Assembly (NCBI GenBank): GCA_963804955.1
Contig: CAWDSQ010000001.1
Location: 96,001-160,000 of the forward strand
DNA from: an uncultured delta proteobacterium
GTDB taxonomy: Bacteria; Desulfobacterota; WTBG01; CAIYCZ01; CAIRTM01
Direction: 5' to 3'
DNA length: 64,000 bases
A program made the position numbers and the translations under genes. The notes under the pieces are model-generated. The model was not told where the DNA came from. It saw only the letters and a program-made list of their open reading frames with translations, and searched no databases. Positions within the stretch are counted from its first letter, which is position 1. Every line of letters begins with the position of its first letter. Below are positions 1 to 64,000 of this stretch, in pieces.

Positions 1-1308
1 GCCACCCGCAAAAAATACGGCCAGCAGAAGCCGCTCAAAGGCCTCAAGATCACGGGCAGCCTGCATATGACCATCGAAACAGCCATGCTGATCGAGACCC
101 TTCATAAGCTCGGAGCTGATATACGCTGGGCCTCCTGCAATATTTTTTCGACGCAGGACTATGCTGCCGCAGCCATTGCCAAAGCAGGCACGGCTGCCGT
201 TTTTGCCTGGAAAGGCGAATCCCTTGAGGAATACTGGTGGTGCACCGAGATGGCCCTCACCTGGCCCGACGGTTCCGGCCCCGACCTGATCGTCGACGAC
301 GGCGGCGACGCCACGCTCTATATACACCTCGGGGTCAAGTGCGAAAAGAATCCGGCGCTGCTGAAAAAAAAGCAGGAGCACCGCGAGATGCAGATCATCA
401 TGGACCGGCTCACTGCCAATTATAAAGAGAACCCCAGGCGCTGGCAGAAGGTGGCGCAGAAAATCCGCGGCGTCTCCGAGGAAACCACCACGGGCGTGCA
501 CCGGCTTTACAAGATGATGGAAGACAAAGAGCTGCTGTTCCCGGCCATCAATGTGAACGATTCGGTCACCAAGTCCAAGTTCGATAATCTCTACGGCTGC
601 CGCGAATCGCTTATGGACGGCATCAAGCGCGCAACCGATGTGATGATTGCCGGCAAGACCTGCGTGGTGCTTGGCTACGGCGATGTGGGCAAGGGCTGCT
701 CGCAGGCGCTCAAGAGCTTCGGCGCCCGCGTGATTGTGACCGAAATCGACCCCATCTGCGCCCTGCAGGCGCTCATGGGCGGCTATGAAGTGCTGCCCAT
801 GGAAGAGGTGGTGCATTTTGCCGACCTCTTCGTCACCACCACAGGCAATTTCCATGTGGTGACGGGCAAGCATATGGAGAAGATGAAGAACGAGGCCATA
901 CTGTGCAATATCGGCCATTTCGACAGTGAAATCGACATGGCATACCTTGAGAAGAATGCAAAAAGGTTTCCGGTCAAGCCCATGGTCGATAAGTGGAAGC
1001 TCAAGAGCGGCCGTTCCATCATCGTGCTGGCGGAAGGCCGTTTGGTGAACCTGGGATGTGCCACGGGCCACCCGAGTTTTGTCATGAGCAACAGCTTCAC
1101 CAACCAGGTGCTTGCGCAGCTCGAGCTTGCCACCAACAAAAAGCTTGAGAAAAAGGTCTACACGCTTCCGAAAAAACTCGACGAGGAAGTTGCCCGGCTG
1201 CATCTTGACCGGCTCGGCGCAAAGCTGACCAGGCTCACCAGGCAGCAGGCCGATTATATCGGCGTGCCGATTGAAGGGCCCTACAAGGCGGAGCACTATA
1301 GATATTAA
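1..1308 (+). CDS. ahcY: S-adenosyl-L-homocysteine hydrolase (5'-truncated by window edge)
   Basis: Frame open from base 1 ([28 protein letters not shown]); motifs [53 protein letters not shown]-terminal HYRY. Confidence 0.98.
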
Positions 1309-1355
1309 ACTTTAGGATTTTGGCATTAAGAAAATCCGATTATTGCGGACACATG

Positions 1356-1396
1356 AAGCTGTTAAGCTCCGGCATGGTGAGCTTAACAGCTTTTTT
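1356..1396 (+). terminator. Rho-independent terminator after ahcY
   Basis: AAGCTGTTAAGCTC-9 nt-GAGCTTAACAGCTT followed by T run. Confidence 0.8.
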
Positions 1397-1610
1397 ATTG
1401 TTCACTAGCATGGTCACTCTGGAGCAATTGAATTTTGAGATGCCCCATAGCCACAGGATGGAAACCATCCACGGAAATCCTGAAGGGTGCTGCATTTTTC
1501 AGATTCTGCAGTTACTTTGGGGAGCGCAACTTTTTACAAGTCTGCGCTGCTTGTCCGTTGCATGTATTCTTTTTGCTGACAGGGCTCTGTCCGCGCTGCA
1601 GGTATGGTCT

Positions 1611-1964
1611 TTACAGCAGGGATAATCTTTTTATCTCCTGGCGGTTGTCCTCAACATAGTTCTTTATTTTTTCCTGATGCTCAAGCAGAAGTTTCGTAAA
1701 CTGTATGCCCATCCCGGCAGGGAAAACTTTGGATTTTGGATTTGTCCAGACCACACGGCCTTCAATCGTCATAGTCTCCTGATCATCTGGCAGACGTATA
1801 TGCATAGTAACTTCCGCATCGATAGCCAAAGGTTTATCAGTCTTCAAAAAAAGGCCGCCATTATTCACATTAAGCATATACGATTTTACAAAAGAGCCCT
1901 TTTCCCGAAACATTATTTCTATGTTTGTTCCTATACGGGGGCTTTCGCGTTCCTTCTCAATCAT
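1611..1964 (-). CDS. PilZ-domain protein (TIGR02266-like)
   Basis: RESPR (RxxxR) and NVNNGG motif; GRVVW...GMGIQF; start moved to ATG 1964 with AAAGGA upstream. Confidence 0.85.
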   Translation of the reverse strand: MIEKERESPRIGTNIEIMFREKGSFVKSYMLNVNNGGLFLKTDKPLAIDAEVTMHIRLPDDQETMTIEGRVVWTNPKSKVFPAGMGIQFTKLLLEHQEKIKNYVEDNRQEIKRLSLL

Positions 1965-2108
1965 CCATAGTCCTTTAAAATAATATGTTCGTGTTGCTCT
2001 GTGCAAAATATTTATCGAAGCTCATACTAGCGGCTGCATAGCACCTGTCATAGTATTGATTGGCCTCGAAAGTCCCAGGGTACATTTCTTATGAGCCGTA
2101 CCGCAGAC

Positions 2109-2450
2109 TCACGGGGTCTTTTTAACGAGCTGCCGGATCATGCTGTCACTGAGCATATCCGTAAACCTGACGCCGGTTATCAACTCATTGAAGCGCTGCT
2201 TGGTCCACATGATTTCCGCCTCAGTGGCAATGCGCATGATCGTATTGGGTATGGCTATATCCATAACAACAACAGCCCCTCTCTGCAGGCTTTCTGTGCG
2301 CGGAAAGCAGGCTGTCGCGCCGCTTGAGCTCAGATTGGTTATCCGGCAGCCCTGATGCTGTGCGCCCTGCCTCTTGATGCTGTACGTGGCGTTCAGGTCA
2401 ACTGTAAAACGTTCATGGAAGCGCATCTTTGCATATAAAGTTTCCCCCAT
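2109..2450 (-). CDS. PilZ-domain protein
   Basis: RFHER (RxxxR), NLSSSG (NxSxxG), GVRF; GGAGG SD before ATG 2450. Confidence 0.85.
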   Translation of the reverse strand: MGETLYAKMRFHERFTVDLNATYSIKRQGAQHQGCRITNLSSSGATACFPRTESLQRGAVVVMDIAIPNTIMRIATEAEIMWTKQRFNELITGVRFTDMLSDSMIRQLVKKTP

Positions 2451-2500
2451 GTTCTGCAAGCCTCCTGTGCTGTGTGATGTCTCTACGCACGGCAACCGGA

Positions 2501-2920
2501 TTACGCATGCTTGTTTTGCGTAACCCCGTTTGTCTTCATTCTACCGGGCAGGCACTGTATGGTCGCTTGAATCAGATCGTCTTGTTTGAAGGGTTTTCTC
2601 ACGTACCCATCATACATACCATCGATCCGCTCCTCTACCTCCCAACGTTCCTGACCTGTAATAATAAGTATTGGAATGTCTTTGACAGCTCCATCCTTTT
2701 TAAGGATGGCTGCCGCTTCAAATCCGTTCAAAACCGGCATCTGTATGTCCAGCAGAATCAAGTCCGGTGTGCAGGCACGGGCCATCGTAACTGCATCCTG
2801 TCCGTTAACCGCCTCGATCAACGCAAAGTCGTATTCCTCGTAAAACGATTTGATCAGATCACGAATGACGAAATTATCGTCGACAATCAGTATGCACGGC
2901 TTTTCACAATTTACAGTCAT
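2501..2920 (-). CDS. Single-domain response regulator (receiver)
   Basis: ILIVDD, PDLILLDIQMPVLNG, YVRKPF. Confidence 0.92.
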   Translation of the reverse strand: MTVNCEKPCILIVDDNFVIRDLIKSFYEEYDFALIEAVNGQDAVTMARACTPDLILLDIQMPVLNGFEAAAILKKDGAVKDIPILIITGQERWEVEERIDGMYDGYVRKPFKQDDLIQATIQCLPGRMKTNGVTQNKHA

Positions 2921-3511
2921 AGTAATCCTCGGATCCGTACTGGATGCACCGGTTGCAAAGACAGCGCGCGTTAGCAGTGTGTGTCTGTATGGGCAAAGCC
3001 GTGTGCTTCTTGTGAAAAAAGCTTTTTGGTTGCAATGAAAAAAATAATTATATATTTATATTATTTAAATCATGAATGCACAATAGCACGAAAGGGTGCT
3101 TTTTAAGCACCTTAGTGCCTTTGATATACAACTCATAGGGGGAGGAAAGATGTGTGGGTGCATTATTTTTCTACCGGTGCTTTGCAAAAGCAGGGAACCG
3201 GGTTTGTGGGAACCTTATAGAAATATGAATTTCTTTTCCCTGCGCCCTGCTGCATCTTATGCTTACCACGCATACATCCGAGCGTTTTTTTTTGCCGTAT
3301 AACCGGCTATGCGCCCGGGCCGTGCTTCCGCTGCCGTAAGGCCATACAGGCGTTTTATAGACAGACTGAAACCGGGGAGGAAAGGTCTCTTTCTGCTCAT
3401 CGGCAAGGCCTTCTTTCGTCTCGACCCCCAAGACTTTTTGATGCCGAAACCGGACGGATATGATAAGAAGCAAATCGGGGCCTTTAAACATTACTGAGAA
3501 AGGATAGAGCC

Positions 3512-4420
3512 ATGTCAGCAAAAATAATAAACGGAACGGAAATAGCAGCGCAGATTCGCGAAGAGTTGCGCTCCGAGGTGGCAGAGCTGAAGCAGCAGCG
3601 CGGGGTGGTGCCGGGACTTGTCACCATACTGGTGGGGGAGAATCCCGCATCGGTCAGCTATGTAACGGCAAAGCAGAAGACTTCTCATGAGCTGGGTTTT
3701 TATTCCATCCAGGACAATCAGCCTGCCGACGTTACAGAAGAACAGCTGCTGAAGCTGATCCAGCAGTATAATCAAGACCCGAAAATCCATGGCATACTGG
3801 TGCAGCTGCCCCTGCCCAGGCATATTGATGAAAAGAAGGTTCTCAATGCCCTCGACCCTGATAAGGATGTGGATGCTTTTCATCCGGTCAATGTGGGCAG
3901 GCTCTTGATTGGCGGCGATGAGGCAAGGTTTCTGCCCTGCACCCCGGCAGGCATACAGGAGCTGATCGCACGCTCAGGCTATAAAACTGACGGGGCAGAG
4001 GTGGTCGTGGTGGGTAGGTCAAATATTGTCGGCAAGCCCATTGCCAATATCCTGCTGCAAAAAGCGCCCAAGGCAAACGCTACGGTGACCATCGTGCATA
4101 CCGGCACCAAAGACATGGCAAGCCACTGCAAGCGTGCCGATATTTTGATCGTGGCTGCGGGCGTGCCCAATCTGGTCAAGCCGGAATGGATAAAGCCGGG
4201 GGCCTGCGTCATCGATGTGGGTGTCAACCGCGTTGGGGAAAAGATCAGCGAAAAGACCGGTAAAAAGATCGCCATTCTGAAGGGCGATGTCGATTTTGAT
4301 GCTGCAAAAGAAATTGCCGGCGCCATTACGCCTGTGCCGGGCGGCGTGGGTCCCATGACCATAACCATGCTTATGGCCAATACGGTCAGGGCGGCCAAGC
4401 TCGCCAATCCGCTGACTTAA
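3512..4420 (+). CDS. folD: Bifunctional methylenetetrahydrofolate dehydrogenase/cyclohydrolase
   Basis: GILVQLPLP, KDVDAFH, PCTPAG, GRSNIVGKP, ITPVPGGVGPMT. Confidence 0.97.
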   Translation: MSAKIINGTEIAAQIREELRSEVAELKQQRGVVPGLVTILVGENPASVSYVTAKQKTSHELGFYSIQDNQPADVTEEQLLKLIQQYNQDPKIHGILVQLPLPRHIDEKKVLNALDPDKDVDAFHPVNVGRLLIGGDEARFLPCTPAGIQELIARSGYKTDGAEVVVVGRSNIVGKPIANILLQKAPKANATVTIVHTGTKDMASHCKRADILIVAAGVPNLVKPEWIKPGACVIDVGVNRVGEKISEKTGKKIAILKGDVDFDAAKEIAGAITPVPGGVGPMTITMLMANTVRAAKLANPLT

Positions 4421-4510
4421 GTGTCAAAAGTATAGATAAAAAGTTTTATTGTAAGAACAGGGTAAGGTTTTAGAAAAAAAGCTATTTTTTAATTATTGAG
4501 TATTTTTTTA

Positions 4511-4540
4511 TTGACGAACCATAAAGGTCATTTGTAGTAT
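4511..4540 (+). promoter_or_regulatory. Putative sigma70 promoter of cytochrome gene
   Basis: TTGACG-N18-TAGTAT in AT-rich intergenic region; AAGGGAGG SD downstream. Confidence 0.45.
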
Positions 4541-4615
4541 GGCGCTAAAATAGTATTTAATAGCCCTGTTTTTTGCTGTACGTTCCAAAAAGTCATTACA
4601 AGGGAGGAGAAAAAA

Positions 4616-5716
4616 ATGGAAAAAAGAAGTATGCGGCTGTTAAGCTTCACCCTTATTTTGCTGCTGGTAGTCTTTTCGGCTACGGCATGTAAGAAAAAAA
4701 AGGCGACGAAGGACTGGAATACTTCAAGTCATGCTGACACAGAGTCGATGGCGTTCAGGGATTGGGACACTCCCGCCAATCCCACTGCCGTTGTGAACCC
4801 GGCTTGTGCAAGCTGCCACTCGACTGTGGGCTTTACCGAATATTTAACAACGAACAACCGCACCATTGAGAACTCGCCTCTTGCTACGACAAATGACGGC
4901 ATAACCTGCGATGCATGCCATTCTGATGCAGCAGATGCCGTGACAGATGTAACGTTTACGGCCTCCGGCCAAACGATTGCCGATGCCGGCGCCTCCGCGC
5001 GCCTCTGCGGCCAGTGCCATCAGGGCCGTACATGGTATGGCTCTGTCGATACGCAGATCAAAAAGGCATATCCCACTGGCGACAATGCCTCCACCGTAGA
5101 CAAGATATCAAGCAAGATCGGCTCCAGCAATCCGCATTACCGCGCAGCCTTTGCAGCCATCAAGGCAAGCAAGTCTCAAATCGGCTATAATTACGGGTCG
5201 ACGCTGATTAATGTGGATTCCCCTCATGCGGCAGGAACAGACTGCATGTACTGCCACAACCAGCATTCAACCGCAATCAATGTCGGCCGAAACGGCAGGA
5301 ACTGCGATCCCTGCCACAGCTTTACTTCAGCCGGGGATGTAGCTGAGGATGCAGTGGTGGCGCCGAAGAAGGAGGCACTTGATACGCAGGCTGCCGAGCT
5401 CTTGAGAGTTATCCAGGCATATGCTGCCGACAACGAAACCAGGAATTCTTCAGACAACGCGACCAAGGAAAAGGCCTGCATCGCCTATGACGATGCAACA
5501 TATCCCTACTGGTTCAAAGATGCCGACTGCGATGCTACGGCCGATAATGCCACGAGCAGCGGTGCATATGAATCTTTCACCCCGCGCCTTGCAAAAGCAT
5601 GCTACAACTACCTGATCTATACGAAGGACCCCGGACTGTATGCACACAACCAGCCGTATGGCGTAGCGATTCTTACGGCTTCGATTCTTAACATTAAGCT
5701 GTACAAGAACTACTAA
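4616..5716 (+). CDS. Pentaheme c-type cytochrome lipoprotein
   Basis: Lipoprotein-type signal ending SATAC; CASCH, CDACH, CGQCH, CMYCH, CDPCH; C-terminal YNY...DPGLYAHN motif typical of membrane-associated polyheme cytochromes. Confidence 0.88.
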   Translation: MEKRSMRLLSFTLILLLVVFSATACKKKKATKDWNTSSHADTESMAFRDWDTPANPTAVVNPACASCHSTVGFTEYLTTNNRTIENSPLATTNDGITCDACHSDAADAVTDVTFTASGQTIADAGASARLCGQCHQGRTWYGSVDTQIKKAYPTGDNASTVDKISSKIGSSNPHYRAAFAAIKASKSQIGYNYGSTLINVDSPHAAGTDCMYCHNQHSTAINVGRNGRNCDPCHSFTSAGDVAEDAVVAPKKEALDTQAAELLRVIQAYAADNETRNSSDNATKEKACIAYDDATYPYWFKDADCDATADNATSSGAYESFTPRLAKACYNYLIYTKDPGLYAHNQPYGVAILTASILNIKLYKNY

Positions 5717-5738
5717 GCTTGCAGGCTACAGGTGCCAC

Positions 5739-5773
5739 AAAAGGGAAGCCGTGAAAACGGCTCCCCTTTTTTT
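5739..5773. terminator. Terminator between convergent genes
   Basis: AAAAGGGAAGCCGT-GAAA-ACGGCTCCCCTTTTTTT. Confidence 0.8.
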
Positions 5774-5874
5774 ATCAGGAGGCAGGGAAGGAGAAATGTT
5801 TGATCTGCCCGTGCCCGCTTCCGGGAGCATTTCGGTTTTTCTGCAACAAAAGCCAATGACCTGAAATACCGGGC

Positions 5875-6438
5875 CTAAACGGGCTCCACATCGGCTGCGT
5901 CGATGCGTACCGAGGCGCCCTGCCGGAGTATATCGATGGAGAGAACGAGCATATGCTGCCCGCGTTTCTCAACCAGTATTCCCTCAACGCCCGCAAGCGG
6001 CCCCCATTTGATCCGCACCCTCCGGCCTTCCTGCAAGTAGGGATACGGCTCGATGTCTTTGCCTGCTGCCACAAGATTTTTCAGCGATGCAATCTGGCTC
6101 TCGGGTACCGGTTCGGGCGGGCCGGGCCGGCTGCTCAAAAATTTCACGACGCCGGGTGTTTTTAAAACCGGCAAAAAAGCATCCTTGCGGCTGCAGATAT
6201 GCACAAACAGATAGCCGGGAAACAGCGGGAAGGTGACAAGCTTTTTTCGGTCTTTCCAGCGGCTCAGCCTGGTTATCGCAGGCAGAAATGTTTCAATCCG
6301 CGCGCTTGCCAGATACTCATGCACGCGGAATTCATGGCGTGATCTCACATACGCGGCATACCAGAACAGCCCGTCTGCCGCCTGCGTGGTATCGCAGGGC
6401 TGTTCAACAGTTGATTCGGTCAAGACACAATGCTCCAA
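5875..6438 (-). CDS. NusG-paralog antiterminator (UpxY/LoaP/RfaH-like)
   Basis: WYAAYVRSRHE, PLFPGYLFV (NGN domain); GRRVRIKWGPLAGVEG (KOW). Confidence 0.9.
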   Translation of the reverse strand: MEHCVLTESTVEQPCDTTQAADGLFWYAAYVRSRHEFRVHEYLASARIETFLPAITRLSRWKDRKKLVTFPLFPGYLFVHICSRKDAFLPVLKTPGVVKFLSSRPGPPEPVPESQIASLKNLVAAGKDIEPYPYLQEGRRVRIKWGPLAGVEGILVEKRGQHMLVLSIDILRQGASVRIDAADVEPV

Positions 6439-6453
6439 GGGTGGGTTAACGAA

Positions 6454-7825
6454 CTACTCTTCCAGAGATGCCGAGCGGCTCTGCAGCCACTGCATGAATG
6501 CGCTGACACACTCCGGGCAGAGCTCTTCGCCGGCGGCTTCTTCTATGATCGTCATCGCCCGCTCACGGGCAACGCCCCGGCGATAGGGCCGGTCGCTGAT
6601 AATAGTGTGATAAATATCGGCAACGGCGATGATGCGGGCAAAGATGGGAATGTGCGAACCTTTGAGCCCGTCAGGATAGCCCTGGCCGTTCATGCGCTCA
6701 TGATGATACAGCACGCCGGGGACTATTGCCGCCAGGCTCGGGATGGGGCTTAAAATCTCGGCGCCGATAATCGGATGGCGCTGTATGGCGGCAAACTCCT
6801 GCGTCGTGAGCTTTTCAGGCTTCAGGAGAATATCGTCACGGATGCCGATTTTGCCGAGATCGTGGAGTCTTGCTGCAATGTAAATGGTATCGATCTCATC
6901 CTTGGGGAAATCCATGATCGATGCAATACCGATAGAAACCTCGGCAACCGTTTCCGAGTGGCCCCGCGTGTAGATGTCGCGTGCCTCGAGGGCCTGCACC
7001 AGGCTGGCAATGCTGCCGAGCATCAGGGAGCGCTCCATATCGAGGCGCTCTTTTTCCTTGAGCAACAGCTGAAAATGGTCCGACAGCAGCTTCTCCGCCG
7101 TTATGACGAGCTGCTCGGTATTGAACGGTTTTTCAAGAAACGCGCAGGCTCCCCGCGACATCATGCGCCGGATGACGGATCGCTCGCCCGCCGTGCTCAT
7201 GACCACAAAGGGGATTGCGGCCCATTCAGGCTTCGTTTTCAGGGCGGAACACAGCTCGTAGCCGTCCATTTCAGGCATGGTGATGTCGCTGATAATAAGG
7301 TCGGGCCTGTGCAGCCTGAGCTGCTCGAGAGCTTTGAAGCCGTTTTCTGCGGTGATGACATTAAACCCGGCCCGGGCAAGTCCTTCGCGGGCAATAGTGC
7401 GGATGAGCCGTGAATCATCAACGACAAGAACCATGCGGTCGCGCAGGAAAAAAGAACGGTTGAGCTCGTCGTCAATATGCCGCAGCAGCTCCTGCCTCGA
7501 AACACTTTTCTATATCCTCTTCCGTGTCATGGGAGCTGACAATAATAACGGGTGTTGATTTGGTTGCAGGGCTCGACTTCAGCTGTCTGCACAGCTCAAA
7601 GCCGTCGAGGCCGGGCAGCGTGATATCGGTTATGATGAGATCGAAGCGCTGTTGCGCGGCAATGTCGAGCCCTGTCGTGCCATCCTCTGCTTCCGTGACC
7701 GCTAGACCCAGTTTTTGCAGCTCGCGGGACAGGCCCTGCCGTATGGTGAGGCTGTCGTCAATAACAAGAACCCTGACGTCGGGATCAGGGCTTCCGACCT
7801 TGTCTACGATGTCCAGTGAGGTCAT
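6454..7825 (-). CDS. REC-REC-HD-GYP c-di-GMP phosphodiesterase (frame break near 7490)
   Basis: REC1 (VLVIDD..DLIITD) 7825-7490; linker QELLRHIDDELNRSFFLRDR in next frame; REC2; HDLGK, HHERMNGQGYP. Confidence 0.88.
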
Positions 7826-8076
7826 AGAGAAAAGCCTGTGCCGGGTGGATACATGCCCGATAAGTATAGTGCTAATAAAACGGGGAATCAAGGAGCATTT
7901 TGCCGTGAGGCTTGCCGGCGCATGCATGCACGCGCCGGCTGCAGGTTTGCGTTGCGCAAGAACCGTGCTCTGTGGACATATGTCCGGATCGCGCTTTTTA
8001 CAAACAATAAATCTTGACCCCTGTATTGTTTTCCGGCTATAGTTTTTTAAACTACATCAGCTACGGAGCCTTGCGC

Positions 8077-8742
8077 ATGCCAGCACGGGCAGCCTCCTTA
8101 AAAGAACGTACGGACCGCGCCGCAAAAATCGTGGCGCGTCTGCGCTTGCACTATCCCCACAGCAGGTCATCCCTTGACTCCACAACGCCCCTTGAACTGC
8201 TTGTGGCAACGATGCTTTCTGCGCAGTGCACCGACAAGAAGGTCAACGAAGTAACCAAACCCCTGTTTAAAAAATACCGCAGCGCCCGTGATTTTGCCTG
8301 CGCCCGGCAGACAGTGCTTGAGCAGGAAGTGCATCAGACCGGTTTTTTCCGCATGAAAGCAAAAAACATCATCGCGGCGGCGCAGCGCCTGTGCAGCGTG
8401 TATGGCGGCACGGTGCCCGACACCATGGCGGATCTGGTCAGTCTGCCCGGCGTGGCGCGCAAAACAGCCAATATTGTTCTTTCAAGCGCTTTCAATAAAG
8501 CCGAAGGCATAGCAGTCGACGTGCATGTCAAGCGTCTGGCAGGCAGGCTCGGCCTGAGCGCCCAGAGCAATACCGATAAAATCGAGCAGGACCTCATGGC
8601 GCTGCTGCCCCGTCACGACTGGATAGATTTTAATTATCTGATTGTTGATCATGGCCGCGCCGTGTGCATGGCGCGCAAGCCGAACTGCGCTGCATGCGTG
8701 CTGCGCGACATATGCCCGTCGGCAGGCATGTTTCAGTCTTGA
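8077..8742 (+). CDS. nth: Endonuclease III
   Basis: LSAQCTD, HhH LPGVARKTAN, AVDVHV, CMARKPNCAACVLRDIC FeS motif. Confidence 0.96.
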   Translation: MPARAASLKERTDRAAKIVARLRLHYPHSRSSLDSTTPLELLVATMLSAQCTDKKVNEVTKPLFKKYRSARDFACARQTVLEQEVHQTGFFRMKAKNIIAAAQRLCSVYGGTVPDTMADLVSLPGVARKTANIVLSSAFNKAEGIAVDVHVKRLAGRLGLSAQSNTDKIEQDLMALLPRHDWIDFNYLIVDHGRAVCMARKPNCAACVLRDICPSAGMFQS

Positions 8743-8885
8743 GCGTCAGTTGAGCGCAGCGGGCACTATGTAAAAAAATAATAGATTTCCGTATGGTTTT
8801 AGTAAATAATAGCACGCAATATAGAGGCATACCGGTCTATACACGTATGCTACGCAAGTAAAAACCCGAGACGGGGGAGCATCTC

Positions 8886-10061
8886 ATGTACTGTGAAAAT
8901 TGCCAGCTTGAAATTAAAGAACAGGAAGAAAAGCAGTGTCCTCTCTGCGGCGGTCCGCTCAGCGAATCAGCTGAGGCAGGAACTGTGCCCGACATCACTG
9001 CCGGCATTGATTTTGAATCGCTCATGCAGGATGATGGACCCGCATTTGTTCTAGACGATGAAGACGAGAGCGAAGAGCCTGCGGCCAAGGCAGCGCCGGT
9101 GCCGTACAGCCTCGAAACAAACGTGAAGGAGCAGGATGCCAGTGCTGTTGATTTAGCGCAGACATCGGGCACCATAGCTTTTTCCGATGATTCATCAGCC
9201 GATATGCTTGACCAGGTTCTTCAGGAATATGATCCCCTGGTTGACGAGCATTTTAAGGTGAAAAAAGCCGGCTCAAAATCCACGACTACCCTGCTGCTGC
9301 TCCTGCTGCTTGTCTGCGCGCTTGGCGGGGGGGCATATTACTTTGTAATGATGCAGGAGCAGGAGGACCCAGCGCCTGCCGTGCCGGTGCGGATTGCCCA
9401 GGCACAAAAGAAGGATGCCGTGCTTGACAAAGTGCTGAGAAAGGAACCGCTGTCAGCCCGGCAGCAAGCCGCCGATAATGCTACGCAGGCGGCCAAAAAG
9501 CCTGACGAGGCGCAGCCTGCGCAAACAGCGGAAAAAAAGATAGAGGCGCCCGTTATTGCCGAGCAGCAACCCGTTGAGCCGGCTGCTCCTTCAAAAATGC
9601 CTGAAAAGGCCGCGCTTCAGGACAAGCGTCAACCAGAAGCGGCCATGGGAAAAACAGTGCCGGCCCCTTCTGCGCCACAGGCTGCAGTAGCCCCGGCCCC
9701 TCCAGCAGTACCGGCGCAGCGGCCTGCACCGGCGGCTAAGCCTGCTGCCGAAGAGGCAAAAAAATCGACAGAGCCTGCAGCTGCTCCAGTTGCAAAGCCG
9801 CAAGTCGCTGCCGCAGGTAAGCCGGTATTTTCTGTGCTTACCGGCTCCTTTCGCAGTCAGAGCAATGCTGAGGCTGAAGCGGGCAGGATTCGCAAACTCG
9901 GTTTAGATGCCCGTACGGTACAGGTTGATCTTAAGGGAAAAGGCCAATGGCACCGCGTGCTCATCGGCTCATGGACGCGCCGCGCCGAGGCTCTGCAGGC
10001 GGTCAATGATGTGCGTCGCAAGACTGGCAAAAAGGATGCAAGCGTCATTGCAGCTGAATAA
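8886..10061 (+). CDS. Membrane-anchored SPOR-domain protein with N-terminal zinc ribbon
   Basis: CENC...CPLCG; acidic region; single TM; Pro/Ala-rich linker; SPOR GSFRSQSNA...WHRVLIG. Confidence 0.85.
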   Translation: MYCENCQLEIKEQEEKQCPLCGGPLSESAEAGTVPDITAGIDFESLMQDDGPAFVLDDEDESEEPAAKAAPVPYSLETNVKEQDASAVDLAQTSGTIAFSDDSSADMLDQVLQEYDPLVDEHFKVKKAGSKSTTTLLLLLLLVCALGGGAYYFVMMQEQEDPAPAVPVRIAQAQKKDAVLDKVLRKEPLSARQQAADNATQAAKKPDEAQPAQTAEKKIEAPVIAEQQPVEPAAPSKMPEKAALQDKRQPEAAMGKTVPAPSAPQAAVAPAPPAVPAQRPAPAAKPAAEEAKKSTEPAAAPVAKPQVAAAGKPVFSVLTGSFRSQSNAEAEAGRIRKLGLDARTVQVDLKGKGQWHRVLIGSWTRRAEALQAVNDVRRKTGKKDASVIAAE

Positions 10062-10123
10062 ATCAGTTTGAGCAGGCAGGCGCAGGCCGATGGCAGGCAA
10101 GGAGCGGAAACAGCTGATCCTTT

Positions 10124-11203
10124 TCAGCTGCCGATGACCTGCAATGACTTGTCTGTTCTGGTGAGGATTTCACAGCCCTTTGCCGTCACCACGGCCGTAT
10201 CCTCGATGCGCACCCCGCCCCAGCCCGGCAGATAGATGCCCGGCTCTATCGTTACAACCATGCCTTTCCGGGCAGTGCTTTTTGAGCGTGCAGACACGGC
10301 AGGCGGCTCATGCACGCACAGCCCGAGCCCGTGACCCGTGCCATGGCTGAAGCGCTTGCCCAGGCCATGCTCAGCAATGCAGGAGCGGGCCGCAGCATCA
10401 ACCTCTCTCAAAAGCTTGCCCGGAGCCAGCGCCGCAAGCGCCCGGTCATGAGCCGTTTTTACCGTATCGTAGATGCGCCGCTGCTTTTTGGTCGGCTCGT
10501 CCAGCACGAATGTGCAGGTTTCATCCGAGCAGTAGCCCTCATAGACAACGCCGTAATCGATAATTAATAATTCACCGCCTGCCAAAGATTTTGCCGAAGC
10601 CGTGCCATGGGGCATGGCTGAGCGAACTCCCGATGCCACGATTGTTGGAAAAGCGGCCGCGGCCCCGCCTTTTTTGCGCATGCGGTATTCAAGCTCTGCG
10701 GCAATATCAAGCTCGCTCATGCCGATTGTAATGCAGGGCAGCGTTTCCGCAAGGCTTGCAGCGGCAATCGCTGCTGCACGGGCTAAAAGCTTTATCTCGC
10801 CTGCATCTTTGATCATGCGCACATCGTCAAAGGCGTTGGAACGGTCAACAAGCCTGACCCCGCCAAGAGCTTTCTCCATCTCCCGCATCTGTGCTACGGT
10901 TATCTGCCGTGAGTCAAAGCCGAGTGTGCCCGCGCCGCACTTTTTTACCAGCCGGGCCAGCTCTTTGATTTTATCTTTAAAGGTAATAATACGGCCAGCA
11001 TGAACCTGCTCGTCTGCCTGCACTGTATAGCGGCCGTCCGTGAGGAAAAAACTGCTGTCGCCGGCAAGCAGCAGCGTGCCTTCCGTGCCGGTAAACCCGC
11101 ACAGATACCGGACATTTTCCGGATTTGTAATCAGCACGCCCTGCACAGCGCCGCCGGCAAGTTTTCGCAGCTTCTGCATTCTTTTTTCAAACAATCGACT
11201 CAT
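10124..11203 (-). CDS. Xaa-Pro aminopeptidase (M24 family)
   Basis: YLCGFTG, TDGRY, YCSDETCT, HGTGHGLGLCVHE, TIEPGIY, GVRIED. Confidence 0.95.
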   Translation of the reverse strand: MSRLFEKRMQKLRKLAGGAVQGVLITNPENVRYLCGFTGTEGTLLLAGDSSFFLTDGRYTVQADEQVHAGRIITFKDKIKELARLVKKCGAGTLGFDSRQITVAQMREMEKALGGVRLVDRSNAFDDVRMIKDAGEIKLLARAAAIAAASLAETLPCITIGMSELDIAAELEYRMRKKGGAAAAFPTIVASGVRSAMPHGTASAKSLAGGELLIIDYGVVYEGYCSDETCTFVLDEPTKKQRRIYDTVKTAHDRALAALAPGKLLREVDAAARSCIAEHGLGKRFSHGTGHGLGLCVHEPPAVSARSKSTARKGMVVTIEPGIYLPGWGGVRIEDTAVVTAKGCEILTRTDKSLQVIGS

Positions 11204-11269
11204 GACACTCACCACCTGATATAAGCGTAACCAACCGGAAAAAGATGCTTTTTACCCCGGATTTTTCTA

Positions 11270-11298
11270 TTGACAATTGACCATGGTAAACGTACAGT
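11270..11298 (+). promoter_or_regulatory. Sigma70 promoter with palindromic operator in spacer
   Basis: TTGACA-N17-TACAGT; spacer contains TTGACCATGGTAAA near-palindrome. Confidence 0.55.
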
Positions 11299-11377
11299 GA
11301 TGCTTTGTATACTAACAAAAGGACTGTGCTTTAGTCTATATCATATAACATACACCTAAGCAAAAGGAGAGCAGAAC

Positions 11378-11851
11378 ATGGCAGATCTTGAAAGACGCGT
11401 ACAAATCCTCGAAGACATCGAAGCAATCAAGTACCTCAAGGCTGAATATGCCGATGCTTGCGACGATATGTATAACCCCAAACGCATGCCGGGCCTTTTT
11501 ACCAAAGATGCCGTCTGGGACGGTGAAAAAGAAGGTTTCGGATTGTACACAGGTATTGATGAAGTCTGCAAATTTTTTGATGGCGCAAAAGATACCCTGA
11601 AGTTCGGCGTTCACTGGTTTTTGCAGCCCCGCATCAAAATTCTGAGCGAGAACGAGGCCGAAGGCGTCTGGTATCTCTGGCAGACCAGCACCATGGGCAA
11701 CGGCAAGGACATTTTTCTGGCCGGTCAGGAGTTCGATAAATATCGCAAGGAAGACGGTAAATGGAAAATGAGCCGTATGGAACTGAAACTTTTTTATGCC
11801 GCTGACATCAAGCAGGGCTGGAAGGACGACAAACTTTGCGGTCTTAAGTAA
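11378..11851 (+). CDS. NTF2-like / SnoaL_4 protein (BaiE/LinA-like fold)
   Basis: LEDIEAIKYLKAEYADACD, LFTKDAVW, H..., YRKEDGKWK; AAGGAG SD. Confidence 0.88.
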   Translation: MADLERRVQILEDIEAIKYLKAEYADACDDMYNPKRMPGLFTKDAVWDGEKEGFGLYTGIDEVCKFFDGAKDTLKFGVHWFLQPRIKILSENEAEGVWYLWQTSTMGNGKDIFLAGQEFDKYRKEDGKWKMSRMELKLFYAADIKQGWKDDKLCGLK

Positions 11852-11887
11852 TAAGCAGAACCCTACACAATATATTGTGGTTATTTC

Positions 11888-11928
11888 AAAGTCCGAAGCA
11901 TGGATAGATATGCTTCGGACTTTTTTTT
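11888..11928 (+). terminator. Rho-independent terminator
   Basis: AAAGTCCGAAGCAT-8 nt-ATGCTTCGGACTTT plus T run. Confidence 0.85.
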
Positions 11929-12250
11929 GTTTTCGTAGCATCGCTGTAAATAACTGTATAAACTTTATTTTTCTAGCCAATGCGGTTTATTTGCAACTTT
12001 ATGCAGGAAAAAAGCATAAAAACAACAAATACTGTATATAGAATTGGAATGACTCGATAATTGAGCGTGTTAATAGACTTTGTTGAGGCTGGTTGTAAGA
12101 AAAATGCATTAACATGTCTTTTTTACTTGAATTTTTCTTTTATGAAACTATAATTTAATACAAAGAAGGATCAGTATCCCGTCCGGGATTAATAACCTAA
12201 GCATTTACCAGGTGTGTTTCAGTTTAATTAAACTTCGAGGGAATTCTGAT

Positions 12251-13135
12251 ATGCTAAAAGCTGGTTTAGCAACAAAAGTCGCTGAAAGCGACCTGTGCAT
12301 GGCCGACGAGCAGATTCAGCAGAAAAAAAAGGGGAAAATTCTACCCAAGCATGCGTCGCTTATAAAGCATAACATGTCCCAGCTCAAATCGCATGCTCAT
12401 GCGAAGAAAGCCGGCGCACATGCTCAGCAAAGCGATAAAGAGGAGATTTTTGGAAGATACGAAAAACTTATCAGGTATATTGCAAGCCGCATCGCATCCC
12501 GCCTTCCCCGGCATATAGAGATTCACGATATGATCAATTCCGGCGTGCTGGGGCTTTTAGACGCTATTGAAAAATTTGATACTGCCAAGGGGGTCAAATT
12601 TGAAACCTATGCAGAATACCGCATCAAGGGAGCAATGCTTGACAGCCTGCGCGCCATGGACTGGGTGCCCCGGTCGATTCGAAAGGTTGCAAGCATGCTT
12701 GAAACCACGAGCTCTGATTTAGAAAAAAAGTTGGGCAGGCCCGCTACCAACGAGGAGGTTGCAAAAGCCATGGATGTGGGAGCTGAGCGGTTCTATAAAA
12801 TAATGAACCGGATTTCTCATATATCCACAATAAGCCTTGAACAGGACCCGCACAACTCCAACTCACCGCATTCGCTGCTTGACCGCATCGTGGATGAGGC
12901 CCATTTAAAGCCGTCAGACAGGCTTGACAATGAAGAGCTCAACGGCATGATTTCCGGCAATATCGAGCGCCTTCCCGAAAAGGAGCGCACGGTCATTTCT
13001 CTCTATTATTTTAATGAATTAACCATGAAAGAGATTGGCCGACGCCTTAAGCTCACGGAATCGAGGGTATCCCAGATTCACACCAAAGCGGTGGGGCGGC
13101 TTCGCGGTAAGCTGCGCAAGCAGAACTACTGTTGA
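12251..13135 (+). CDS. fliA: RNA polymerase sigma factor, FliA/WhiG (sigma-28) family
   Basis: KFETYAEYRIKGAMLDSLRAMDWVPRS, ELTMKEIG, ESRVSQIH; start uncertain (12212/12251/12299). Confidence 0.9.
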   Translation: MLKAGLATKVAESDLCMADEQIQQKKKGKILPKHASLIKHNMSQLKSHAHAKKAGAHAQQSDKEEIFGRYEKLIRYIASRIASRLPRHIEIHDMINSGVLGLLDAIEKFDTAKGVKFETYAEYRIKGAMLDSLRAMDWVPRSIRKVASMLETTSSDLEKKLGRPATNEEVAKAMDVGAERFYKIMNRISHISTISLEQDPHNSNSPHSLLDRIVDEAHLKPSDRLDNEELNGMISGNIERLPEKERTVISLYYFNELTMKEIGRRLKLTESRVSQIHTKAVGRLRGKLRKQNYC

Positions 13136-13153
13136 CCAAGACTGCGCTTGAAT

Positions 13154-13636
13154 ATGCCTATTTACGAATTTTACTGCTCACCCTGCCATACCATCTTCAG
13201 CTTTTTTTCGAAAACCATTAATACGACCGCAACTCCCGACTGCCCGAAATGCGGCAGAGCAATCCAGCGGCAGGTATCGCTGTTTGCCTGCATTGACCGG
13301 TCCCGCGGGGACTCGGGAGGGGATGATTTTCCCATCGACGAAAGCAGGCTGGAGGGGGCCATGACGCGGCTATCGTCCGAGGCCGACAAGCTCAATGAGA
13401 ATGATCCGCGACAGGCCGCGAGGCTCATGCGCATGTTCTCGGGCATGACCGGCGTCAAACTGGGCGACGGCATGCAGGAGGCTCTGAACAGACTCGAGTC
13501 GGGAGAGGACCCTGACGCCATAGAGTCGGAGATGGGAGATGTTTTGCAAAATGAGGATCCGTTTCAGCCCGGCCAGACAAGGCCACGCGGCAAAAAAAGT
13601 GCGCCTTTGAGGGATGACACGCTGTATGACTTTTAA
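13154..13636 (+). CDS. FmdB-family zinc-ribbon protein
   Basis: MPIYEFYCSPC...CPKCG; helical C-terminal domain. Confidence 0.85.
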   Translation: MPIYEFYCSPCHTIFSFFSKTINTTATPDCPKCGRAIQRQVSLFACIDRSRGDSGGDDFPIDESRLEGAMTRLSSEADKLNENDPRQAARLMRMFSGMTGVKLGDGMQEALNRLESGEDPDAIESEMGDVLQNEDPFQPGQTRPRGKKSAPLRDDTLYDF

Positions 13637-13888
13637 CCGGATTTTTTCTGTTTCTGCATAAGCCCGCAGCACGTGAGCCTTTTTTTGTCGTGGAACTATG
13701 AGAAGGCCGCGGCATCTCCACCTCTTTCCGAACAGGTATACCTCTTTGCAATGCACCGGATTTAAGCCTTTCTGCATGCCGCCCGCGCATTGATTCCCCA
13801 ATACGATACTCGTTCTTTTCTTGCAATCATGCTGTGAAGCTATAATAATATAGAAGAGCACGCACGCCACCACGCAGCAGAGGCAGCT

Positions 13889-14410
13889 ATGACAGACCTG
13901 AAATACCGCTTTTCATGGGACCTTCTGGGAAACATAGAGCTTGGGAGGCCGAATCTCGGGCCGACAACCCGGCTTGAGGTATACCGCCTCATGCAATTCA
14001 CCCTGCGCGATGTCCTTGAAAAAGAGTTTGGAACGGAAAAAGCTGACGGGCTGTTTCGCGAGGCCGGCTATCTTGCGGGAATGGAATTTTACCGGCACAT
14101 GCTGGGCGAGGCCACAGAATTCGGAGACTTTACAAAAAAGCTTCAGGAAGTATTAAAGGAGATGCAGATAGGTGTTTTGCGCATCGAAAAAGCTGACCTG
14201 ACAGAAGGCAAAATCATACTGACCATTTCCGAAGATCTGGACTGCTCCGGGCTGCCTGAAATGGGTTATGAAATATGCGTGTATGATGAGGGCTTTATTG
14301 CCGCGCTTCTGGAAAGTTTCAGCGGTCAAAAATTTGAAGTGCAGGAAGTCGACTGCTGGTGCACCGGAGATAGAACATGCCGCTTCACCGCAACCATGCT
14401 CAGGGAATGA
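13889..14410 (+). CDS. V4R (4-vinyl reductase) domain protein
   Basis: EDLDCSG, ICVYDEGFIA, EVDCWCTGDRTCRF. Confidence 0.9.
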   Translation: MTDLKYRFSWDLLGNIELGRPNLGPTTRLEVYRLMQFTLRDVLEKEFGTEKADGLFREAGYLAGMEFYRHMLGEATEFGDFTKKLQEVLKEMQIGVLRIEKADLTEGKIILTISEDLDCSGLPEMGYEICVYDEGFIAALLESFSGQKFEVQEVDCWCTGDRTCRFTATMLRE

Positions 14411-15392
14411 CGGCTGTGCAGACCGAAGAGATTGACACAATACTTAAACTGCTGCAGGACAGCATCTATGCACGCACGCTGCCCGCAACCCTGCCCGAGC
14501 CGTTTAACAGCAATCCCGCGCTCAAGCAGTTTTACAGCGATATTGTTGAGCTCAGGGATTTTATACTGGCGATTGCCCAGGGGGATTTTTCAAGCTCGCC
14601 CGGCATTAAGGGGTATCTGGCCGGCGCGTTGAAAACGCTCCAGGCAGGGCTTAAGCATCTCACCTGGCAGACCAAGATGATTGCACAGGGGGATTTTTCC
14701 CATCGGGTGGATTTTATGGGAGAGTTTTCCGAAGCCTTCAATGCAATGGTTGACCGGCTCGATGCTTCGGTGCGGGAGCTCAACCGGACCAATCAGGATC
14801 TGCTGCGCGAAATAGAGGAACGGAAAAAAACCGAGGCCGCCCTGCGGGAAAGCGAAGAAAAATATAAACAGCTTTCAATAACCGATCCGCTGACGGGGCT
14901 GTTCAACCGCCGGCATTTCTATGAGCTGGCCGCTACGGAGTTTGACCGGTCAAGCCGGCACCTGCGGCGGATTGCCCTCATCATATATGACCTTGACAGC
15001 TTCAAAGACATAAATGACACCTTCGGGCATGTGGCGGGTGATGCTGCGCTGAAGCATATAGCGGTGCTGTCAGGCAACGAGGTTCGGAAAATCGATATTC
15101 TGGCCCGTTACGGCGGCGAAGAATTTATCTGTCTGCTGCCGGAAACCGGCCTGCAGAAAGCAGCGCTTGTGGCGGAACGCATGCGGCATGCAATTGAATC
15201 ACATCCGCTGCAGCAGCAGGGGCAGGCAATCGCCGTGACGGCAAGCTTCGGCGTGGCTGCTGTTGAAAAAATCATAGATGCCAGGAATCATATATGAGCC
15301 ATATTCAGGGCATCATCAAACAGGCTGATGAGGCCCTGTACCAGGCAAAAGGCTTAGGTAAAAACCGGGTTGTTGCAGCCCCTGCGGAGTGA
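14407..15392 (+). CDS. HAMP-like/coiled-coil GGDEF diguanylate cyclase (frameshift near 15290)
   Basis: TDPLTGLFNRR, DLDSFKDIND, RKID I-site, GGEEF; C-terminus ADEALYQAKGLGKNRV lies in another frame ending TGA 15392; ATGA overlap with V4R gene. Confidence 0.9.
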
Positions 15393-15620
15393 TCGGGGAG
15401 CCGGACAAAGTGTTCAGAAAAAAGCGCGAGATCCGGGAAGACAGCTGGTACATGGACAAAGCTCCAGCAAAAGAGTGGCTATACAAATCCCCGTTTAGCA
15501 AATGCGGATGAAACAGGCCTCTGTTGCGCATGGCGCATGCTATATATCAACGATGTACGTGCAGGGAAGATTATTTAAACAGAGACTAGCAGACATATAA
15601 CGAAGCGAAGAAGGCACTGC

Positions 15621-16136
15621 ATGGAAAATAAAATCAAAGCACTAACCGTGGCTCTGGAAAATGAATTGAACGAGCGAGACTTCTATCTGGCCCAGAGCGA
15701 GAAAACCGACAACCCGGTCGGAAAGAAGATGTTTCTGCAGATCGCTGCCGAAGAGGATGAGCATTACCGCCGCCTGCAGAGCATTCATCAGGAGCTTTCC
15801 CGGCAGGGCAAATGGCCCGACACGGTTGCAAACAGTGTCGGCACATCAAACATTCGTGCAACGTTCAAAAAAATTGCCGGCCTGGCGAAAAAAACGCCGG
15901 CGGCCAGCCGCGATGATATTGATGCGCTGAATATAGCCATACAGTTCGAGACAAAGGCTCACAGCTTCTACACAACCCTCTGCAATGCTGCTGAATCCGG
16001 GGCTGAAAAGGAGTTTTTTAAACTTCTTGCCTCAGTTGAATGGGAGCATCTTCTGACATTAAAGGAGTCCCTGCTTTTTTTTGAAAGCCCGGAAGACTGG
16101 TTTGCAGAACATGAAAAATCACAGCTGGAAGGGTGA
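15621..16136 (+). CDS. Ferritin-like / rubrerythrin-family protein
   Basis: Duplicated E..FY...EEDEH and E..FY...EWEH diiron helix pairs. Confidence 0.85.
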   Translation: MENKIKALTVALENELNERDFYLAQSEKTDNPVGKKMFLQIAAEEDEHYRRLQSIHQELSRQGKWPDTVANSVGTSNIRATFKKIAGLAKKTPAASRDDIDALNIAIQFETKAHSFYTTLCNAAESGAEKEFFKLLASVEWEHLLTLKESLLFFESPEDWFAEHEKSQLEG

Positions 16137-16627
16137 CAGGCAAACTGAGTGATGCATAGAAACTCGCTTGGAGATGGGCAAACTTGTGTGTCAACACTAA
16201 GTTTGTCGCAAGATATGGGCACGGCTGGCTGGGCAAAAACGCGCTTTTGCAGCACCCACAGCCCTCCATGGCTGCTTTTGTGCGCAGCACAAGCGTTTCG
16301 CAGGGCTTAAAATTTTAAGCACCTGCAATCAAATATAGGTTTCAAAGGGGTAATCGGGATAGCCGGAGTCATATTGCAGCCGGCGCAGCGCCGGGCAGGC
16401 AAGTGCCGCAGCTCGGCGGTCGTTGTTATCGATCGGAACGTTCCCTGACCCGGGTGAATGTGCCCTCCCCTCTGAGCTATCGCGGTATTCCAGAAAAACT
16501 CCGGTCCTCTGCGGGGCAAGCTTGGGCGCAACCCCCAGGCAAAAAGGCCTTTTTTTTGCCCGCCAGCTGTGATACGCTGCAACCGCTGTCATTATTAACG
16601 TCCAACATAACACTCGGAGGGTAGAAT

Positions 16628-17754
16628 ATGAGAAATTTTTTACTGATATGCGCGGCTGTTATTTTGTCCTTCGGGGCATCTGCCTGTAAAAAAGCCCCTT
16701 TTTACGTTTCCTCAAATGATTTTAAAAAATCACTGCCCGACGCTGCCTATAATTCAAACGACAATAACTACTTTGTCTTTTGGGCCGCGGTCCCGAACGC
16801 CGACAGCACGGATACAAACACTTACATAATGGGCCAGAAGATTTCCCCCTTCGGAAAGCCGGCAGGCAAGCCGGTCGCGGTGCTAGAAACGGAGAATATT
16901 GTGGCCTTGCCGCATTCCCTGTATCTCCCGAACACGAACCAGTATATGGTCTTATATTGCATGTATGCGGGTGGCATGAATGTTTACGGAGTTATTCTGG
17001 ACGAAGACGGCAAGGCCATGGGGGATCATTTCCGCGTAACTGATACGGGGAACCAGTTCCATTTTACTATGGCCCTTGATACGGCAAAAAATCAGATTTT
17101 GGTAACCTACAATGACAGGCGGACCGGCTTCGGAAACATTTATGGCGTGATCCTTGACGAAACCGGCCAGGTAGTGAAAAACGAATTCGTCATCAGCGAT
17201 GCCGCCGGCCACCAGGTGAACCCCGTAGCCTGCTACAATCCGGATAATGCCACGTACCTGACAACTGGGAAGACTTCCGGCAGCACGACAATATAACCGT
17301 CTATGAAACCCTGGAGGTCATGACCAATATCCAGGGCTCTCTGCTGGACGACAACGGCTCAATCCTGGTCGAAGACATACCCATGTGCGTTGACGACAAT
17401 GATACCGATGCCGACCAGCGCTTCAACGGCATAGCTTACAATCCGGACAAGAACGAGTTCCTGGTCACCTGGACCGATACCCGCGAGAGCCAGCAGAATA
17501 TCGGCATAAAAGGCCGGATTGTGAAAGCAGACGGCTCTATGCCCGGGGCTGACTTCACGGTTGTGGACGGCGCAGGCGCCCAGATGATTAGCCATGCCGC
17601 GTACGTGCCGAAAAATCAGCAGTACCTGATTGCTTTCGAATATGATGTCGATGACCTTGACGAGTTCTATTTCAAGGACATCACGGCACAGTTGAATATC
17701 GGGGCCCAAATAGGGTTGAAATCAAAAGGCCTTTGGGATACACACTTACGATAG
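16628..17754 (+). CDS. Repeat-containing lipoprotein, beta-propeller-like (frameshift near 17262; 3' end uncertain)
   Basis: Lipobox GASAC; ~55-aa repeats of type (P)..AYNP..N.YLV.W.D.R...I.G....G across ORFs 16628-17296 and 17320-17754. Confidence 0.7.
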
Positions 17755-17840
17755 CGCCGGATCCTCTACGGTCTGCTATGGCGGATCCGGGCTGCACATT
17801 GCAAATTCCTATTACCGGTCCTTCAAGGATGCATTCGACC

Positions 17841-18260
17841 ATGCTGGAAATCTCCACCCATGTCGCAATTCCCGATAATGAAATTGACCTGAGCGCCATT
17901 CGCGCGCAGGGGGCGGGGGGGCAGAATGTCAATAAGGTTTCAACGGCAATACATCTGCGCTTTGACATTAAGGCATCATCTCTGCCGGATTTTTATAAAG
18001 AGCGGCTTCTGCAATTGCGCGATCAGCGCATCACAAAAGACGGCGTGATCGTTATCAAGGCGCAGGAGTCCCGCACGCAGGAAGGAAACCGTGAAGAAGC
18101 GCTCACCCGGCTGCAGGAGCTTATAAAAAGCGTGGCCATAGTGCGCAAAAAACGCCGCCCGACCAGGCCGACCCTCGGCTCCAAGAAAAAGCGCCTTGAA
18201 GGCAAGACAAGACGGGGAACTGTGAAGTCGCTGCGAGGCAGGGTGGTGGGGGATGCATGA
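17841..18260 (+). CDS. arfB: Alternative ribosome-rescue peptidyl-tRNA hydrolase
   Basis: [10 protein letters not shown], basic C-tail [20 protein letters not shown]. Confidence 0.95.
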
Positions 18261-18364
18261 TTGTGCCGCCTGCATGAAAGCCTTCCATAAAATTTTTGTA
18301 GAACCTCTCTTATTCTTCCATAAAAATCAATAACTGTTGATGTCATACCGAAGACCGATATCCC

Positions 18365-18420
18365 GTAGGGGCGCACCTTGTGTGCGCCTTTTAGGGGCAG
18401 ACACGCAGGTCTGCCTCGAC
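18365..18420. repeat. GTAG-type REP doublet
   Basis: GTAGGGGCGCACCTTGTGTGCGCC followed by GGGGCAGACACGCAGGTCTGCC. Confidence 0.7.
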
Positions 18421-18466
18421 GGGGACTCTGCTTTTCACCGAGGCGATGAATTTTTTAAATTCCATG

Positions 18467-18504
18467 TTGACAGGGCTGGAAAAATAACTTAATATATAGT
18501 TAAG
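18467..18504 (+). promoter_or_regulatory. Sigma70 promoter with overlapping inverted repeat
   Basis: TTGACA-N17-TAATAT; CTTAA-N7-TTAAG overlapping the -10. Confidence 0.6.
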
Positions 18505-18532
18505 CTACTTAATTATTTATTAATAACGTGCT

Positions 18533-19105
18533 ATGCAGTACCGATTCGGCGACAAAATCCGCGAGGTGCGGGAAAAGCGTAAAATGACCCTGAAGGACGT
18601 GGCGCGCCAGGTCGAGGTGAGCGAGAGCCTTATCTCCCAGATCGAGCGCAACCGCGTTTCCCCTGCCATCGATACGCTGCTGCGCATCGTCGATGTGCTG
18701 GAGATGGATATTGAATACCTGTTTCAGGAATTCAAGAAAACCAAGTCCGTGCATCTTGTGCGGCGCGCCGAGCGCAGCAAGATCGTGCAGCCCGGCATTG
18801 TCTATGAGCAGCTTTCAAAGACGGTCGGGGTAGATGAGGAGCATGCCATGGAGGCCTACTGCCTTGAAATTGCGCCGGGCGGGGAAAAGGGAAGCCGCGA
18901 GTTCGGCCACCGCGGCGGGGAACTGGGCCTGATTCTTGAGGGAAAAGGCGAGCTGCGGTTCGGCACCGAGATATATGAGCTGAACGCGGGCGACAGCATT
19001 TCATTTGCCGCGGATATTCCCCATGAGCTGAACAATACGGGCAAAAAAACACTAAAGGCTGTCTGGGTTACAACGCCGCCGAAGATATTTTTCAAACAGA
19101 CATAG
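18533..19105 (+). CDS. XRE-family HTH + cupin transcriptional regulator
   Basis: TLKDVA..SLISQIERNRVSP; H.GGE..LEG..LNAGDSISF...PH. Confidence 0.93.
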   Translation: MQYRFGDKIREVREKRKMTLKDVARQVEVSESLISQIERNRVSPAIDTLLRIVDVLEMDIEYLFQEFKKTKSVHLVRRAERSKIVQPGIVYEQLSKTVGVDEEHAMEAYCLEIAPGGEKGSREFGHRGGELGLILEGKGELRFGTEIYELNAGDSISFAADIPHELNNTGKKTLKAVWVTTPPKIFFKQT

Positions 19106-19378
19106 CAGGCTGTTGAAAAACGCTCATCTGCCGCCGGTTGCACTCATCATGCTTCACTGCGGCGTACGAAACAGTACGCCTCATTGTCTGCCTGAAGGCA
19201 GAAGACAACAGGGCACTTCGTGCTTTGTCTTCCCCTTGTAGGGTAATCCAAGCTATCCGCTATGCGGATGGCTGTGGCTCGCAAGATTGCCTGCAAGCAG
19301 GTGTCAGAGACACGCGCGTCTTGCATCTGAGCATTTTTGAACAGCCTGTATACAATAACTTTTTCAACCACCTGCTAG
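19103..19378. mobile_element. MITE/REP-like palindromic element
   Basis: TAGCAGGCTGTTGAAAAA ... TTTTTGAACAGCCTG and TTTTTCAACCACCTGCTAG inverted ends; internal GGCGTACGAAACAGTACGCC hairpin. Confidence 0.75.
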
Positions 19379-19402
19379 AGCCACACAAGAGAGGATAGAC
19401 AT

Positions 19403-20696
19403 ATGGGAAAAACAATTGCAGAGAAAATTTTTGACAGCCACCAGGTGGATGAGCCGTATCCGGGCACTCAGGTCATACGGCTTGACGCCGTGTTCTGCCA
19501 TGAAATCACCACGCCCACGGCCATCACCGATCTCATGGCCCGCGGCAAAGACCGGGTGTTTGACCCGGCAAAAATAAAGGCCGTTATCGACCACGTATCG
19601 CCTGCCAAGGACTCAAAGACCGCCGAGCAGGGCAAGGTGCTGCGGGACTGGGCGCGCCGTCACGGCATTCAGGATTTTTTCGACATCGGCCGCAACGGTG
19701 TCTGCCATGCTATTTTCCCGGAAAAGGGTTTTGTGCGGCCGGGCTACACCATCATCATGGGCGATTCGCATACCTGCACGCATGGCGCTTTTGGCGCTTT
19801 TGCCGCGGGCGTGGGCACGACCGATCTTGAGGTGGGCATACTCAAGGGCGTGTGCGCGTTCAAGCCCCCGAAAACCATGAAGTTCGAGCTGAGCGGCAAG
19901 CTGCCTGAAGGTGTCTATGCCAAGGACGTGATTCTTTTTATCATCGGCAAAATCGGGGTCAACGGCGCCACCAATATGATTATGGAATTCACCGGCCCGG
20001 TCATTGACGCCATGGGCATGGACAGCCGCATGACCCTGTGCAATATGGCCATTGAGGCCGGAGCCACCTGCGGCATCTGCAATCCTGACGTGACAACGGT
20101 TGAGTATCTCTGGCCGTTCATTAAAAAAGATTTCGCATCGAAGAAGGAAGCGCTTGCTGCCTATGCAGCCATAGCCTCGGATGCTGACGCGCAGTATGAA
20201 AAAATTTACGAGTTTGATTTAAGCAGTCTTGAGCCCATGGCGACTTTCGACTACCGGCCCGACAATGTTAAGCCCGTGCGCGAGCTTGCAGGCGCGCCGG
20301 TCGACCAGGTCTATATCGGCTCCTGCACCAATGGCAGGATCGAGGATCTGCGCATTGCTGCCGCCGTGCTCAAGGGCGGCAAAATCCATGACCGCGTGCG
20401 GGGCATTCTGTCGCCTGCCACACCGCAGATATACCGGCAGGCCCTTGATGAAGGCCTCATCAACATATTTCATGGATGCCGGGTTCTGCGTGACCAATCC
20501 CACCTGCGGGGCATGTCTCGGCATGAGCAACGGGGTGCTGGCCCCGGGCGAGGTATGCGCTTCAACCACCAACCGTAATTTTTACGGGCGCATGGGCAAG
20601 GGCGGCATGGTGCATCTCATGAGCCCGGCAACAGCCGCTGCTACGGCTCTTGCCGGCTGCATTACCAATTCAGCGCTCTATAAAGGAGGCAAGTGA
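19403..20696 (+). CDS. leuC: 3-isopropylmalate dehydratase large subunit (frameshift near 20470)
   Basis: [35 protein letters not shown] and [12 protein letters not shown] in second frame. Confidence 0.9.
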
Positions 20697-20697
20697 T

Positions 20698-21222
20698 ATG
20701 AAGACATTCGGCGGAAAAGTACTGTTTCTTGACCGGGCTGATATAAATACCGATGAAATAATTCCGGCAAAATATTTGACCGAAATCACCAAGGAAGCGA
20801 TGAAGCCCAATCTGCTTGAAGATTTGAAGCTTGCGGGTTTTGACCGCCGGCGCGACATTGCGGGCAAGCGGGTCGTTGTAACGCGGGAGAATTTCGGCTG
20901 CGGCTCCTCCCGTGAGCATGCGCCCTGGGCTTTCGAGGTGAATGACATCACCGCCGTCATCGCCCCGAGCTTTGCCCGCATTTTCCGGCAAAACATGTAC
21001 AATTGCGGCATGCTCGCCCTTGAACTGCCGGCAGCAACCATAGAGCATCTGTTTGAAGCCTATGCGGGCAAAGAAACTGCCATGGCCATCGATGTTGCAG
21101 CCGGCGCCATTCGCGTGGAGGCCGCAGGCAGCAGCGAGACCATATCTTTTTCTCTGCAGGGGTTTGATGCCGCCCTGGTGCAGGCCGGCGGCTGGGTGGA
21201 CTATGCAGACAGCAAGTACTGA
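20698..21222 (+). CDS. leuD: 3-isopropylmalate dehydratase small subunit
   Basis: DINTDEIIPA, NFGCGSSREHA, SFARIFRQN. Confidence 0.92.
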   Translation: MKTFGGKVLFLDRADINTDEIIPAKYLTEITKEAMKPNLLEDLKLAGFDRRRDIAGKRVVVTRENFGCGSSREHAPWAFEVNDITAVIAPSFARIFRQNMYNCGMLALELPAATIEHLFEAYAGKETAMAIDVAAGAIRVEAAGSSETISFSLQGFDAALVQAGGWVDYADSKY

Positions 21223-21295
21223 TGCGGAAGGCTAACTGCTTTTGTTTCGCGACAGTGGAGCCGACATGCCGGCGCCGTGAAACAAAATACCGTGT

Positions 21296-21340
21296 AAAGA
21301 AGAACAGGGGCTGCCCGCTGGCAGCCCCTGTTCTTCTTTT
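21296..21340. terminator. Bidirectional terminator
   Basis: Perfect 20-bp stem AAAGAAGAACAGGGGCTGCC/GGCAGCCCCTGTTCTTCTTT between convergent leuD and hsp20. Confidence 0.9.
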
Positions 21341-21355
21341 TAGGCCGGTTAAAGG

Positions 21356-21775
21356 TTATTCAACCTTTATTTCTATGGCCTTAGGCTCTTTTGCCGCCGG
21401 AGCCGGAATGCTCAGTTCCAGGACTCCGTCCGTGTATTTTGCATGTATGTCTTTTTCGGTAACTCCCTCGGGAACCCTTAAGCTCCGCTCAAAACTGCCG
21501 AAAGTCCGCTCGACTCTGTGATAGCCGTCTTTTTTCTCCTCATGTTCATCACGGCGCTCGCCTCGCAGGGTCAGCACGCTGTTGCGCAGCTCAATGTGAA
21601 TGTCGTCTTTCTTGAGTCCGGGCAGATCGGCTTTAACCAGATATGTTCCGTCTTTCTCCTTCACATCAATTGCCGGAGTCCAAACCCTATCTGCGTCAGC
21701 AGAAAAAAAATCATCGTCGAACAGGCGTAAAAGTCCCTCGAAAGGGGTCCTTGTTTTCCATAGTGTGATTGCCAT
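21356..21775 (-). CDS. Small heat-shock protein (Hsp20)
   Basis: PAIDVKE, ADLPG, ERTFGSFERS, AKYTDGVLEL; AAGGAGG SD. Confidence 0.95.
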   Translation of the reverse strand: MAITLWKTRTPFEGLLRLFDDDFFSADADRVWTPAIDVKEKDGTYLVKADLPGLKKDDIHIELRNSVLTLRGERRDEHEEKKDGYHRVERTFGSFERSLRVPEGVTEKDIHAKYTDGVLELSIPAPAAKEPKAIEIKVE

Positions 21776-22164
21776 AATAAACACCTCCTTTGATCCTTGA
21801 GGTTTATCTTACTGCATCCGCTAAAAATATAAGCATTTGCGCACCGCGGTCAAGTGAATACCGGTCAAAAATTTTTATGATAGCACGTGCTCAAAAAAAG
21901 GCGATCTGAGAGGACTCTCATTCAATACCCTGGTGGGGCAGGAGGATGGCGACACAGCTCTTTGCGGGAATGCACCGTCAGGGAGGCATCACAATAAAAA
22001 GGCCCCCCTTTTATGCTCTTACTCAGGGATATCCTTGAGTATACAGGTAAAAATATAAGAATAAATGAATTGCACATTATATATATTGCAGGATATTATT
22101 TCGCCGTCGGACAGCCAGGATAGACTGGTACAGTTAGAACCCATGACGCAGAGGAGAAGAGAAT

Positions 22165-22752
22165 ATGAAAAAAACATCAGGAGCTTTTTTATCTGTGCTA
22201 AGCTTGATCATGTTTATACTGCTGGCTGCCTCCCCGCAATCCGGCTATGCTGCCGGGCAGGATACCCCCACTATTGCCCAGGCGGGCACACAGGAGACCA
22301 CCCCGCCGGCTACCGCCGAAAAACAGGAGCAGGTTGGCAAAAGCGATAAAGAAAGAACCAAACACCCGATTCTCATGTATCTCCCGAACAGGATTTTCGA
22401 CCTGATGGATATATTCCGCGTCCGTGTCAGGGTCGGGCCCGGCATATCTGCCGGCGTACGGGCAACCAGGCCGGTTTCGGCTTTTGTGGGCTTTCACAGT
22501 TCTGTGTTTGCAGGGCTTCCCGGGCCGCGCGGCACGGCTGAAATCCCCTGGCCGGCGGGGATTGAAAACCGCGGCGGCGCGCAGGTCAGCGTAGTTGATC
22601 TGTCAACGAAAGAAACGTATTATGATCCGCTTGAAATCGGCCTTGAAGCCCACCCGCTTATAGTGGGCTTTAATATCGGCATCGGCGTTTTTGAAGTGCT
22701 TGATTTTGCGACAGGCTTTTTGTTTATAGACCTGCAGAGAGATGATTTTTAG
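22165..22752 (+). CDS. Hypothetical exported/membrane protein
   Basis: Signal peptide; YLPNRIFDLMDIFR...DF conserved-looking domain; GAGGAG SD. Confidence 0.7.
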   Translation: MKKTSGAFLSVLSLIMFILLAASPQSGYAAGQDTPTIAQAGTQETTPPATAEKQEQVGKSDKERTKHPILMYLPNRIFDLMDIFRVRVRVGPGISAGVRATRPVSAFVGFHSSVFAGLPGPRGTAEIPWPAGIENRGGAQVSVVDLSTKETYYDPLEIGLEAHPLIVGFNIGIGVFEVLDFATGFLFIDLQRDDF

Positions 22753-22894
22753 CCAGTGGATTTGTTGGGTTCTTCGCCGCGGCGGATTAACACAACCTGT
22801 AAAAAATGACTTTTCGTTCAGGTGCCGCTTAAAACGCCAGAGGGAAATTATAAGAATAAAGCCTGTAAGAATCTAATACCCGAGACATAGGTCA

Positions 22895-24778
22895 ATGATG
22901 CCTAAAATAAAGACGCTGACAGCTGTTGGCCTGGTGCTGGTATGGGCCCTGGCTGTGTCCGGCTGCGCGACCCCCGTAGGGGTGAGAAATATCACACCCC
23001 GCACGGCCTATCAGGATACGTTTGAAAACTCTTTGAGCGATGGGGCTTTCAGCGATAATACGAAGATTGTCCTGGATCGCTTCGACCTGCAGCAAACATT
23101 CAAAAAAAATCCCGCTGCTGTTATCGAAACACTTCATAAAAAAGCGCTCAGCGACGGCCGCAGGGATATGCTCTATGCCCTGGCAGAGCTTTGCTATGAG
23201 CATGGCGAACAGCTGCACAAAAGTTTTTTTTCGAGCACCAGCAAGAGCGCTTCCGACTATTTCCTGCTTTCGGCTGTCTATGCCTATCTCTATATACTGG
23301 CCGACATGCGGGAGCCTCCTCCCTCTGCCTTTGATCAGAGGTTTCGCGCAGCATGCGATCTGTATAATTTTTCCTTATGGCGGGCACTGTCAACCGGCAA
23401 TGGCGGCAGGCTGGTTTTGCAGGAAGGGCCACGCAAACTTCCTGTCGGCGGCATTTCCATTGCCCTTAAACGGGCACAGTTCCCCTGGGCCCTGGAGGAT
23501 TTTGAAGAGTTTCTGCCTGCGTATAAATATGCCGTGCGCGGCATTACCGTGCGCAACCGGACCCGGGGGATGGGGCTTCCGCTGATAGGTCTTAAAAAAC
23601 AGGCGGAAGATGGCCTGTCTGCCTACCAGCCGGTACCTGTTACCGCATTTCTTGATATACAGGGAGGCCTTGCGGAGCTGACCGACGGCAGCGCCGCTGC
23701 TTCACTTAAGCTTTACTCGGCCTATGATGATGCCGAGGTGTTTGTAGACAATCGGGTGGTTCCCCTTGAAACCGATACCACAACCCCGACCGCCTACCAG
23801 CTCGAACATGAATCCATTCTCTGGGACTACGGGCTCAAGTCTTTTCTTGGCAAGCTCGCGGCAGTTCCCAATAAACTGCATCTCATGCAGCCATACCAGC
23901 CCGGCAGAATACCCGTCGTCTTTGTCCATGGCACCATGAGCAGCCCGGTGTGGTGGACGGAGATGTGGAATACCCTGCGGGCCGATCCGGAGCTGCGCCG
24001 GACGTATCAGTTCTGGTTCTTTATGTATAACAGCAATGCGCTGGTCACGCTGTCGGCTGCTGATCTGCGGGACAAGTTGCGCAGCCAGGTCGCCCAGCTT
24101 GATCCGGAGGGAAAAGATCCGGCGCTCAGCAGATGGTCGTGGTCGGTCACAGCCAGGGAGGTCTTCTGGCAAATCTCACGGCTGTTACTACCGGAGACCG
24201 CCTTGTGCGGTCCCTGACCGATAAGGATATCGATTCCCTGGACATTTCGGATGAGCATGAAAGCCCTGATGCGCCGCGCCCTGATTGTCGAGCCGCTGCC
24301 GTTTGTGAAGCGCGTGGTGTTTATCTCGACGCCCCACCGGGGAAGTTTCCGGAGCAGCAGATGGATACGAAAAATAGCCCAAAAAATAATCAGCCTGCCG
24401 TCAACTATTGTCACCTTCCCCCTGAGCGCATACACATTTCTCAGGGATGATGTTAAAAACCTGTTCGGTGACAGGCTTCCCGTCACGAGCCTTGACAGCA
24501 TGTCGCCCGCCAATCCGGTCATGAAGACTCTGGCCGATATTCCCTTGGCGCCGGGGGTAAAAGGCAATTCGATCATAGCGGTGCAAAATCCCGATGACCC
24601 TAAGGAGCAGTGGAATGACGGCGTTGTCCAGTACTCAAGCGCGCATATCGAAGGCATGGAATCGGAATTCATCGTCCATGCCGGCCATTCCTGCCAGGGG
24701 CACCCGCTTACCATCGAGGAGGTGCGCAGGATACTGATTGAACATGCTGTCTCTATAGGGGCAATTCCAAATCCCTGA
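22895..24778 (+). CDS. Alpha/beta-hydrolase (esterase/lipase-like) lipoprotein (frameshifts near 24130, 24255)
   Basis: Lipobox VSGC; PVVFVHG; GHSQGG nucleophile elbow; STPHRGS; DGVV..SSAH. Confidence 0.85.
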
Positions 24779-24911
24779 AGTGAAATTAAAAAATGTGCTA
24801 TATATTTTATATTCGTATTGATGTGCAGCTGGGATAAAAATGTACAGAGAAGTCGGCAGGGATGCCTTTAAGATCATCTTTATAACCCATTAATCCAAGG
24901 AGGTCAGAGCT

Positions 24912-25601
24912 ATGAGGATACAAAGCAAACGGATGTTACAGGTACTGACAGGTTTGTGTGTGCTCATGCTTTTTGGGGCCTGCGCGACGATGCAGGCCCG
25001 CAGCACGAAAACAACGGGGTTTCTGGGCGACTATTCGCAGCTTAAAGCGGGCGGCGAGGGCAAGGCGCTGCTTGTGTATATCGACCCGGCCGCCGATATC
25101 AAATCCTATACCCGCATTCTCATGGATCCTGTCAAGCTGTATGCCTCACAGGAGAACAGCATGGAGAATGTTCCCCTGGACGAACGCAAAAAGCTCCTGA
25201 ATTATGCTGATGCGGCTATTCGCGCAAAGCTTGCCAAAGAGTATGTTTTCGTGCGCGAGCCGGGCCCCGGGGTCATGCGCCTGCGCGTTGCCCTTACCGA
25301 GGCAGAAGATGCCAATGTTACCATGGATACCATATCGACGGTTTTGCCCATAGGCCTTGCTCTTGCCGGCCTGCAGACCGTTGCAACGGGATCAAGTTCC
25401 TTTGTCGGCTCCGCTGGGGTGGAAGCCGAGCTGCTGGACAGTCAGACCGGCAAGCGCCTTATGGCGGCGGTTGACCGCCGGGTGGGCGGCAAAATGACCG
25501 GACAGGGCGACAAGTTTGACGAATGGCGCACGGTGAAGAATGCTATCGACTACTGGGCCGAGCGGCTGCAGACCCGCCTTGCCGAACAGCGGGCGCAATA
25601 A
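24912..25601 (+). CDS. DUF3313-family lipoprotein (copy 1)
   Basis: Lipobox FGAC; GFLGDYSQL; DSQTGKRL.AAVDRR. Confidence 0.85.
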   Translation: MRIQSKRMLQVLTGLCVLMLFGACATMQARSTKTTGFLGDYSQLKAGGEGKALLVYIDPAADIKSYTRILMDPVKLYASQENSMENVPLDERKKLLNYADAAIRAKLAKEYVFVREPGPGVMRLRVALTEAEDANVTMDTISTVLPIGLALAGLQTVATGSSSFVGSAGVEAELLDSQTGKRLMAAVDRRVGGKMTGQGDKFDEWRTVKNAIDYWAERLQTRLAEQRAQ

Positions 25602-25736
25602 AAGTTCACCGGAGTGAGTGAGGCATAACAGGGCTTAGACCGGAACCGTAACCCCGGCAGGTGTTTGTGCATGCTCTCAGGTGAAGGCTTCTCAACAGAA
25701 GCGAACCATTTCAATTTTTCGACAAAAGGAGGAAGT

Positions 25737-25991
25737 ATGGCGGACAAAGGCGTTTTATCGGTTTATTACACCAACGGCAAAGTTCAGTGGTTTGAGTTCA
25801 CGCGTGCCGAGGATACGACAAATATCGGAAGCCGCATTCAGGAAATCATGAAAAGCAAGCAGCTTCTTCTCGACCTGGAAGACAAAACACTTATCATTCC
25901 CTTTGCCAGCATTCAGCACATTGAAATATCGCCCCCGATGCAGAAGCTGCCCCTGACAGCCATCAAAAATATTCGCCAGATTCAGGAGTAG
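25737..25991 (+). CDS. Small hypothetical protein
   Basis: AGGAGG SD before ATG 25737; IIPFASIQHIEISP. Confidence 0.7.
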   Translation: MADKGVLSVYYTNGKVQWFEFTRAEDTTNIGSRIQEIMKSKQLLLDLEDKTLIIPFASIQHIEISPPMQKLPLTAIKNIRQIQE

Positions 25992-26117
25992 CCTTTTCGG
26001 TTCATTGGCGGGCTGCATTGCATGGGCTGAAAAATTTTACCGGAATCCTGCCTTGAAAGTCCTGTTTTGTAAGAGGGGAGCAGCACTCATAATTTTTAGC
26101 GATAAAGGAGAATACTT

Positions 26118-27137
26118 GTGCAGTTGGCGATGATTGGTCTCGGAAGGATGGGCGGAGCCATGGCCCGCCGGCTGATGCGCGCAGGCCACGAAGTCCTGGT
26201 GTATTCCGCCACAGCCAAAACACGGGAAACCTTTGCCCGCGAGACCGGGGCGCGAGCGGCATCTTCCATCCGGGAACTGATGGCACTGCTGAAGCCGCCA
26301 CGAATTGTCTGGCTCATGGTGCCGGCGGCCGTGGTCGATTCGACACTGAGCGAGCTGGCAGGCTTTGTTGAAAAGGACGATATCATCGTCGACGGAGGCA
26401 ATTCAGCCTATGTTGACGATATCAGGCGGGCAAGCGAGCTTGCAGCCCGTGGTGTGCACTATGTCGATTGCGGCACCAGCGGCGGCGTCTGGGGCTTGGA
26501 GCGGGGATACTGCCTGATGATCGGCGGTGAAGACGCGGCAGTCAGGCGGCTTGACCCCATCTTTTCGGCGCTCGCGCCCGGCGCGGGCTCCATATCGCGC
26601 ACAGCGGGCCGTGGATGCGCAGGCTCTACGGCCGAGCAGGGCTATCTGCACTGCGGGCCCAGCGGCGCAGGCCACTTCGTGAAGATGGTTCACAACGGCA
26701 TCGAGTACGGCATCATGGCAGCCTATGCCGAGGGTCTCAATATACTGCATCATGCCGATGCGGGAATGAAACCGCAGCCGACTGACGCCGAGACAGCCCC
26801 GCTGCGCAATCCTGAACAGTACCGGTATGCATTCAATACAGCCGACATCGCCGAGCTCTGGCGGCGCGGCAGCGTTATCTCCTCGTGGCTTCTGGACCTG
26901 ACAGCCGCTGCCCTGCTGGAAGATCCCGGCCTTGCTGATTTTGCGGGCCGTGTATCTGATTCCGGCGAAGGCCGCTGGACTATCAAGGCCGCCATTGATG
27001 AGGCAGTGCCCGCCCCGGTGCTCACGGCGGCTCTGTATGCGCGCTTCAGCTCCCGCGGCGAGGCGGATTTTGCCGACAGGCTTCTGTCTGCCATGCGCTA
27101 TAAATTCGGCGGCCATCTTGAAAAGCCGAAAAAATGA
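26118..27137 (+). CDS. gnd: 6-phosphogluconate dehydrogenase, decarboxylating (short form)
   Basis: IGLGRMG, DGGNS, DCGTSGG, GHFVKMVHNGIEYG, DSGEGRW, FGGH. Confidence 0.95.
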   Translation: MQLAMIGLGRMGGAMARRLMRAGHEVLVYSATAKTRETFARETGARAASSIRELMALLKPPRIVWLMVPAAVVDSTLSELAGFVEKDDIIVDGGNSAYVDDIRRASELAARGVHYVDCGTSGGVWGLERGYCLMIGGEDAAVRRLDPIFSALAPGAGSISRTAGRGCAGSTAEQGYLHCGPSGAGHFVKMVHNGIEYGIMAAYAEGLNILHHADAGMKPQPTDAETAPLRNPEQYRYAFNTADIAELWRRGSVISSWLLDLTAAALLEDPGLADFAGRVSDSGEGRWTIKAAIDEAVPAPVLTAALYARFSSRGEADFADRLLSAMRYKFGGHLEKPKK

Positions 27138-27278
27138 GGAGGCAGGGGCTTACTGCCCGGCGCATTACCCTGACAGTGCGCCTACTGTAAGCAAGGCAGG
27201 AAAGGGCGGCTTTGGACAGGAAGTTGTCCGCTCACCGGAGGGAGATACTTCAGGCAGTGAAAGGAACAGCAGGCTTGT

Positions 27279-27965
27279 ATGGAGATTAAACTGCTGGCCG
27301 ATGCCGGTGCGGCAGCGCTGGCAGCCGCCGGGCTTATCGCCGCAGATGCGCGGGCAGCCGTGGCCGCACGAGGGAGCTTCATTGCGGCCTTCAGCGGCGG
27401 GCATACGCCGCGGGCCATGCTGCGGGCCCTGGCAGATGAACATATCCCCTGGGATTGCGTGCATATCGTGCAGGTGGATGAACGCGTGGCGCCTGCGGAA
27501 GATCCGGATCGAAACCTCACGGGCTTGCGCGAATGCCTTCTTGAGCATGCCCCGCTGAGGCCGGAGCAGCTCTATGCCATGCCGGTTGAAGACCCTGACC
27601 TTGATGCAGCCGCTGCAGCCTATGCCGCTACCCTCAGCAGCATCGCCGGATCGCCGCCGGTGCTCGACCTTGTTCATCTGGGCCTGGGGACCGACGGGCA
27701 CACCGCATCGCTGGTTCCCGGAGACCCGGTCCTTCTTGTCGCCGACGCCGACGTCGCTCTGACCGGAGTATATCAGCAGCACCGCCGCATGACCCTGACC
27801 TACCCCATGCTCAATCGCTCCAGACGCATTTTGTGGCTCGTGACCGGGGCTGAAAAGTCAGGCATGCTGGGGCGCCTGCGCGACGGAGACGCATCGATTC
27901 CGGCGGGGTTGGTGAGCCGCGACCGTGCAATTGTGTTTGCCGATCAGGCGGCGGATTTTCTGTGA
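27279..27965 (+). CDS. pgl: 6-phosphogluconolactonase
   Basis: SGGHTP, VDER, LGLGTDGHTASL, RMTLT. Confidence 0.93.
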   Translation: MEIKLLADAGAAALAAAGLIAADARAAVAARGSFIAAFSGGHTPRAMLRALADEHIPWDCVHIVQVDERVAPAEDPDRNLTGLRECLLEHAPLRPEQLYAMPVEDPDLDAAAAAYAATLSSIAGSPPVLDLVHLGLGTDGHTASLVPGDPVLLVADADVALTGVYQQHRRMTLTYPMLNRSRRILWLVTGAEKSGMLGRLRDGDASIPAGLVSRDRAIVFADQAADFL

Positions 27966-28024
27966 CGCATCAATGCCGGGCTGTTTGATTGCTGACGGAA
28001 ATGACATACAAGAACAGAGGAACT

Positions 28025-28744
28025 ATGAAGCACATCGAATCACCTGATCGGCAGAACACCACCCCTGAATGCGAAGCGAGAACTTCTGCTAAAGAAAGAG
28101 TCAGGCGCTACTCCGCCATCGAGTTTCTTATTGCGCTCGTACTGCTGATTGTATCCATGCCGCTGCTGGATACTATGCGGCATGGCGTTATGCTCCAAAC
28201 GGTACTGCTGACGGTCGTGATGCTTTCAGCGCTGGTGGTTGTAGGGGCAAACCGCAGAGTGCTGATACCGGCATGTATTCTGGCAGTTCCTGCAGTAGCC
28301 AGCAGATGGGTCAATTTTTATAGGCCCGATCTGCTGCATGCGGATATCCATCTGGCTGCAGCCATACTGTTTATTGGCTTTATTATTGTGCGGCTCCTCG
28401 GGTTTGTGCTCAGGGCGCCGAAAGTGAATGAAGAGGTTCTCAGCGCAGCGGTTTCCACCTATCTTTTGCTGGGTCTTCTCTGGATGTTTGCCTTCCTGCT
28501 TACGGCCAGCATTGATCCCGGCTCGTTTGCTTTCAGCTCAGGGCCTGCCGCCGAACGCGGTATAAGCGGCTTCAATGCTCTGTACTTCAGCTTCGTCACC
28601 CTCTGCACCGTCGGGTACGGTGACATCACGCCGGTGTCCCCCGTTGCGCGTATGCTGGCCTTTACCGAGGCCGTAGCGGGTCTGTTTTATATGGCCATGA
28701 TTGTCGCCCGTCTGGTGGCGCTGTATTCCTCGGAAAAACACTAG
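28025..28744 (+). CDS. Potassium channel family protein
   Basis: Multiple TMs; YFSFVTLCTVGYGD selectivity filter. Confidence 0.9.
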   Translation: MKHIESPDRQNTTPECEARTSAKERVRRYSAIEFLIALVLLIVSMPLLDTMRHGVMLQTVLLTVVMLSALVVVGANRRVLIPACILAVPAVASRWVNFYRPDLLHADIHLAAAILFIGFIIVRLLGFVLRAPKVNEEVLSAAVSTYLLLGLLWMFAFLLTASIDPGSFAFSSGPAAERGISGFNALYFSFVTLCTVGYGDITPVSPVARMLAFTEAVAGLFYMAMIVARLVALYSSEKH

Positions 28745-28854
28745 AGGGCGGGTTGTATTTTGAACTGAGGCTGTTTACAGAATACTTCCCGCGAGCTTGT
28801 GATCCCGCACTTTCAGTCAGCTATCAAGCCAACCCCCCTGCCTTGGCTGCGGGC

Positions 28855-30078
28855 TTAAATTTTTTGATGCTCCGGTGATGCAGGAGGAAGCGCTGCGATT
28901 TTGGCGGCATAGAGGTTAATGCCGGGCATGGCGCTCAGGCCGTGGGCAAAAATGCTCAGCAGCACCGTTGCCATAACGGCGATCCGTATGGTCTCCTCGC
29001 CGGGGTTGTGCAGCTCCTGCTCCAAATAGACCAGCCCCAGCACGATTGAGGCAAGGCCCCGGGGGCCGAACCAGCCCATGAACAACACTGTTGTCCGCGA
29101 AAGGCCCGTGCCCGCAAGCGCCAGCCAGACCGGCAGCATGCGCACTGCGGTGAGGCTCAGGGCGGCATACAGAAGTGCTGCAGGCGTAAACTGCGTCCAT
29201 GCACGTGCCACCAGGAGGCCGAAAAGAAAAAACACGGCAAGGTTGAACAGCTGGCCCCAATCTTCGGCAAACTCAACGCTGTGCCTGCCCGCCTCCTTAA
29301 ATCCAACCTGCACGGCAAGGCCTGCGATGAACGCGGCGATGAACATGCTGGCCCCGACGGCTTCCGAAGCCAGTATGCACAGCAGCGGCAGCGCTATGAC
29401 ACCGAGTTTCTGGAGCGGCCCCGCCATCCACTGCTTGCGATGCGCCAGCCCCAATAGCAGCCCTCCGGCAAGGCCGACGCCGATGCCGATGAGCGCCCCG
29501 TACCCGAGCTGCTCCATGATAAACCGGCCGAGCACCCCCTTCTGGCCTGCAGCCCCGGATTCAGCAAGGGCAATAAAGAACAGCATGAACGGAACGGACA
29601 GCCCGTCGTTCAAGCCGGCCTCCACATTAAGCGCCTGGCGGATGCGCATGGGCACGCGCGGGCTGTTGACGATGATCTGCCCAAGGCCCGCGTCCGTGGG
29701 GGCAAGAATGGCCCCGAGTATGCCCGCCTCCCAGATGGTAAGGTTCGGGAACACGCCCACGGCAGCAAGGGCTCCGAGCACGATGGTAAGAAGCATGCCC
29801 GTGCTTAAAAGCCGCAGGGGAAGGTTGCGGATGCTTTTTAAAATGGCGAGATCGGTTTTGCTGGCATCGGTGAAGAGCAGCAGCACCAGGCCGATTTCAG
29901 CCACCTGCAGCAGCAGCTTGAAATTATAGTCGCGGCCGCGCAGCTCCGGTATAAGCAGTAGCGCCACCCCGCCCGCAGCGGTGAAAAGAATGGGGGCTGT
30001 GATGACGGTGCGCTCAAGGCGCTTTGAAACAAGGCTGTATAAAAAGATAAGCGTACAGTAGATGGCAATGAGTGTCAT
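28855..30078 (-). CDS. CPA1 cation:proton antiporter
   Basis: LAPTDAGLG, EAGLNDG, GWFGPRGLASIV; highly hydrophobic. Confidence 0.92.
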   Translation of the reverse strand: MTLIAIYCTLIFLYSLVSKRLERTVITAPILFTAAGGVALLLIPELRGRDYNFKLLLQVAEIGLVLLLFTDASKTDLAILKSIRNLPLRLLSTGMLLTIVLGALAAVGVFPNLTIWEAGILGAILAPTDAGLGQIIVNSPRVPMRIRQALNVEAGLNDGLSVPFMLFFIALAESGAAGQKGVLGRFIMEQLGYGALIGIGVGLAGGLLLGLAHRKQWMAGPLQKLGVIALPLLCILASEAVGASMFIAAFIAGLAVQVGFKEAGRHSVEFAEDWGQLFNLAVFFLFGLLVARAWTQFTPAALLYAALSLTAVRMLPVWLALAGTGLSRTTVLFMGWFGPRGLASIVLGLVYLEQELHNPGEETIRIAVMATVLLSIFAHGLSAMPGINLYAAKIAALPPASPEHQKI

Positions 30079-30197
30079 GGATGATTGCGCCTCTCACGCA
30101 CAGGGTTCGGGATGGGCACACTATAAAGGGGTACTGCGGCTGTGTCAAATAGTAATGCAGCACAAGAAAAGCTCATTACAGCCGGGACCGATCAGCG

Positions 30198-31683
30198 TTA
30201 TTGATGTATCTGCGTATGCCCCACCGGCTGTCCCCCACAGCCGTTCTTCATAAGGCAGAGCAGTATTTCTTCATATACTGCCCAAATCTTTTTTCTGTCA
30301 TCTGCGTGATTGGCAAGAAAAGAAAAAACGGCCTCACCTTTTTCAGTCCCGGCAAAGCCGGATAATGTCAAAGCATCATCCAGTGTTCCTGATTTCGCGT
30401 GAATCCTGCCTGTTAATTCCGGCGCGCTGAATTTATCTTTTATCGTACCTGTCAGCCCTGAAACAGCCAGGGAATTTTTAAAGGCCTCACGGTTTTTATT
30501 TGTATTCATAAACCTGAGAAGCCGTGTAAGATTTGTGGCGCTGATTCTATTCTCCCGGCTGAGTCCGGTGCCGTCCGCGATACTGCCGCCATCGGGCAGA
30601 ATGCTGTTTTTCTTCAACAGGGCTTTACATGCGGCACGTGCGTTGTCATAGTTTGCCTTCCCGTACAGGCTATAGCCCAGATTCAAAAAAAGCAGTTCCG
30701 CCCGCAGATTATCACTGTCGGTAAACATCCGGTACACATACTCGGAAAGGGGTATCCCTTCCAGCTCGAAAAGCAGTTCTTCACGGGCTTCATTGCTTAA
30801 ATCATTACCGGTAATTGTAATGCCGCGCTGCAGCAAGTGCATGAACAATGTTTTTCCGGTAATAGTCTTCCGCCGATATCGTATCGATCCTCCAGTGATC
30901 CGTGCTGTCGGCAGCGGTATTGATGAGTATTTTATCGGTCGGCTTTCCATTCTCCGGAAATTTTTCCTGATGCCCTGTTTTTTTCCGGGCAAGCAGCTCA
31001 AAGTGAAACAGGGTTTCGGGAATGGTAGTTATTTTTGAATGTACAACCTGTATCTCGACGGCATTTTCATTGAATGTCACCGAACCGGCAGCCGGATACT
31101 GTATATTGTATTTCAGGTCACTCCAGGCGCTGCCGTCAACGACTACATTTCCCTCAATGCGGGTAATACCGGCGCTTTTTATTCTATTGGCGAATTCATC
31201 AAGCTGGTTACCCAGAATTTCTTTTTTTCTGTCAAAATCATCGGTATAGCGTGCCGTAAATTCAATTGCCCCGGTGCCGCGGACCACCAGGTTACCCCGC
31301 AACATGCCGTTTTCAACGCGCCCTTTTTTGTAAAAGCGCGTTTTAAACCGGTAGTCAGGGCCGAAATGCAAAAGACCGCAGGCGCCGGTCAGCAGTTTCT
31401 GATTTGATGCCGGAATAAGGCTTGCATTTTCATTGAATGAGAAAAGTTTTCCCCCTCCTGCATCCGTGATGGAAATGCCGAACTGCACATTGGAGAATTC
31501 TTTTTGCGCGAGAAGCGCTTCAATCTTTTGCTGCATGCCCGCCGTTTCGCCAAAGCAGGCAGACGAGAAGGCAAGCAGCAGGAAACAGGGAAGAAAATGC
31601 GTCAGTATGTGCCGTATCCCGCAATCCCCGCAATTGGTTTCAGGAAGAATGTTTTTATAAATATCAGGGCCGGTTAATGCCAT
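30198..31683 (-). CDS. dacB: D-Ala-D-Ala carboxypeptidase/endopeptidase (PBP4, S13) with unusual N-terminus; frameshift near 30835
   Basis: PASNQK (SxxK), SDN (SxN), DGTGLSR, AKSGTL (KTG-type). Confidence 0.85.
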
Positions 31684-31737
31684 AGTTCTCTTTTTTGCTT
31701 AAAGCGCACATGTCCGTTTGGAGATTCAGGTGCTGTC

Positions 31738-31932
31738 TTACTCCTCGATGGTAATAGCCTCCGTATCACATTTCGCAGCAGTCTGCCTGACACGCTCTTC
31801 CAGTTCAGGCGGAACAACATCAACACGCACGCGCGCTTCAGTCTTTCCTTCATCATATTCAAATACTTCAGGACACATATCACTGCACTGCCTGTCTCCC
31901 ATGCAACGATCATAATCTATAGTAACTTTCAT
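31738..31932 (-). CDS. Monocluster ferredoxin
   Basis: MKVTIDYDRCMGDRQCSDMCPEVF...CDTEAITIEE; AGGGAG SD. Confidence 0.9.
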   Translation of the reverse strand: MKVTIDYDRCMGDRQCSDMCPEVFEYDEGKTEARVRVDVVPPELEERVRQTAAKCDTEAITIEE

Positions 31933-32314
31933 AGACACTCCCTTCTGTTGAAAAATTATATAACCGCGTTTTTATCTTTCCTGCCAAAAGATTAAGGGCG
32001 ACGCTGTTGACAATTTGCACAAAGTCCTTCGGTCCCTCTCGATTTCGTTTTCACCTGACTGCTTTTTTGAATAAAGCATCACGCATATACATGCACGCAA
32101 CGCAGCCTGTGTTTTAGATGCCGGGGTTCGGGGTTCAGGTATCAATGATAAGTTGCCTGCAGCAGTGGAGGAGATGGTAAACCCACTTTTCACGAGGCCC
32201 CAGGGTAAGTTTAAAAGGTTTGAATATCAAAGCATTGTTTTGTGTTTTATTCAATGGATTTTTTAATTAAAATGGGTAACATGTGGAGGGATCAGGGGGG
32301 CAAAAGTCAGAAAC

Positions 32315-32592
32315 AAGAAAGGCTGTTAGCCTGTAGGCGGTAGGAAAAGTGAAAGACGATGCACCGCAGAGGCACAGAGGCCGCAGAGAAGAAATTTCTT
32401 TTTATGTTTCGCTGAGAGGGCGAAATATAAAAGGCTTCTGTCTTTTAAACGAGCTGCTGTTTCCGCTTTCTGCCCGCTCAGCAGAAAAGGGAAACCGTAC
32501 TCTCCGGCATCTCTGCGTTTTCAGCGTCTCGAGCGAAGCGGGCGGTTAGAAGAAAGGCTGGTAGACTGCAGGCTGTAGGAAAAGCGAAAGAC
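32315..32592. repeat. ~43-bp direct repeats flanking a palindromic REP-like insert
   Basis: AAGAAAGGCTGTTAGCCTGTAGGCGGTAGGAAAAGTGAAAGAC vs AAGAAAGGCTGGTAGACTGCAGGCTGTAGGAAAAGCGAAAGAC; interior CACCGCAGAGGCACAGAG...CTCTGCG...GCGGT. Confidence 0.65.
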
Positions 32593-32685
32593 ATTGCGCA
32601 CCCTGCCAGCTTTGGTCCTTAAGTACAGGAGGGATAAACCCCTACGGCTAATCCCTCCTGTACAAAAAAATCCGCTAAGCCATGC

Positions 32686-33168
32686 CTATTTAACCAGCGG
32701 TATTTCCGCGGCAAGATCATAGCGCACGATGGCGGTGATCTTGTTTTCAAGCTGCATGTACCGCGCGGCCTTCCTGGCGCCCACTGCCTCGACCACTCTC
32801 GGTATGCAGGCCCGAAGCTGCTTGACCCGCTCAGCCTCAAGCTCAAGGTACTTGTTGGTCAGCTCGAGGGCTTTTTTATCGGTCATCGTGTCATAATTTT
32901 TCCCGTAATCGTCGATCAGCTTCAAAAGCCGCTCATTGACCTTGCCGAGCTCTTTCTGGTAGTTGTCATACAGCGGCCAGAACACTTTTGCGTCTTTTTT
33001 CGTGAGCTGCATGTTGTCGGCGATCAGCAGCTTTTTATCAGCCTTCAGCTTGTCTTTCACCATCTGCATCGTGTCTGCCGGCTTTTCCTGTGCCGCTGCG
33101 GGCATGGCCGCAGCCAGCAGAAAAACCGCTGCCGCCAGAATAACAACTGTTTTTGCTACTACGCGCAT
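32686..33168 (-). CDS. Conserved periplasmic helical hypothetical protein
   Basis: Signal peptide (AAA-Q); KKLLIADNMQLT..FWPLYD.YQ..QLENK; AAGGAG SD. Confidence 0.8.
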   Translation of the reverse strand: MRVVAKTVVILAAAVFLLAAAMPAAAQEKPADTMQMVKDKLKADKKLLIADNMQLTKKDAKVFWPLYDNYQKELGKVNERLLKLIDDYGKNYDTMTDKKALELTNKYLELEAERVKQLRACIPRVVEAVGARKAARYMQLENKITAIVRYDLAAEIPLVK

Positions 33169-33310
33169 GACAATCTCCTTTTCAAGTACGGCTAGTAGTT
33201 TTTTGCCCCACCATAATGCATAGCTCTCGTACCGGTCAAGCTGTTTGTTGCTCCGGCTCACAGGTTAAACATTTTGACATTTCTATCCGTTATTCATATA
33301 GTCCAGCCAT

Positions 33311-33401
33311 ATGGACAACATATCCCGGCCTTCGCTTAGTGCTTGATGAACAGATGCGGTTTGAAACTCTGCTGCTTGAAATTTCGACATACTTTGGATA
33401 A
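33311..33401 (+). pseudogene. N-terminal remnant of a GAF sensor paralog
   Basis: Reads YPGLRLVLDEQMRFETLLLEISTYFG*, matching LEERLEFETLLANLSAHF of the downstream kinase. Confidence 0.55.
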
Positions 33402-33665
33402 GACAAAGCTTGAAGAATACAAGTATCAACCGCGAAACTAATTTTGCTGGCCACGACATCGCGAAATGCATCGCATGAAAGCTTTGAATAAACGATGTCG
33501 TGACCATTTTTTAAGCAAACGATGACCTGAACGTTAGCAGCTATGGACTTTCAGATGCGCTACGGGAGATGACGGGCTGCCCCTTGCCAGTGAACATCAA
33601 TGCCCGGCGGCACGGCTGATCCAGCAAGAAAACAGCAACCGCCTGCTTGAAGCAATCCAAACAGG

Positions 33666-34910
33666 ATGCGGGTGAACATGACCAAGCCCGAGCGTGCGCA
33701 GGAGGCACTTGAAGAGCGGCTGGAATTTGAGACGCTGCTGGCCAACCTGTCTGCGCATTTTATCAATCTGCCAACCGACCGGATAGACAGCGAGATCGTC
33801 GACGCTCAGCGCCAGATCTGCCAATGCCTTGATATTGACCGCTCCACCCTGTGGCAAATCCCTGAGGATGAGCCAGGGGAAATGCTGCTGACGCACGTGC
33901 ATCAGCCCCCGGGAAGCACGCCGCCCCCGGATCGGATGAGCTTGGGGGAGCTGTTTCCCTGGGCAATGCGGCAGGTCATGAGCGGAAGCGTTTTTACCTT
34001 CTCGAAAATTTCAGATTTTCCGCCGCAGGCAGCAATCGACAGGGAGAACCTCCGCCGCTACGGCACCAAGGCCGATGTGCTGGTCCCGCTTTCAAGCGGG
34101 GAAGGGCCGGTCTTCGGCCTGTTGACCTTTGCGGTTTTGCGGGAGGAGCGCGTCTGGACCGAGGCGGTTGTGACGGGGTTCAAGCTTATCGCGCATGTTT
34201 TTGCCGGCGCGCTTGTCCGCAAGCGGGCCGATGAGGAACTGCGGCGCCACGAGCAGGAGCTCGGCAGGCTCACCGGACGCATTATCAATGCCCAGGAAGA
34301 GGAGCTTCGGCGGCTTTCCCGGGAGCTGCATGATGATCTGACGCAGCGGCTTGCGGCCCTGGCGCTTGATGCGGCGCTGATTGAAAAAGAGCTGCATCCC
34401 GCGCAGCCGCGGGCTGTTAACGCCCTCAGGGACATGCGGGCCAGGCTGACCGAGCTTGCCGGGGAAGTCCACAACCTCTCCCGCCAGCTGCACCCCTCCA
34501 TTCTCGACGATCTGGGCCTGGCGCAGGCGGTACAGGCTGAATGCGCCGCCTTTGTCAGGAAAACCGGCATTGACCTGTCCTTTACGCCCCAGGACCTGCC
34601 GGATACACTGCCCCAGAACATCGCCCTGTGCCTGTACCGCATAATCCGGGAAGGGCTCCAGAACATTGCAAAACACTCGGGGGCCGCCGCGGCCGCTATC
34701 GCGCTGCACGGGCTCCCGGACGGCATTCGTTTGGTTGTCAAGGACAACGGGAGCGGATTTGACCCGGAAACGGCAAAGCAGAAGGCCGGCATCGGCCTGT
34801 CCAGCATGCGGGAGCGGGTGCGGCTCGTAAACGGCGCCATAGCCATTGCCGCAAAGCCGGGACAGGGTGCTGAAATTCAGGTCTTTATTCCATTAGGGGA
34901 CGCCCCATGA
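33666..34910 (+). CDS. GAF-domain sensor histidine kinase (HisKA_3, NarX/UhpB type)
   Basis: RELHDDLTQ, EGLQNIAKHS, DNGSGF, GIGLSSMRER; no TM. Confidence 0.93.
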   Translation: MRVNMTKPERAQEALEERLEFETLLANLSAHFINLPTDRIDSEIVDAQRQICQCLDIDRSTLWQIPEDEPGEMLLTHVHQPPGSTPPPDRMSLGELFPWAMRQVMSGSVFTFSKISDFPPQAAIDRENLRRYGTKADVLVPLSSGEGPVFGLLTFAVLREERVWTEAVVTGFKLIAHVFAGALVRKRADEELRRHEQELGRLTGRIINAQEEELRRLSRELHDDLTQRLAALALDAALIEKELHPAQPRAVNALRDMRARLTELAGEVHNLSRQLHPSILDDLGLAQAVQAECAAFVRKTGIDLSFTPQDLPDTLPQNIALCLYRIIREGLQNIAKHSGAAAAAIALHGLPDGIRLVVKDNGSGFDPETAKQKAGIGLSSMRERVRLVNGAIAIAAKPGQGAEIQVFIPLGDAP

Positions 34911-35548
34911 CCAAGCCGCGGCTGCTCATAGCAGACGACCACAAAATTTTTGTTGAGGGTATGAAAAGGCTGCTCAGCTCTGACTTTGACATCGCCGGTG
35001 TGGCCGAAAACGGCCGTGAGCTGGTAGCGGCCGCGGAAAAGCTTCGGCCAGATGTCATCGTTGCCGACATTTCCATGCCCATGCTCAATGGCATAGACGC
35101 CGTGCGGCAGATCAAAAAAGCGCATCCTGAAATCACGGTGGTATTTCTCACCATGCACCCCGATGCAGCCTATGCGTCAAGCGCCCTGCAGGCGGGCGGG
35201 TCGGGCTATGTGCTGAAAAGCTCCGCCCCCGATGAACTCATTACCGCCATCCGCAGGGGCCTTAAGGGAAAAACCTATGTAACGCCCCAGATTGCCGGAA
35301 AGCTCCGGCATGCCGCCGAGCCCGGTTCCCGGGCCGCCAACGGGACTGGCAGCAGCCTTTCTTCCCGGCAGCACGAAGTGCTGCAGCTGCTGGCGGAAGG
35401 ACATGCCGCAAAAGCCATCGCCAGTATTTTGAATATATCCATAAAAACCGTTGAGTATCACAAGTACCGGATGATGGAGGACCTGGGCATCAAGACAACG
35501 GCGGAGCTGATCCGGTATGCCGTGAAGCACGGCATTGCAGGGCCCTGA
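34907..35548 (+). CDS. NarL/LuxR-family response regulator
   Basis: ADDH, DISMP, LSSRQHEVLQLLAEG, KTVEYHK; ATGA overlap with kinase. Confidence 0.95.
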   Translation: MTKPRLLIADDHKIFVEGMKRLLSSDFDIAGVAENGRELVAAAEKLRPDVIVADISMPMLNGIDAVRQIKKAHPEITVVFLTMHPDAAYASSALQAGGSGYVLKSSAPDELITAIRRGLKGKTYVTPQIAGKLRHAAEPGSRAANGTGSSLSSRQHEVLQLLAEGHAAKAIASILNISIKTVEYHKYRMMEDLGIKTTAELIRYAVKHGIAGP

Positions 35549-35701
35549 TTACCCCCCCCCCAGGAAAAGCATTCCGCAAAACTAGGATTTCTCCTAATTG
35601 ACGTTTCACCGCATTGTTCTATATATATCAATAACTCAGTAGACAGTCCCGATCCATCCATCAACGGCGGTCCGCCGGTACCGGCACAGACGAGGTGATT
35701 C

Positions 35702-36106
35702 ATGGCAGCCGAAAGAATAATTCTTGCGGAGTCCCATCAAACCTTTGTGGGCGTGGTTCGCCTGATTCTCGAGGAAACGATGAGCGCCCTGTTCATAGTC
35801 GCCGACGAGCGCTCTCTTATCGAAGCCGTTGCAGGCACACAATTCGACCTGGTCATTGCGGACCTGTCATTTCCGGCATGTTCGGGGGGGAATGTCGTCA
35901 GACTGCTGCAAAAACTGAAGCCGGAACTCAAGTCCATCATTCTGAGCGTCCATGACGAGCAGACGGTGGTGAATGAATGCCTTGCCGCGGGGGCGAAGGG
36001 CTTCGTGCTCAAGAGAGCGGCAGCCACCGACCTGCTTCCGGCCGTGGAGGCGGTTTTAAAGGGCGGAATGTATGTTTCACCCTATTGCCGCGAACAGGGC
36101 GCATGA
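35702..36106 (+). CDS. Stand-alone receiver-domain protein (NarL-like REC)
   Basis: ILAESH, DLVIADLS, GAKGFVLK. Confidence 0.85.
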   Translation: MAAERIILAESHQTFVGVVRLILEETMSALFIVADERSLIEAVAGTQFDLVIADLSFPACSGGNVVRLLQKLKPELKSIILSVHDEQTVVNECLAAGAKGFVLKRAAATDLLPAVEAVLKGGMYVSPYCREQGA

Positions 36107-36244
36107 CTATACAGAAGCCCGACGGAAGAGCCGGCAGGGAGCCTTGAAAAATTCAGGCAATGAAGGCGCCGCTGTGCGGGCATAGCAAATAGATTTGACG
36201 TGAACCATAACGTTTTTTTACAACAACCACGGAAAGGGCGGCGT

Positions 36245-36949
36245 ATGAAAATGCAGGGAACAAAATGGGCAGGCATGTTTGCGGTACTGGCGGGCGTATG
36301 TCTTTTGGCGGGGGCCTGCGCGACGATGCAGGCGCGCAGCACGACAACAGCGGGATTTCTGGGCGACTATTCCCAGCTCAAGGAGGGCGGGGAGGGCAAG
36401 GCCCTGCTCGTCTATGTCGACCCGGCGGCGGATTTCAAGGCATATCCCCGTATTATGATGGACCCGGTCAAGCTCTATGCTTCATCGGAGCACAGCATGC
36501 AGAATGTTTCTTCGGAAGACCGGCAGAAACTTTTAAACTATGCCGATGCCACCATTCGTGAACATCTTGCCAAATATTATACCTTCGTGAAGAGCCCGGG
36601 CCCCGGCGTCATGCGCCTGCGCGTAGCGATAACCGAGGCCGAGAGCTCCTCTGTCGTGCTTGATACCGTCTCCACCATCCTGCCGGTGGGCCTTGCCCTG
36701 GCCGGCCTTCAGACGGCTGCGACGGGCTCGTGCTCTTTTGTGGGCTCTGCCGGGCTTGAAGTCGAGATGCTGGACAGCCAGACCGGCAAGCGCCTGGCTG
36801 CGGCTGTCGATCGCCGGGTAGGCGGCAAGGTGAGCGGAGAGGGCGATAAATTTGACGAATGGCGCACGGTGAAGAGCGCTGTCGATTACTGGGCCGGCCG
36901 GCTAGAGCTTCGCCTGGGCGAAAAACTCGGCAGAATAGCCACACAGTAA
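36245..36949 (+). CDS. DUF3313-family lipoprotein (copy 2)
   Basis: Lipobox AGAC; highly similar to copies 1 and 3. Confidence 0.85.
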   Translation: MKMQGTKWAGMFAVLAGVCLLAGACATMQARSTTTAGFLGDYSQLKEGGEGKALLVYVDPAADFKAYPRIMMDPVKLYASSEHSMQNVSSEDRQKLLNYADATIREHLAKYYTFVKSPGPGVMRLRVAITEAESSSVVLDTVSTILPVGLALAGLQTAATGSCSFVGSAGLEVEMLDSQTGKRLAAAVDRRVGGKVSGEGDKFDEWRTVKSAVDYWAGRLELRLGEKLGRIATQ

Positions 36950-37039
36950 GCGTACAAGAACCACCGGCGCGAAGGCCCAGGCCGCACTACAGAGGCGCGG
37001 GGCGGGTTCGCGGGGTCATTAGCAGGAAAGGCGCACGGC

Positions 37040-38527
37040 ATGAAACAGCGATCCTTCAGGATGTTTTCCAGTATGCTCTCGCTTACCGGCCTGTTCATTG
37101 CGGTTTTCAATATCGCACTGATAGTCGTTCTGTCGATTGCCGATGCCCTGTCCGCGGGCACACACCCGTATGCCGACCTGGTGATCTGGATCATGCTGCC
37201 GTGCGGCGTTTTGTTCGGCGCGGCCCTGATCATTGCCGGCATCCGGCGGCAGCGACGCACGAAAGGCGGGAGCCGCTTCCCGGTCATCGACCTTAACGAT
37301 ACCGGGCTGCGCAAAAAAGCGCTCGGCCTGCTGACGGTCCTGGTGCTGCTGTCGGTGCTCTATGCCTTTTCCGGGTATAAGGCCTATGAGTTTTCCGAAT
37401 CAAATACATTCTGCGGAGCCTGCCACACCGTGATGGGGCCTGAAACCAGGTCCAACGCCTACTCGCCACACGCACAGCTCCTGTGCACCAACTGCCACGT
37501 GGGGCCCGGGGCAAAGTACTATTTCATCTCCCATCTGAAAGGAGCCCGGGAGGGCTTCAATTACCTGCTCGACAGATACAGCCGGCCCCTTCATACGCCG
37601 ATTGCGGCCCTGCGTCCATCCGAGCATATATGCGAAAACTGTCACGGCCCCAAGTACCAGTTAAACGAGCGGCTTGAAAGCCGCACCTATTTCATGTCCG
37701 ACAAGGAGAATTCACGCAAGAAGATCAACCTGCTGTTTAAGCCGGGTAAAACGGACACCACGCTTGAGCAGCCGCCGAAAATGCACTGGCACTCAAGCAC
37801 CACGGCTGAAATCGAGTACGCCGATACTGACCCGAAGCGGATCGAGATTCCGTGGATTCGCGTCAAGCGGCTCGACGGAACCGTGCGCACCTACCGCCGC
37901 GACGACTCGAAGCTCTCGGACGACGACGCGGCAAAGGCCGGGACGAGGCGCATGGACTGCATGGACTGCCACAACCGGACGGGCCATCCCTTTAACCCCC
38001 CGGCGGCTATTCTGAACGCCATGCTCGGGGCGGGGTTCATTGATACGGGCCTGCCGGAGATTAAGCATGTCGGAGTCCAGACACTTGAAGCCTCCTATGC
38101 TTCCCAGGAGGAGGCAGCCAAAGGCATAGAAACGGCAATTCGTGACTTCTATCGCAAGGCCTATCCTGCTGTTGCAAAGGACAAGGAGGCGGCAATCACC
38201 TCAGCGATCACGGCGCTGCAGGGCGCCTACAGCCGCAACTACGACCCGCATATGAAGGTGAGCTGGCGCAGCTTTGGCAGCAATCAGGGGCATATGTATT
38301 CGCCGGGCTGCTTCCGCTGCCATGACGGCAAACACCGAAGCGATGACGGCGCTGTTCTGTCGCAGGACTGCAGCCTGTGCCACCTGCTGATCGAGCGTGT
38401 CCCCGGCCAGGATACTGCCGGAAGCAATCAGGCCGAGATCCGCGTGATGGATTATCCGCACCCCGTTGATATCGGCGACAGGTTGCAGACAATGATGTGT
38501 ACGAAATGCCACGGCCCATCATCGTGA
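37040..38527 (+). CDS. Membrane-anchored NapC/NirT-like heptaheme cytochrome c
   Basis: Three N-terminal hydrophobic helices; FCGACHTVM, CTNCHVGPG, CENCH, CMDCH, CFRCH, CSLCH, CTKCH. Confidence 0.9.
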   Translation: MKQRSFRMFSSMLSLTGLFIAVFNIALIVVLSIADALSAGTHPYADLVIWIMLPCGVLFGAALIIAGIRRQRRTKGGSRFPVIDLNDTGLRKKALGLLTVLVLLSVLYAFSGYKAYEFSESNTFCGACHTVMGPETRSNAYSPHAQLLCTNCHVGPGAKYYFISHLKGAREGFNYLLDRYSRPLHTPIAALRPSEHICENCHGPKYQLNERLESRTYFMSDKENSRKKINLLFKPGKTDTTLEQPPKMHWHSSTTAEIEYADTDPKRIEIPWIRVKRLDGTVRTYRRDDSKLSDDDAAKAGTRRMDCMDCHNRTGHPFNPPAAILNAMLGAGFIDTGLPEIKHVGVQTLEASYASQEEAAKGIETAIRDFYRKAYPAVAKDKEAAITSAITALQGAYSRNYDPHMKVSWRSFGSNQGHMYSPGCFRCHDGKHRSDDGAVLSQDCSLCHLLIERVPGQDTAGSNQAEIRVMDYPHPVDIGDRLQTMMCTKCHGPSS

Positions 38528-38591
38528 CCGGCTGCGACAGGGTAATAGACACAGGCCTGACCCTTCTTGATACATACAGGAAACAAGGGAT

Positions 38592-40780
38592 ATGAAAAAA
38601 AGCATACAACTTTGCATCATTGCCGCCGCAACACTGGCGAGCCTCCTTGCATGCTTCTTCGCCCCGGCGCCAGCCCCGGCTGAGGAGTCAAGCTGCTTAA
38701 CCTGCCACCTGTGCGGTCCCATGCTCGTCAAAAACCGCGGCGTGGCCACGCCCATAGTCTCGGCCATGCAGTCAGGGGCCGGCTGAGGCGGTGCCGTGGC
38801 TCAGTTGGAGCCGCACATAAAAGTGCTTGTTTCCCGGGAGTTTCTTGCCACCGCCCATGGTCAAATCGCGTGCGGAACCTGCCACGGCGGCGACGCTGCC
38901 AGCATGAGCAAAGCAGCCGCTCACAAGGGGATGGATGCATTTCCCTCCATAACCAATCCGCAGAATACCTGCGGCGCCTGCAAGGACCCGAAAGCGGCAC
39001 AGCACCGTGACATCGCCGCCTCGGCCAAAGATTCCCTGCACGCCAGCCTTGCCACCTTTACCGGGGTGCTCAAGAGCCGCGCGAATATGGAAAAATGGGA
39101 AACAATCGACGAGGCTCGCAAGAACCACTGCGCCGCCTGTCACACGAGCTGCGGCGGCTGTCATGTGAGCCGTCCCAAATCAGCGCAGAAGGGCTTTATT
39201 GCGGGGCATATCTTTAAAAAGACCCCCGATCAGGTCAATCAGTGCACCGCCTGCCACGGCAGCCGCGTGGGCTATGAATTTTCAGGCCAGCGCGGCAGGG
39301 GTGATATCCATGCGTCACAAGAGAGTATGACCTGCTCCTCCTGCCACAAGGCAAAAGAGATGCATGCTGCGGCAGCCAAAGACCTGCCGGGCCGCTATCA
39401 CCTGCCGGAGGCGGCGCGCTGCGATGATTGTCACAAAGATATGGAGAAAAAGGCCGTGCGGCAGCACGCCGATCATATCGGCAAGGTGCAATGCCAGGTG
39501 TGCCATTCGCAGACGTATGTCAACTGCTACAGTTGCCATGTGGGCAAAGACAGCCAGAACACGGCCTATTTCCAGAACCGTCTTGAAGTTGAAACCATGA
39601 AAATCGGGCTCAACTATGACGCTGCAGCTCCGGGCGCCGGCTACCGCTTCATGCTGGTGCGCCACGAGCCGTCGTATCCGGAGATGTTCGATTTCTACGG
39701 CAAGGATCTCTTCACGAACTTCGGCAAGGTGCCCACCTGGAAGCGGACCTCGCCTCACAACATCCAGAAACTCACCTGGCAGGCCGCCAGCTGCAACCAC
39801 TGCCACGCTAATCGCGAGCTGTTCCTTGCAAACGCCGATCTTGCAGACTATGAAATAGGCAGCAAACAAGGCGGTTGTTGTTCCCGACGCCGACATGCCG
39901 AAAGCGGTGCAAGACAGCAGCAAGCTTGACATCGACATATCCCGGGTCAGAACCGGCATGGTGGTTGACGCCCGGTGGCTGCATGACAACAGCAGGCAGA
40001 AGGATCTGGTCGTCATCGATGCCCGCAGCCGCGCTGCCTACGACAAGGGCCATATCGAAGGCGCCATTTCGCTGGACCCCCTGGTGAGCGGCCTGCGCAC
40101 CGGCCCCAAAGCGAAGAACCCCTTCTCGCTTGAAGACCATGCCAAGATTGCCGGCATTTTCGGCAGCAGGGGAATAGCAGCCGAAGATCATATCGTGGTG
40201 TATGACCAGAACGGCACCATGGCGGCAGGTCTGCTGTCTGTTCTGCAATGGGCCGGCGCTGCCAATGTCTCCTATTTGAACGGCGGCATTGAGGGGTGGC
40301 ATCTGGCCGGCTTCCACACGAGCACTGAGCCGTATACCCGTGAAGCGCGCACCTTCGGAGGAACCGTCAGGCCGGAGCTGGTCGTCAGCAGCGCAGAGCT
40401 TACCGGGCTTCTGAAAAAGAACACGGTGGTGCTTATCGATACTCGCGCCATTGATCGGGCCAGGGGACTGACACAACATGAGCTGGCCGGCCGTGCAGGC
40501 GCTATTGCCGGATCGGTCAATATCCCGCTCGGGGCTTTCTACATGGAAAACGGCTTTTTGAAGCAGCCGGTCCGAGCTGCTGTGGATGCTAGCCACCTAT
40601 GGCGTCACGCCGGACAAGACCGTCATCACCACCTGCGACACCGGCATTGCTGCCGCAGATGCCTTTTTCGTCCTTCGGTATCTTGGATTTTCCAACGCCC
40701 GGGTGCATGAAGAAGCCTGGGTGGTGTGGTCTAACACAGTGGATATGACGCCGCTTCAGTGCGGCAGTGGTATTTTTTAG
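38592..40780 (+). CDS. Putative selenocysteine-containing multiheme cytochrome c fused to tandem rhodanese (in-frame TGA 38784-38786; frameshifts near 39860 and 40570)
   Basis: Signal peptide + CLTCH, SGAG-TGA-GGAV in frame with 9 further CxxCH and one CGACK; rhodanese domains IDAR..YDKGHIEGA..YLNGGIEGW and CDTGIAA. Confidence 0.8.
38787..38816 (+). promoter_or_regulatory. Putative bacterial SECIS element
   Basis: GTGGCTC-AGTTG-GAGCCGC hairpin; loop begins after a 16-nt spacer from the TGA, with G at loop position 2. Confidence 0.7.
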
Positions 40781-40790
40781 TATAGTAATT

Positions 40791-40939
40791 GATGTGTGCG
40801 TAATAAGTCGTCACCCCCGGTGAAAACCGGGGCACAGGGTAGGGGCACGAAGCATCGTGCCCCCCACATAAGAATCCTGGATACCGGCTTTCGCCGGTAT
40901 GACGAATTCGTTGAACTTTCGATTTTTTACGAGAGGGTC
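40791..40939. repeat. Composite REP element (CGTC-type pair enclosing a GTAG-type hairpin)
   Basis: CGTCACCCCCGGTGAAAACCGGGG ... GTAGGGGCACGAAGCATCGTGCCCC ... CTGGATACCGGCTTTCGCCGGTATGACG. Confidence 0.75.
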
Positions 40940-41043
40940 TTAAGTAATTGCAGTTGTAAGAATATGGATTCAATTATATAAACATATACATAATGTTACA
41001 CCAATGCTCACTTGGGGAAAAGAATACTTTTCAGGAGATACCG

Positions 41044-42232
41044 ATGAAAACGAGCGTCGCAAAGACCGTGAGGACCACCCCTTTAAAATTATTACCCTTT
41101 TTCCTGATCGCAAGCCTGTTTACTAGTGCTTCCTTCGGGGTGCTCGAAAGAGCAGAAGGCGCCGGCCCTGCCGCCGCCGGACGTTGAGGTTATCGATGTG
41201 GTGCAGAAAGATGTGCCCATCCAGTCCGAGTGGATCGGCACGATCGACGGCATGGTGAACGCCACTATCAGGGCGCAGGTATCGGGCTATCTCATCAAGC
41301 AGAATTACAAGGAAGGCTCGCTGGTAAAAAAAGATGATGTGCTGTTTGAAATAGACCCCCGGCCGTTTCAGGCTGCCTTTGACCAGGCGCAGGCCGAGCT
41401 TGCGCAGCGGCAGGCCCTCTGGGGCACGTCAAAGGCCAATCTTGCGCGCATCCGGCCTCTGGCAAAGAAAAATGCCGTGAGCCAGAAAGACCTCGACGAT
41501 GCCGTGGGCGCTGAGCAGTCGCTGCAGGCCGGCGTTCTTGCGGCCAAAGCAGCTTTCGAAAAAGCGGCGCTTGATCTTGAATTTACAAAAATAAAATCAC
41601 CCATCGACGGCATTGCAGGCCTTGCCGCCGCACAGATCGGCAACCTCGTGGGGCCGCAAACCGCCGACCTCACCACGGTTTCCACGGTTGACCCGGTGAA
41701 GGTCTATGTGGCGATCAGCGAGCAGGAATACATGCGGTTCATGCAGGATAGCGCCCCGCACAGAACCCCTGGCGCTGGACCTTGTGCTGTGCCGACGGCA
41801 GCCTGTTTCCGCATAAGGGGAAAGTCGCTTTTGCCGACCGGCAGGTTGATGTGAAGACCGGGTCGATTCGCGTTGCCACCGAGTTTCCCAATCCCGGCAA
41901 TGTGCTGCGGCCGGGCCAGTATGCGAAGGTCAGGGCGTCCGTCAAAACGCGCACCGGCGCGCTGCTGGTGCCGCAGCGGGCGGTTGCCGACATGCAGGGC
42001 AGCTATCAGCTGGCCGTCGTCGGCAAGGACAATAAGGTGAGCGTGCGTCGCCGTGAAGGTGGCCGAGCGCATCGGCTCGCTCTGGATCATCAGCGAAGGC
42101 CTGCAGCCCGGCGACCGCGTGATCGTGGAAGGCATTCAGAAGGTCAAGGACGGCATGACGGTTGTGCCGAAACTTTCAGGCGACAGCCCTGCACCAGCGC
42201 CGGCGCCTGCGCCGGCACCCGACAAGAGGTAG
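41044..42232 (+). CDS. RND efflux periplasmic adaptor subunit (several frameshifts)
   Basis: Lipobox SGC; IRAQVSGYL, LFEIDPRPF, IKSPIDG, FPNP..LRPGQY, GLQPGDRVIVEG. Confidence 0.9.
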
Positions 42233-42238
42233 CCAGCC

Positions 42239-45200
42239 ATGTCAAAATTCTTCATCAATCGCCCTATTGTGGCCATGGTTATCTCGATCTTCATGGTCAT
42301 CCTCGGCGCTGTGGCCATGTCGGGACTTCCCATCGCCCAGTTTCCCAACATTGTTCCGCCGGCTATCCAGGTGAATGCCGTCTACACCGGCGCCGACGCC
42401 GTCACCGTGGAGCAGTCGGTGGCTACCCCGATCGAGCAGCAGATGTCCGGCGTTGACAATCTGGACTACATGTACTCCGTCAATGCCAACGACGGTTCCA
42501 TGACCCTCTATAACTACTTCGAACTGGGGACCAACGCCAACACCGACCAGATCCTCTCCCAGATGCGCCAGAACCAGGCGTCATCGCAACTGCCGGCCGA
42601 TGTCAACAACTACGGTGTTACGGTGGCGAAATCGACCTCGGCGCCGTACCTCATGTTCGCTCTCTCTTCTCCCAACAACACCTACGACAACGTCTTTCTG
42701 GCCAACTACTCCTACATCAACATCAACGACCAGATGACCCGCATCAAGGGGGTCGCCAGCGTCTCGGTCTTCGGCGCCGGCCAGTACGCCATGCGGTATC
42801 TGGGTCCGGCCGGACCAGCTTGCCAAGCTCAACATCACCATCCCGGAGATCATGAACGCGGTCAAGGCCCAGAATACCGTCAACCCGGCCGGACAGGTCG
42901 GGAGCCAGCCGGTGCCGAAGGGGCAGGAGTTCACCTACACGGTTCGCGCCCAGGGGCGTCTGCAGAGCGAGGCCGAGTTCGGCAATATCGTGCTGCGGGC
43001 CAATCCGGACGGTTCCATCGTGCGGGTGAAGGACGTGGCCCGCATCGAGCTTGGGGCACAGAACTACAAACAGGAAGGGCGCCTCAACGGCAAGCCCTGC
43101 GCCCTGGTCGCCCTGTACCAGATGCCGGGAACCAACGCCATGGAATCGGCCAACGGCGCCAAGAAACTGATGGATGGAGTTGAAGAAGAGCTTCCCGCCT
43201 GACCTGGACTACACGGTGGCGCTGGACACCACCCTGGCGGTCTCCGAAGGGATAAAGGAAATCAAGAGCACCTTCTTCGAGGCGCTGATTCTGGTCATCC
43301 TGGTGGTCTTTATCTTCCTCCAGGGGTGGCGGGCCACGCTGATCCCGCTCCTGGCGGTGCCGGTGTCGCTGGTGGGAACCTTCGCGCTCTTCCCGCTGCT
43401 CGGCTTTTCCATCAACACCCTCTCGCTTTTCGGGATGGTCCTTGCCATCGGCCTGGTCGTGGATGACGCCATTGTCGTGGTCGAGGCGGTGGAGCATCAT
43501 ATCGAAAAAGGCCTGAGCCCGAAGGATGCCACGTTCAAGGCCATGGAGGAGGTGTCCGGCCCGGTCATCGCCATCGCCATCATCCTGGCGGCGGTCTTCG
43601 TGCCGACGGCCTTCATCCCCGGCATTACCGGCCAGCTTTACCAGCAGTTCGCCGTGACCATCGCCGTCTCGGTCATCATTTCGGCCTTCAACGCCCTCAC
43701 CCTTTCTCCGGCGCTCTGTGCACTGCTGCTGAAGCCGAAGGTCAAGGGAACCGGCCCGCTGCAGAAGTTCTACGACTGGTTCAACCGGGTCTTCGGCCGG
43801 GCCACCGACGGCTACGTGTCAATCTGCGGCGCCGCCATCAGGAAAAGCAAGACCAGTCTGCTCCTGCTGCTCGGGGTGACCGTCCTGGCCGGGGTAGCGG
43901 GTAAGAGCCATTCCGACCGGCTTCCTCCCCGACGAGGACCAGGGCTTTATCTTCGCCAATATCCAGCTCCCCAATTCCGCTTCGCTGCAGCGGACCAGTG
44001 AAGTGGCCCGTCAGGCCGAAGAGATCATCATGAAAACCCCGGGCGTCCAGTACTGTTCGACGATTCTCGGCTACAGCCTGCTGAGCCAGGTCAGCTAACA
44101 CCTACAGCGCCTTTTTCTTCATCTCCCTGAAAGAGTGGAAGGAGCGGAAAGCTCCGGAAGAGCAGTACGAGGCGATCAAGGCCTCCCTGACGAAAAAGAT
44201 GGGCGGGCTGCCGGGCGCCATCGGCTTCCCGTTCCCGCCACCGGCCATCATGGGGATCGGCACCTCGGGCGGGGCCACCTTCATGCTGCAGGACAAGGCC
44301 GGCAAGGATGTCGCCTTCCTGGCCGAGAACACGCAGAAATTCATCGAAGCGGCCAGGAAAAGGCCTGAACTGGCCCGGGTCACCACCACCTTCATCCCCA
44401 CCGTGCCGCAGCTGTTCGTGGATGTGGACCGGGACAAGGTGCTGAAGCAGGGGGTTGAGATCAGCGACGTCTACAAGGTCCTGCAGAGCTTCATGGGGAG
44501 CGGTTTCATCAACTACTTCAACAAATTCGGCCGCCAGTGGCAGACCTATATCCAGGCCGAGGGGGACTACCGGACCAATATCGAGAATATCGGCCAGTTC
44601 TATGTGCGCAACAAGGACGGGCAATCAGTGCCCCTCTCGGCGCTGACTTCGGTTCGCAGCATCACCGGCCCGGAATTCACCATGCGCTTCAACCTCTACC
44701 GCTCGGCCCAGATCAACGCCACCGCGGCCCCCGGCTTCAGTTCGGCCCAGGCCATGAAGGCGCTGGAAGAGACCTTTGCCCAGACCATGCCGCGGGAGAT
44801 GGGGTACGACTACAGCGGCATGTCGTTCCAGGAGAAGAAGGCCCAGAAGGGGGTCTCGCCGATGGCGATCTTCGCCTTCTCGTTCCTGTGCGTCTTCCTG
44901 ATCCTGGCGGCCCAGTACGAAAGCTGGTCGCTGCCGTTCTCGGTCCTGCTGGGAACGCCGGTGGCCGTGGCCGGAGCCTTCGCCGGCCTGCTCTTCGGAA
45001 AATTCGAGAACAACATCTACGCCCAGATCGGTCTGGTCATGCTGATCGGCCTGGCGGCCAAGAACGCCATCCTCATCGTCGAATTCGCCAAGATGGAGTA
45101 TGAGAAGGGCAAACCGCTGGTGGAAGCGACCCTGGAGGGCGCCAGGCTGCGCTTGCGGCCGATCCTGATGACCTCCTTCGCCTTCATCCTCGGCTGCGTG

Positions 45201-45380
45201 CCGCTGGCCATCGCCAGCGGGGCCGGCGCCATCTCGCGGCAGGTCATGGGGTACACCGTCATCTTCGGGATGCTGGCCGCCTCCTTCATCGCCATCTTCC
45301 TGATACCGGTTACCTATTATGTCGTGGAGAAGCTGTCTCACGGTGGCGCAAAGGCAAAAACAGAAGCGGAGGTAGTGTAA
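42239..45380 (+). CDS. HAE1-family RND permease (AcrB/MexB-like; several frameshifts)
   Basis: MSKFFINRPI, LAIGLVVDDAIVVVE, QQFAVTIA, GLAAKNAILIVEFA, RLRPILMTS. Confidence 0.95.
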
Positions 45381-45381
45381 T

Positions 45382-46962
45382 ATGCTGAGACGAATGTTAT
45401 ATTTGCTTCGAGGTCACTATCTCGCGGCTTTCTGCGCATCCCGTCATTCCGGCGAAAGCCGGAATCCAGAAAACAAGCTGTCTGGATGCCGGATCAAGTC
45501 CGGCATGACGAAACAGCTTCAATTCCTCGGAGCTTTTGGCGGTGCGATCTGTTTGGTTATTGTTGTTTCCGGCTGCGCCATCGGCCCTGATTATTTGCGG
45601 CCGAAGGTTGATGTGCCGCAGGCATGGATTACCAAAGATGGCGTTTCACCGGATGTTATCAATACGGCCTGGTGGAAGCAGTTTCAGGACCCCGTGCTTG
45701 ACGGACTCATCGAGACCGCGCTGCGCGAAAACAAAGACCTGCTCATCGCGGCGGCCCGGGTTGAAGAGTTCCTGGGGCTCTATGCCGAAACGCGCTCAGC
45801 CCTGTTTCCGCAGATCGGCGCAGGCGCAGCAGGCGGCAGGCAGCGGGTGACGAAAGAAACCCCCAATGACCTTTCCCCCGGTACGCGCACGGCCTTTAAT
45901 AACTATACCGCCATACTCAATGCCAGCTGGGAGCTTGATATCTGGGGCCGCATCCGCCGCTCCACCGAAGCGGCGCGGGCCGATCTTGTGGCCACAGAGG
46001 AGGGCAGGAGAACGGTTGTTTTGAGCCTTGTCGCGGCAGTGGCAACCACCTATATCGATCTGCGCTCCCTTGACCGGCAGCTTGAAATAGCCATCGACAC
46101 CGCAGCCTCCCGCAAGGCAAGCTATGAGCTTTTCCAAATGCGCTTTCAGGGCGGCATCATATCGGACCTGCAGCTCTCGCAGGTGCTGTCGCAGTATGAA
46201 GAATCCCTGGCGGTTATTCCCTCTATCGAAAAAAGCATAGCTTTCACCGAGCATAGCCTGAGCCTGCTTCTCGGTCGCAATCCCGGGGCCATTACCCGGG
46301 GCCGGACAATAGCCAAGCTTGCGCTGCCTGAGGTTCCCGAAGGCCTTCCTTCAACGCTTCTCGAACGGCGGCCTGATATCCTGCAGGCCGAGCAGAACCT
46401 CGTTGCAGCAAATGCCCGCATCGGCGTTGCCCGTTCACTGTATTTTCCGACCATATCGCTGACAGGGTACCGGGGGTCTGAAAGCTCCCATCTGTCTGAC
46501 CTGTTTTCCGGGCCTGCGCGTATCTGGAGCTATGCAGGGCAGGCGACCATGCCCATTTTTACCGCCGGCAGGATCGCAGGGATTGTGCGGGCTTCGGAAG
46601 CCGTGCGGCAGCAGGCGCTTTTGCAGTATGAGCAGGCGATCCAAAACGCCTTTCGCGATGTTGAAGACAGCCTTATCGACCGCATGAAATCAGGCGAGCG
46701 CCTTGATGCGCAGGCTCGCCAGCTTGATGCGCTGCGCACCTATGCCCGCGTTGCCCGCGAGCGCTTTGATGAAGGCTATACCAGCTATATTGAAGTGCTT
46801 GACGCCGAGCGGTCGTTGTTTAATGTGGAGCTTGACTATACGCAAACGCAGGCCGTGCTGCTCACATCACTGGTCAATATGTACAAAGCCATGGGCGGCG
46901 GATGGGTCAGTGAGGCTGACAGCATGACGGCAGCAGGATCTGCGGAGGGCGATAAAAAATAA
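45382..46962 (+). CDS. Outer-membrane efflux lipoprotein (NodT/OprM family)
   Basis: VSGC lipobox, WWKQFQDP, SWELDIWG, LLERRPDI, YKAMGGGW. Confidence 0.93.
   Translation: MLRRMLYLLRGHYLAAFCASRHSGESRNPENKLSGCRIKSGMTKQLQFLGAFGGAICLVIVVSGCAIGPDYLRPKVDVPQAWITKDGVSPDVINTAWWKQFQDPVLDGLIETALRENKDLLIAAARVEEFLGLYAETRSALFPQIGAGAAGGRQRVTKETPNDLSPGTRTAFNNYTAILNASWELDIWGRIRRSTEAARADLVATEEGRRTVVLSLVAAVATTYIDLRSLDRQLEIAIDTAASRKASYELFQMRFQGGIISDLQLSQVLSQYEESLAVIPSIEKSIAFTEHSLSLLLGRNPGAITRGRTIAKLALPEVPEGLPSTLLERRPDILQAEQNLVAANARIGVARSLYFPTISLTGYRGSESSHLSDLFSGPARIWSYAGQATMPIFTAGRIAGIVRASEAVRQQALLQYEQAIQNAFRDVEDSLIDRMKSGERLDAQARQLDALRTYARVARERFDEGYTSYIEVLDAERSLFNVELDYTQTQAVLLTSLVNMYKAMGGGWVSEADSMTAAGSAEGDKK
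45442..45510. repeat. CGTC-type REP inside 5' end of OM efflux gene
   Basis: CGTCATTCCGGCGAAAGCCGGAATCCAG...CTGGATGCCGGATCAAGTCCGGCATGACG, 69 bp. Confidence 0.85.
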
Positions 46963-47133
46963 AGCGCCTGGAACAATCAAAACAGATTTTTCAGCCAGCG
47001 GCCTCGCAGGCACTATAAGACCCCTTTTCTATGGGTAGTTCCAAGGTCTGCTGTGCCGCGGGAGACTGTTTAGCTTCTGGCGGGGTAGCTAAACGATGCC
47101 CGGCTATAAACACCTGTGGAAAGGAAAACAGCA

Positions 47134-47490
47134 ATGGCTTGTGAAATTACACGAATCGATGGCGAAGTCATTTGTATCAGACTCACGGGCATCATGAAAT
47201 CAACCGACCAGCAGTCAATGCAGGATGCCGGCAAAAAGCTGATCGACCAGGGCATCAAGCCGAGGCTTCTGGTCACCTTTCATGCTTTTGAGGGCTGGGA
47301 GAAGGGCGCTGACTGGGGCGATGTCGGATTTATGCTGACTGCAGGCAAAAACATCACCAAAATAGCCCTTGTTGGCGATGAGCAATGGAAGGATGATGCC
47401 TTTGCCTTTGTCGGCAAGGGGCTCAGGCCGACGGAGATCGAGTTTTTTGCCCCCGCGGCAAAGGACGCCGAGACATGGGTGCGGTCATAA
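47134..47490 (+). CDS. SpoIIAA-like (STAS/SEC14) protein
   Basis: FEGWE, KIALVGDEQW, EIEFF..AETWV. Confidence 0.85.
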   Translation: MACEITRIDGEVICIRLTGIMKSTDQQSMQDAGKKLIDQGIKPRLLVTFHAFEGWEKGADWGDVGFMLTAGKNITKIALVGDEQWKDDAFAFVGKGLRPTEIEFFAPAAKDAETWVRS

Positions 47491-47538
47491 ACACAATTTA
47501 AAGCCTAAAAAAATGCTAAAATTCTTGAGGAGAGAAAA

Positions 47539-48776
47539 ATGAGCAAAGAGGCAATTGCGTATAATTGTTTTGCTGTACATGGCGCTGCATGTTTCGGCCT
47601 TGAGCGCCAGGGCTCAGCTTCCTGAGTATCAGCAGCCGCCGATCATGCTGAAGAGCGCGGATTTCTGCCGCGACGCTCCTGAAGGGGTTTGGCAGGATTG
47701 CCGGCCGAGCGGAAAACGACGGACTGGTGAACAGGTATCTCGTCACCTGTTCCGACGGCGCGCCAGCATAGAAAGCACGGAGGCTGTGCTGATCTATCCA
47801 GGAGCGGGAGGCGCTGAACAATATAGAGAAGATCTCTAAAACCGACGAGTTTAAAGAGGCGTTTAAAAAAGCCGGCCTGGGGCCCTATCACACAGCCAAG
47901 GGCCTGGTGACCGAGCCTGTGGATACGGTGAAAAAAATCGGCACCGGCATAGGCCGCTGGTTCAGTGATGTGGGCAGCTCGATTGCCAGCAAGGACCCGA
48001 ATCAACCCGGTGTCGCCAAGACGGCGCTGGGGCAGGCTGCGGCAAAGCGCATGTTCGCGTACCGGCTCAACGTGAACCCCTATACGGACAACAGGCAGCT
48101 GCAGGACAAGCTCGACAGCCTGGCTTGGGTGGCTTTTTCCGGTGGTTTGACGGTGAAAGTCGCTTTTGCCGCCATTCCCAATGTGCCGGGCACGGTGATA
48201 AGCTTTTCAAGCACCTCTGATTCTATGAAACAAAAGGTGCGCGATAAGTCGCCTGCCGAGCTGCATGACAGTAACAAAAAAGCCCTGCAGAATATGGGGA
48301 TAACGCCGCAACTGGCTGATGAATTCCTCAATAATTATGTGTTTGACCCCTATGAAAAGACTTTGATCACCGGGGCGCTTGAGAGCATGCCGGGGGTGGA
48401 GAACCGCGCTTTTTTTATATGGAATACAATAGGCATCACCGATCCGTCGGTGTCCCTTTTTGTGCGTTTGCAGGTTGAATATATGGCCGCCTATGCTGCA
48501 CGCCATACTGATATGGTCTCCCTGGTCGATGTCTGCGGCAAAACATTTTTTAAAAGTAAAGACAATATCGTAGTGGGCATTTTCCCGCTTGATTATGTCG
48601 CCTGGACGCAGAATCTTGATGAAAAGGAGCGCATGATTTCCCGTGCCATCGGCACGATACAAGGCGTTACGGGTAAAAAGCTCATAGTCTACGGTACCAT
48701 CGACCCGCAGGCGCGTCAGGTGCTGGAGCAGCGCGGCTGGAGCATTATGGAAGAGAAGCCGACCGGTGCACTGTAG
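47539..48776 (+). CDS. Conserved exported hypothetical protein (5' part frameshifted)
   Basis: GAGGAG SD before ATG 47539; signal-like start; intact 3' ORF 47907-48776 (AKR..A..L.V.PY.DN). Confidence 0.65.
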
Positions 48777-48908
48777 CACGTGAACGCTCATCCGGCAAAA
48801 GCAGTGCGCCGGAAGGGGATAATAACCCCCGCTCCTTCCTTTGAAGAAACCCTCTAAAAAGGTTTCTAAAAAAGCTTCGCCTCTTTTTTTACATGCCAGG
48901 GGACAGCC

Positions 48909-49850
48909 ATGAAATACTTTCTTCCTCAAGCTGTGTTAGTGCTGGCCGGCATGGTTGTTTTCTGCCTTGCCTGTGATGCTGATGCCCGCGGTGTGGGCCG
49001 TGGCGGAGGCGGTCGGGGGGGCTTTGGCGGTGGAGGGTCGTATGGCTCGGTCAGGCAGTCGGGCGGCTATGGCAGCAGACCCGTAAACAGGCCTGAGCGT
49101 CCCTCGTCCGACTCATGGGAAAACCGCCGCGATATGCAGCGCGGTCAGTACGGATCAGTGCGGCAGAATGCAGAGACAGAGGAGCTGCAAAACTGGGGAG
49201 AAGAACGCATTGATGACAGGAACTCGCGCCAGGAGAGGCGCCAGGAGCGCCGCCAGAGGATAGAGGACTCCAGGCTGGGGGAGTATGCCGCACTGCGGGA
49301 GGTACGGGAAAACCGGGATGATTTTATCTATTATGCCTATGATGACTACTGGTATGGCTGGGACGACTGGTATCTTGACAACTATGATTATTATGATCAC
49401 TGGTATTACCCGGCAACCGAATTTGCTGTTGCTTCAAACCCTGTTGTGATCGGCGTAAACACCTACTATTACACAAGCGAGGGTTATTGGTATATTCAGG
49501 TTTCAGACGAGGGTGAGACCGGGTATGTAAGGATTTCGACTCCTGCCGGGCATGAAGCAGCTGAGCTGCCGTCAGGATACAAGACCATCACAGCCGACGG
49601 CAGAACCTACTATGTCAGCAACGGAACATTTTACATAAGCATCCAGAGTGATAGTGAAAACGCATATCTTGTGGTTACCCCACCTTTCGGGGTCGAGGTG
49701 CCCGAACTGCCCCGGGATGCGGTGGCCGTGAACGAGGAAGGCTGCACCTATTACCAGCATGATCTGACCTGGTACCGAAAAATAACGGATGACGGCAAAA
49801 CAAGCAGCAAAAGAGCCTATATGATTGTCGCCTCTCCTTTTAAAAAATAG
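48909..49850 (+). CDS. Secreted Gly/Arg-rich protein with Tyr-rich C-terminal repeats (DUF6515-like), copy A
   Basis: Signal ADA-R; RGG tract; YYY..G..Y...Y.VV.PP.G repeats. Confidence 0.75.
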   Translation: MKYFLPQAVLVLAGMVVFCLACDADARGVGRGGGGRGGFGGGGSYGSVRQSGGYGSRPVNRPERPSSDSWENRRDMQRGQYGSVRQNAETEELQNWGEERIDDRNSRQERRQERRQRIEDSRLGEYAALREVRENRDDFIYYAYDDYWYGWDDWYLDNYDYYDHWYYPATEFAVASNPVVIGVNTYYYTSEGYWYIQVSDEGETGYVRISTPAGHEAAELPSGYKTITADGRTYYVSNGTFYISIQSDSENAYLVVTPPFGVEVPELPRDAVAVNEEGCTYYQHDLTWYRKITDDGKTSSKRAYMIVASPFKK

Positions 49851-50033
49851 AGCATTTTTCTAAATAGTGTAGCCCTATTGTCATTTCGAATCCCGCAGCA
49901 GGCGGGATGAGAAATCTTAACAACTTGATTATACTGCAGCCTAAGATCTCTCCCGGAGCCTGCCATGAGCGAAGTCGAAGGGGTCGAGATGACAGATAGA
50001 TAGACCGTCTATAGTAAAAAGAAAAATGCTCTA
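49848..50033. mobile_element. MITE-like element with 14-bp perfect TIR carrying a TGTC-type REP
   Basis: TAGAGCATTTTTCT ... AGAAAAATGCTCTA; interior TGTCATTTCGA..GAGAAATCT..AGATCTCTC..TCGAGATGACA. Confidence 0.75.
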
Positions 50034-50261
50034 GTGCTGCAGAAACGGTAGGTCTCTGCAAGCATGAGCAATCGATCGCATGTCCGGATACCCCGGGCTG
50101 CGTGCCGGGTGGGGCAGCATGAAGAGGTTGCGGCCTATTCTGTAATCAATTTTTAATTTATTTTGTATTGGATTTTCTGAGCTGTGCTAAAATAACTTGA
50201 AAGAGCAGTGCTTCCGCATTTTGTGAAACAGGGAATTTAATAACTTTATGAGGAGACAGCC

Positions 50262-51029
50262 ATGAAGTACATGCTGCAGCTGGTGTTTTTTTCTGCATTT
50301 TTTGTATCGCTGACGGCAGGTTTCGGTTGGGGTGCTTCTGCCGCCTCGATTGATCCGCAGGCCGAGAAAATTATGCAGGCCATGAACGCTCAGAAAAAAA
50401 AGAATATCATGGCCAGCCTGGAAATTGTTGACACCATGGATGAAGTGTCCGAAGCCGGGCAGATGATCCAGTACTCCCATATGCGCAGGCTGGTGGTCAG
50501 CGAGCCGAAGCGGTTCTGGATCGAATCGACAGGCGACATTACCAACACCACCATGTGGAAAGACAATACGACGATTACCCTGCTTGACCGCAGGGCCAAT
50601 GCCTATGCGCAGGCAGCGGCTCCCGGCACCATTGACGAGACCATGGACATGCTGCTTGACACCTACGGAGTTACAACGCCCCTTGCCGACCTGCTGAGCG
50701 ATGACCTGTTCGCGGTTTTGATGAAAAACGTCATAGCCTGCCGCTACGTGGGGCTCCACTCTGCCGACGGCATTACGTGCCACCATATCGCGGCGACGCA
50801 GAAAAATATCGACTGGCAGATATGGATTGACGCCGGAGGTACACCTCAGTTGCGCAAAATCATCATAACCTATAAACAGAAGCCCGGTGCGCCGCAGTAC
50901 ACCGCGGTTTTGAAAAGTTTTAATGAGATTAAGCAGCTGCCCGGGGACACTTTTACCTTCAAGGCGCCGGAAAAAGTCGAAAAGATACCACTTCTCCCAG
51001 TAAAAAAACGCTCTAAAAAACAGCCGTAA
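50262..51029 (+). CDS. DUF2092 periplasmic protein
   Basis: Signal peptide; PLADLL, CHHIA..Q..IDWQIWI, PQY. Confidence 0.85.
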   Translation: MKYMLQLVFFSAFFVSLTAGFGWGASAASIDPQAEKIMQAMNAQKKKNIMASLEIVDTMDEVSEAGQMIQYSHMRRLVVSEPKRFWIESTGDITNTTMWKDNTTITLLDRRANAYAQAAAPGTIDETMDMLLDTYGVTTPLADLLSDDLFAVLMKNVIACRYVGLHSADGITCHHIAATQKNIDWQIWIDAGGTPQLRKIIITYKQKPGAPQYTAVLKSFNEIKQLPGDTFTFKAPEKVEKIPLLPVKKRSKKQP

Positions 51030-51052
51030 CTTTTGCCGGGAAGGAGGCGGGT

Positions 51053-52294
51053 ATGAAACGAGTAAGCAGTATTGCAGCAGTAATTTTTGCAGGTATTTTT
51101 GTTTTCTGCCTTACCTATGACGCTGATGCCCGCGGCGGCGGCAGAGGGGGTGGCGGCGGTGGCCGTGGCGGTGGTGGTGGCGGCGGAGGATTCAGTCGGG
51201 GGGGCGGGGGATTCGGCGGCGGAGGTTCCTACGGCTCGGTGCGTCAATCAAGCGGCTCCGGCCGTTCAGCAAGCCGGTCCAGCGATTATGGCCGATCATC
51301 CAGTCGGTCCGGCGACTCCAGCCGTTCATCAGGGCGATCATACGATAGATCGAGCGATTATGGCTCGGGGCGCACCAGCGGCAAGGATTACAGCTCGCTG
51401 ATGAGCGGCAGCCAGAGCAGCAGCCGCGATGTGCAGCGAGGGCAGTACGGATCAGTGCGCCAGAGCCCGGACACGGCACGGGCGGAAAGCCAGCGCACAA
51501 GCAGCAGCACTGACAGGACTGCGCGGCAGGATTCGCGCACCGACGGAGCGCGACCGACACGTCAGGACACGCGAACAACGGAGCGCACCACCAGGCAGGA
51601 TGAGCGAACAACCGAGCGCACCGGCCGGCAGGATGAGCGGAGTACGAACCGAACCGAGCGGCAGGATGGCCGGGCGGAAGGCAGCACGGATCGTCAGGCA
51701 AATCGCAGCGAGCGCCGGCAGAACATACAGGACTCGAAGCTTGGAGAGTATGCCGGCATGCGGGGGCTGCAGGAAAACAGGCAGGATTTTCTGGAAGATT
51801 CCTATGATGATTACTGGGATGACTGGGATGACTATTATCATGACAACCATTATTATTACGACCACCACTATTACCCGGCAGCAGCCTTTATCATCATACC
51901 CACAGCCGTTATAGTCGGCACCACCACCTATTACACAAGCGAGGGTCAATATTACAGCCAGGTTTCAAATCAGGGTGAGACCGGCTATGTAAAGGTTTCG
52001 ACTCCCGCCGGCTATGAAACAGCCACGCTGCCCGCAGGATATAAGACCATTATTGCCGACGGCAAAACCTATTATGTCAGCAATGGGACATTTTACATAA
52101 AGCCCCAGGGCAAAAGCACCTATATCGTGGTTACCCCGCCCTTTGGGATCGAAGTGCCAGAGCTGCCCAAAGATGCCGTGCCGGTTAAAGTAGAGGGCAA
52201 AACCTATTACCAGTATGATCTGGTGTATTACCGCAAAGTCGTAGATGAAGGCAAAACGAGCTATGTGATTGTCGCCTCTCCGTTTAAAAAATAG
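51053..52294 (+). CDS. Secreted Gly/Ser/Arg-rich protein (DUF6515-like), copy B
   Basis: Paralog of 48909-49850 with longer disordered region and 11-aa RQD repeats; same IVASPFKK end. Confidence 0.78.
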   Translation: MKRVSSIAAVIFAGIFVFCLTYDADARGGGRGGGGGGRGGGGGGGGFSRGGGGFGGGGSYGSVRQSSGSGRSASRSSDYGRSSSRSGDSSRSSGRSYDRSSDYGSGRTSGKDYSSLMSGSQSSSRDVQRGQYGSVRQSPDTARAESQRTSSSTDRTARQDSRTDGARPTRQDTRTTERTTRQDERTTERTGRQDERSTNRTERQDGRAEGSTDRQANRSERRQNIQDSKLGEYAGMRGLQENRQDFLEDSYDDYWDDWDDYYHDNHYYYDHHYYPAAAFIIIPTAVIVGTTTYYTSEGQYYSQVSNQGETGYVKVSTPAGYETATLPAGYKTIIADGKTYYVSNGTFYIKPQGKSTYIVVTPPFGIEVPELPKDAVPVKVEGKTYYQYDLVYYRKVVDEGKTSYVIVASPFKK

Positions 52295-52379
52295 CAGTGC
52301 CCGCTCACCATAAACAGCGGCATACATAACAGCGTGTGCTTTTACAATGTTCTTCAAACATTAATAAAAGGGAGAAAAC

Positions 52380-53069
52380 ATGAAAATTCAAAAAAGAAAC
52401 GGTACGGGAATCTGTCTGCTGGCAGCCATTGTTTGTCTGCTCGGGGCCTGCGCGACGATGCAGGCCCGCAGCACGAATACAACGGGATTTCTGGGTGACT
52501 ATTCGCAGCTTAAAGAGGGCGGCGACGGCAAGGCCCTGCTGGTGTATATCGACCCGCAGGCTGATATCAAATCCTACAAGCGTATTCTCATGGACCCGGT
52601 CAAGCTGTATGCCTCGAAGGAGAACAGCATGGAGAATGTTTCCCTGGAAGACCGGCAGAAGCTCCTGAATTATGCTGATGCCTCCATTCGCGAACATCTT
52701 GCAAAAGATTATGTATTCGTGCAGCAGCCCGGCCCCGGTGTCATGCGCCTGCGCTTTGCACTTACCGAGACCGATAGCTCCTATGTGGTTCTTGATACGG
52801 TCTCCACCATTCTGCCCATAGGCCTTGCTTTGGCCGGCCTTCAGACGGCTGCAACGGGCTCATGCTCCTTTGTCGGCTCCGCGGGCGCCGAAATCGAGCT
52901 GCAGGACAGCCAGACCGGCAAGCGCCTTGTGGCGGCGGTTGACCGCCAGGTAGGGGGCAAAGTGACCGGCAAGGGCGACAAGTTTGACGAATGGCACACG
53001 GTGAAGAATGCCATCGACTTCTGGGCTGAGCGCCTGCAGACCCGCCTTGCCGAGCAGCGGGCGAAGTAA
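52380..53069 (+). CDS. DUF3313-family lipoprotein (copy 3)
   Basis: Lipobox LGAC; near-identical blocks to copies 1 and 2. Confidence 0.85.
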   Translation: MKIQKRNGTGICLLAAIVCLLGACATMQARSTNTTGFLGDYSQLKEGGDGKALLVYIDPQADIKSYKRILMDPVKLYASKENSMENVSLEDRQKLLNYADASIREHLAKDYVFVQQPGPGVMRLRFALTETDSSYVVLDTVSTILPIGLALAGLQTAATGSCSFVGSAGAEIELQDSQTGKRLVAAVDRQVGGKVTGKGDKFDEWHTVKNAIDFWAERLQTRLAEQRAK

Positions 53070-53177
53070 GGAAAGGAGAAAGGCTTTTGAACGAAAAAGC
53101 TGCCCGTAGTATTTCGCAGCTTGAAGGGGGCTCGCTGCGCACCTGTAACCATAAACAGTAAAAAGGAGAAAAAAGGC

Positions 53178-53795
53178 ATGAAAAAGACGTATGCGACTCT
53201 GATGGCAATAACTCTGATGGCGGTACTGTCTGCCTGCGCAACCGCGAAGCAGGAGGCTCCTGCAGCGCCTGAAGTATCAGTAGCGGCGGCAAAATCAGCT
53301 GACCAGCCCGGCGGCATTATCGGCCAAAAGGTGGTGACCAGGGTCGTAGTCGATTCAATAGATTACAAAGAGCGCACCGCGGTGCTGCGCGACAGCGAGA
53401 ACAAGCTGCACTATTTCAAGGCGGGGCCTGAAATTCGCAATTTCCCCCAGCTGAAAGTCGGCGACGAGGTTATCACGGAGCAAACGGAATCAGTTGCCAT
53501 TCTTGTGGACAAGCCTCAGGGCAAGCCTGCCGGAGGCGGCGCCCAGGTTGTGAAGCGCGCTCCCCTTGGCGCAAAACCCGGCATGGAAGCCGTAAATGTA
53601 TACGAGGTTACAGCCACCGTGGAGAAAATCGACTATAAAAACCGTATGATAACGCTCAAGGGCCCGGAGGGGAAGTTCATCACAACGCAAGTTGATCCGA
53701 GCCTCACCAGATTCAATGAGGTTAAAAAAGGCGATATGATTTATATGCAGTTCACCGAGGGGCTGGCGATCCGCGTTGAAACGCCGCAAAAATAA
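53178..53795 (+). CDS. Hypothetical lipoprotein with duplicated beta (OB-like) domain
   Basis: Lipobox LSAC; two repeats V..IDYK.R...L...GD. Confidence 0.8.
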   Translation: MKKTYATLMAITLMAVLSACATAKQEAPAAPEVSVAAAKSADQPGGIIGQKVVTRVVVDSIDYKERTAVLRDSENKLHYFKAGPEIRNFPQLKVGDEVITEQTESVAILVDKPQGKPAGGGAQVVKRAPLGAKPGMEAVNVYEVTATVEKIDYKNRMITLKGPEGKFITTQVDPSLTRFNEVKKGDMIYMQFTEGLAIRVETPQK

Positions 53796-54069
53796 TGGTA
53801 GTTCAGCCCGGGGCTGAGCAGCGCAATGAAAAGAATGCTTTTTGCAGGCCGGGTTAATCCGCCGCGGCGGATGCCCGGCCCTGCTTGTATCGGGCAGAAC
53901 CACAGTATGACGCAGCGTAAAATCTGTGTAGGCCGGCCGGCTCGATTGTATTGACAGAAACGGAAAAATAGGGAAAATATCCATGCAGGCTGGCGATGGA
54001 GGCTTCTGACGAGCCGCCTGGCTATTGAAAAAGTTTCGAGGATAATTTTATACATGGAGAAATGCGGGC

Positions 54070-54291
54070 ATGAAATACGACTGGGTTAAGAAAAGGAGAA
54101 AAGTGCTGCGCAATATCTGGCACTCACTCAAAATAGAAGAAAAAGAGCTGGCATCTAAAGGCATTTTTGTAAGCTATGCAAATGCCCAGCAGGAGCTTGA
54201 GAAGCTTACAGCTGAAATTGATAAAATTCCAGTGGATGATCCGCCGGAAATATCGCCCCATAAGGCGGCCCGGAAGGCTATAACCGGTTAG
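54070..54291 (+). CDS. Small hypothetical protein
   Basis: GGAGA SD; 73 aa, no recognisable motif. Confidence 0.45.
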   Translation: MKYDWVKKRRKVLRNIWHSLKIEEKELASKGIFVSYANAQQELEKLTAEIDKIPVDDPPEISPHKAARKAITG

Positions 54292-54495
54292 CCCGCTACG
54301 CAAGACGGCAGGGTGCGGCAGTGCGGACTTTCTTTTTATTGACGCACAAACGAAATCCATATACAATGGATTTTAAATGAAGGCATCTACGCTCGGAGAC
54401 TTCCCCCCCTCTTGTCTCCGGGCAGCCTTCATTTTTTTTTGTCTTCAGGGAACCAGAGCCCTAAATCTGAAAACAGGTAAAAATACGAGGGTTCC

Positions 54496-55828
54496 ATGCG
54501 CACATTTTTCAGAGAGACGCAACAGCCGGGTTTGCGGACCCCACTTGTTTTTTGCTTCATTGCCCTCATGCTCTCCGGCTGCACGCATATGGGCGGTTAT
54601 CTCGGCTTTTGGCAGCATCAGCATGAGCTGAAGAAAGCCTTTCATGAAGACCCCCGCGCCGACCTGCTTCGGCAGCTTGACCCGCAAGACTGCTTTCTGC
54701 TTGCGGGTGCCTTTGCTTTCACGAGTGATTATAATAAGCCGGTGCTGGTTGTTGCTGTCACCGACAGGTTCAAGAAGCGCGAGATCGTTGCCCAAAGAAT
54801 TCTGCAGCCGGGCGTCTTTCTCTATCAGGCCTACCTTCCCGAAGGCCACTATGACCTGTATTTTTTCGCGGACCTTGATGAAAACGATTTCTTCGACGCC
54901 CATGAGATGATCGGCCAAACAGCCGGTGAGCCGATACGGGTAAACAGGGCGGAAGTTAAAGACGGCCTGACGGTTCTCGGCCCTTCCTTCATTTTCGATC
55001 TCAGCCGCCCGGCAACAACCGCTTTGCCGGTGAGAGTCAGGGTTCGTGACCAGGCGTATGCCTTTGATTCTCTTGATGACGGGTTTTTTGATCCGCACTA
55101 CGGCGACCTTGGACTGTATAAACCCATGGCCTTCATGGCCCATACGCAGCGCTATGTATTTTCCCTTGAGAAACTGGATCCAGGGAAAACGATGGTGCTT
55201 TTTGTCCATGGGGTTGGGGGCACACCCCGGGATTTTAAATATCTGGTTGCCGGCCTTGATACAAAACGCTATCAGCCGTGGTTTTACTTTTATCCGTCGG
55301 GCATGCCGCTGCAAAAACTCGGCTCCTTGCTTGCGCGGATCATCAGGTATCTTACCGCGGCTCAATATTTTCATGTGCAGCGCGTTATTGTCGTGGCGCA
55401 CAGCATGGGCGGGCTGGTGGCGCTGTCCGCCTTGAATGAGCTTTACCGCGACGGCGCGCCGCCATATTTGCAAGGATATGTCTCCTTTGATTCTCCCTAT
55501 GGCGGGGTTGAAGCAGCCAAAAAGGGCGTGGAAAAAGCCCCTGCGGTAGTGCCGTCATGGCGTGATGTGGCAACCGGAAGTCCCTTTCTTGAACAGCTCT
55601 ACCAGGGGCCTGCACTGGCCGCACTTCCTTTTTATCTTTTTCGGCTACACAACCGGCGACAGCAGCGACGGAACCATAACCCTGCAGAGCCAGCTGGAGG
55701 CAAAGGTGCATTTTTCGGCTTCTAAAAGCTACGGCTTCAATGCCACCCATGTGGGCATCCTGAATGACGATGCGGCCCGGCAGCAATTCTACCGGGTGCT
55801 TGCAGGTCTTGACGGTAACGGGAATTGA
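54496..55828 (+). CDS. Alpha/beta-hydrolase lipoprotein (frameshift near 55635)
   Basis: LSGC lipobox; VLFVHG; AHSMGG; SDGTI and HVGIL in second frame. Confidence 0.85.
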
Positions 55829-55853
55829 CCGGAAATCCAGCATGCTGAGAAAT

Positions 55854-55890
55854 TAAAAAGCGGCCAGGCGTAATGCCTTGGCCGCTTTTA
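55854..55890. terminator. Bidirectional terminator
   Basis: TAAAAAGCGGCCA...TGGCCGCTTTTA between convergent genes. Confidence 0.75.
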
Positions 55891-55914
55891 GTTGCATAGT
55901 ATGGATGGAGTTTC

Positions 55915-58037
55915 TTACCTTCTGCCTCTGCCTCCGCCACCGAAACCGCCGACCTCCATAGCGGCTGCCGCCGCCACCATACCCCCCGCCAGAGCTGAAA
56001 GTTGAGTACCGTTGCGCGCCTTCCGAGCGCGAGCGGGCTGCTTCATTAAGTTCGCGCGTGCGGTCCTGTGTGCTGCCGGCGTCGCGGTTGCCGAACCGGC
56101 CCTGGCTGCTGTCGGTGTTTGCCGCCTGGTCAGTGCCGGTGGTGCTGGAATTTTTAGCGCGACTGGTTGCCGCCGGCTGTGTGGTGTCTCCCGCACGATG
56201 GTCCTGGATTTTTTTGATGTCCTTTGCCTTTGAATAGTTGGTCAGCTCCCACTCGCCGGAGTCGGCATCATACTGCTTCCAGCCGCCTGCTTCCCGCTTG
56301 TATACTTCGCCGTCTGCGGGTGGCATAATGGCCGTCTTCGGTGCGGGCAAACGTGGTATCGCCCACCTTGGTATAATTGCCGTACTCATTATAGCCGCGC
56401 TCTACGAATCTGCCGTCGTAGGTCTCGTGAATTTTAAAATAATCATCATTGTAATAATAATAATTCGGGGGCGGGTACCAGTAAGCGCCTGCCCAGCCCG
56501 GGTACACATAGCCGGTCGAGTACACCACGGTGTTAGACGATGTTACAACCGCGCCGTTATAGCCGGAGGTATAGCCCGTATAGACGGCAGTGGGCGTTGT
56601 GCCGTAGACATAGACATAGGTCACATAATGCATGGGCGAGCTTGGCGGTATGGTGTAGATGACCTGCGGAACGCTGGTTGCCACGGCCCAGGGCCCGATG
56701 GGTGATGTGCCGCAAAACCAGACGCCGTTCTGCACCAGGTAATAGGTTCTTGTCGTCGACGCGGATGACCGGCAGCGAAGCGTTTACCGCATAGCGCAGC
56801 GGGGTGCCCTCGATGGGATTGAACTGCGGCTGGCCGTCATAGGCAACCTTTGCGGTTGTCGATTTGCTGGTGGTCTGTGTGTGGGGCGTGGTTGCCTCGA
56901 CAACCGCCTGCCTGTGCCTGCGGCGTGCCGGGAACGGCGTATAAAGCGCGGCCTGCAGGGCTTTGCGGTGGGATGCGGGCAAAATCAGGCGGCAGGTCCT
57001 TGCCGTCGACAAAAGTCCAGGGTCCCTGTCGGGACTCTGAGCGATACCAGCGGCCATCGATCAAAATATAATACCTGAGGCTGTTCATATCAAAAAGAAT
57101 TATATCATTTGAGTTTGCCGCATAGCGCAGTGCTGTGCCGGGAATGTCTTCAAGATCAGGGTTGCCTTTTGTCTGAATAAGCCGTGCAGGAACGGTAGAC
57201 ACATAAATATCCGGCAACTGCCCGGCCTTCATGCTTTTTTTGATCTCGGGAGAAATGTTTTCAAGCAGATCAACCTTTTTGCCTGCTGTCAGCTCTTTCT
57301 TTACAGCCTCCAGGCCTGCCGTAGTGCCCGGTGCAGCCGACCATGGCCCGTCAAGAGAAGGCGCCTGCACCCAGCGGTCTGACAGCCACAGGTAAAAGGG
57401 GCTGCCGGATTTGCCTGCCAGCAGCAGCACGCCTGTATTGATGACTTGTTTGTACTCTGAATTTTTTATCTCGTGCAGCACGGGCTTGCCGTCAACCAGC
57501 GCCAGCACGGAGAGCTTTGTTGTAAAAATAATCAGGGGCGGCGTGTTCTTGACCTGAGCCGTTTTCTTTGGCATGGCTGAACCCGATACTTCATGGCTTG
57601 CCTGCAGCCGGTCAAGAGCGATCTGCACCGGGTGTCTGGGCAGCGCGGTCTTGAGTGCAGCGAGGTAGCTCTGACCTTTGTCAGGTATCCCCTGAAAATT
57701 TATTTTCGTAATGGCAAAATCCTGCAGCAGCACCATGCGGGTTTCTTTATTTACCTCGGTGCGCGCCGTGAACCAGACCGCGCCATAGCGCTGCTTCTGC
57801 TCCCCTGTAGCCTGTGCGCCGACGGCAGCCCTGGCGGTCAGTTTATTGCCCTCCCAGGTTTCAACCTGCGGCTGGCTGACCTGAGAAGGTCACAGCGCCT
57901 TCAACAATCTGCCGGGGCCAGTCGTCGCGAACCATTTGCGTATCCTGCGGAAATGGCGCGGGAGGATTGTTTGCGCTCGCGCAGGACAGCAGCAGCATAA
58001 GCGAGAATATGACGTGCATTTTCTTGAGGGTTTTCAT
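55915..58037 (-). CDS. Large exported protein with Gly-rich C-tail (multiply frameshifted)
   Basis: Contiguous fragments: PPLIIF, GPW repeats, LRYAVN, NGVWF, IPPSSP, YTSGY, GGGGRGRR end; AAGGA SD before ATG 58037. Confidence 0.7.
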
Positions 58038-58088
58038 GGGTAGTATCCTTTCTTAACAGGCTTGCGGGAGACGGCTCCCGGGGACATA

Positions 58089-58878
58089 TTAAAAAGCATT
58101 GGGCATCCAGCGCTTAAGCAGTTCCCTCAGGCGTCCGTTCTGTTTCCAGGCCTCGATGAAGCGATTGGCTGAAGCCAGAAGCATGGTATTGTCTTTGCGG
58201 ACGCCCCAGGCGATCTCTTCACGGGTGAGAAAAAACGGCAATGTGGTTATGCCCTTGGTTTCGTAGGTCGCGGCAAGCCACCAGATGATCGGAGCGTCAT
58301 CCACAAAAAGGTCTATCTTGCCATCGATAAGAGCCTCAGCGCCTTTTGTAGGGTTGGCGAACGGCTCTTTTTTAGCCAGTGTCAAATTCTGCTGCACGAG
58401 AAAGTCGCCGGTGGTGCCCTTCCTCGTGCCTACCCGCATGGTCGTGAATCGAACGGCTGCAGTTGTGGGGTATCTGTTGCGCAGCTCATTGCGCACAAGG
58501 CACATCTGACCTGCCGTGAGATAGGGGCTGGTGAAAGCAATGCGTACCGAGCGCTGCTCGGTTTTGGTCATGCCCGACATGATGATATCGAATTTGCCGT
58601 CGAGCAGCGCCGGTATCAGCTCGTTCCATGGGCAGTCGACAAACTGTATATTCATGCCCAGAGGCATCGCCAAGGCCCCTGGCAAGCTCGGCCTCAATCC
58701 CGGCATAATCACCGGCCTGCTTGAAGATCATGGGCGGGGAATTGGCGCACACGCCCACGCGCAAAAGAGGCTGTGCAGGCGATGATTCTTTCGGCTGTTG
58801 AGCAGCACAGCCAAGGCAGAGGCAGATAAGAGCGCAGCCAAAAGCTGTCGCCAGTGATTTGAAAGCAGTACGATTCAT
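58089..58878 (-). CDS. ABC transporter substrate-binding protein, family 3 (frameshift near 58660)
   Basis: Lipobox LGC; LRVGV..PPM; LIPALLDGKFDIIMSGMT.T..R; FTSPY. Confidence 0.88.
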
Positions 58879-59020
58879 AGTGGCATCCTTTCATGCAGTG
58901 TTTGCTGCGCCATTGCAGCTTCTTTAAAGAGCTTCAGGAAAGCATTTTAAGGTTGGGCTTTACGAAAAAGTAATGTATATAAAAACAATATAAAGTCAAT
59001 CATTTCAGGGGCATGAGGCA

Positions 59021-60160
59021 ATGATTTCTCCTCCCGGCAGCACATTCCAGATGACAAGCTCGCCAGACGGCGCATGTACGCTGGTGCTTGCAGGGGCGTG
59101 GAGCATATATCAGAGCCGGCCGTCAGTTGACGAGGCCCTCGGCAGGCTCAAGGCAGAGGAGGGCATAAAAAAAGTTTCCTTTGACTGTACGGCCCTCACC
59201 GGCTGGGACAGCGGCCTGCTGATCCTGCTTGCCAAAATAGCCGACATCTGCGCCTCCCGCGATATAGCCCTTGATAAAAGCGGCCTGCCCGACGGGCTGC
59301 AGCGGCTGCTGACGCTGGCCACGGCAATTCCCGAGCGCGCAGGCGCCCGCAAAACCGACATCCGCGATCCGTTTCTCGTCCGCGTTGCCGACGCAACATT
59401 CAATCTGCAGGCCGGCGCCCGTGATGCCCTCGCTTTTATTGGCGATGTAACTCTTGCCCTCGGGCGGCTGTTGTCGGGCAAGGCACGCTTCCGCAAGGCC
59501 GAGCTGTTCTTCCTCATGCAGAGCTGCGGCGCCGAGGCTTTGCCCATCGTGTGCCTGATCAGCCTTCTTGTGGGCCTCATTCTTGCCTTTGTGGGCGCTG
59601 TGCAGCTCCAGATGTTCGGCGCCCAGATCTATGTGGCAAGCCTTGTGGGCATCGGCATGGTGCGCGTCATGGGCGCCATCATGACCGGCATCATCATGGC
59701 GGGCCGAACGGGCGCGGCCTTTGCCGCCGAGCTGGGCACCATGCAGGTAAACGAGGAGATCGATGCGCTGCAGACCATGGGCATCTCTCCCATGGAGTTT
59801 CTGGTGCTGCCGCGCATGATAGCCCTTACCGTCATGATGCCGCTGCTGTGCGTGTATGCCGATCTCATGGGCATACTGGGCGGCCTGATCGTCGGCGTCG
59901 GCATGCTTGATCTCGGGGTCATGGAATACTATAACCAGACCGTCATATCGCTCAGCCTGACGCATTTCTGGATCGGCCTTTTTTACAGCACGGTTTTCGG
60001 CGTGCTGGTGGCGCTGTGCGGGTGCCTGCGGGGCATGCAGTGCGGCAGAAGCGCCTCTGCCGTGGGCACGGCAACCACCTCTGCCGTGGTGACATCGATA
60101 GTGTGCATCATTGTGGCAACAGCCATTATAACCGTGATCTGCAATGTGCTGGGGATATAA
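59021..60160 (+). CDS. mlaE: MlaE-family ABC permease with N-terminal STAS-like domain
   Basis: AGRTGAAFAAELGTMQVNEEIDAL, LVLPR, VGTATTSAVV. Confidence 0.92.
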   Translation: MISPPGSTFQMTSSPDGACTLVLAGAWSIYQSRPSVDEALGRLKAEEGIKKVSFDCTALTGWDSGLLILLAKIADICASRDIALDKSGLPDGLQRLLTLATAIPERAGARKTDIRDPFLVRVADATFNLQAGARDALAFIGDVTLALGRLLSGKARFRKAELFFLMQSCGAEALPIVCLISLLVGLILAFVGAVQLQMFGAQIYVASLVGIGMVRVMGAIMTGIIMAGRTGAAFAAELGTMQVNEEIDALQTMGISPMEFLVLPRMIALTVMMPLLCVYADLMGILGGLIVGVGMLDLGVMEYYNQTVISLSLTHFWIGLFYSTVFGVLVALCGCLRGMQCGRSASAVGTATTSAVVTSIVCIIVATAIITVICNVLGI

Positions 60161-60165
60161 AGAAT

Positions 60166-60242
60166 AGAAGTCAGGAGCCAGGAGTCAGAAGCCGGAAGTC
60201 AGAAGCCAGGAGTCAGAAGTCAGGATTCAGAATTCAGAAGCC
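60166..60242 (+). repeat. Tandem heptamer array (11 x ~AGRAGYC)
   Basis: agaagtc aggagcc aggagtc agaagcc ggaagtc agaagcc aggagtc agaagtc aggattc agaattc agaagcc. Confidence 0.9.
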
Positions 60243-60273
60243 AGAATAAAGAAGGTAGAATACAAAACTCCGC

Positions 60274-60642
60274 ATGGAAAAGAAAACGGCGAAAACATTT
60301 CAGGATCTGATTGTCTGGCAAAAAGCGCATTCCTTTGTTTTAAAGGCATATTCTTTCAGCCGCACATTCCCCAGGGAAGAAATGTTCGGACTGACAGCTC
60401 AATTCAGAAGAGCAGCGATATCCATAGCGGCAAATATCGCCGAAGGGTTTAAGAAGAGATCGAATAAAGACAAAGCTCGTTTCTACAACATAGCACAAGG
60501 CTCCATTGAGGAATGTCGATACTATTTGATTCTGTCAGATGACATAGGCTACGGGAGCAACCCTGCGTTGTATGCACTGTTGGAAGAAACGAGTAAACTT
60601 CTGGAGTCCTATGTGGCTTCCATACAAAAAACTGAATTCTGA
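60274..60642 (+). CDS. Four-helix-bundle protein (23S rRNA IVP / Avd-like family)
   Basis: FQDLIVWQKA, FPREE.FGLT.Q.RRAAISIAANIAEG, RFYNIAQGS..E. Confidence 0.93.
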   Translation: MEKKTAKTFQDLIVWQKAHSFVLKAYSFSRTFPREEMFGLTAQFRRAAISIAANIAEGFKKRSNKDKARFYNIAQGSIEECRYYLILSDDIGYGSNPALYALLEETSKLLESYVASIQKTEF

Positions 60643-60713
60643 ATCCTTGTTGTTTGTTCTGCATACGGGCTGAATTCTGGATTCTGACTTCTTTTTCAAA
60701 GGTTATTTATTAC

Positions 60714-61480
60714 ATGTCCCAACCTGAACCCCATATCACCGTTACCGATCTGACCATGGCCTATGGCAGCTATGTGCTGCAGCATGACCTCACCTTCACG
60801 GTCAACCGCGGCGATATTTTTATTATAATGGGCGGCAGCGGCTGCGGCAAAAGCACGCTGCTGCGGCATCTTGTGGGCCTGAAAGAACCGGCCAAAGGAA
60901 AAGTTGAGTACGGGTCCACAAACTTCTGGGATGCCGAGCCGGAGGAGCGCGACCGGCTCATGCGGGGCGTGGGCATACTCTATCAGAGCGGCGCTCTCTG
61001 GAGCTCCATGACTCTGGCGGAAAACATCGCCATGCCTCTTAAGGAATATACCGGCCTGAGCACTGTCTGAAATAGGCGAGATCGTGTCGCTCAAGCTCGC
61101 GCTCGTGGGCCTTGCAGGGTTTGACGACTACTACCCATCGGAAATCAGCGGCGGCATGAAAAAGCGCGCAGGCCTGGCCCGGGCCATGGCCCTTGACCCC
61201 GATATTTTATTTTTCGACGAGCCTTCGGCAGGGCTTGGACCCGGTAAGCGCCAAGCAGCTCGATGATCTCATTCTCCAGCTGCGCGACAGCCTCGGGTCG
61301 ACCATCGTTGTGGTGACCCATGAGCTTGCGAGCATTTTCGCCATCGGCAATAACTCGGTATTTCTTGACCCTGATTCCAAGACCATGATCGCCGGGGGCG
61401 ATCCCAAAAAGATGCTCAAGGAATGCCCCGACCCCAAGGTGCAGACTTTTTTGACCCGCGGGGCTACGTTTCATACATAA
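60714..61480 (+). CDS. mlaF: MlaF-family ABC ATPase (frameshifts near 61068, 61230)
   Basis: [37 protein letters not shown]. Confidence 0.9.
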
Positions 61481-61507
61481 CAGCTCTCTGGCAGGAGGAA
61501 TTATACG

Positions 61508-62460
61508 GTGAGCAAACAGGTGAATAAAACGCTCATAGGCGGATTCGTCGTCGGCGCGATCGCACTGCTGGTTGTGGCGCTGGTGATTTTCGGCTCCGGC
61601 GAATTTTTTCAAAGCGCGCGCCGACGTTTGTCATGTACTTTGAACGCTCGGTCAAGGGGCTCGAATGTGGGCTCGCCGGTGAACTTCAAAGGCGTTCCCA
61701 TCGGGGCGGTGACCGACGTGCAGCTGCAGTTCAACGTCAAGGATCTGACGTCAAGATACCCGTGTTTGTTGAGCTGTATCCCGAGCGCATGTCGAGTGAT
61801 AGGAGGGGAGCGCAATATCAGGAATAGTCATACAGCGGCTGATCGACAAGGGATTGCGGGCGCAGCTCAAGATGCAGAGCCTGATTACCGGCCAGCTCAT
61901 GATCGAGCTTGATTTTTATGAACAACAAGCCCGCCGTGTTCGCGGGCGACGGCAAAATTCCTGAAATCCCCACGATTCCCGTCAAGCCTGAAGAGCTTAT
62001 CCCGGACGCTGGCAAATATTCCGTTCGACAAGATCGCCGAGAAGCTGACGAAATCCATTGAAGGCATCGAGCGCATCATCAACTCGCCCGAGACTCGGCA
62101 CGACGCTTACATCGCTTGCTGCGGCCATCAAGGATATACAGACCCTGGTGCGCAATGTGGACGAAAAGATCGGGCCCTTGACCAGGGAGTATGGCGCTGC
62201 TGGCCACTAATGCCAACGAAGAGCTCGACAAGGTCAGCGCCGCCGTGGCAAAGATGCTGGAAGCAGCTGAAAAGGCCTCCGATCAGGCAAACAGGCTTAT
62301 GGTAAAAACCGCCGATGTCACGTCGGCAAACTCGCCCGTCGTGTACGAACTCACCCGCAGCCTGCAGGATCTCTCGTCTGCGGCCCGGTCGCTGCGCACC
62401 ATGTCGGATACTATTGCGCAGCACCCGGAATCGCTTTTATACGGCAAAGGAGGAAAATAA
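61508..62460 (+). CDS. MlaD/MCE-domain protein (PqiB-like; multiply frameshifted)
   Basis: TLIGGFVVGA, VGSPVNFKGVPIG.V, QSLITGQL, ARSLR...HPESLLYGK. Confidence 0.85.
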
Positions 62461-62461
62461 T

Positions 62462-63063
62462 ATGAAAAGAAGAACATCAGCGCTTTTTGTTTTCGGTACT
62501 TTGTCTTGCTTGTCTGCGCGGGATGCGCGCGCTCGGCGCCGACACATTTTTATCTGCTGCAGCCGCTGAGCGGCCAGGAAGCGCAGGTGCGGACGCCGGA
62601 CAGGTATTTGTTCGGGATCGGGCCTGTCGAAATTGCGGACTATCTCAAGCGCCAGCAGATCGCCAATCGCATCGATGCAGAATGAAATTTTATTTTCCGA
62701 TTTCAACAGCTGGGCAGAGCCCCTGGACAGATGCGTGACTACGCGTGCTTTCGGAAAACCTCTCCGTGCTGCTGAACACCGACACATGTCGAGACCTATC
62801 CCGTGGCTCCCGTCGCTTCCCGTTGACTACCAGGTGCGGATGCGTATTGTCCGTTTTGACGGTACAACGGATGAAGAGGCGGTTCTGGTCGCGTACTGGA
62901 GCATTTATGGCAGGGATGAGCGCCATGCTTGCAGATCGCAAATCCGTTGATCAGCGAAAAGATCGATGCGGGAGGCTTCGACGGGCTGGTGCAGGCTCAG
63001 AACAGGGCCCTTGAAAAGCTGAGCCGCGAAATAGCCGCGGCGCTGCAGAAAATCGCCCGATAA
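62462..63063 (+). CDS. PqiC-like ABC auxiliary lipoprotein (multiply frameshifted)
   Basis: Fragments IGPVEIADYLKRQQI, WAEPL, LSENLS, RFDG, LSREIA. Confidence 0.75.
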
Positions 63064-63263
63064 ATTTACTGACGATATATGCACACTTAGTTCAAATCCC
63101 CACAAAAGAGGGAGCGAAAAAATTCCCCTTTTTCAAAGGGGGATTAAACAGCCAACTTATTTTTTTCGTATAAAATTAATAGTGCCCCCTTGTTTGCGGG
63201 GCGCTGTACTGAGAGGCTTGCGTCTATCAAGAGCGCCTGACGTGGAGCAGGGGGTATCGTGCC

Positions 63264-64000
63264 ATGAGGAGTATGAAATCATTTTCCGAAATCTGCGCCC
63301 GCGCTGCTGCCGCCCTTCTTGTGGCGGTCATGACGCTGTGGTGTATGAGCGCCATCTACTATGCCGACTTTCAAAGCAGCACGGTGCGGGCGGCAGCGGC
63401 AGGCCTGTTCGGACTTGCAACCGTCTGCGGCTTTGCCTTTGTGCCGAACCGGCGCCGCACGCTGGCCTGTTTCCTCGTCGCCTTTGCCGTTACTGTGGCC
63501 TGGTGGACAACGATACAGCCCTCCAACCGCCGCGACTGGCAGCAGGATGTTGCCGTACTGCCCTGGGCTACGATACAGGGGCCTCTGGTCACGCTGCACA
63601 ATATCCGCAACTTTACCTACCGCACCGAGATTGATTGTACTCCCCGTTATTATGACAAAACTTTTGACACTGCAAAGCTCAGCGCGGTAGATCTCATCGC
63701 CGTGTACTGGATGGGGGATGCCATCGCCCATATCATGCTCAGCTTCGGCTTTGGCGGCTCGGACTATGTGGTCTTTTCCATAGAAACCCGTAAGGAAAAG
63801 CACGAGGCATATTCCTCTATCAAGGGGTTTTTCAAGCAGTATGAGCTTATCTATGTAGTGGGCGACGAGCGCGACCTGATACGGGTGCGCACCGACTACC
63901 GCAGTCCGCAGGAAGATGTGTACCTGTACCGCCTGCGCATTGCGCCGGAGGGAGCGAGGCAGCTTTTTCTGGAATATGTGAAAAAGATCAACCAGCTCCG
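63264..64000 (+). CDS. DUF4105 (Lnb N-terminal-like) protein, 3'-truncated by window edge
   Basis: Own translation: TM helices then WW..IQPSNRRDWQ, VTLHNIRNF.YR, AHIMLSFGF, SIETRKE, ERDLIRVRT. Confidence 0.85.
   Translation, partial: MRSMKSFSEICARAAAALLVAVMTLWCMSAIYYADFQSSTVRAAAAGLFGLATVCGFAFVPNRRRTLACFLVAFAVTVAWWTTIQPSNRRDWQQDVAVLPWATIQGPLVTLHNIRNFTYRTEIDCTPRYYDKTFDTAKLSAVDLIAVYWMGDAIAHIMLSFGFGGSDYVVFSIETRKEKHEAYSSIKGFFKQYELIYVVGDERDLIRVRTDYRSPQEDVYLYRLRIAPEGARQLFLEYVKKINQL

Follow-up and report, generated by a model that had tools for sequence, protein, structure and literature searches.

In Wolinella succinogenes, the periplasmic rhodanese-type carrier Sud delivers polysulfide-sulfur to the quinol-linked reductase Psr. 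In Geobacter sulfurreducens, ExtKL, or MccSep (GSU2937-2936), is described as a selenocysteine (Sec)-containing pentaheme polysulfide reductase that occurs with a rhodanese, ExtH (PMC13510729). According to that description, MccSep cleaves S-S bonds without molybdenum, with Sec as the nucleophile, and it also reduces selenite, less well than its preferred substrate polysulfide (PMC13510729). His/Cys-heme enzymes such as TsdA are described as running the reverse reaction (PMC13510729). The octaheme tetrathionate reductase (OTR) family is listed with Sec-containing members (PMC13188914). Among membrane cytochromes, ImcH relatives are described as proteins of 495-519 aa that carry seven heme motifs and, near the N-terminus, three transmembrane helices, the third of them set in a NapC/NirT-like region (PMC6295460). 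The original prediction for the locus described here had drawn a parallel to the Geobacter ext cluster, in which a Sec multiheme cytochrome is paired with a separate rhodanese, and ExtKL with ExtH bears out that parallel.

Organization of the locus

The window, a 64,000-nucleotide stretch of DNA from an uncultured delta proteobacterium, contains two co-oriented genes, here called gene 1 and gene 2. Gene 2 starts 64 bp 3' of the gene 1 stop codon. The features of the locus are as follows.

33666..36949, + strand: histidine kinase, LuxR-type response regulator, single receiver domain and DUF3313 lipoprotein (Pfam), upstream and co-oriented
37040..38527, + strand: gene 1, NapC/NirT-type membrane cytochrome c, a 495-aa ORF of ImcH-like architecture
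38592..40780, + strand: gene 2 as a whole, putative Sec undecaheme cytochrome c with tandem rhodanese, in three reading frames in the window
38592..38783, + strand: signal peptide, heme motif 1 (CLTCH) and Gly-rich lead-in ...QSGAG to the UGA
38784..38786, + strand: in-frame UGA almost certainly read as Sec, motif G-x-G-U-G-G (conserved TGA)
38787..39857, + strand: heme domain carrying sites 2-11, in the first frame (motif scan, alignment)
38796..38814, + strand: SECIS-like hairpin GUGGCUC-AGUUG-GAGCCGC of 7 bp, starting 9 nt after the UGA
38970..39005, + strand: atypical third heme site CGACKDPKAAQH (alignment with relatives)
39856..39859, + strand: first frame break, one extra base at ...ata-GG-cag (contigs of X1, X2, X3)
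39859..40570, + strand: linker, rhodanese domain 1 and first part of rhodanese domain 2, second frame (PF00581, E 4.5e-22)
40569..40571, + strand: second frame break, one extra base at ...ccg-G-tcc (contigs of X1, X2, X3)
40571..40780, + strand: end of rhodanese domain 2 with loop TTCDTGIAA, third frame (PF00581, E 8.8e-5)
40634..40636, + strand: catalytic rhodanese Cys codon (read from sequence)
40750..40777, + strand: terminator-like hairpin and T run where gene 2 ends (consensus match only; the region has 14 such sites vs 5.8 expected)

Gene 1 has seven CxxCH motifs (residues 125, 149, 198, 307, 424, 444 and 487), and a motif scan of the full 495 aa found no CxxxCH. Kyte-Doolittle hydropathy places three hydrophobic segments in the first 115 residues. 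The NapC/NirT N-terminal region of Pfam (PF03264) matches residues 93-181 with 28.7 bits, above its cut-off of 24.1. Databases contain more than 1100 gene 1 relatives, roughly 500 aa long, and where named they are NapC/NirT family proteins. These results uphold the predicted NapC-like nature of gene 1. None of the NCBIfam models of the NapC/NrfH/CymA type reached its cut-off on gene 1; the NrfH model TIGR03153 gave 39.7 bits (cut-off 134.2) and the NapC/NirT equivalog TIGR02161 gave 19.8 (cut-off 310.6).

A relative of gene 1 adjoins gene 2 at 20/80 loci, in two arrangements. At 3 loci it lies upstream and co-oriented (69-72% identity), and at 17 it lies downstream on the opposite strand (30-44% identity). 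It is absent beside gene 2 at 60/80 loci; the flanks available at gene 2 loci are at least 1600 bp upstream in 54 and downstream in 62, and shorter in the remainder, so that at some loci a neighbouring gene 1 may lie beyond the available sequence. Genomes without gene 1 beside gene 2 have gene 1-like genes elsewhere in 4/5 cases examined, suggesting that the gene 1 family is common in any case. Cytochrome c3 lies downstream of gene 2 in 12 loci (median distance 78 bp), and in the remaining lineages nothing is conserved beside it. Lineages other than that of the window appear to use other cytochromes as partners. The predicted self-contained two-gene module is only partly supported by this linkage. 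A few other loci also have kinase or regulator ORFs close to gene 2. No molybdoenzyme gene was found among the named ORFs at 32686-36949 and 41126-46962. The regulatory genes at 33666..36949 are possibly associated with the gene 1-gene 2 pair.

Gene 2 encodes a multiheme-rhodanese fusion

A single gene 2 protein requires read-through of the TGA at 38784-38786 and frame changes at about 39856-39859 and 40569-40571. Read in this way, gene 2 has a hydrophobic signal peptide, ten CxxCH motifs and CGACK-x6-H at residue 127. This third site is a plain CxxCH in most relatives; among 66 read-through relatives the atypical form occurs only in three (L001-L003), and it is also present in P0002 and P0003. 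The heme motifs are all invariant across the 66 relatives. The His of heme 1 and Sec are 26 residues apart in 64/66 and 27 in 2/66. Because the fused subfamily has 11 invariant non-motif His, the same number as the hemes, all hemes could be bis-His, which would leave gene 2 with no obvious catalytic heme. No conserved non-motif Cys able to ligate heme was found in the 66 relatives of this subfamily. U65 is their only invariant non-motif Cys or Sec, and the rhodanese Cys is near-invariant.

The rhodanese part consists of two domains. Domain 1 is inactive, with Asp in place of Cys (VVYDQNG). In the catalytic column of domain 2, Cys is present in 65/66 relatives and Ser in 1, while Sec is kept in 66/66. 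A 12-residue tail (...LQCGSGIF) follows domain 2 at the C-terminus. The SseA equivalog NF008557 (cut-off 250) scored 58.9 and 22.9 bits on the two window pieces and 83 and 133 on intact relatives. Modelling of the whole chain by AlphaFold2 with 113 sequences gave a pLDDT of 91.9 and a pTM of 0.89.

A rhodanese domain is present in 115 of the 120 best database matches of gene 2, and 66/67 complete read-through ORFs are 690-740 aa long. On the latter count the heme-Sec-rhodanese fusion is real, and together with the retention of the rhodanese Cys these counts support it as the conserved architecture originally predicted. With over 1000 relatives in the databases, and the complete design found again in 66/67 full-length ones from other genomes, the observation is far beyond chance. 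The window's own genome, which is 87% complete, has a single copy.

Other lineages encode the rhodanese in a gene of its own, immediately downstream of the heme module. In 400 further genomes sampled from the phylum, 45 heme-module matches were read. 3 share an open frame with a rhodanese, 16 have a separate rhodanese ORF just downstream, 25 have no rhodanese listed alongside, and 1 is ambiguous. The split form was checked and upheld for 2 of the 16 separate-ORF cases.

No NCBIfam model reaches its cut-off on gene 2 or the relatives examined, the PDB has no sequence match for the heme module, and no paper on a heme-Sec-rhodanese family was found in the literature. These searches agree with the earlier view that the architecture is uncharacterised. 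The gene 2 family is widespread and seems to be undescribed in print.

Frame breaks in the window copy

The two frame breaks were examined in X1, X2 and X3, which are DNA runs from three other metagenomes whose contigs are 90-99% identical relatives and possibly come from other strains. All contigs covering the first break are without one letter at 39856 or 39858, and all covering the second are without one letter at 40569 or 40571. No other indels are listed across 37040-40780 in these contigs. The efflux genes next door, an adaptor and AcrB, are broken at a density similar to gene 2, with the downstream AcrB gene split into at least four pieces in three reading frames. This is consistent with systematic indel errors in the assembly. 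Because the three other metagenomes are without the extra bases and the neighbouring efflux genes are also broken, the two frameshifts are probably assembly errors.

It is improbable that gene 2 is instead a pseudogene in the window strain, in which both insertions are genuine and the product is limited to the heme part or absent. Such a reading would account for two breaks within 2.2 kb and for a 377-aa fragment of the window copy that has its own entry in the public protein set (P0001), and the contigs without the extra bases may belong to other strains. However, each break is a single extra base in or next to a GG pair. Breaks aside, gene 2 is 69-83% identical to intact relatives and keeps every key residue.

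Proposed function

We propose, with a probability of about one half, that gene 2 is a periplasmic polysulfide or sulfane-sulfur reductase in which electrons would pass through the hemes to a Sec/rhodanese site. The protein would be an exported selenoenzyme with eleven c-type hemes on a Gly-rich Sec loop, fused to a tandem rhodanese whose C-terminal domain keeps the persulfide-forming Cys. Sulfane sulfur from polysulfide, S0-derived sulfur or thiosulfate would first be taken up by the rhodanese Cys as a persulfide. The selenolate would then attack this persulfide to give an Se-S intermediate, and electrons from the heme chain would cleave the intermediate with release of sulfide. In the window organism and its three closest relatives, electrons may flow from menaquinol through the gene 1 heptaheme to gene 2. 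The sequences themselves show the domain anatomy, the decoding of Sec, a conserved fusion and its splitting into neighbouring genes, whereas we infer the substrate, the direction of the reaction, the Sec-to-Cys relay and the role of gene 1 as donor. The gene 2 family probably gives anaerobes a means of sulfur-compound respiration without molybdenum.

Some features count against this proposal. The peptide of the heme module amounts to about 4 kDa for each heme, a value that by rule of thumb is typical of electron carriers rather than enzymes (PMC7096707). All hemes may be bis-His, and residues other than Sec or Cys occupy the Sec position in 13/21 distant full-length homologs. Gene 1, moreover, is no general partner of gene 2.

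The same enzyme could also be mainly oxidative or bidirectional, in which case the Sec/rhodanese site would oxidise sulfane sulfur, thiosulfate or sulfide, and electrons would pass through the hemes towards membrane cytochromes and the quinone pool. We consider this unlikely. Such a reaction could be half of sulfur disproportionation, or a thiosulfate/tetrathionate interconversion. Many carriers of gene 2 are labelled Desulfobulbia, Desulfocapsa, Desulfofustis or Desulfurivibrionaceae, which are rich in sulfur disproportionators, and rhodaneses are thiosulfate sulfurtransferases. The only structural match of the heme domain is OTR. Residues 86-439 of the gene 2 model align with 1sp3 over 248 residues (Z 8.6, rmsd 4.2 Å), and the OTR model TIGR04315 (cut-off 375) gives weak local matches of 16.6 bits in the window and 34 bits in P0245. 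The reverse reaction of TsdA-type His/Cys-heme enzymes points in the same direction (PMC13510729). However, the structural match to OTR is weak (rank 50), and no sequence feature fixes the direction. The best DsrA score in the window's own genome (87% complete) is 25 bits against a cut-off of 393, suggesting that the window organism is no obvious disproportionator or sulfate reducer.

A reductase of polysulfide or sulfane sulfur is also preferred over one acting chiefly on selenite or tellurite. There is a small chance that gene 2 reduces or detoxifies chalcogen oxyanions, as first proposed for the Geobacter ext cluster. MccSep does reduce selenite, and ExtI is linked to selenite and tellurite reduction in the description of that protein (PMC5877670). 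The ExtH model NF040901 of the selenite/tellurite operon (cut-off 200) gives weak rhodanese matches of 42 and 50 bits in relatives and is unlisted for the window pieces. The ExtH and ExtM models nevertheless fall far under their cut-offs, the window has neither a porin gene nor any other ext gene next to gene 2, and MccSep itself prefers polysulfide (PMC13510729).

Selenocysteine decoding

The in-frame stop is TGA in 76/76 sequences (75 loci and the window), always within G-x-G|TGA|G-G. TGA is also found at this site in 16/16 more distant relatives, stand-alone and split forms included, and TAA or TAG in 0/92 sequences. All 75 loci with a matched N-terminus retain the coding sequence upstream of the TGA, including the signal peptide and first CxxCH. 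Cys is aligned with Sec in 8/21 distant full-length homologs, and one fused relative (P0243) has Tyr at the Sec site.

A SECIS-like hairpin follows the UGA. Over 71 distinct sequences 94.6% of its cells are paired, compared with 31-46% in slid controls. 5/7 pairs are changed on both sides, which was reached by 0/500 shuffles. The loop consensus is C-G-U-U-G, with A at the first place in the window, where the hairpin folds with -15 kcal/mol. By eye, the G-U-A-G subfamily has a different hairpin at the same place. No Rfam model matches the gene 2 hairpin. The window's own genome contains SelB (TIGR00475, 345 bits, cut-off 242) and tRNA-Sec (RF01852, 76.7 bits, cut-off 47). Because the TGA is conserved, the hairpin covaries, homologs have Cys, and SelB and tRNA-Sec are present, the gene 2 UGA almost certainly encodes selenocysteine, in agreement with the putative Sec of the original prediction.

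That the UGA is a true stop, so that two ORFs yield a monoheme peptide of 64 residues and, separately, a rhodanese protein with 10 hemes, is hardly credible, for although gene callers in all public sources begin the protein right after the TGA and 119/119 of the non-self matches listed span just 75-84% of the query, the downstream ORF would have no signal peptide, yet export is needed for heme attachment, and the evidence for Sec given above, from the invariable TGA and conserved frame to the correctly placed hairpin, stands against it.

Comparison with known systems

Gene 1 resembles ImcH (GSU3259) in length, three hydrophobic segments, seven motifs and a NapC/NirT region, as compared by description. 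The first motif of ImcH is described as an atypical CX3CH, whereas that of gene 1 is CGACH. NapC, NrfH and CymA are tetrahemes with one helix; in contrast gene 1 has seven hemes and three hydrophobic segments.

The rhodanese part of gene 2 is most like the tandem sulfurtransferases (bovine rhodanese, E. coli SseA, A. vinelandii RhdA and YnjE), which match residues 452-713 with E 1e-36 in sequence and with Z 31-33 and rmsd of about 2 Å in structure. Shared features are the inactive N-terminal domain and the catalytic Cys in a six-residue C-terminal loop, C-[DN]-T-G-x-x. Unlike these proteins, the gene 2 domains are predicted to be periplasmic and are covalently joined to a heme chain.

Among solved multiheme structures, only OTR of Shewanella oneidensis (1sp3) aligns with the heme domain, at 18% identity. 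It acts on a sulfur-sulfur bond, but it lacks a rhodanese and carries eight hemes where gene 2 has eleven, and the Sec loop of gene 2 is outside the aligned range. Sud (1qxn) matches rhodanese domain 1 of gene 2 in structure (Z 10.8). In Psr the cofactor is molybdopterin and the membrane anchor is separate, whereas the redox part of gene 2 is composed of heme and putative Sec.

MccSep is the closest concept to gene 2, yet the two are unrelated in sequence as far as model searches indicate. The MccSep model NF040886 of NCBIfam had no match on gene 2 at E up to 0.01, and across the window's genome (87% complete) its best score was 33 bits against a cut-off of 250. Sequence and profile searches of the PDB returned no entry named MccSep, selenoprotein cytochrome or polysulfide reductase. 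Gene 2 has 11 hemes, and its Sec is at residue 65, near the N-terminus, in G-U-G-G. MccSep is described with 5 hemes, Sec in D-G-U-P near the C-terminus and a heme-ligating Cys. Gene 2 has neither a conserved heme-ligating Cys nor an Ig-like domain. Its rhodanese is fused or adjacent, whereas ExtH is a separate rhodanese-like lipoprotein. Compared with the published description of MccSep, both are periplasmic multiheme cytochromes c with one Sec, whose UGA splits the annotation into two ORFs, and both are associated with a rhodanese and occur in Desulfobacterota and Nitrospirota.

A multiheme cytochrome and rhodanese fusion interrupted by UGA

The two genes and the features within the second are as follows.

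37040..38527, + strand, gene 1 ORF, 495 aa
38592, + strand, start ATG of gene 2, 64 bp beyond the gene 1 ORF
38796-38814, + strand, SECIS-like hairpin, -15 kcal/mol in the window
~39856-39859, + strand, first frame break of gene 2, in or beside a GG pair
~40569-40571, + strand, second frame break of gene 2, in or beside a GG pair

Under translation table 11 gene 2 is not a single ORF, as it contains an in-frame TGA at 38784-38786 and two frame changes. Its pieces, read in turn, yield a signal peptide, eleven heme motifs (ten CxxCH and one CGACK-x6-H) and two rhodanese domains recognized by Pfam, the second with the loop TTCDTGIAA. The original prediction had described a membrane-anchored heptaheme cytochrome followed by an exported multiheme protein with a putative Sec and two C-terminal rhodanese domains, and ORF, motif and Pfam readings agree with that description of both genes.

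Outside the window, C-x-x-C-K-x6-H replaces CxxCH at the third heme site (38970-39005) in the closest relatives (L001-L003) only. The histidine of this site lies 7 residues further on and aligns with the histidine of the usual motif. This could be a site with Lys as heme ligand, like that of NrfA, or a looped-out CxxC...H site.

In the window copy, the signal peptide (38592-38660) includes ...SLLAC, a loose likeness of a lipobox. L001 and other relatives lack a Cys at this position, so cleavage by signal peptidase I is more likely. The C-terminus of the window copy (40745-40777) and of the database relative P0002 is a tail with Cys-Gly, ...LQCGSGIF, and a Desulfobacterales clade has the tail ...RYPGCGY (noted in L035-L041, L061 and L069). 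These clade-specific Cys-Gly tails could serve as a mobile thiol arm.

Gene 2 is single-copy in the window's own genome (4.26 Mb in 36 contigs, 87% complete). Two copies lie 18 kb apart on one Rokubacteria contig (L075 and L077), and two others are on two contigs of one MAG (L005 and L060). One further fused gene (L048) is on a very low-coverage contig of 5 kb assigned to a Promethearchaeota archaeon MAG, probably the result of misbinning and not a copy from an archaeon.

UGA almost certainly encodes selenocysteine

The first in-frame upstream stop is TGA, and never TAA or TAG, in 76/76 sequences (75 loci from other genomes plus the window). All 76 share the context G-x-G-TGA-G-G-x-V. Upstream of the UGA are a conserved signal peptide and S-S-C-x-x-C-H, and the first heme histidine is separated from the UGA by 26 residues in 64/66 proteins and by 27 in 2/66. 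TGA also occupies this site in 16/16 more distant relatives (30–45% identity) from genomes of the phylum, half of which (L103, L105-L108, L115, L116 and L118) have a second motif type, E-G-E-G-TGA-A-G-A-P-P-P-V. This E-G-E-G-U-A-G-A-P-P-P-V subfamily has a different hairpin at an equal distance from the UGA (CCUCCGCC...GGCGGA), and a separate tandem-rhodanese gene is mostly next.

A 7-bp hairpin starting 9 nt after the UGA is 94.6% paired among 71 distinct sequences. Both-sided changes occur in 5/7 pairs. This value is reached by 0/500 column shuffles, and pairing falls to 31–46% when the partner is slid by 1–3 columns. Only this short hairpin is meaningful, as the 86-nt fold around the UGA has a z-score of -0.02. 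Rfam gave no match across 36900-41100 at E values up to 1. SelB and tRNA-Sec are both above their cut-offs in the window's genome.

A profile search of 1.84 billion representatives recovered many multiheme-only relatives, 21 of which include the N-terminal region. The residue aligned with Sec is Cys in 8 of these and another residue in 13, including P0243, the one fused relative among them (full-length, 715 aa, 36% identity), which keeps the rhodanese Cys and has Tyr at the Sec site. The heme scaffold of gene 2 therefore also exists without a chalcogen residue at this position. As judged by sequence comparison, the gene 2 UGA bears the classical marks of a Sec codon. The conserved TGA, the covarying hairpin, the Cys homologs and the Sec machinery bear out the residue first put forward as putative.

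Coupling of the heme and rhodanese modules

A search with the N-terminal 423 residues of gene 2 found 1019 proteins at E ≤ 0.001 among 7998 candidates scored. Among the best 120, 115 have a rhodanese Pfam domain and 114 are 605–654 aa long. All 119 non-self matches listed cover 75–84% of the query because they start directly past the TGA position. The public proteins are N-terminally cut 'sulfurtransferases' ('rhodanese-like domain-containing protein', 'thiosulfate sulfurtransferase' or 'SseA'), and the first heme and Sec are missing from every annotation.

A scan of one genome per species yielded 141 pattern matches and 105 confirmed relatives, the best 80 of which were kept as loci. Record titles of these loci also name Nitrospirota, Rokubacteria and Binatia. 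When the TGA is read through, 66/67 loci with a complete gene encode a single protein of 690–740 aa. Sec is present in all 66 fused proteins and the rhodanese Cys in 65; the eleven heme motifs and eleven further heme-domain histidines are invariant. The predicted multiheme-rhodanese fusion is therefore characteristic of the family, and the frameshifts are confined to the window copy.

A two-module profile of the heme and rhodanese parts matched one or the other in 92/401 sampled genomes of the phylum, the window's genome included. The match table lists 45 heme-module matches in the other 400 genomes. Both modules share one open frame in 3/45. The rhodanese is a separate ORF ~100–330 bp downstream on the same strand in 16/45, and the two of these that were checked are both split. 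In 25/45, some at contig ends, no rhodanese is listed alongside at E ≤ 1e-30, and one match is ambiguous. This alternation between fused and adjacent genes from one lineage to another argues for cooperation of the heme and rhodanese modules.

The frame breaks are probably assembly errors

Short-read contigs from three independent DNA runs (X1-X3) were compared with the window over 37040-40780; these contigs are 90–99% identical relatives that may belong to other strains. All contigs covering the first break (one from X1, two from X2 and one from X3) are one letter shorter at 39856 or 39858. All contigs covering the second break, one per run, are one letter shorter at 40569 or 40571. No further indels were listed across this interval in the X1-X3 contigs.

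An RND efflux operon encoding a membrane-fusion protein, an AcrB-type pump and an outer-membrane factor lies at 41126-46962. Its adaptor and pump genes are in several pieces in different frames. A homolog from L011 was too distant for frameshift mapping by tblastn, so Pfam was applied to the ORF pieces instead. AcrB is in at least four pieces in three frames (profile positions 1–185, 205–312, 305–540 and 647–1020), which points to an indel-rich assembly.

The single letters absent from the X1-X3 contigs, the GG context and the broken efflux genes together suggest that the two breaks in gene 2 are assembly indels, and we consider this probable. That gene 2 has decayed to a pseudogene in the window copy only is unlikely. 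The split ORFs thus have two causes, one real recoding signal and two most likely assembly errors.

Gene 1 is a plausible but lineage-specific electron donor

Gene 1 has three hydrophobic segments, all within the first 115 residues, and seven CxxCH motifs, the first of which is CGACH. Residues 93–181 match the Pfam NapC/NirT N-terminal region (28.7 bits against a gathering score of 24.1), and the protein scores far below the cut-offs of the NCBIfam NrfH and NapC/NirT models. It belongs to a large family, with 1118 relatives at E ≤ 0.001 among 8000 scored candidates. A protein atlas offered generic cytochrome names only. By description, gene 1 has the architecture of ImcH, for which the relevant passages of PMC6295460 give a length of 495–519 aa, three helices, seven motifs and a stretch resembling NapC/NirT. 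Gene 1 lacks, however, the CX3CH first motif reported there for ImcH.

A gene 1 relative adjoins gene 2 in 20/80 loci (the best 80 of 105 confirmed). It lies upstream on the same strand in L001-L003, the three closest relatives, with 69–72% identity and a gap of 58–64 bp. In 17 Desulfofustis-type loci, in one case cut by a contig end, it is just downstream on the opposite strand, with 30–44% identity. In twelve other loci a class III cytochrome c3 follows gene 2 at a median distance of 78 bp. Five genomes in which no gene 1 adjoins gene 2 were tested, and in four of them gene 1-like genes (32–39% identity) occur at other positions. The self-contained two-gene module originally proposed is thus only partly upheld, by a linkage that recurs in two arrangements, and gene 1 is not a fixed partner. 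It is plausibly the electron donor of gene 2 in certain lineages.

Directly upstream of gene 1, at 33666-36949, are four co-oriented genes for a HisKA_3 histidine kinase, a LuxR-type response regulator, a stand-alone receiver domain and a DUF3313 lipoprotein. In a few other loci, too (L008, L014, L053, L075 and L077), gene 2 has kinase or regulator ORFs nearby. A promoter scan was uninformative, with 2 sites against 2.1 expected. In RNA run X20, contigs match parts of both genes at 90–99%, among them the interval 38709-38858, which spans the UGA. These contigs are small shares, and since contigs in an RNA library do not prove transcription they are not evidence of expression.

Predicted structure

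The intact ortholog at locus L002, which shares 78% identity with the window in the heme domain, was modeled with AlphaFold2 using 113 aligned sequences. The model has a mean pLDDT of 91.9 and a pTM of 0.89, with means of 73–79 in the ten-residue blocks around Sec. A model from a 19-sequence alignment was discarded because pLDDT was below 50 throughout the heme domain, a problem cured by the 113 sequences.

The C-terminal 260 residues match tandem sulfurtransferases, including RhdA, human MST, EanB and YnjE, with Z scores of 31–33 and, in a PDB profile search, E ~1e-36. Rhodanese matches fill the Foldseek listing against the PDB. The sole multiheme structure among the matches listed is octaheme tetrathionate reductase (OTR; 1sp3, rank 50), aligned to residues 86–439 with Z 8.6 and an rmsd of 4.2 Å over 248 residues. 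This modeled likeness is a lead for the heme domain and does not establish membership. PDB sequence and profile searches with the heme module gave noise only (NrfA, E 0.02; reaction-centre cytochrome, E 0.4).

Proposed function

The anatomy of gene 2, its Sec decoding and the coupling of its modules are shown by the results above, whereas its substrate, direction, relay and donor are inferred. It may be a periplasmic reductase of sulfane sulfur, either polysulfide or S0-derived, fed by menaquinol through gene 1 in the window's lineage, a reading to which we assign a probability of about 0.5. The rhodanese Cys would bind sulfur as a persulfide, which the selenolate would then attack. Electrons, passing in the window's lineage from menaquinol to gene 1, would travel along the eleven-heme chain, and sulfide would be released.

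Neither the Sec pentaheme polysulfide reductase of Geobacter, MccSep (ExtKL), nor DsrA is above cut-off in the window's genome (87% complete). With gene 2 in single copy, this is consistent with sulfur respiration by gene 2 as a stand-alone option. Three observations speak against a reductase. All eleven hemes could be bis-His, given the eleven invariant further histidines. The heme module has ~4 kDa of peptide per heme, a ratio typical of carriers by a rule of thumb stated in a passage of PMC7096707. Many scaffold relatives have neither Sec nor Cys. It seems improbable that gene 2 works oxidatively or bidirectionally in the chemistry of thiosulfate, tetrathionate or disproportionation, and a function in selenite or tellurite reduction seems more improbable still.

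A broader version of the sulfane-sulfur reading is offered tentatively. Gene 2 might represent a second class of heme-wired selenoenzyme, free of molybdenum and of independent origin, that serves sulfur respiration. In such a class the catalytic Se-S couple would consist of the selenolate and the rhodanese persulfide, directly at the end of an eleven-heme wire, with Sec possibly at or next to a heme iron. The class might supply the missing S0/polysulfide oxidoreductase of syntrophs and sulfur disproportionators that have no MccSep, connected to the quinone pool through ImcH-like or other membrane cytochromes. If the function proposed for gene 2 holds, it would add a new selenoprotein family, allow sulfur cycling in sediments and in syntrophic consortia to be traced by a marker gene, and offer a natural fusion illustrating how sulfur carriers dock onto multiheme enzymes.

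Comparison with known selenoproteins

Passages of a May 2026 review of prokaryotic selenoproteins list ExtKL, a GSU2204-family CXXCH protein and the OTR family as cytochrome-related, together with five rhodanese forms that have Sec inside the rhodanese itself; no multiheme-rhodanese family appears in these passages (PMC13188914). The heme module of the window and of six relatives matched no NCBIfam model at cut-off, and no paper on a Sec-undecaheme/rhodanese family was found in the main texts of the open-access literature. Within that scope the architecture is, as originally suggested, uncharacterised. Gene 2 belongs to a widespread and mis-annotated selenoprotein family that we did not find in print, here fused and beside an ImcH-like quinol-side cytochrome.

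The closest concept is MccSep. S0 reduction by bacteria without a molybdenum enzyme was clarified only in 2026, through this protein of Geobacter sulfurreducens, which passages of an August 2026 report describe as a tetrameric periplasmic pentaheme selenoprotein whose Sec325 attacks polysulfide beside a His/Cys-ligated heme (PMC13510729). The same passages state that it is essential for S0 respiration and that its electron donor is unidentified (PMC13510729). MccSep and the gene 2 family share three ingredients, namely a chain of hemes, a single Sec and a rhodanese. Gene 2 is, however, unrelated in sequence, giving no match to the MccSep model NF040886, and its Sec is N-terminal, with no conserved Cys that could potentially ligate a heme. 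The gene 2 family is therefore best classed as a variant of the multiheme-selenoenzyme-plus-rhodanese theme established by MccSep/ExtH.

Follow-up and report, generated by a model that had tools for sequence, protein, structure and literature searches.

A UGA codon almost certainly read as selenocysteine in an exported multiheme cytochrome, very probably fused to two rhodanese domains, of an uncultured delta proteobacterium

Does the in-frame TGA at positions 38784-38786 of the analysed stretch of DNA (the window, 64,000 nt; all features discussed here lie on its forward strand) end a short gene, or does it encode selenocysteine (Sec) inside a longer one? According to reading-frame inspection, ATG 38592 opens a 64-codon ORF that is closed by this TGA. 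The encoded sequence starts with MKKS and proceeds through a hydrophobic stretch and APAPAEE to the heme-binding motif CLTCH (heme 1; aa 35-39, nt 38694-38708), and the segment ends in the loop SAMQSGAG, directly before the TGA. A signal peptide was assigned by eye to approximately aa 1-29, ending APAPA/EE. Past the TGA, the frame continues as GGAVAQLEPH and enters the ORF that gene callers begin at GTG 38796, in the same frame and exactly 68 codons from ATG 38592; no signal peptide was found in this multiheme ORF. An earlier note on this DNA, made from the letters alone, had described the short ORF with its signal peptide and CLTCH, the onward frame, the distance of 68 codons and the missing signal peptide downstream, and all of this was borne out.

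We consider it very probable that positions 38592-40780 form one gene, encoding an exported 11-heme cytochrome that contains Sec and is fused to two rhodanese domains. Its N-terminal segment (38592..38783), conserved in frame in related loci, is followed by the TGA, read as Sec at residue 65 in the loop G-x-G-U-G-G, and by a cytochrome domain with heme motifs 2-11 (38787..39854), supported by invariant CxxCH motifs, an AF2 model, a structural match and hhalign. A first frameshift (39855..39858, frame 1 to frame 2) leads into a linker, rhodanese domain 1 and most of rhodanese domain 2 (39862..40569, gene frame 2), and a second one (40569..40571, frame 2 to frame 3) into the end of rhodanese domain 2 (40572..40780), placed by alignment with full-length relatives, which includes a putative catalytic Cys in TTCDTG (codon 40634-40636) and the stop codon TAG (40778-40780). 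The rhodanese assignment is based on ORF 39895-40710, which matches PF00581 with 78.7 bits against a gathering score of 22.2 (E 5e-22). The earlier note had made the gene too short: it does not end at 39929, and extends through both rhodanese domains to 40780.

Both frame breaks in the 3' part of the gene, at ~39856-39858 and ~40569-40571, were located from tblastn frames and from contigs of X1, X2 and X3, which are DNA runs other than the source sample and whose contigs are 90-99% identical to the window. At each break the window is one base longer, with a base missing at 39856 or 39858, and again at 40569 or 40571, in the contigs of all three. Because contigs from three other DNA runs lack the extra bases, both 1-bp insertions are most likely assembly errors. 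The TGA had earlier been called a clean codon, unlike the 1-bp indels elsewhere in the window; it does lie in frame, but the same gene carries two such indels. Alternatively, the family could consist of selenoproteins while this particular copy is a pseudogene, in which two real 1-bp insertions remove the rhodanese domains. Two frameshifts within 720 nt of one gene would agree with such a fate, and none of the runs represents the source sample, as the best sequencing run shares 0.32 of the window's words and none reaches half. However, neither extra base is present in the contigs of the three runs, no further stop or decay is seen in any of the three frame pieces, and a similar frame break in the neighbouring gene (ORFs 41126-41854 and 41782-42456) also points to assembly error, so that a pseudogene seems improbable.

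In regard to the reading of the TGA as Sec, 88 stretches were examined, comprising 80 loci from genome contigs, 7 loci from relatives and the window itself. The motif G-x-G-stop-G-G was present in 85 of them, and the stop was TGA in 85 out of 85, never TAA or TAG. At the 3' end of the same gene, the terminators in 77 sequences were TAA (39), TGA (26) and TAG (12). Among the three stretches without the motif, L082 begins at a contig end, and L085 and L088 have upstream DNA, yet the motif was not found there; in L024, an in-frame TAA occurs nine codons past the TGA. Likewise, each of seven strong matches in six related genomes contained exactly one TGA inside the match. Among database proteins, all 17 aligned homologs (of at least 120 matches) begin just past the site and have no signal peptide, and the best 150 matches of an N-terminal profile divide into 92 that begin just past the site and 58 that span it. 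When the latter were aligned with hmmalign, Cys occupied the Sec column in 25, and 33 had neither Cys nor Sec, with W (4), S (4), R (3) and G (1) among the other residues; the Sec/Cys residue is therefore not universal in the wider superfamily. A word-indexed search with N-terminal residues 25-115 returned the window's own protein only. The earlier note had proposed an alignment of homologs across the junction, and this alignment proved continuous, with TGA in every motif-bearing stretch and Cys in the 25 database relatives. It had also proposed to confirm the base itself: the contig of X1 record 1 (38619-38980), from a related strain, differs from the window at 8 positions, none of them at 38784-38786, and thus carries TGA as well. 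Independent support for the codon is counted from this contig only; X2 and X20 also cover the TGA, with their differences partly listed. An RNA contig, X20 record 17 (38709-38858), runs across the TGA with ~96% identity; since it comes from a relative and may reflect DNA carry-over, it is no proof of expression in the source.

Downstream of the TGA, a SECIS-like hairpin (38796..38814) was found at the positions that the earlier note had given, in which GTGGCTC (38796-38802) pairs with GAGCCGC (38808-38814) to form a stem of 7 bp, including one G-U pair, around the loop AGTTG (38803-38807). The loop has G at position 2 and lies 16 nt from the TGA, as claimed. Most relatives have an 8-bp stem and a GUU loop 17 nt from the TGA; the top pair is lost in the window hairpin (CAG for CCG), and likewise in 4 of 77 sequences. 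Taken alone, the window hairpin is within chance, with a z of -1.12 for the 47-nt fold and 27 of 200 shuffles folding at least equally well, and the minimum-energy fold retains only 5 bp of it. Its significance comes from being conserved with compensatory changes: among 77 distinct sequences, pairing holds in 94% of cells, double-sided changes occur in 5 of 8 pairs, and none of five conservation measures was reached by any of the shuffles (0/500). The available text of PMC13188914 describes the bacterial SECIS as having G in the first two loop positions at 16-37 nt from the UGA, which agrees with the window (AGUUG, 16 nt) and with most relatives (GUU, 17 nt). The proposed fit to a bacterial SECIS thus holds through the loop G, the 16-nt spacing and the covariation in relatives, while the extension of the stem by GTGC/GCAC has to be given up, as these segments compete with the stem instead of lengthening it. 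Furthermore, a search for the Sec machinery, another check suggested earlier, detected all of selA (383 bits), selB (345 bits), selD (334 bits) and tRNA-Sec (76.7 bits) in the source genome, each over its curated cut-off. The selD gene of this genome itself holds one TGA. All the checks from the earlier note that were carried out thus favoured Sec.

A reading in which the UGA is translated as Trp, Cys, Gly or Arg instead of Sec, through near-cognate decoding or a changed code, might draw on the W, G, R and S residues at the aligned column of database proteins, some of which may be calls under other codes. However, TGA closes the neighbouring gene (38525-38527) and, in 26 of 77 relatives, the gene under study itself, and such genuine terminators indicate the standard code; together with the complete Sec machinery and the hairpin conserved at SECIS distance, they leave this reading highly improbable. 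There is also a very slim chance that the TGA is a genuine stop, separating a 64-aa monoheme pre-protein from a multiheme protein encoded by a second gene. This is how standard callers treat the site in all database entries seen, and TGAGG before GTG 38796 might pass for a ribosome-binding site. On the other hand, c-type hemes are attached outside the cytoplasm and the downstream product would lack any signal for export, frame and spacing across the site are invariant, the site holds TGA in 85 of 85 cases while real ends show a mix of TAA, TGA and TAG, the Cys forms are continuous across the site, and the hairpin constrains downstream synonymous sites. That the TGA arose from faulty base calling or assembly, as several 1-bp indels in the window could suggest, is scarcely credible, as a substitution and not an indel would be needed and the identical codon is present in 84 other stretches and one independent contig. 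Judging from these sequence comparisons, TGA 38784-38786 almost certainly encodes selenocysteine.

Octaheme tetrathionate reductase (OTR; PDB 1sp3, TIGR04315) is a remote homolog of the cytochrome core, shares its fold and is its only clear structural match. An AF2 model built from 122 sequences (pLDDT 90.8), for which a model from 30 sequences (pLDDT 52.7) was set aside, has 1sp3_A as its best structural match (Z 9.0, rmsd 4.2, 245 residues), the next match reaching 4.7. In hhalign against an OTR-family alignment (97.8%, E 7.5e-13), heme motifs 3-9 align with OTR hemes 1-7. Foldseek against the PDB gave no match at E <= 0.001, the best being 1sp3 with E 0.017, and phmmer gave two chance-level matches. 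A profile search of the PDB returned 29 matches at E <= 10, the best of which were NrfA chains (~1e-3, over hemes 2-3), and chains of OTR and of the selenoprotein MccSep were absent from these matches (the MccSep entry possibly not being in that copy).

Within this relationship, several features set the protein apart from OTR. It has 11 heme motifs against the 8 hemes of OTR, with 10 invariant non-motif His for the 11 hemes, and it scores 19.2 bits with TIGR04315 against a cut-off of 375, the source genome having no match at E <= 1e-20. The OTR-family Sec/Cys lies in NNF-[U/C]-I, 14 residues before heme 2, where the aligned column here is Glu, and the Gly-Lys stretch upstream of it falls in a gap of the alignment; we take the Cys of NNF-[U/C]-I and the Lys of the Gly-Lys stretch to be, in OTR, the Cys of the active site and the Lys that serves as a heme ligand. 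The Sec described here instead belongs to an additional N-terminal module, made up of heme 1, the loop GxGUGG and heme 2, which has no counterpart in OTR; nor did any of the OTR-family loci examined show rhodanese fused at the C-terminus. OTR-family selenoproteins were also detected: a search of 301 genomes of the phylum gave 47 matches over the cut-off, and 20 of them contain one TGA. OTR is described in the available text of PMC13510729 as a periplasmic catalytic multiheme cytochrome with sulfur and nitrogen oxyanions as substrates.

The same source describes MccSep / ExtKL (GSU2937-2936) of Geobacter sulfurreducens as a Sec-containing pentaheme polysulfide reductase (PMC13510729; NCBIfam NF040886) in which Sec works with the catalytic heme on S-S bonds. 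MccSep and the protein presented here are both periplasmic multiheme c-type cytochromes that contain a single Sec and whose genes are routinely split into two in annotation. A further similarity is that MccSep is encoded beside the rhodanese-like ExtH, according to the available part of PMC5877670. By analogy, MccSep may be regarded as the best working model for the chemistry of this protein. MccSep differs in its 5 hemes, against 11 heme motifs here, 10 of which are preceded by the Sec, and in its C-terminal domain, which is Ig-like. In MccSep, the Sec (U325) belongs to a D-G-U-P loop next to a heme with His/Cys ligation, about 100 residues short of the C-terminus, while Sec here is residue 65 in G-x-G-U-G-G, and the family alignment contains no invariant free Cys beyond the Sec column; the arrangement of five CxxCH followed by a C-terminal Sec/Cys site, characteristic of MccSep, is not found here. 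With NF040886 (cut-off 250 bits), the query proteins P0001 and P0004 gave no match at E <= 0.01, and in the source genome there was no match at this locus, the best elsewhere having at most 33 bits. To our knowledge, MccSep is the sole Sec-containing multiheme cytochrome to have been characterised, in August 2026.

Rhodanese selenoproteins appear in reviews as PF00581 forms 1-5 and a COG2897/SseA form, with the motifs UxxS, UxxG, CxU and UxxxxU (PMC13188914, as far as available). Compared by description only, these proteins carry Sec motifs in the rhodanese, whereas the rhodanese here keeps Cys (TTCDTG) and Sec belongs to the cytochrome part. A term search of the available parts of two reviews did not find the family in the selenoprotein tables of either (PMC13188914, PMC9312934). 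The available text of the 2026 review (PMC13188914) has the word 'cytochrome' three times and two such table rows, namely ExtKL and the octaheme TIGR04315 family, the latter listed as a GenBank-annotated selenoprotein; a further row holds the GSU2204 family, which contains CXXCH. In the 2022 review (PMC9312934, as available), one 'cytochrome c family protein' is listed, which the matching row of the 2026 review suggests is probably ExtKL. Cytochromes are unmentioned in the available main text of Peng 2016 (PMC5029168) and Zhang 2008 (PMC2398784), whose supplements could list the family. Likewise, literature searches on selenoproteins with multiheme cytochromes or rhodanese found no description of the family, which could be listed in the supplements of the MccSep paper.

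The genomic neighbourhood offers indications of function. The upstream gene (37040..38527) encodes a putatively membrane-anchored, NapC/NirT/NrfH-like multiheme cytochrome of 495 aa, assigned by a PF03264 match of 28.7 bits against a cut-off of 24.1. It is much longer than NrfH and falls below the cut-offs of TIGR03153 (39.7 vs 134.2) and TIGR02161 (19.8 vs 310.6). Of 87 loci, 21 have a homolog within their flank, which in the 3 closest loci stands immediately upstream, and this cytochrome is likely the quinol-oxidising electron donor. In addition, database homologs and tblastn frames place cytochrome and rhodanese in one protein in the subfamily described here, and 6 of 7 loci of the unfused subfamily have a tandem-rhodanese gene immediately downstream.

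Judging from the sequence comparisons, UGA 38784 is recoded through the hairpin 12 nt downstream and the genome's SelA, SelB, SelD and tRNA-Sec, and the product combines a signal peptide, a short N-terminal module that carries heme 1, the loop G-A-G-U-G-G, ten more c-type hemes and two rhodanese domains. In the mechanism that we propose, electrons may then pass from the quinol pool to the NrfH-like cytochrome encoded just upstream and on to the selenoprotein. The rhodanese could take up sulfur (or selenium) species as a persulfide. The nucleophile would be Sec, acting at the catalytic heme; this is probably heme 4, which corresponds to the active-site heme of OTR. The outcome would be a reductive S-S cleavage in polysulfide, thiosulfate or tetrathionate, resembling the Sec and heme chemistry shown for MccSep. 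We thus infer as the function the reduction of a sulfur compound passed on by the rhodanese, an assignment in which substrate, direction and the position of Sec at the heme are likewise deduced. A bolder and clearly tentative version, which we would sooner expect to fail than to hold, places the G-x-G-U-G-G loop in the distal pocket of heme 4, where it would replace the Lys/Cys pair of OTR, with Sec either as an axial ligand (a natural His/selenolate heme) or as an adjacent nucleophile. Such an enzyme would reduce polysulfide, thiosulfate or tetrathionate (or selenite) in respiration without molybdenum, receiving persulfide from the rhodanese fused to it and electrons from an NrfH-like quinol dehydrogenase, and it would represent a second independently evolved selenium-heme sulfur reductase beside MccSep, widespread in Desulfobacterota, Nitrospirota and other anaerobes.

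If the proposed reading is true, heme-based sulfur enzymes acquired selenium in no fewer than three separate events, namely in this family, in MccSep and in OTR proper. The route of the substrate is hinted at directly by the fused sulfur carrier, and the family could be put to the test as a candidate for respiration or disproportionation of sulfur compounds without molybdenum in syntrophic and sulfur-cycling anaerobes. The family is widespread and routinely cut in two by gene callers: relatives are encoded in at least 107 species-representative genomes, and a search with the N-terminal profile matched 227 representatives of clusters formed at 50% identity. As the earlier note had anticipated, standard callers split the gene, and every database entry of the family seen is cut at the UGA, leaving a signal-less cytochrome or a 'rhodanese-like protein', with the short first ORF lost. 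A gene of probable importance for respiration is therefore wrongly annotated in many genomes, and the truncated products carry database names such as 'rhodanese-like domain-containing protein' and '3-mercaptopyruvate sulfurtransferase SseA'.

Comparison with related sequences indicates that the plus-strand gene at 38592-40780 encodes an exported protein with 11 c-type heme sites, an OTR-like core (OTR, octaheme tetrathionate reductase) and a rhodanese partner, in which a UGA is recoded as selenocysteine (Sec). An AAGGGA precedes the ATG at 38592, and the first ORF runs for 64 codons to the TGA at 38784-38786, ending ...SAMQSGAG-TGA. It holds an export signal, judged by eye (MKKS, a hydrophobic core, APAPA/EE), and a single heme-binding motif, CLTCH. 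Past the TGA the same frame reads GGAVAQLEPHIKVLV..., with 10 further heme-binding motifs; gene callers place the start of this stretch at GTG 38796, which leaves a multiheme cytochrome without a signal peptide. The short ORF, its CLTCH and the frame running on into the multiheme ORF are all as the earlier note had described them, but the gene is longer than was claimed there, since rhodanese domains follow and the last ORF stops with a TAG at 40778-40780. Database homologs of about 640 aa comprise the cytochrome and two rhodanese domains, and read-through genes at related loci measure 709-733 aa.

When the window was searched by tblastn with the closest full-length relative (locus L012, 76% identical), the gene was recovered in three plus-strand pieces, 38592-39854 in frame 1, 39862-40569 in frame 2 and 40556-40738 in frame 3, and it carries two frameshifts. 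Among Logan contigs from four public runs, those of all three DNA runs (X1, X2 and X3; identity 90-99%) are one base shorter at 39856 or 39858 and again at 40569 or 40571; compared with the nearest known relatives, the window has two bases more. Next door, downstream, the gene for an RND-type periplasmic adaptor is broken into overlapping ORFs (41126-41854 and 41782-42456), which looks like another 1-bp indel of the assembly. A strain-specific pseudogene, with both frameshifts real in the source strain, draws some support from the fact that none of the compared runs is the source sample (the best shares 0.32 of words), but it is improbable given the contigs of three DNA runs without both extra bases and the similar break in the adaptor gene; on these two grounds we read the frameshifts as assembly errors.

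In regard to the TGA itself, all 17 aligned database homologs (among 120 listed) begin with M/V-A-P-L-E-P directly past its position, and a signal peptide was found in none of the 17. A search reading through stops returned seven strong matches in six related genomes, each with exactly one TGA, and two weak partial matches with none. Besides the window, the 88 stretches examined were 80 loci in species-representative genomes and 7 from relatives. In 85 of the 88, a signal peptide and CxxCH are followed by the motif G-x-G-stop-G-G-x-[VLI]-x-[PQ]-L, whose stop is TGA in 85/85. The motif was not found in L082, L085 and L088, whose matches start at query residues 156, 200 and 100, that of L082 at a contig end. 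The base in question was confirmed in a relative's contig from X1, a run other than the source sample, where record 1 spans 38619-38980 with 8 differences, all listed and none at 38784-38786. Contigs of X2 and of the RNA library X20 also span the TGA, but their differences are listed in part, so they are excluded from support. Record 17 of X20, a sediment metatranscriptome library, spans 38709-38858 with 6 differences and includes a close relative's UGA and hairpin, which hints weakly at transcription of the junction in a single RNA. A changed genetic code is rejected because TGA ends 26 of the family's genes (TAA 39, TAG 12) as well as the gene just upstream of 38592 (38525-38527).

Two loci deserve separate mention. 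L024 (73% identical) has an extra in-frame TAA nine codons past the Sec codon (PLEP#EKVLV; L024:2654-2704) and is probably a pseudogene or an assembly error. L075 (JAIWHJ010000168.1), on a 5-kb contig with coverage 0.43, is binned as a Promethearchaeota archaeon; a binning artefact is likelier here than a true archaeal copy.

A profile of the N-terminal module (97 positions) matched 227 cluster representatives at E <= 0.001. Among the best 150 of these, 92 start just past the site and 58 span it; among the 58, Cys occupies the aligned column in 25 (GGCGG, GEGCGG and similar), and the other 33, mostly more distant, have another residue or a gap. The Cys forms and the invariant TGA agree with the earlier expectation for an alignment across the junction. 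In a few proteins with an otherwise intact GEG-x-GG-like motif the Sec column holds Trp (P0149, P0164, P0196, P0262), Gly (P0138) or Arg (P0131, P0139, P0148), which may be calls under other genetic codes or real substitutions.

The hairpin that had been proposed as SECIS-like pairs 38796-38802 with 38808-38814 on the plus strand around the loop AGUUG. Its 16-nt distance from UGA to loop is right, but the GTGC/GCAC extension competes with the stem instead of lengthening it. Alone, it is unremarkable (z = -1.12; 27/200 shuffles fold as well). Across 77 distinct sequences, an 8-bp stem (columns 19-26 with 30-37, GUU loop, 17 nt after the UGA) is 94.0% paired, with both-side changes in five of the eight pairs (16 cells); in slid controls only 37-49% of cells are paired, and none of 500 shuffles attains any of the five measures used. 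For example, in 10 sequences GCU to GUU (Ala to Val) is accompanied by GAG to GAA, a synonymous change. In four sequences, which read PLAP or PLGP, the hairpin is shifted. With this covariation, and with geometry and loop agreeing with the bSECIS description as quoted in PMC13188914, the bacterial SECIS assignment is supported for the family. The genome likewise encodes the Sec machinery that had been called for: selA (contig 25, 383 bits), selB (contig 11, 345 bits, cut-off 242), selD (contig 28, 1709-2632, 334 bits) and, near selA, tRNA-Sec (76.7 bits, cut-off 47). The selD gene has one in-frame TGA, and SelD is probably itself a selenoprotein.

As for the kind of protein, Pfam gave generic multiheme domains only, and no NCBIfam model reached its cut-off (best ExtM, 20 bits against 800, and octaheme TIGR04315, 19 against 375). 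A structure model from 122 sequences (pLDDT 90.8, about 74 around the Sec loop; pTM 0.87) had no Foldseek match at E <= 0.001, and among all representative chains the prediction resembled one clearly, the octaheme tetrathionate reductase of Shewanella, 1sp3_A (Z 9.0 with rmsd 4.2 over 245 residues in the model range 67-396; next match 4.7). Against 12 aligned bona fide OTR-family genes of the same phylum, hhalign gave 97.8% (E 7.5e-13, 179 columns), placing heme motifs 3-9 on OTR motifs 1-7 and heme 4 (HCAACH) on OTR heme 2, taken here as that enzyme's Lys-ligated catalytic heme. In this phylum, OTR-family genes appear often to be selenoproteins themselves, with one TGA in 20 of 47 matches over cut-off. 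Their Sec/Cys lies in NNF-[U/C]-I, 14 residues ahead of heme 2 (in the 12 loci read, Sec in 4 and Cys in 8); in L119, L121, L124 and L125 the TGA stands where others have Cys. In the family described here, by contrast, this column is Glu and the OTR Gly-Lys stretch is opposite a gap; hemes 1 and 2, with the Sec loop between them, thus form an N-terminal addition to the OTR-like core, with a Sec site different from that of OTR. We class the protein with the Sec-containing catalytic multiheme cytochromes of the OTR superfamily; term searches of the literature and of the selenoprotein tables in two reviews returned no description of the family.

The gene lies 64 nt downstream of one for a 495-aa NapC/NirT/NrfH-like membrane cytochrome. 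A homolog of the latter occurs in 21/87 loci (flanks <= 2.5 kb), directly upstream in the three closest and, in 18 others, just downstream on the opposite strand at 30% identity. A second subfamily (~38% identical) is unfused, has a lipoprotein-type signal and retains GEG-U-GG; the gene directly downstream encodes a tandem rhodanese in 6 of its 7 loci and, in the remaining one, a metallo-beta-lactamase-fold protein (L005:514-1377). That cytochrome and rhodanese are fused in one branch and neighbours in the other is an argument for their acting jointly. The heme chain could draw electrons from quinol by way of the NrfH-like protein, persulfide sulfur would be handed over by the rhodanese Cys (TTCDTG, 40634-40636), and at the catalytic heme Sec would attack an S-S (or S-Se) bond, with substrate, direction and geometry all putative.

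According to PMC13510729, MccSep (ExtKL) is a pentaheme periplasmic polysulfide reductase with an Ig-like C-terminal domain, on which U325 sits within a D-G-U-P loop, beside a His/Cys-ligated heme; its Geobacter cluster includes the rhodanese-like ExtH (PMC5877670). The architectures differ, and the present protein did not match the MccSep model NF040886; it is an analogue of MccSep, not a member.

For the 11 hemes, 30 diverse members share 10 invariant His outside the motifs and, beyond the Sec column, no invariant free Cys; these counts are compatible with, without proving, a distal site that is open or non-His at one heme. Heme motif 3 (38970-39005), a plain CxxCH in 80/83 loci, reads CGACKDPKAAQH in the window and the three closest loci (L012-L014). 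It could be either a CxxCK of the NrfA kind or an insertion of 7 residues that separates the second Cys from the His; hhalign aligns the extra residues as an insertion.
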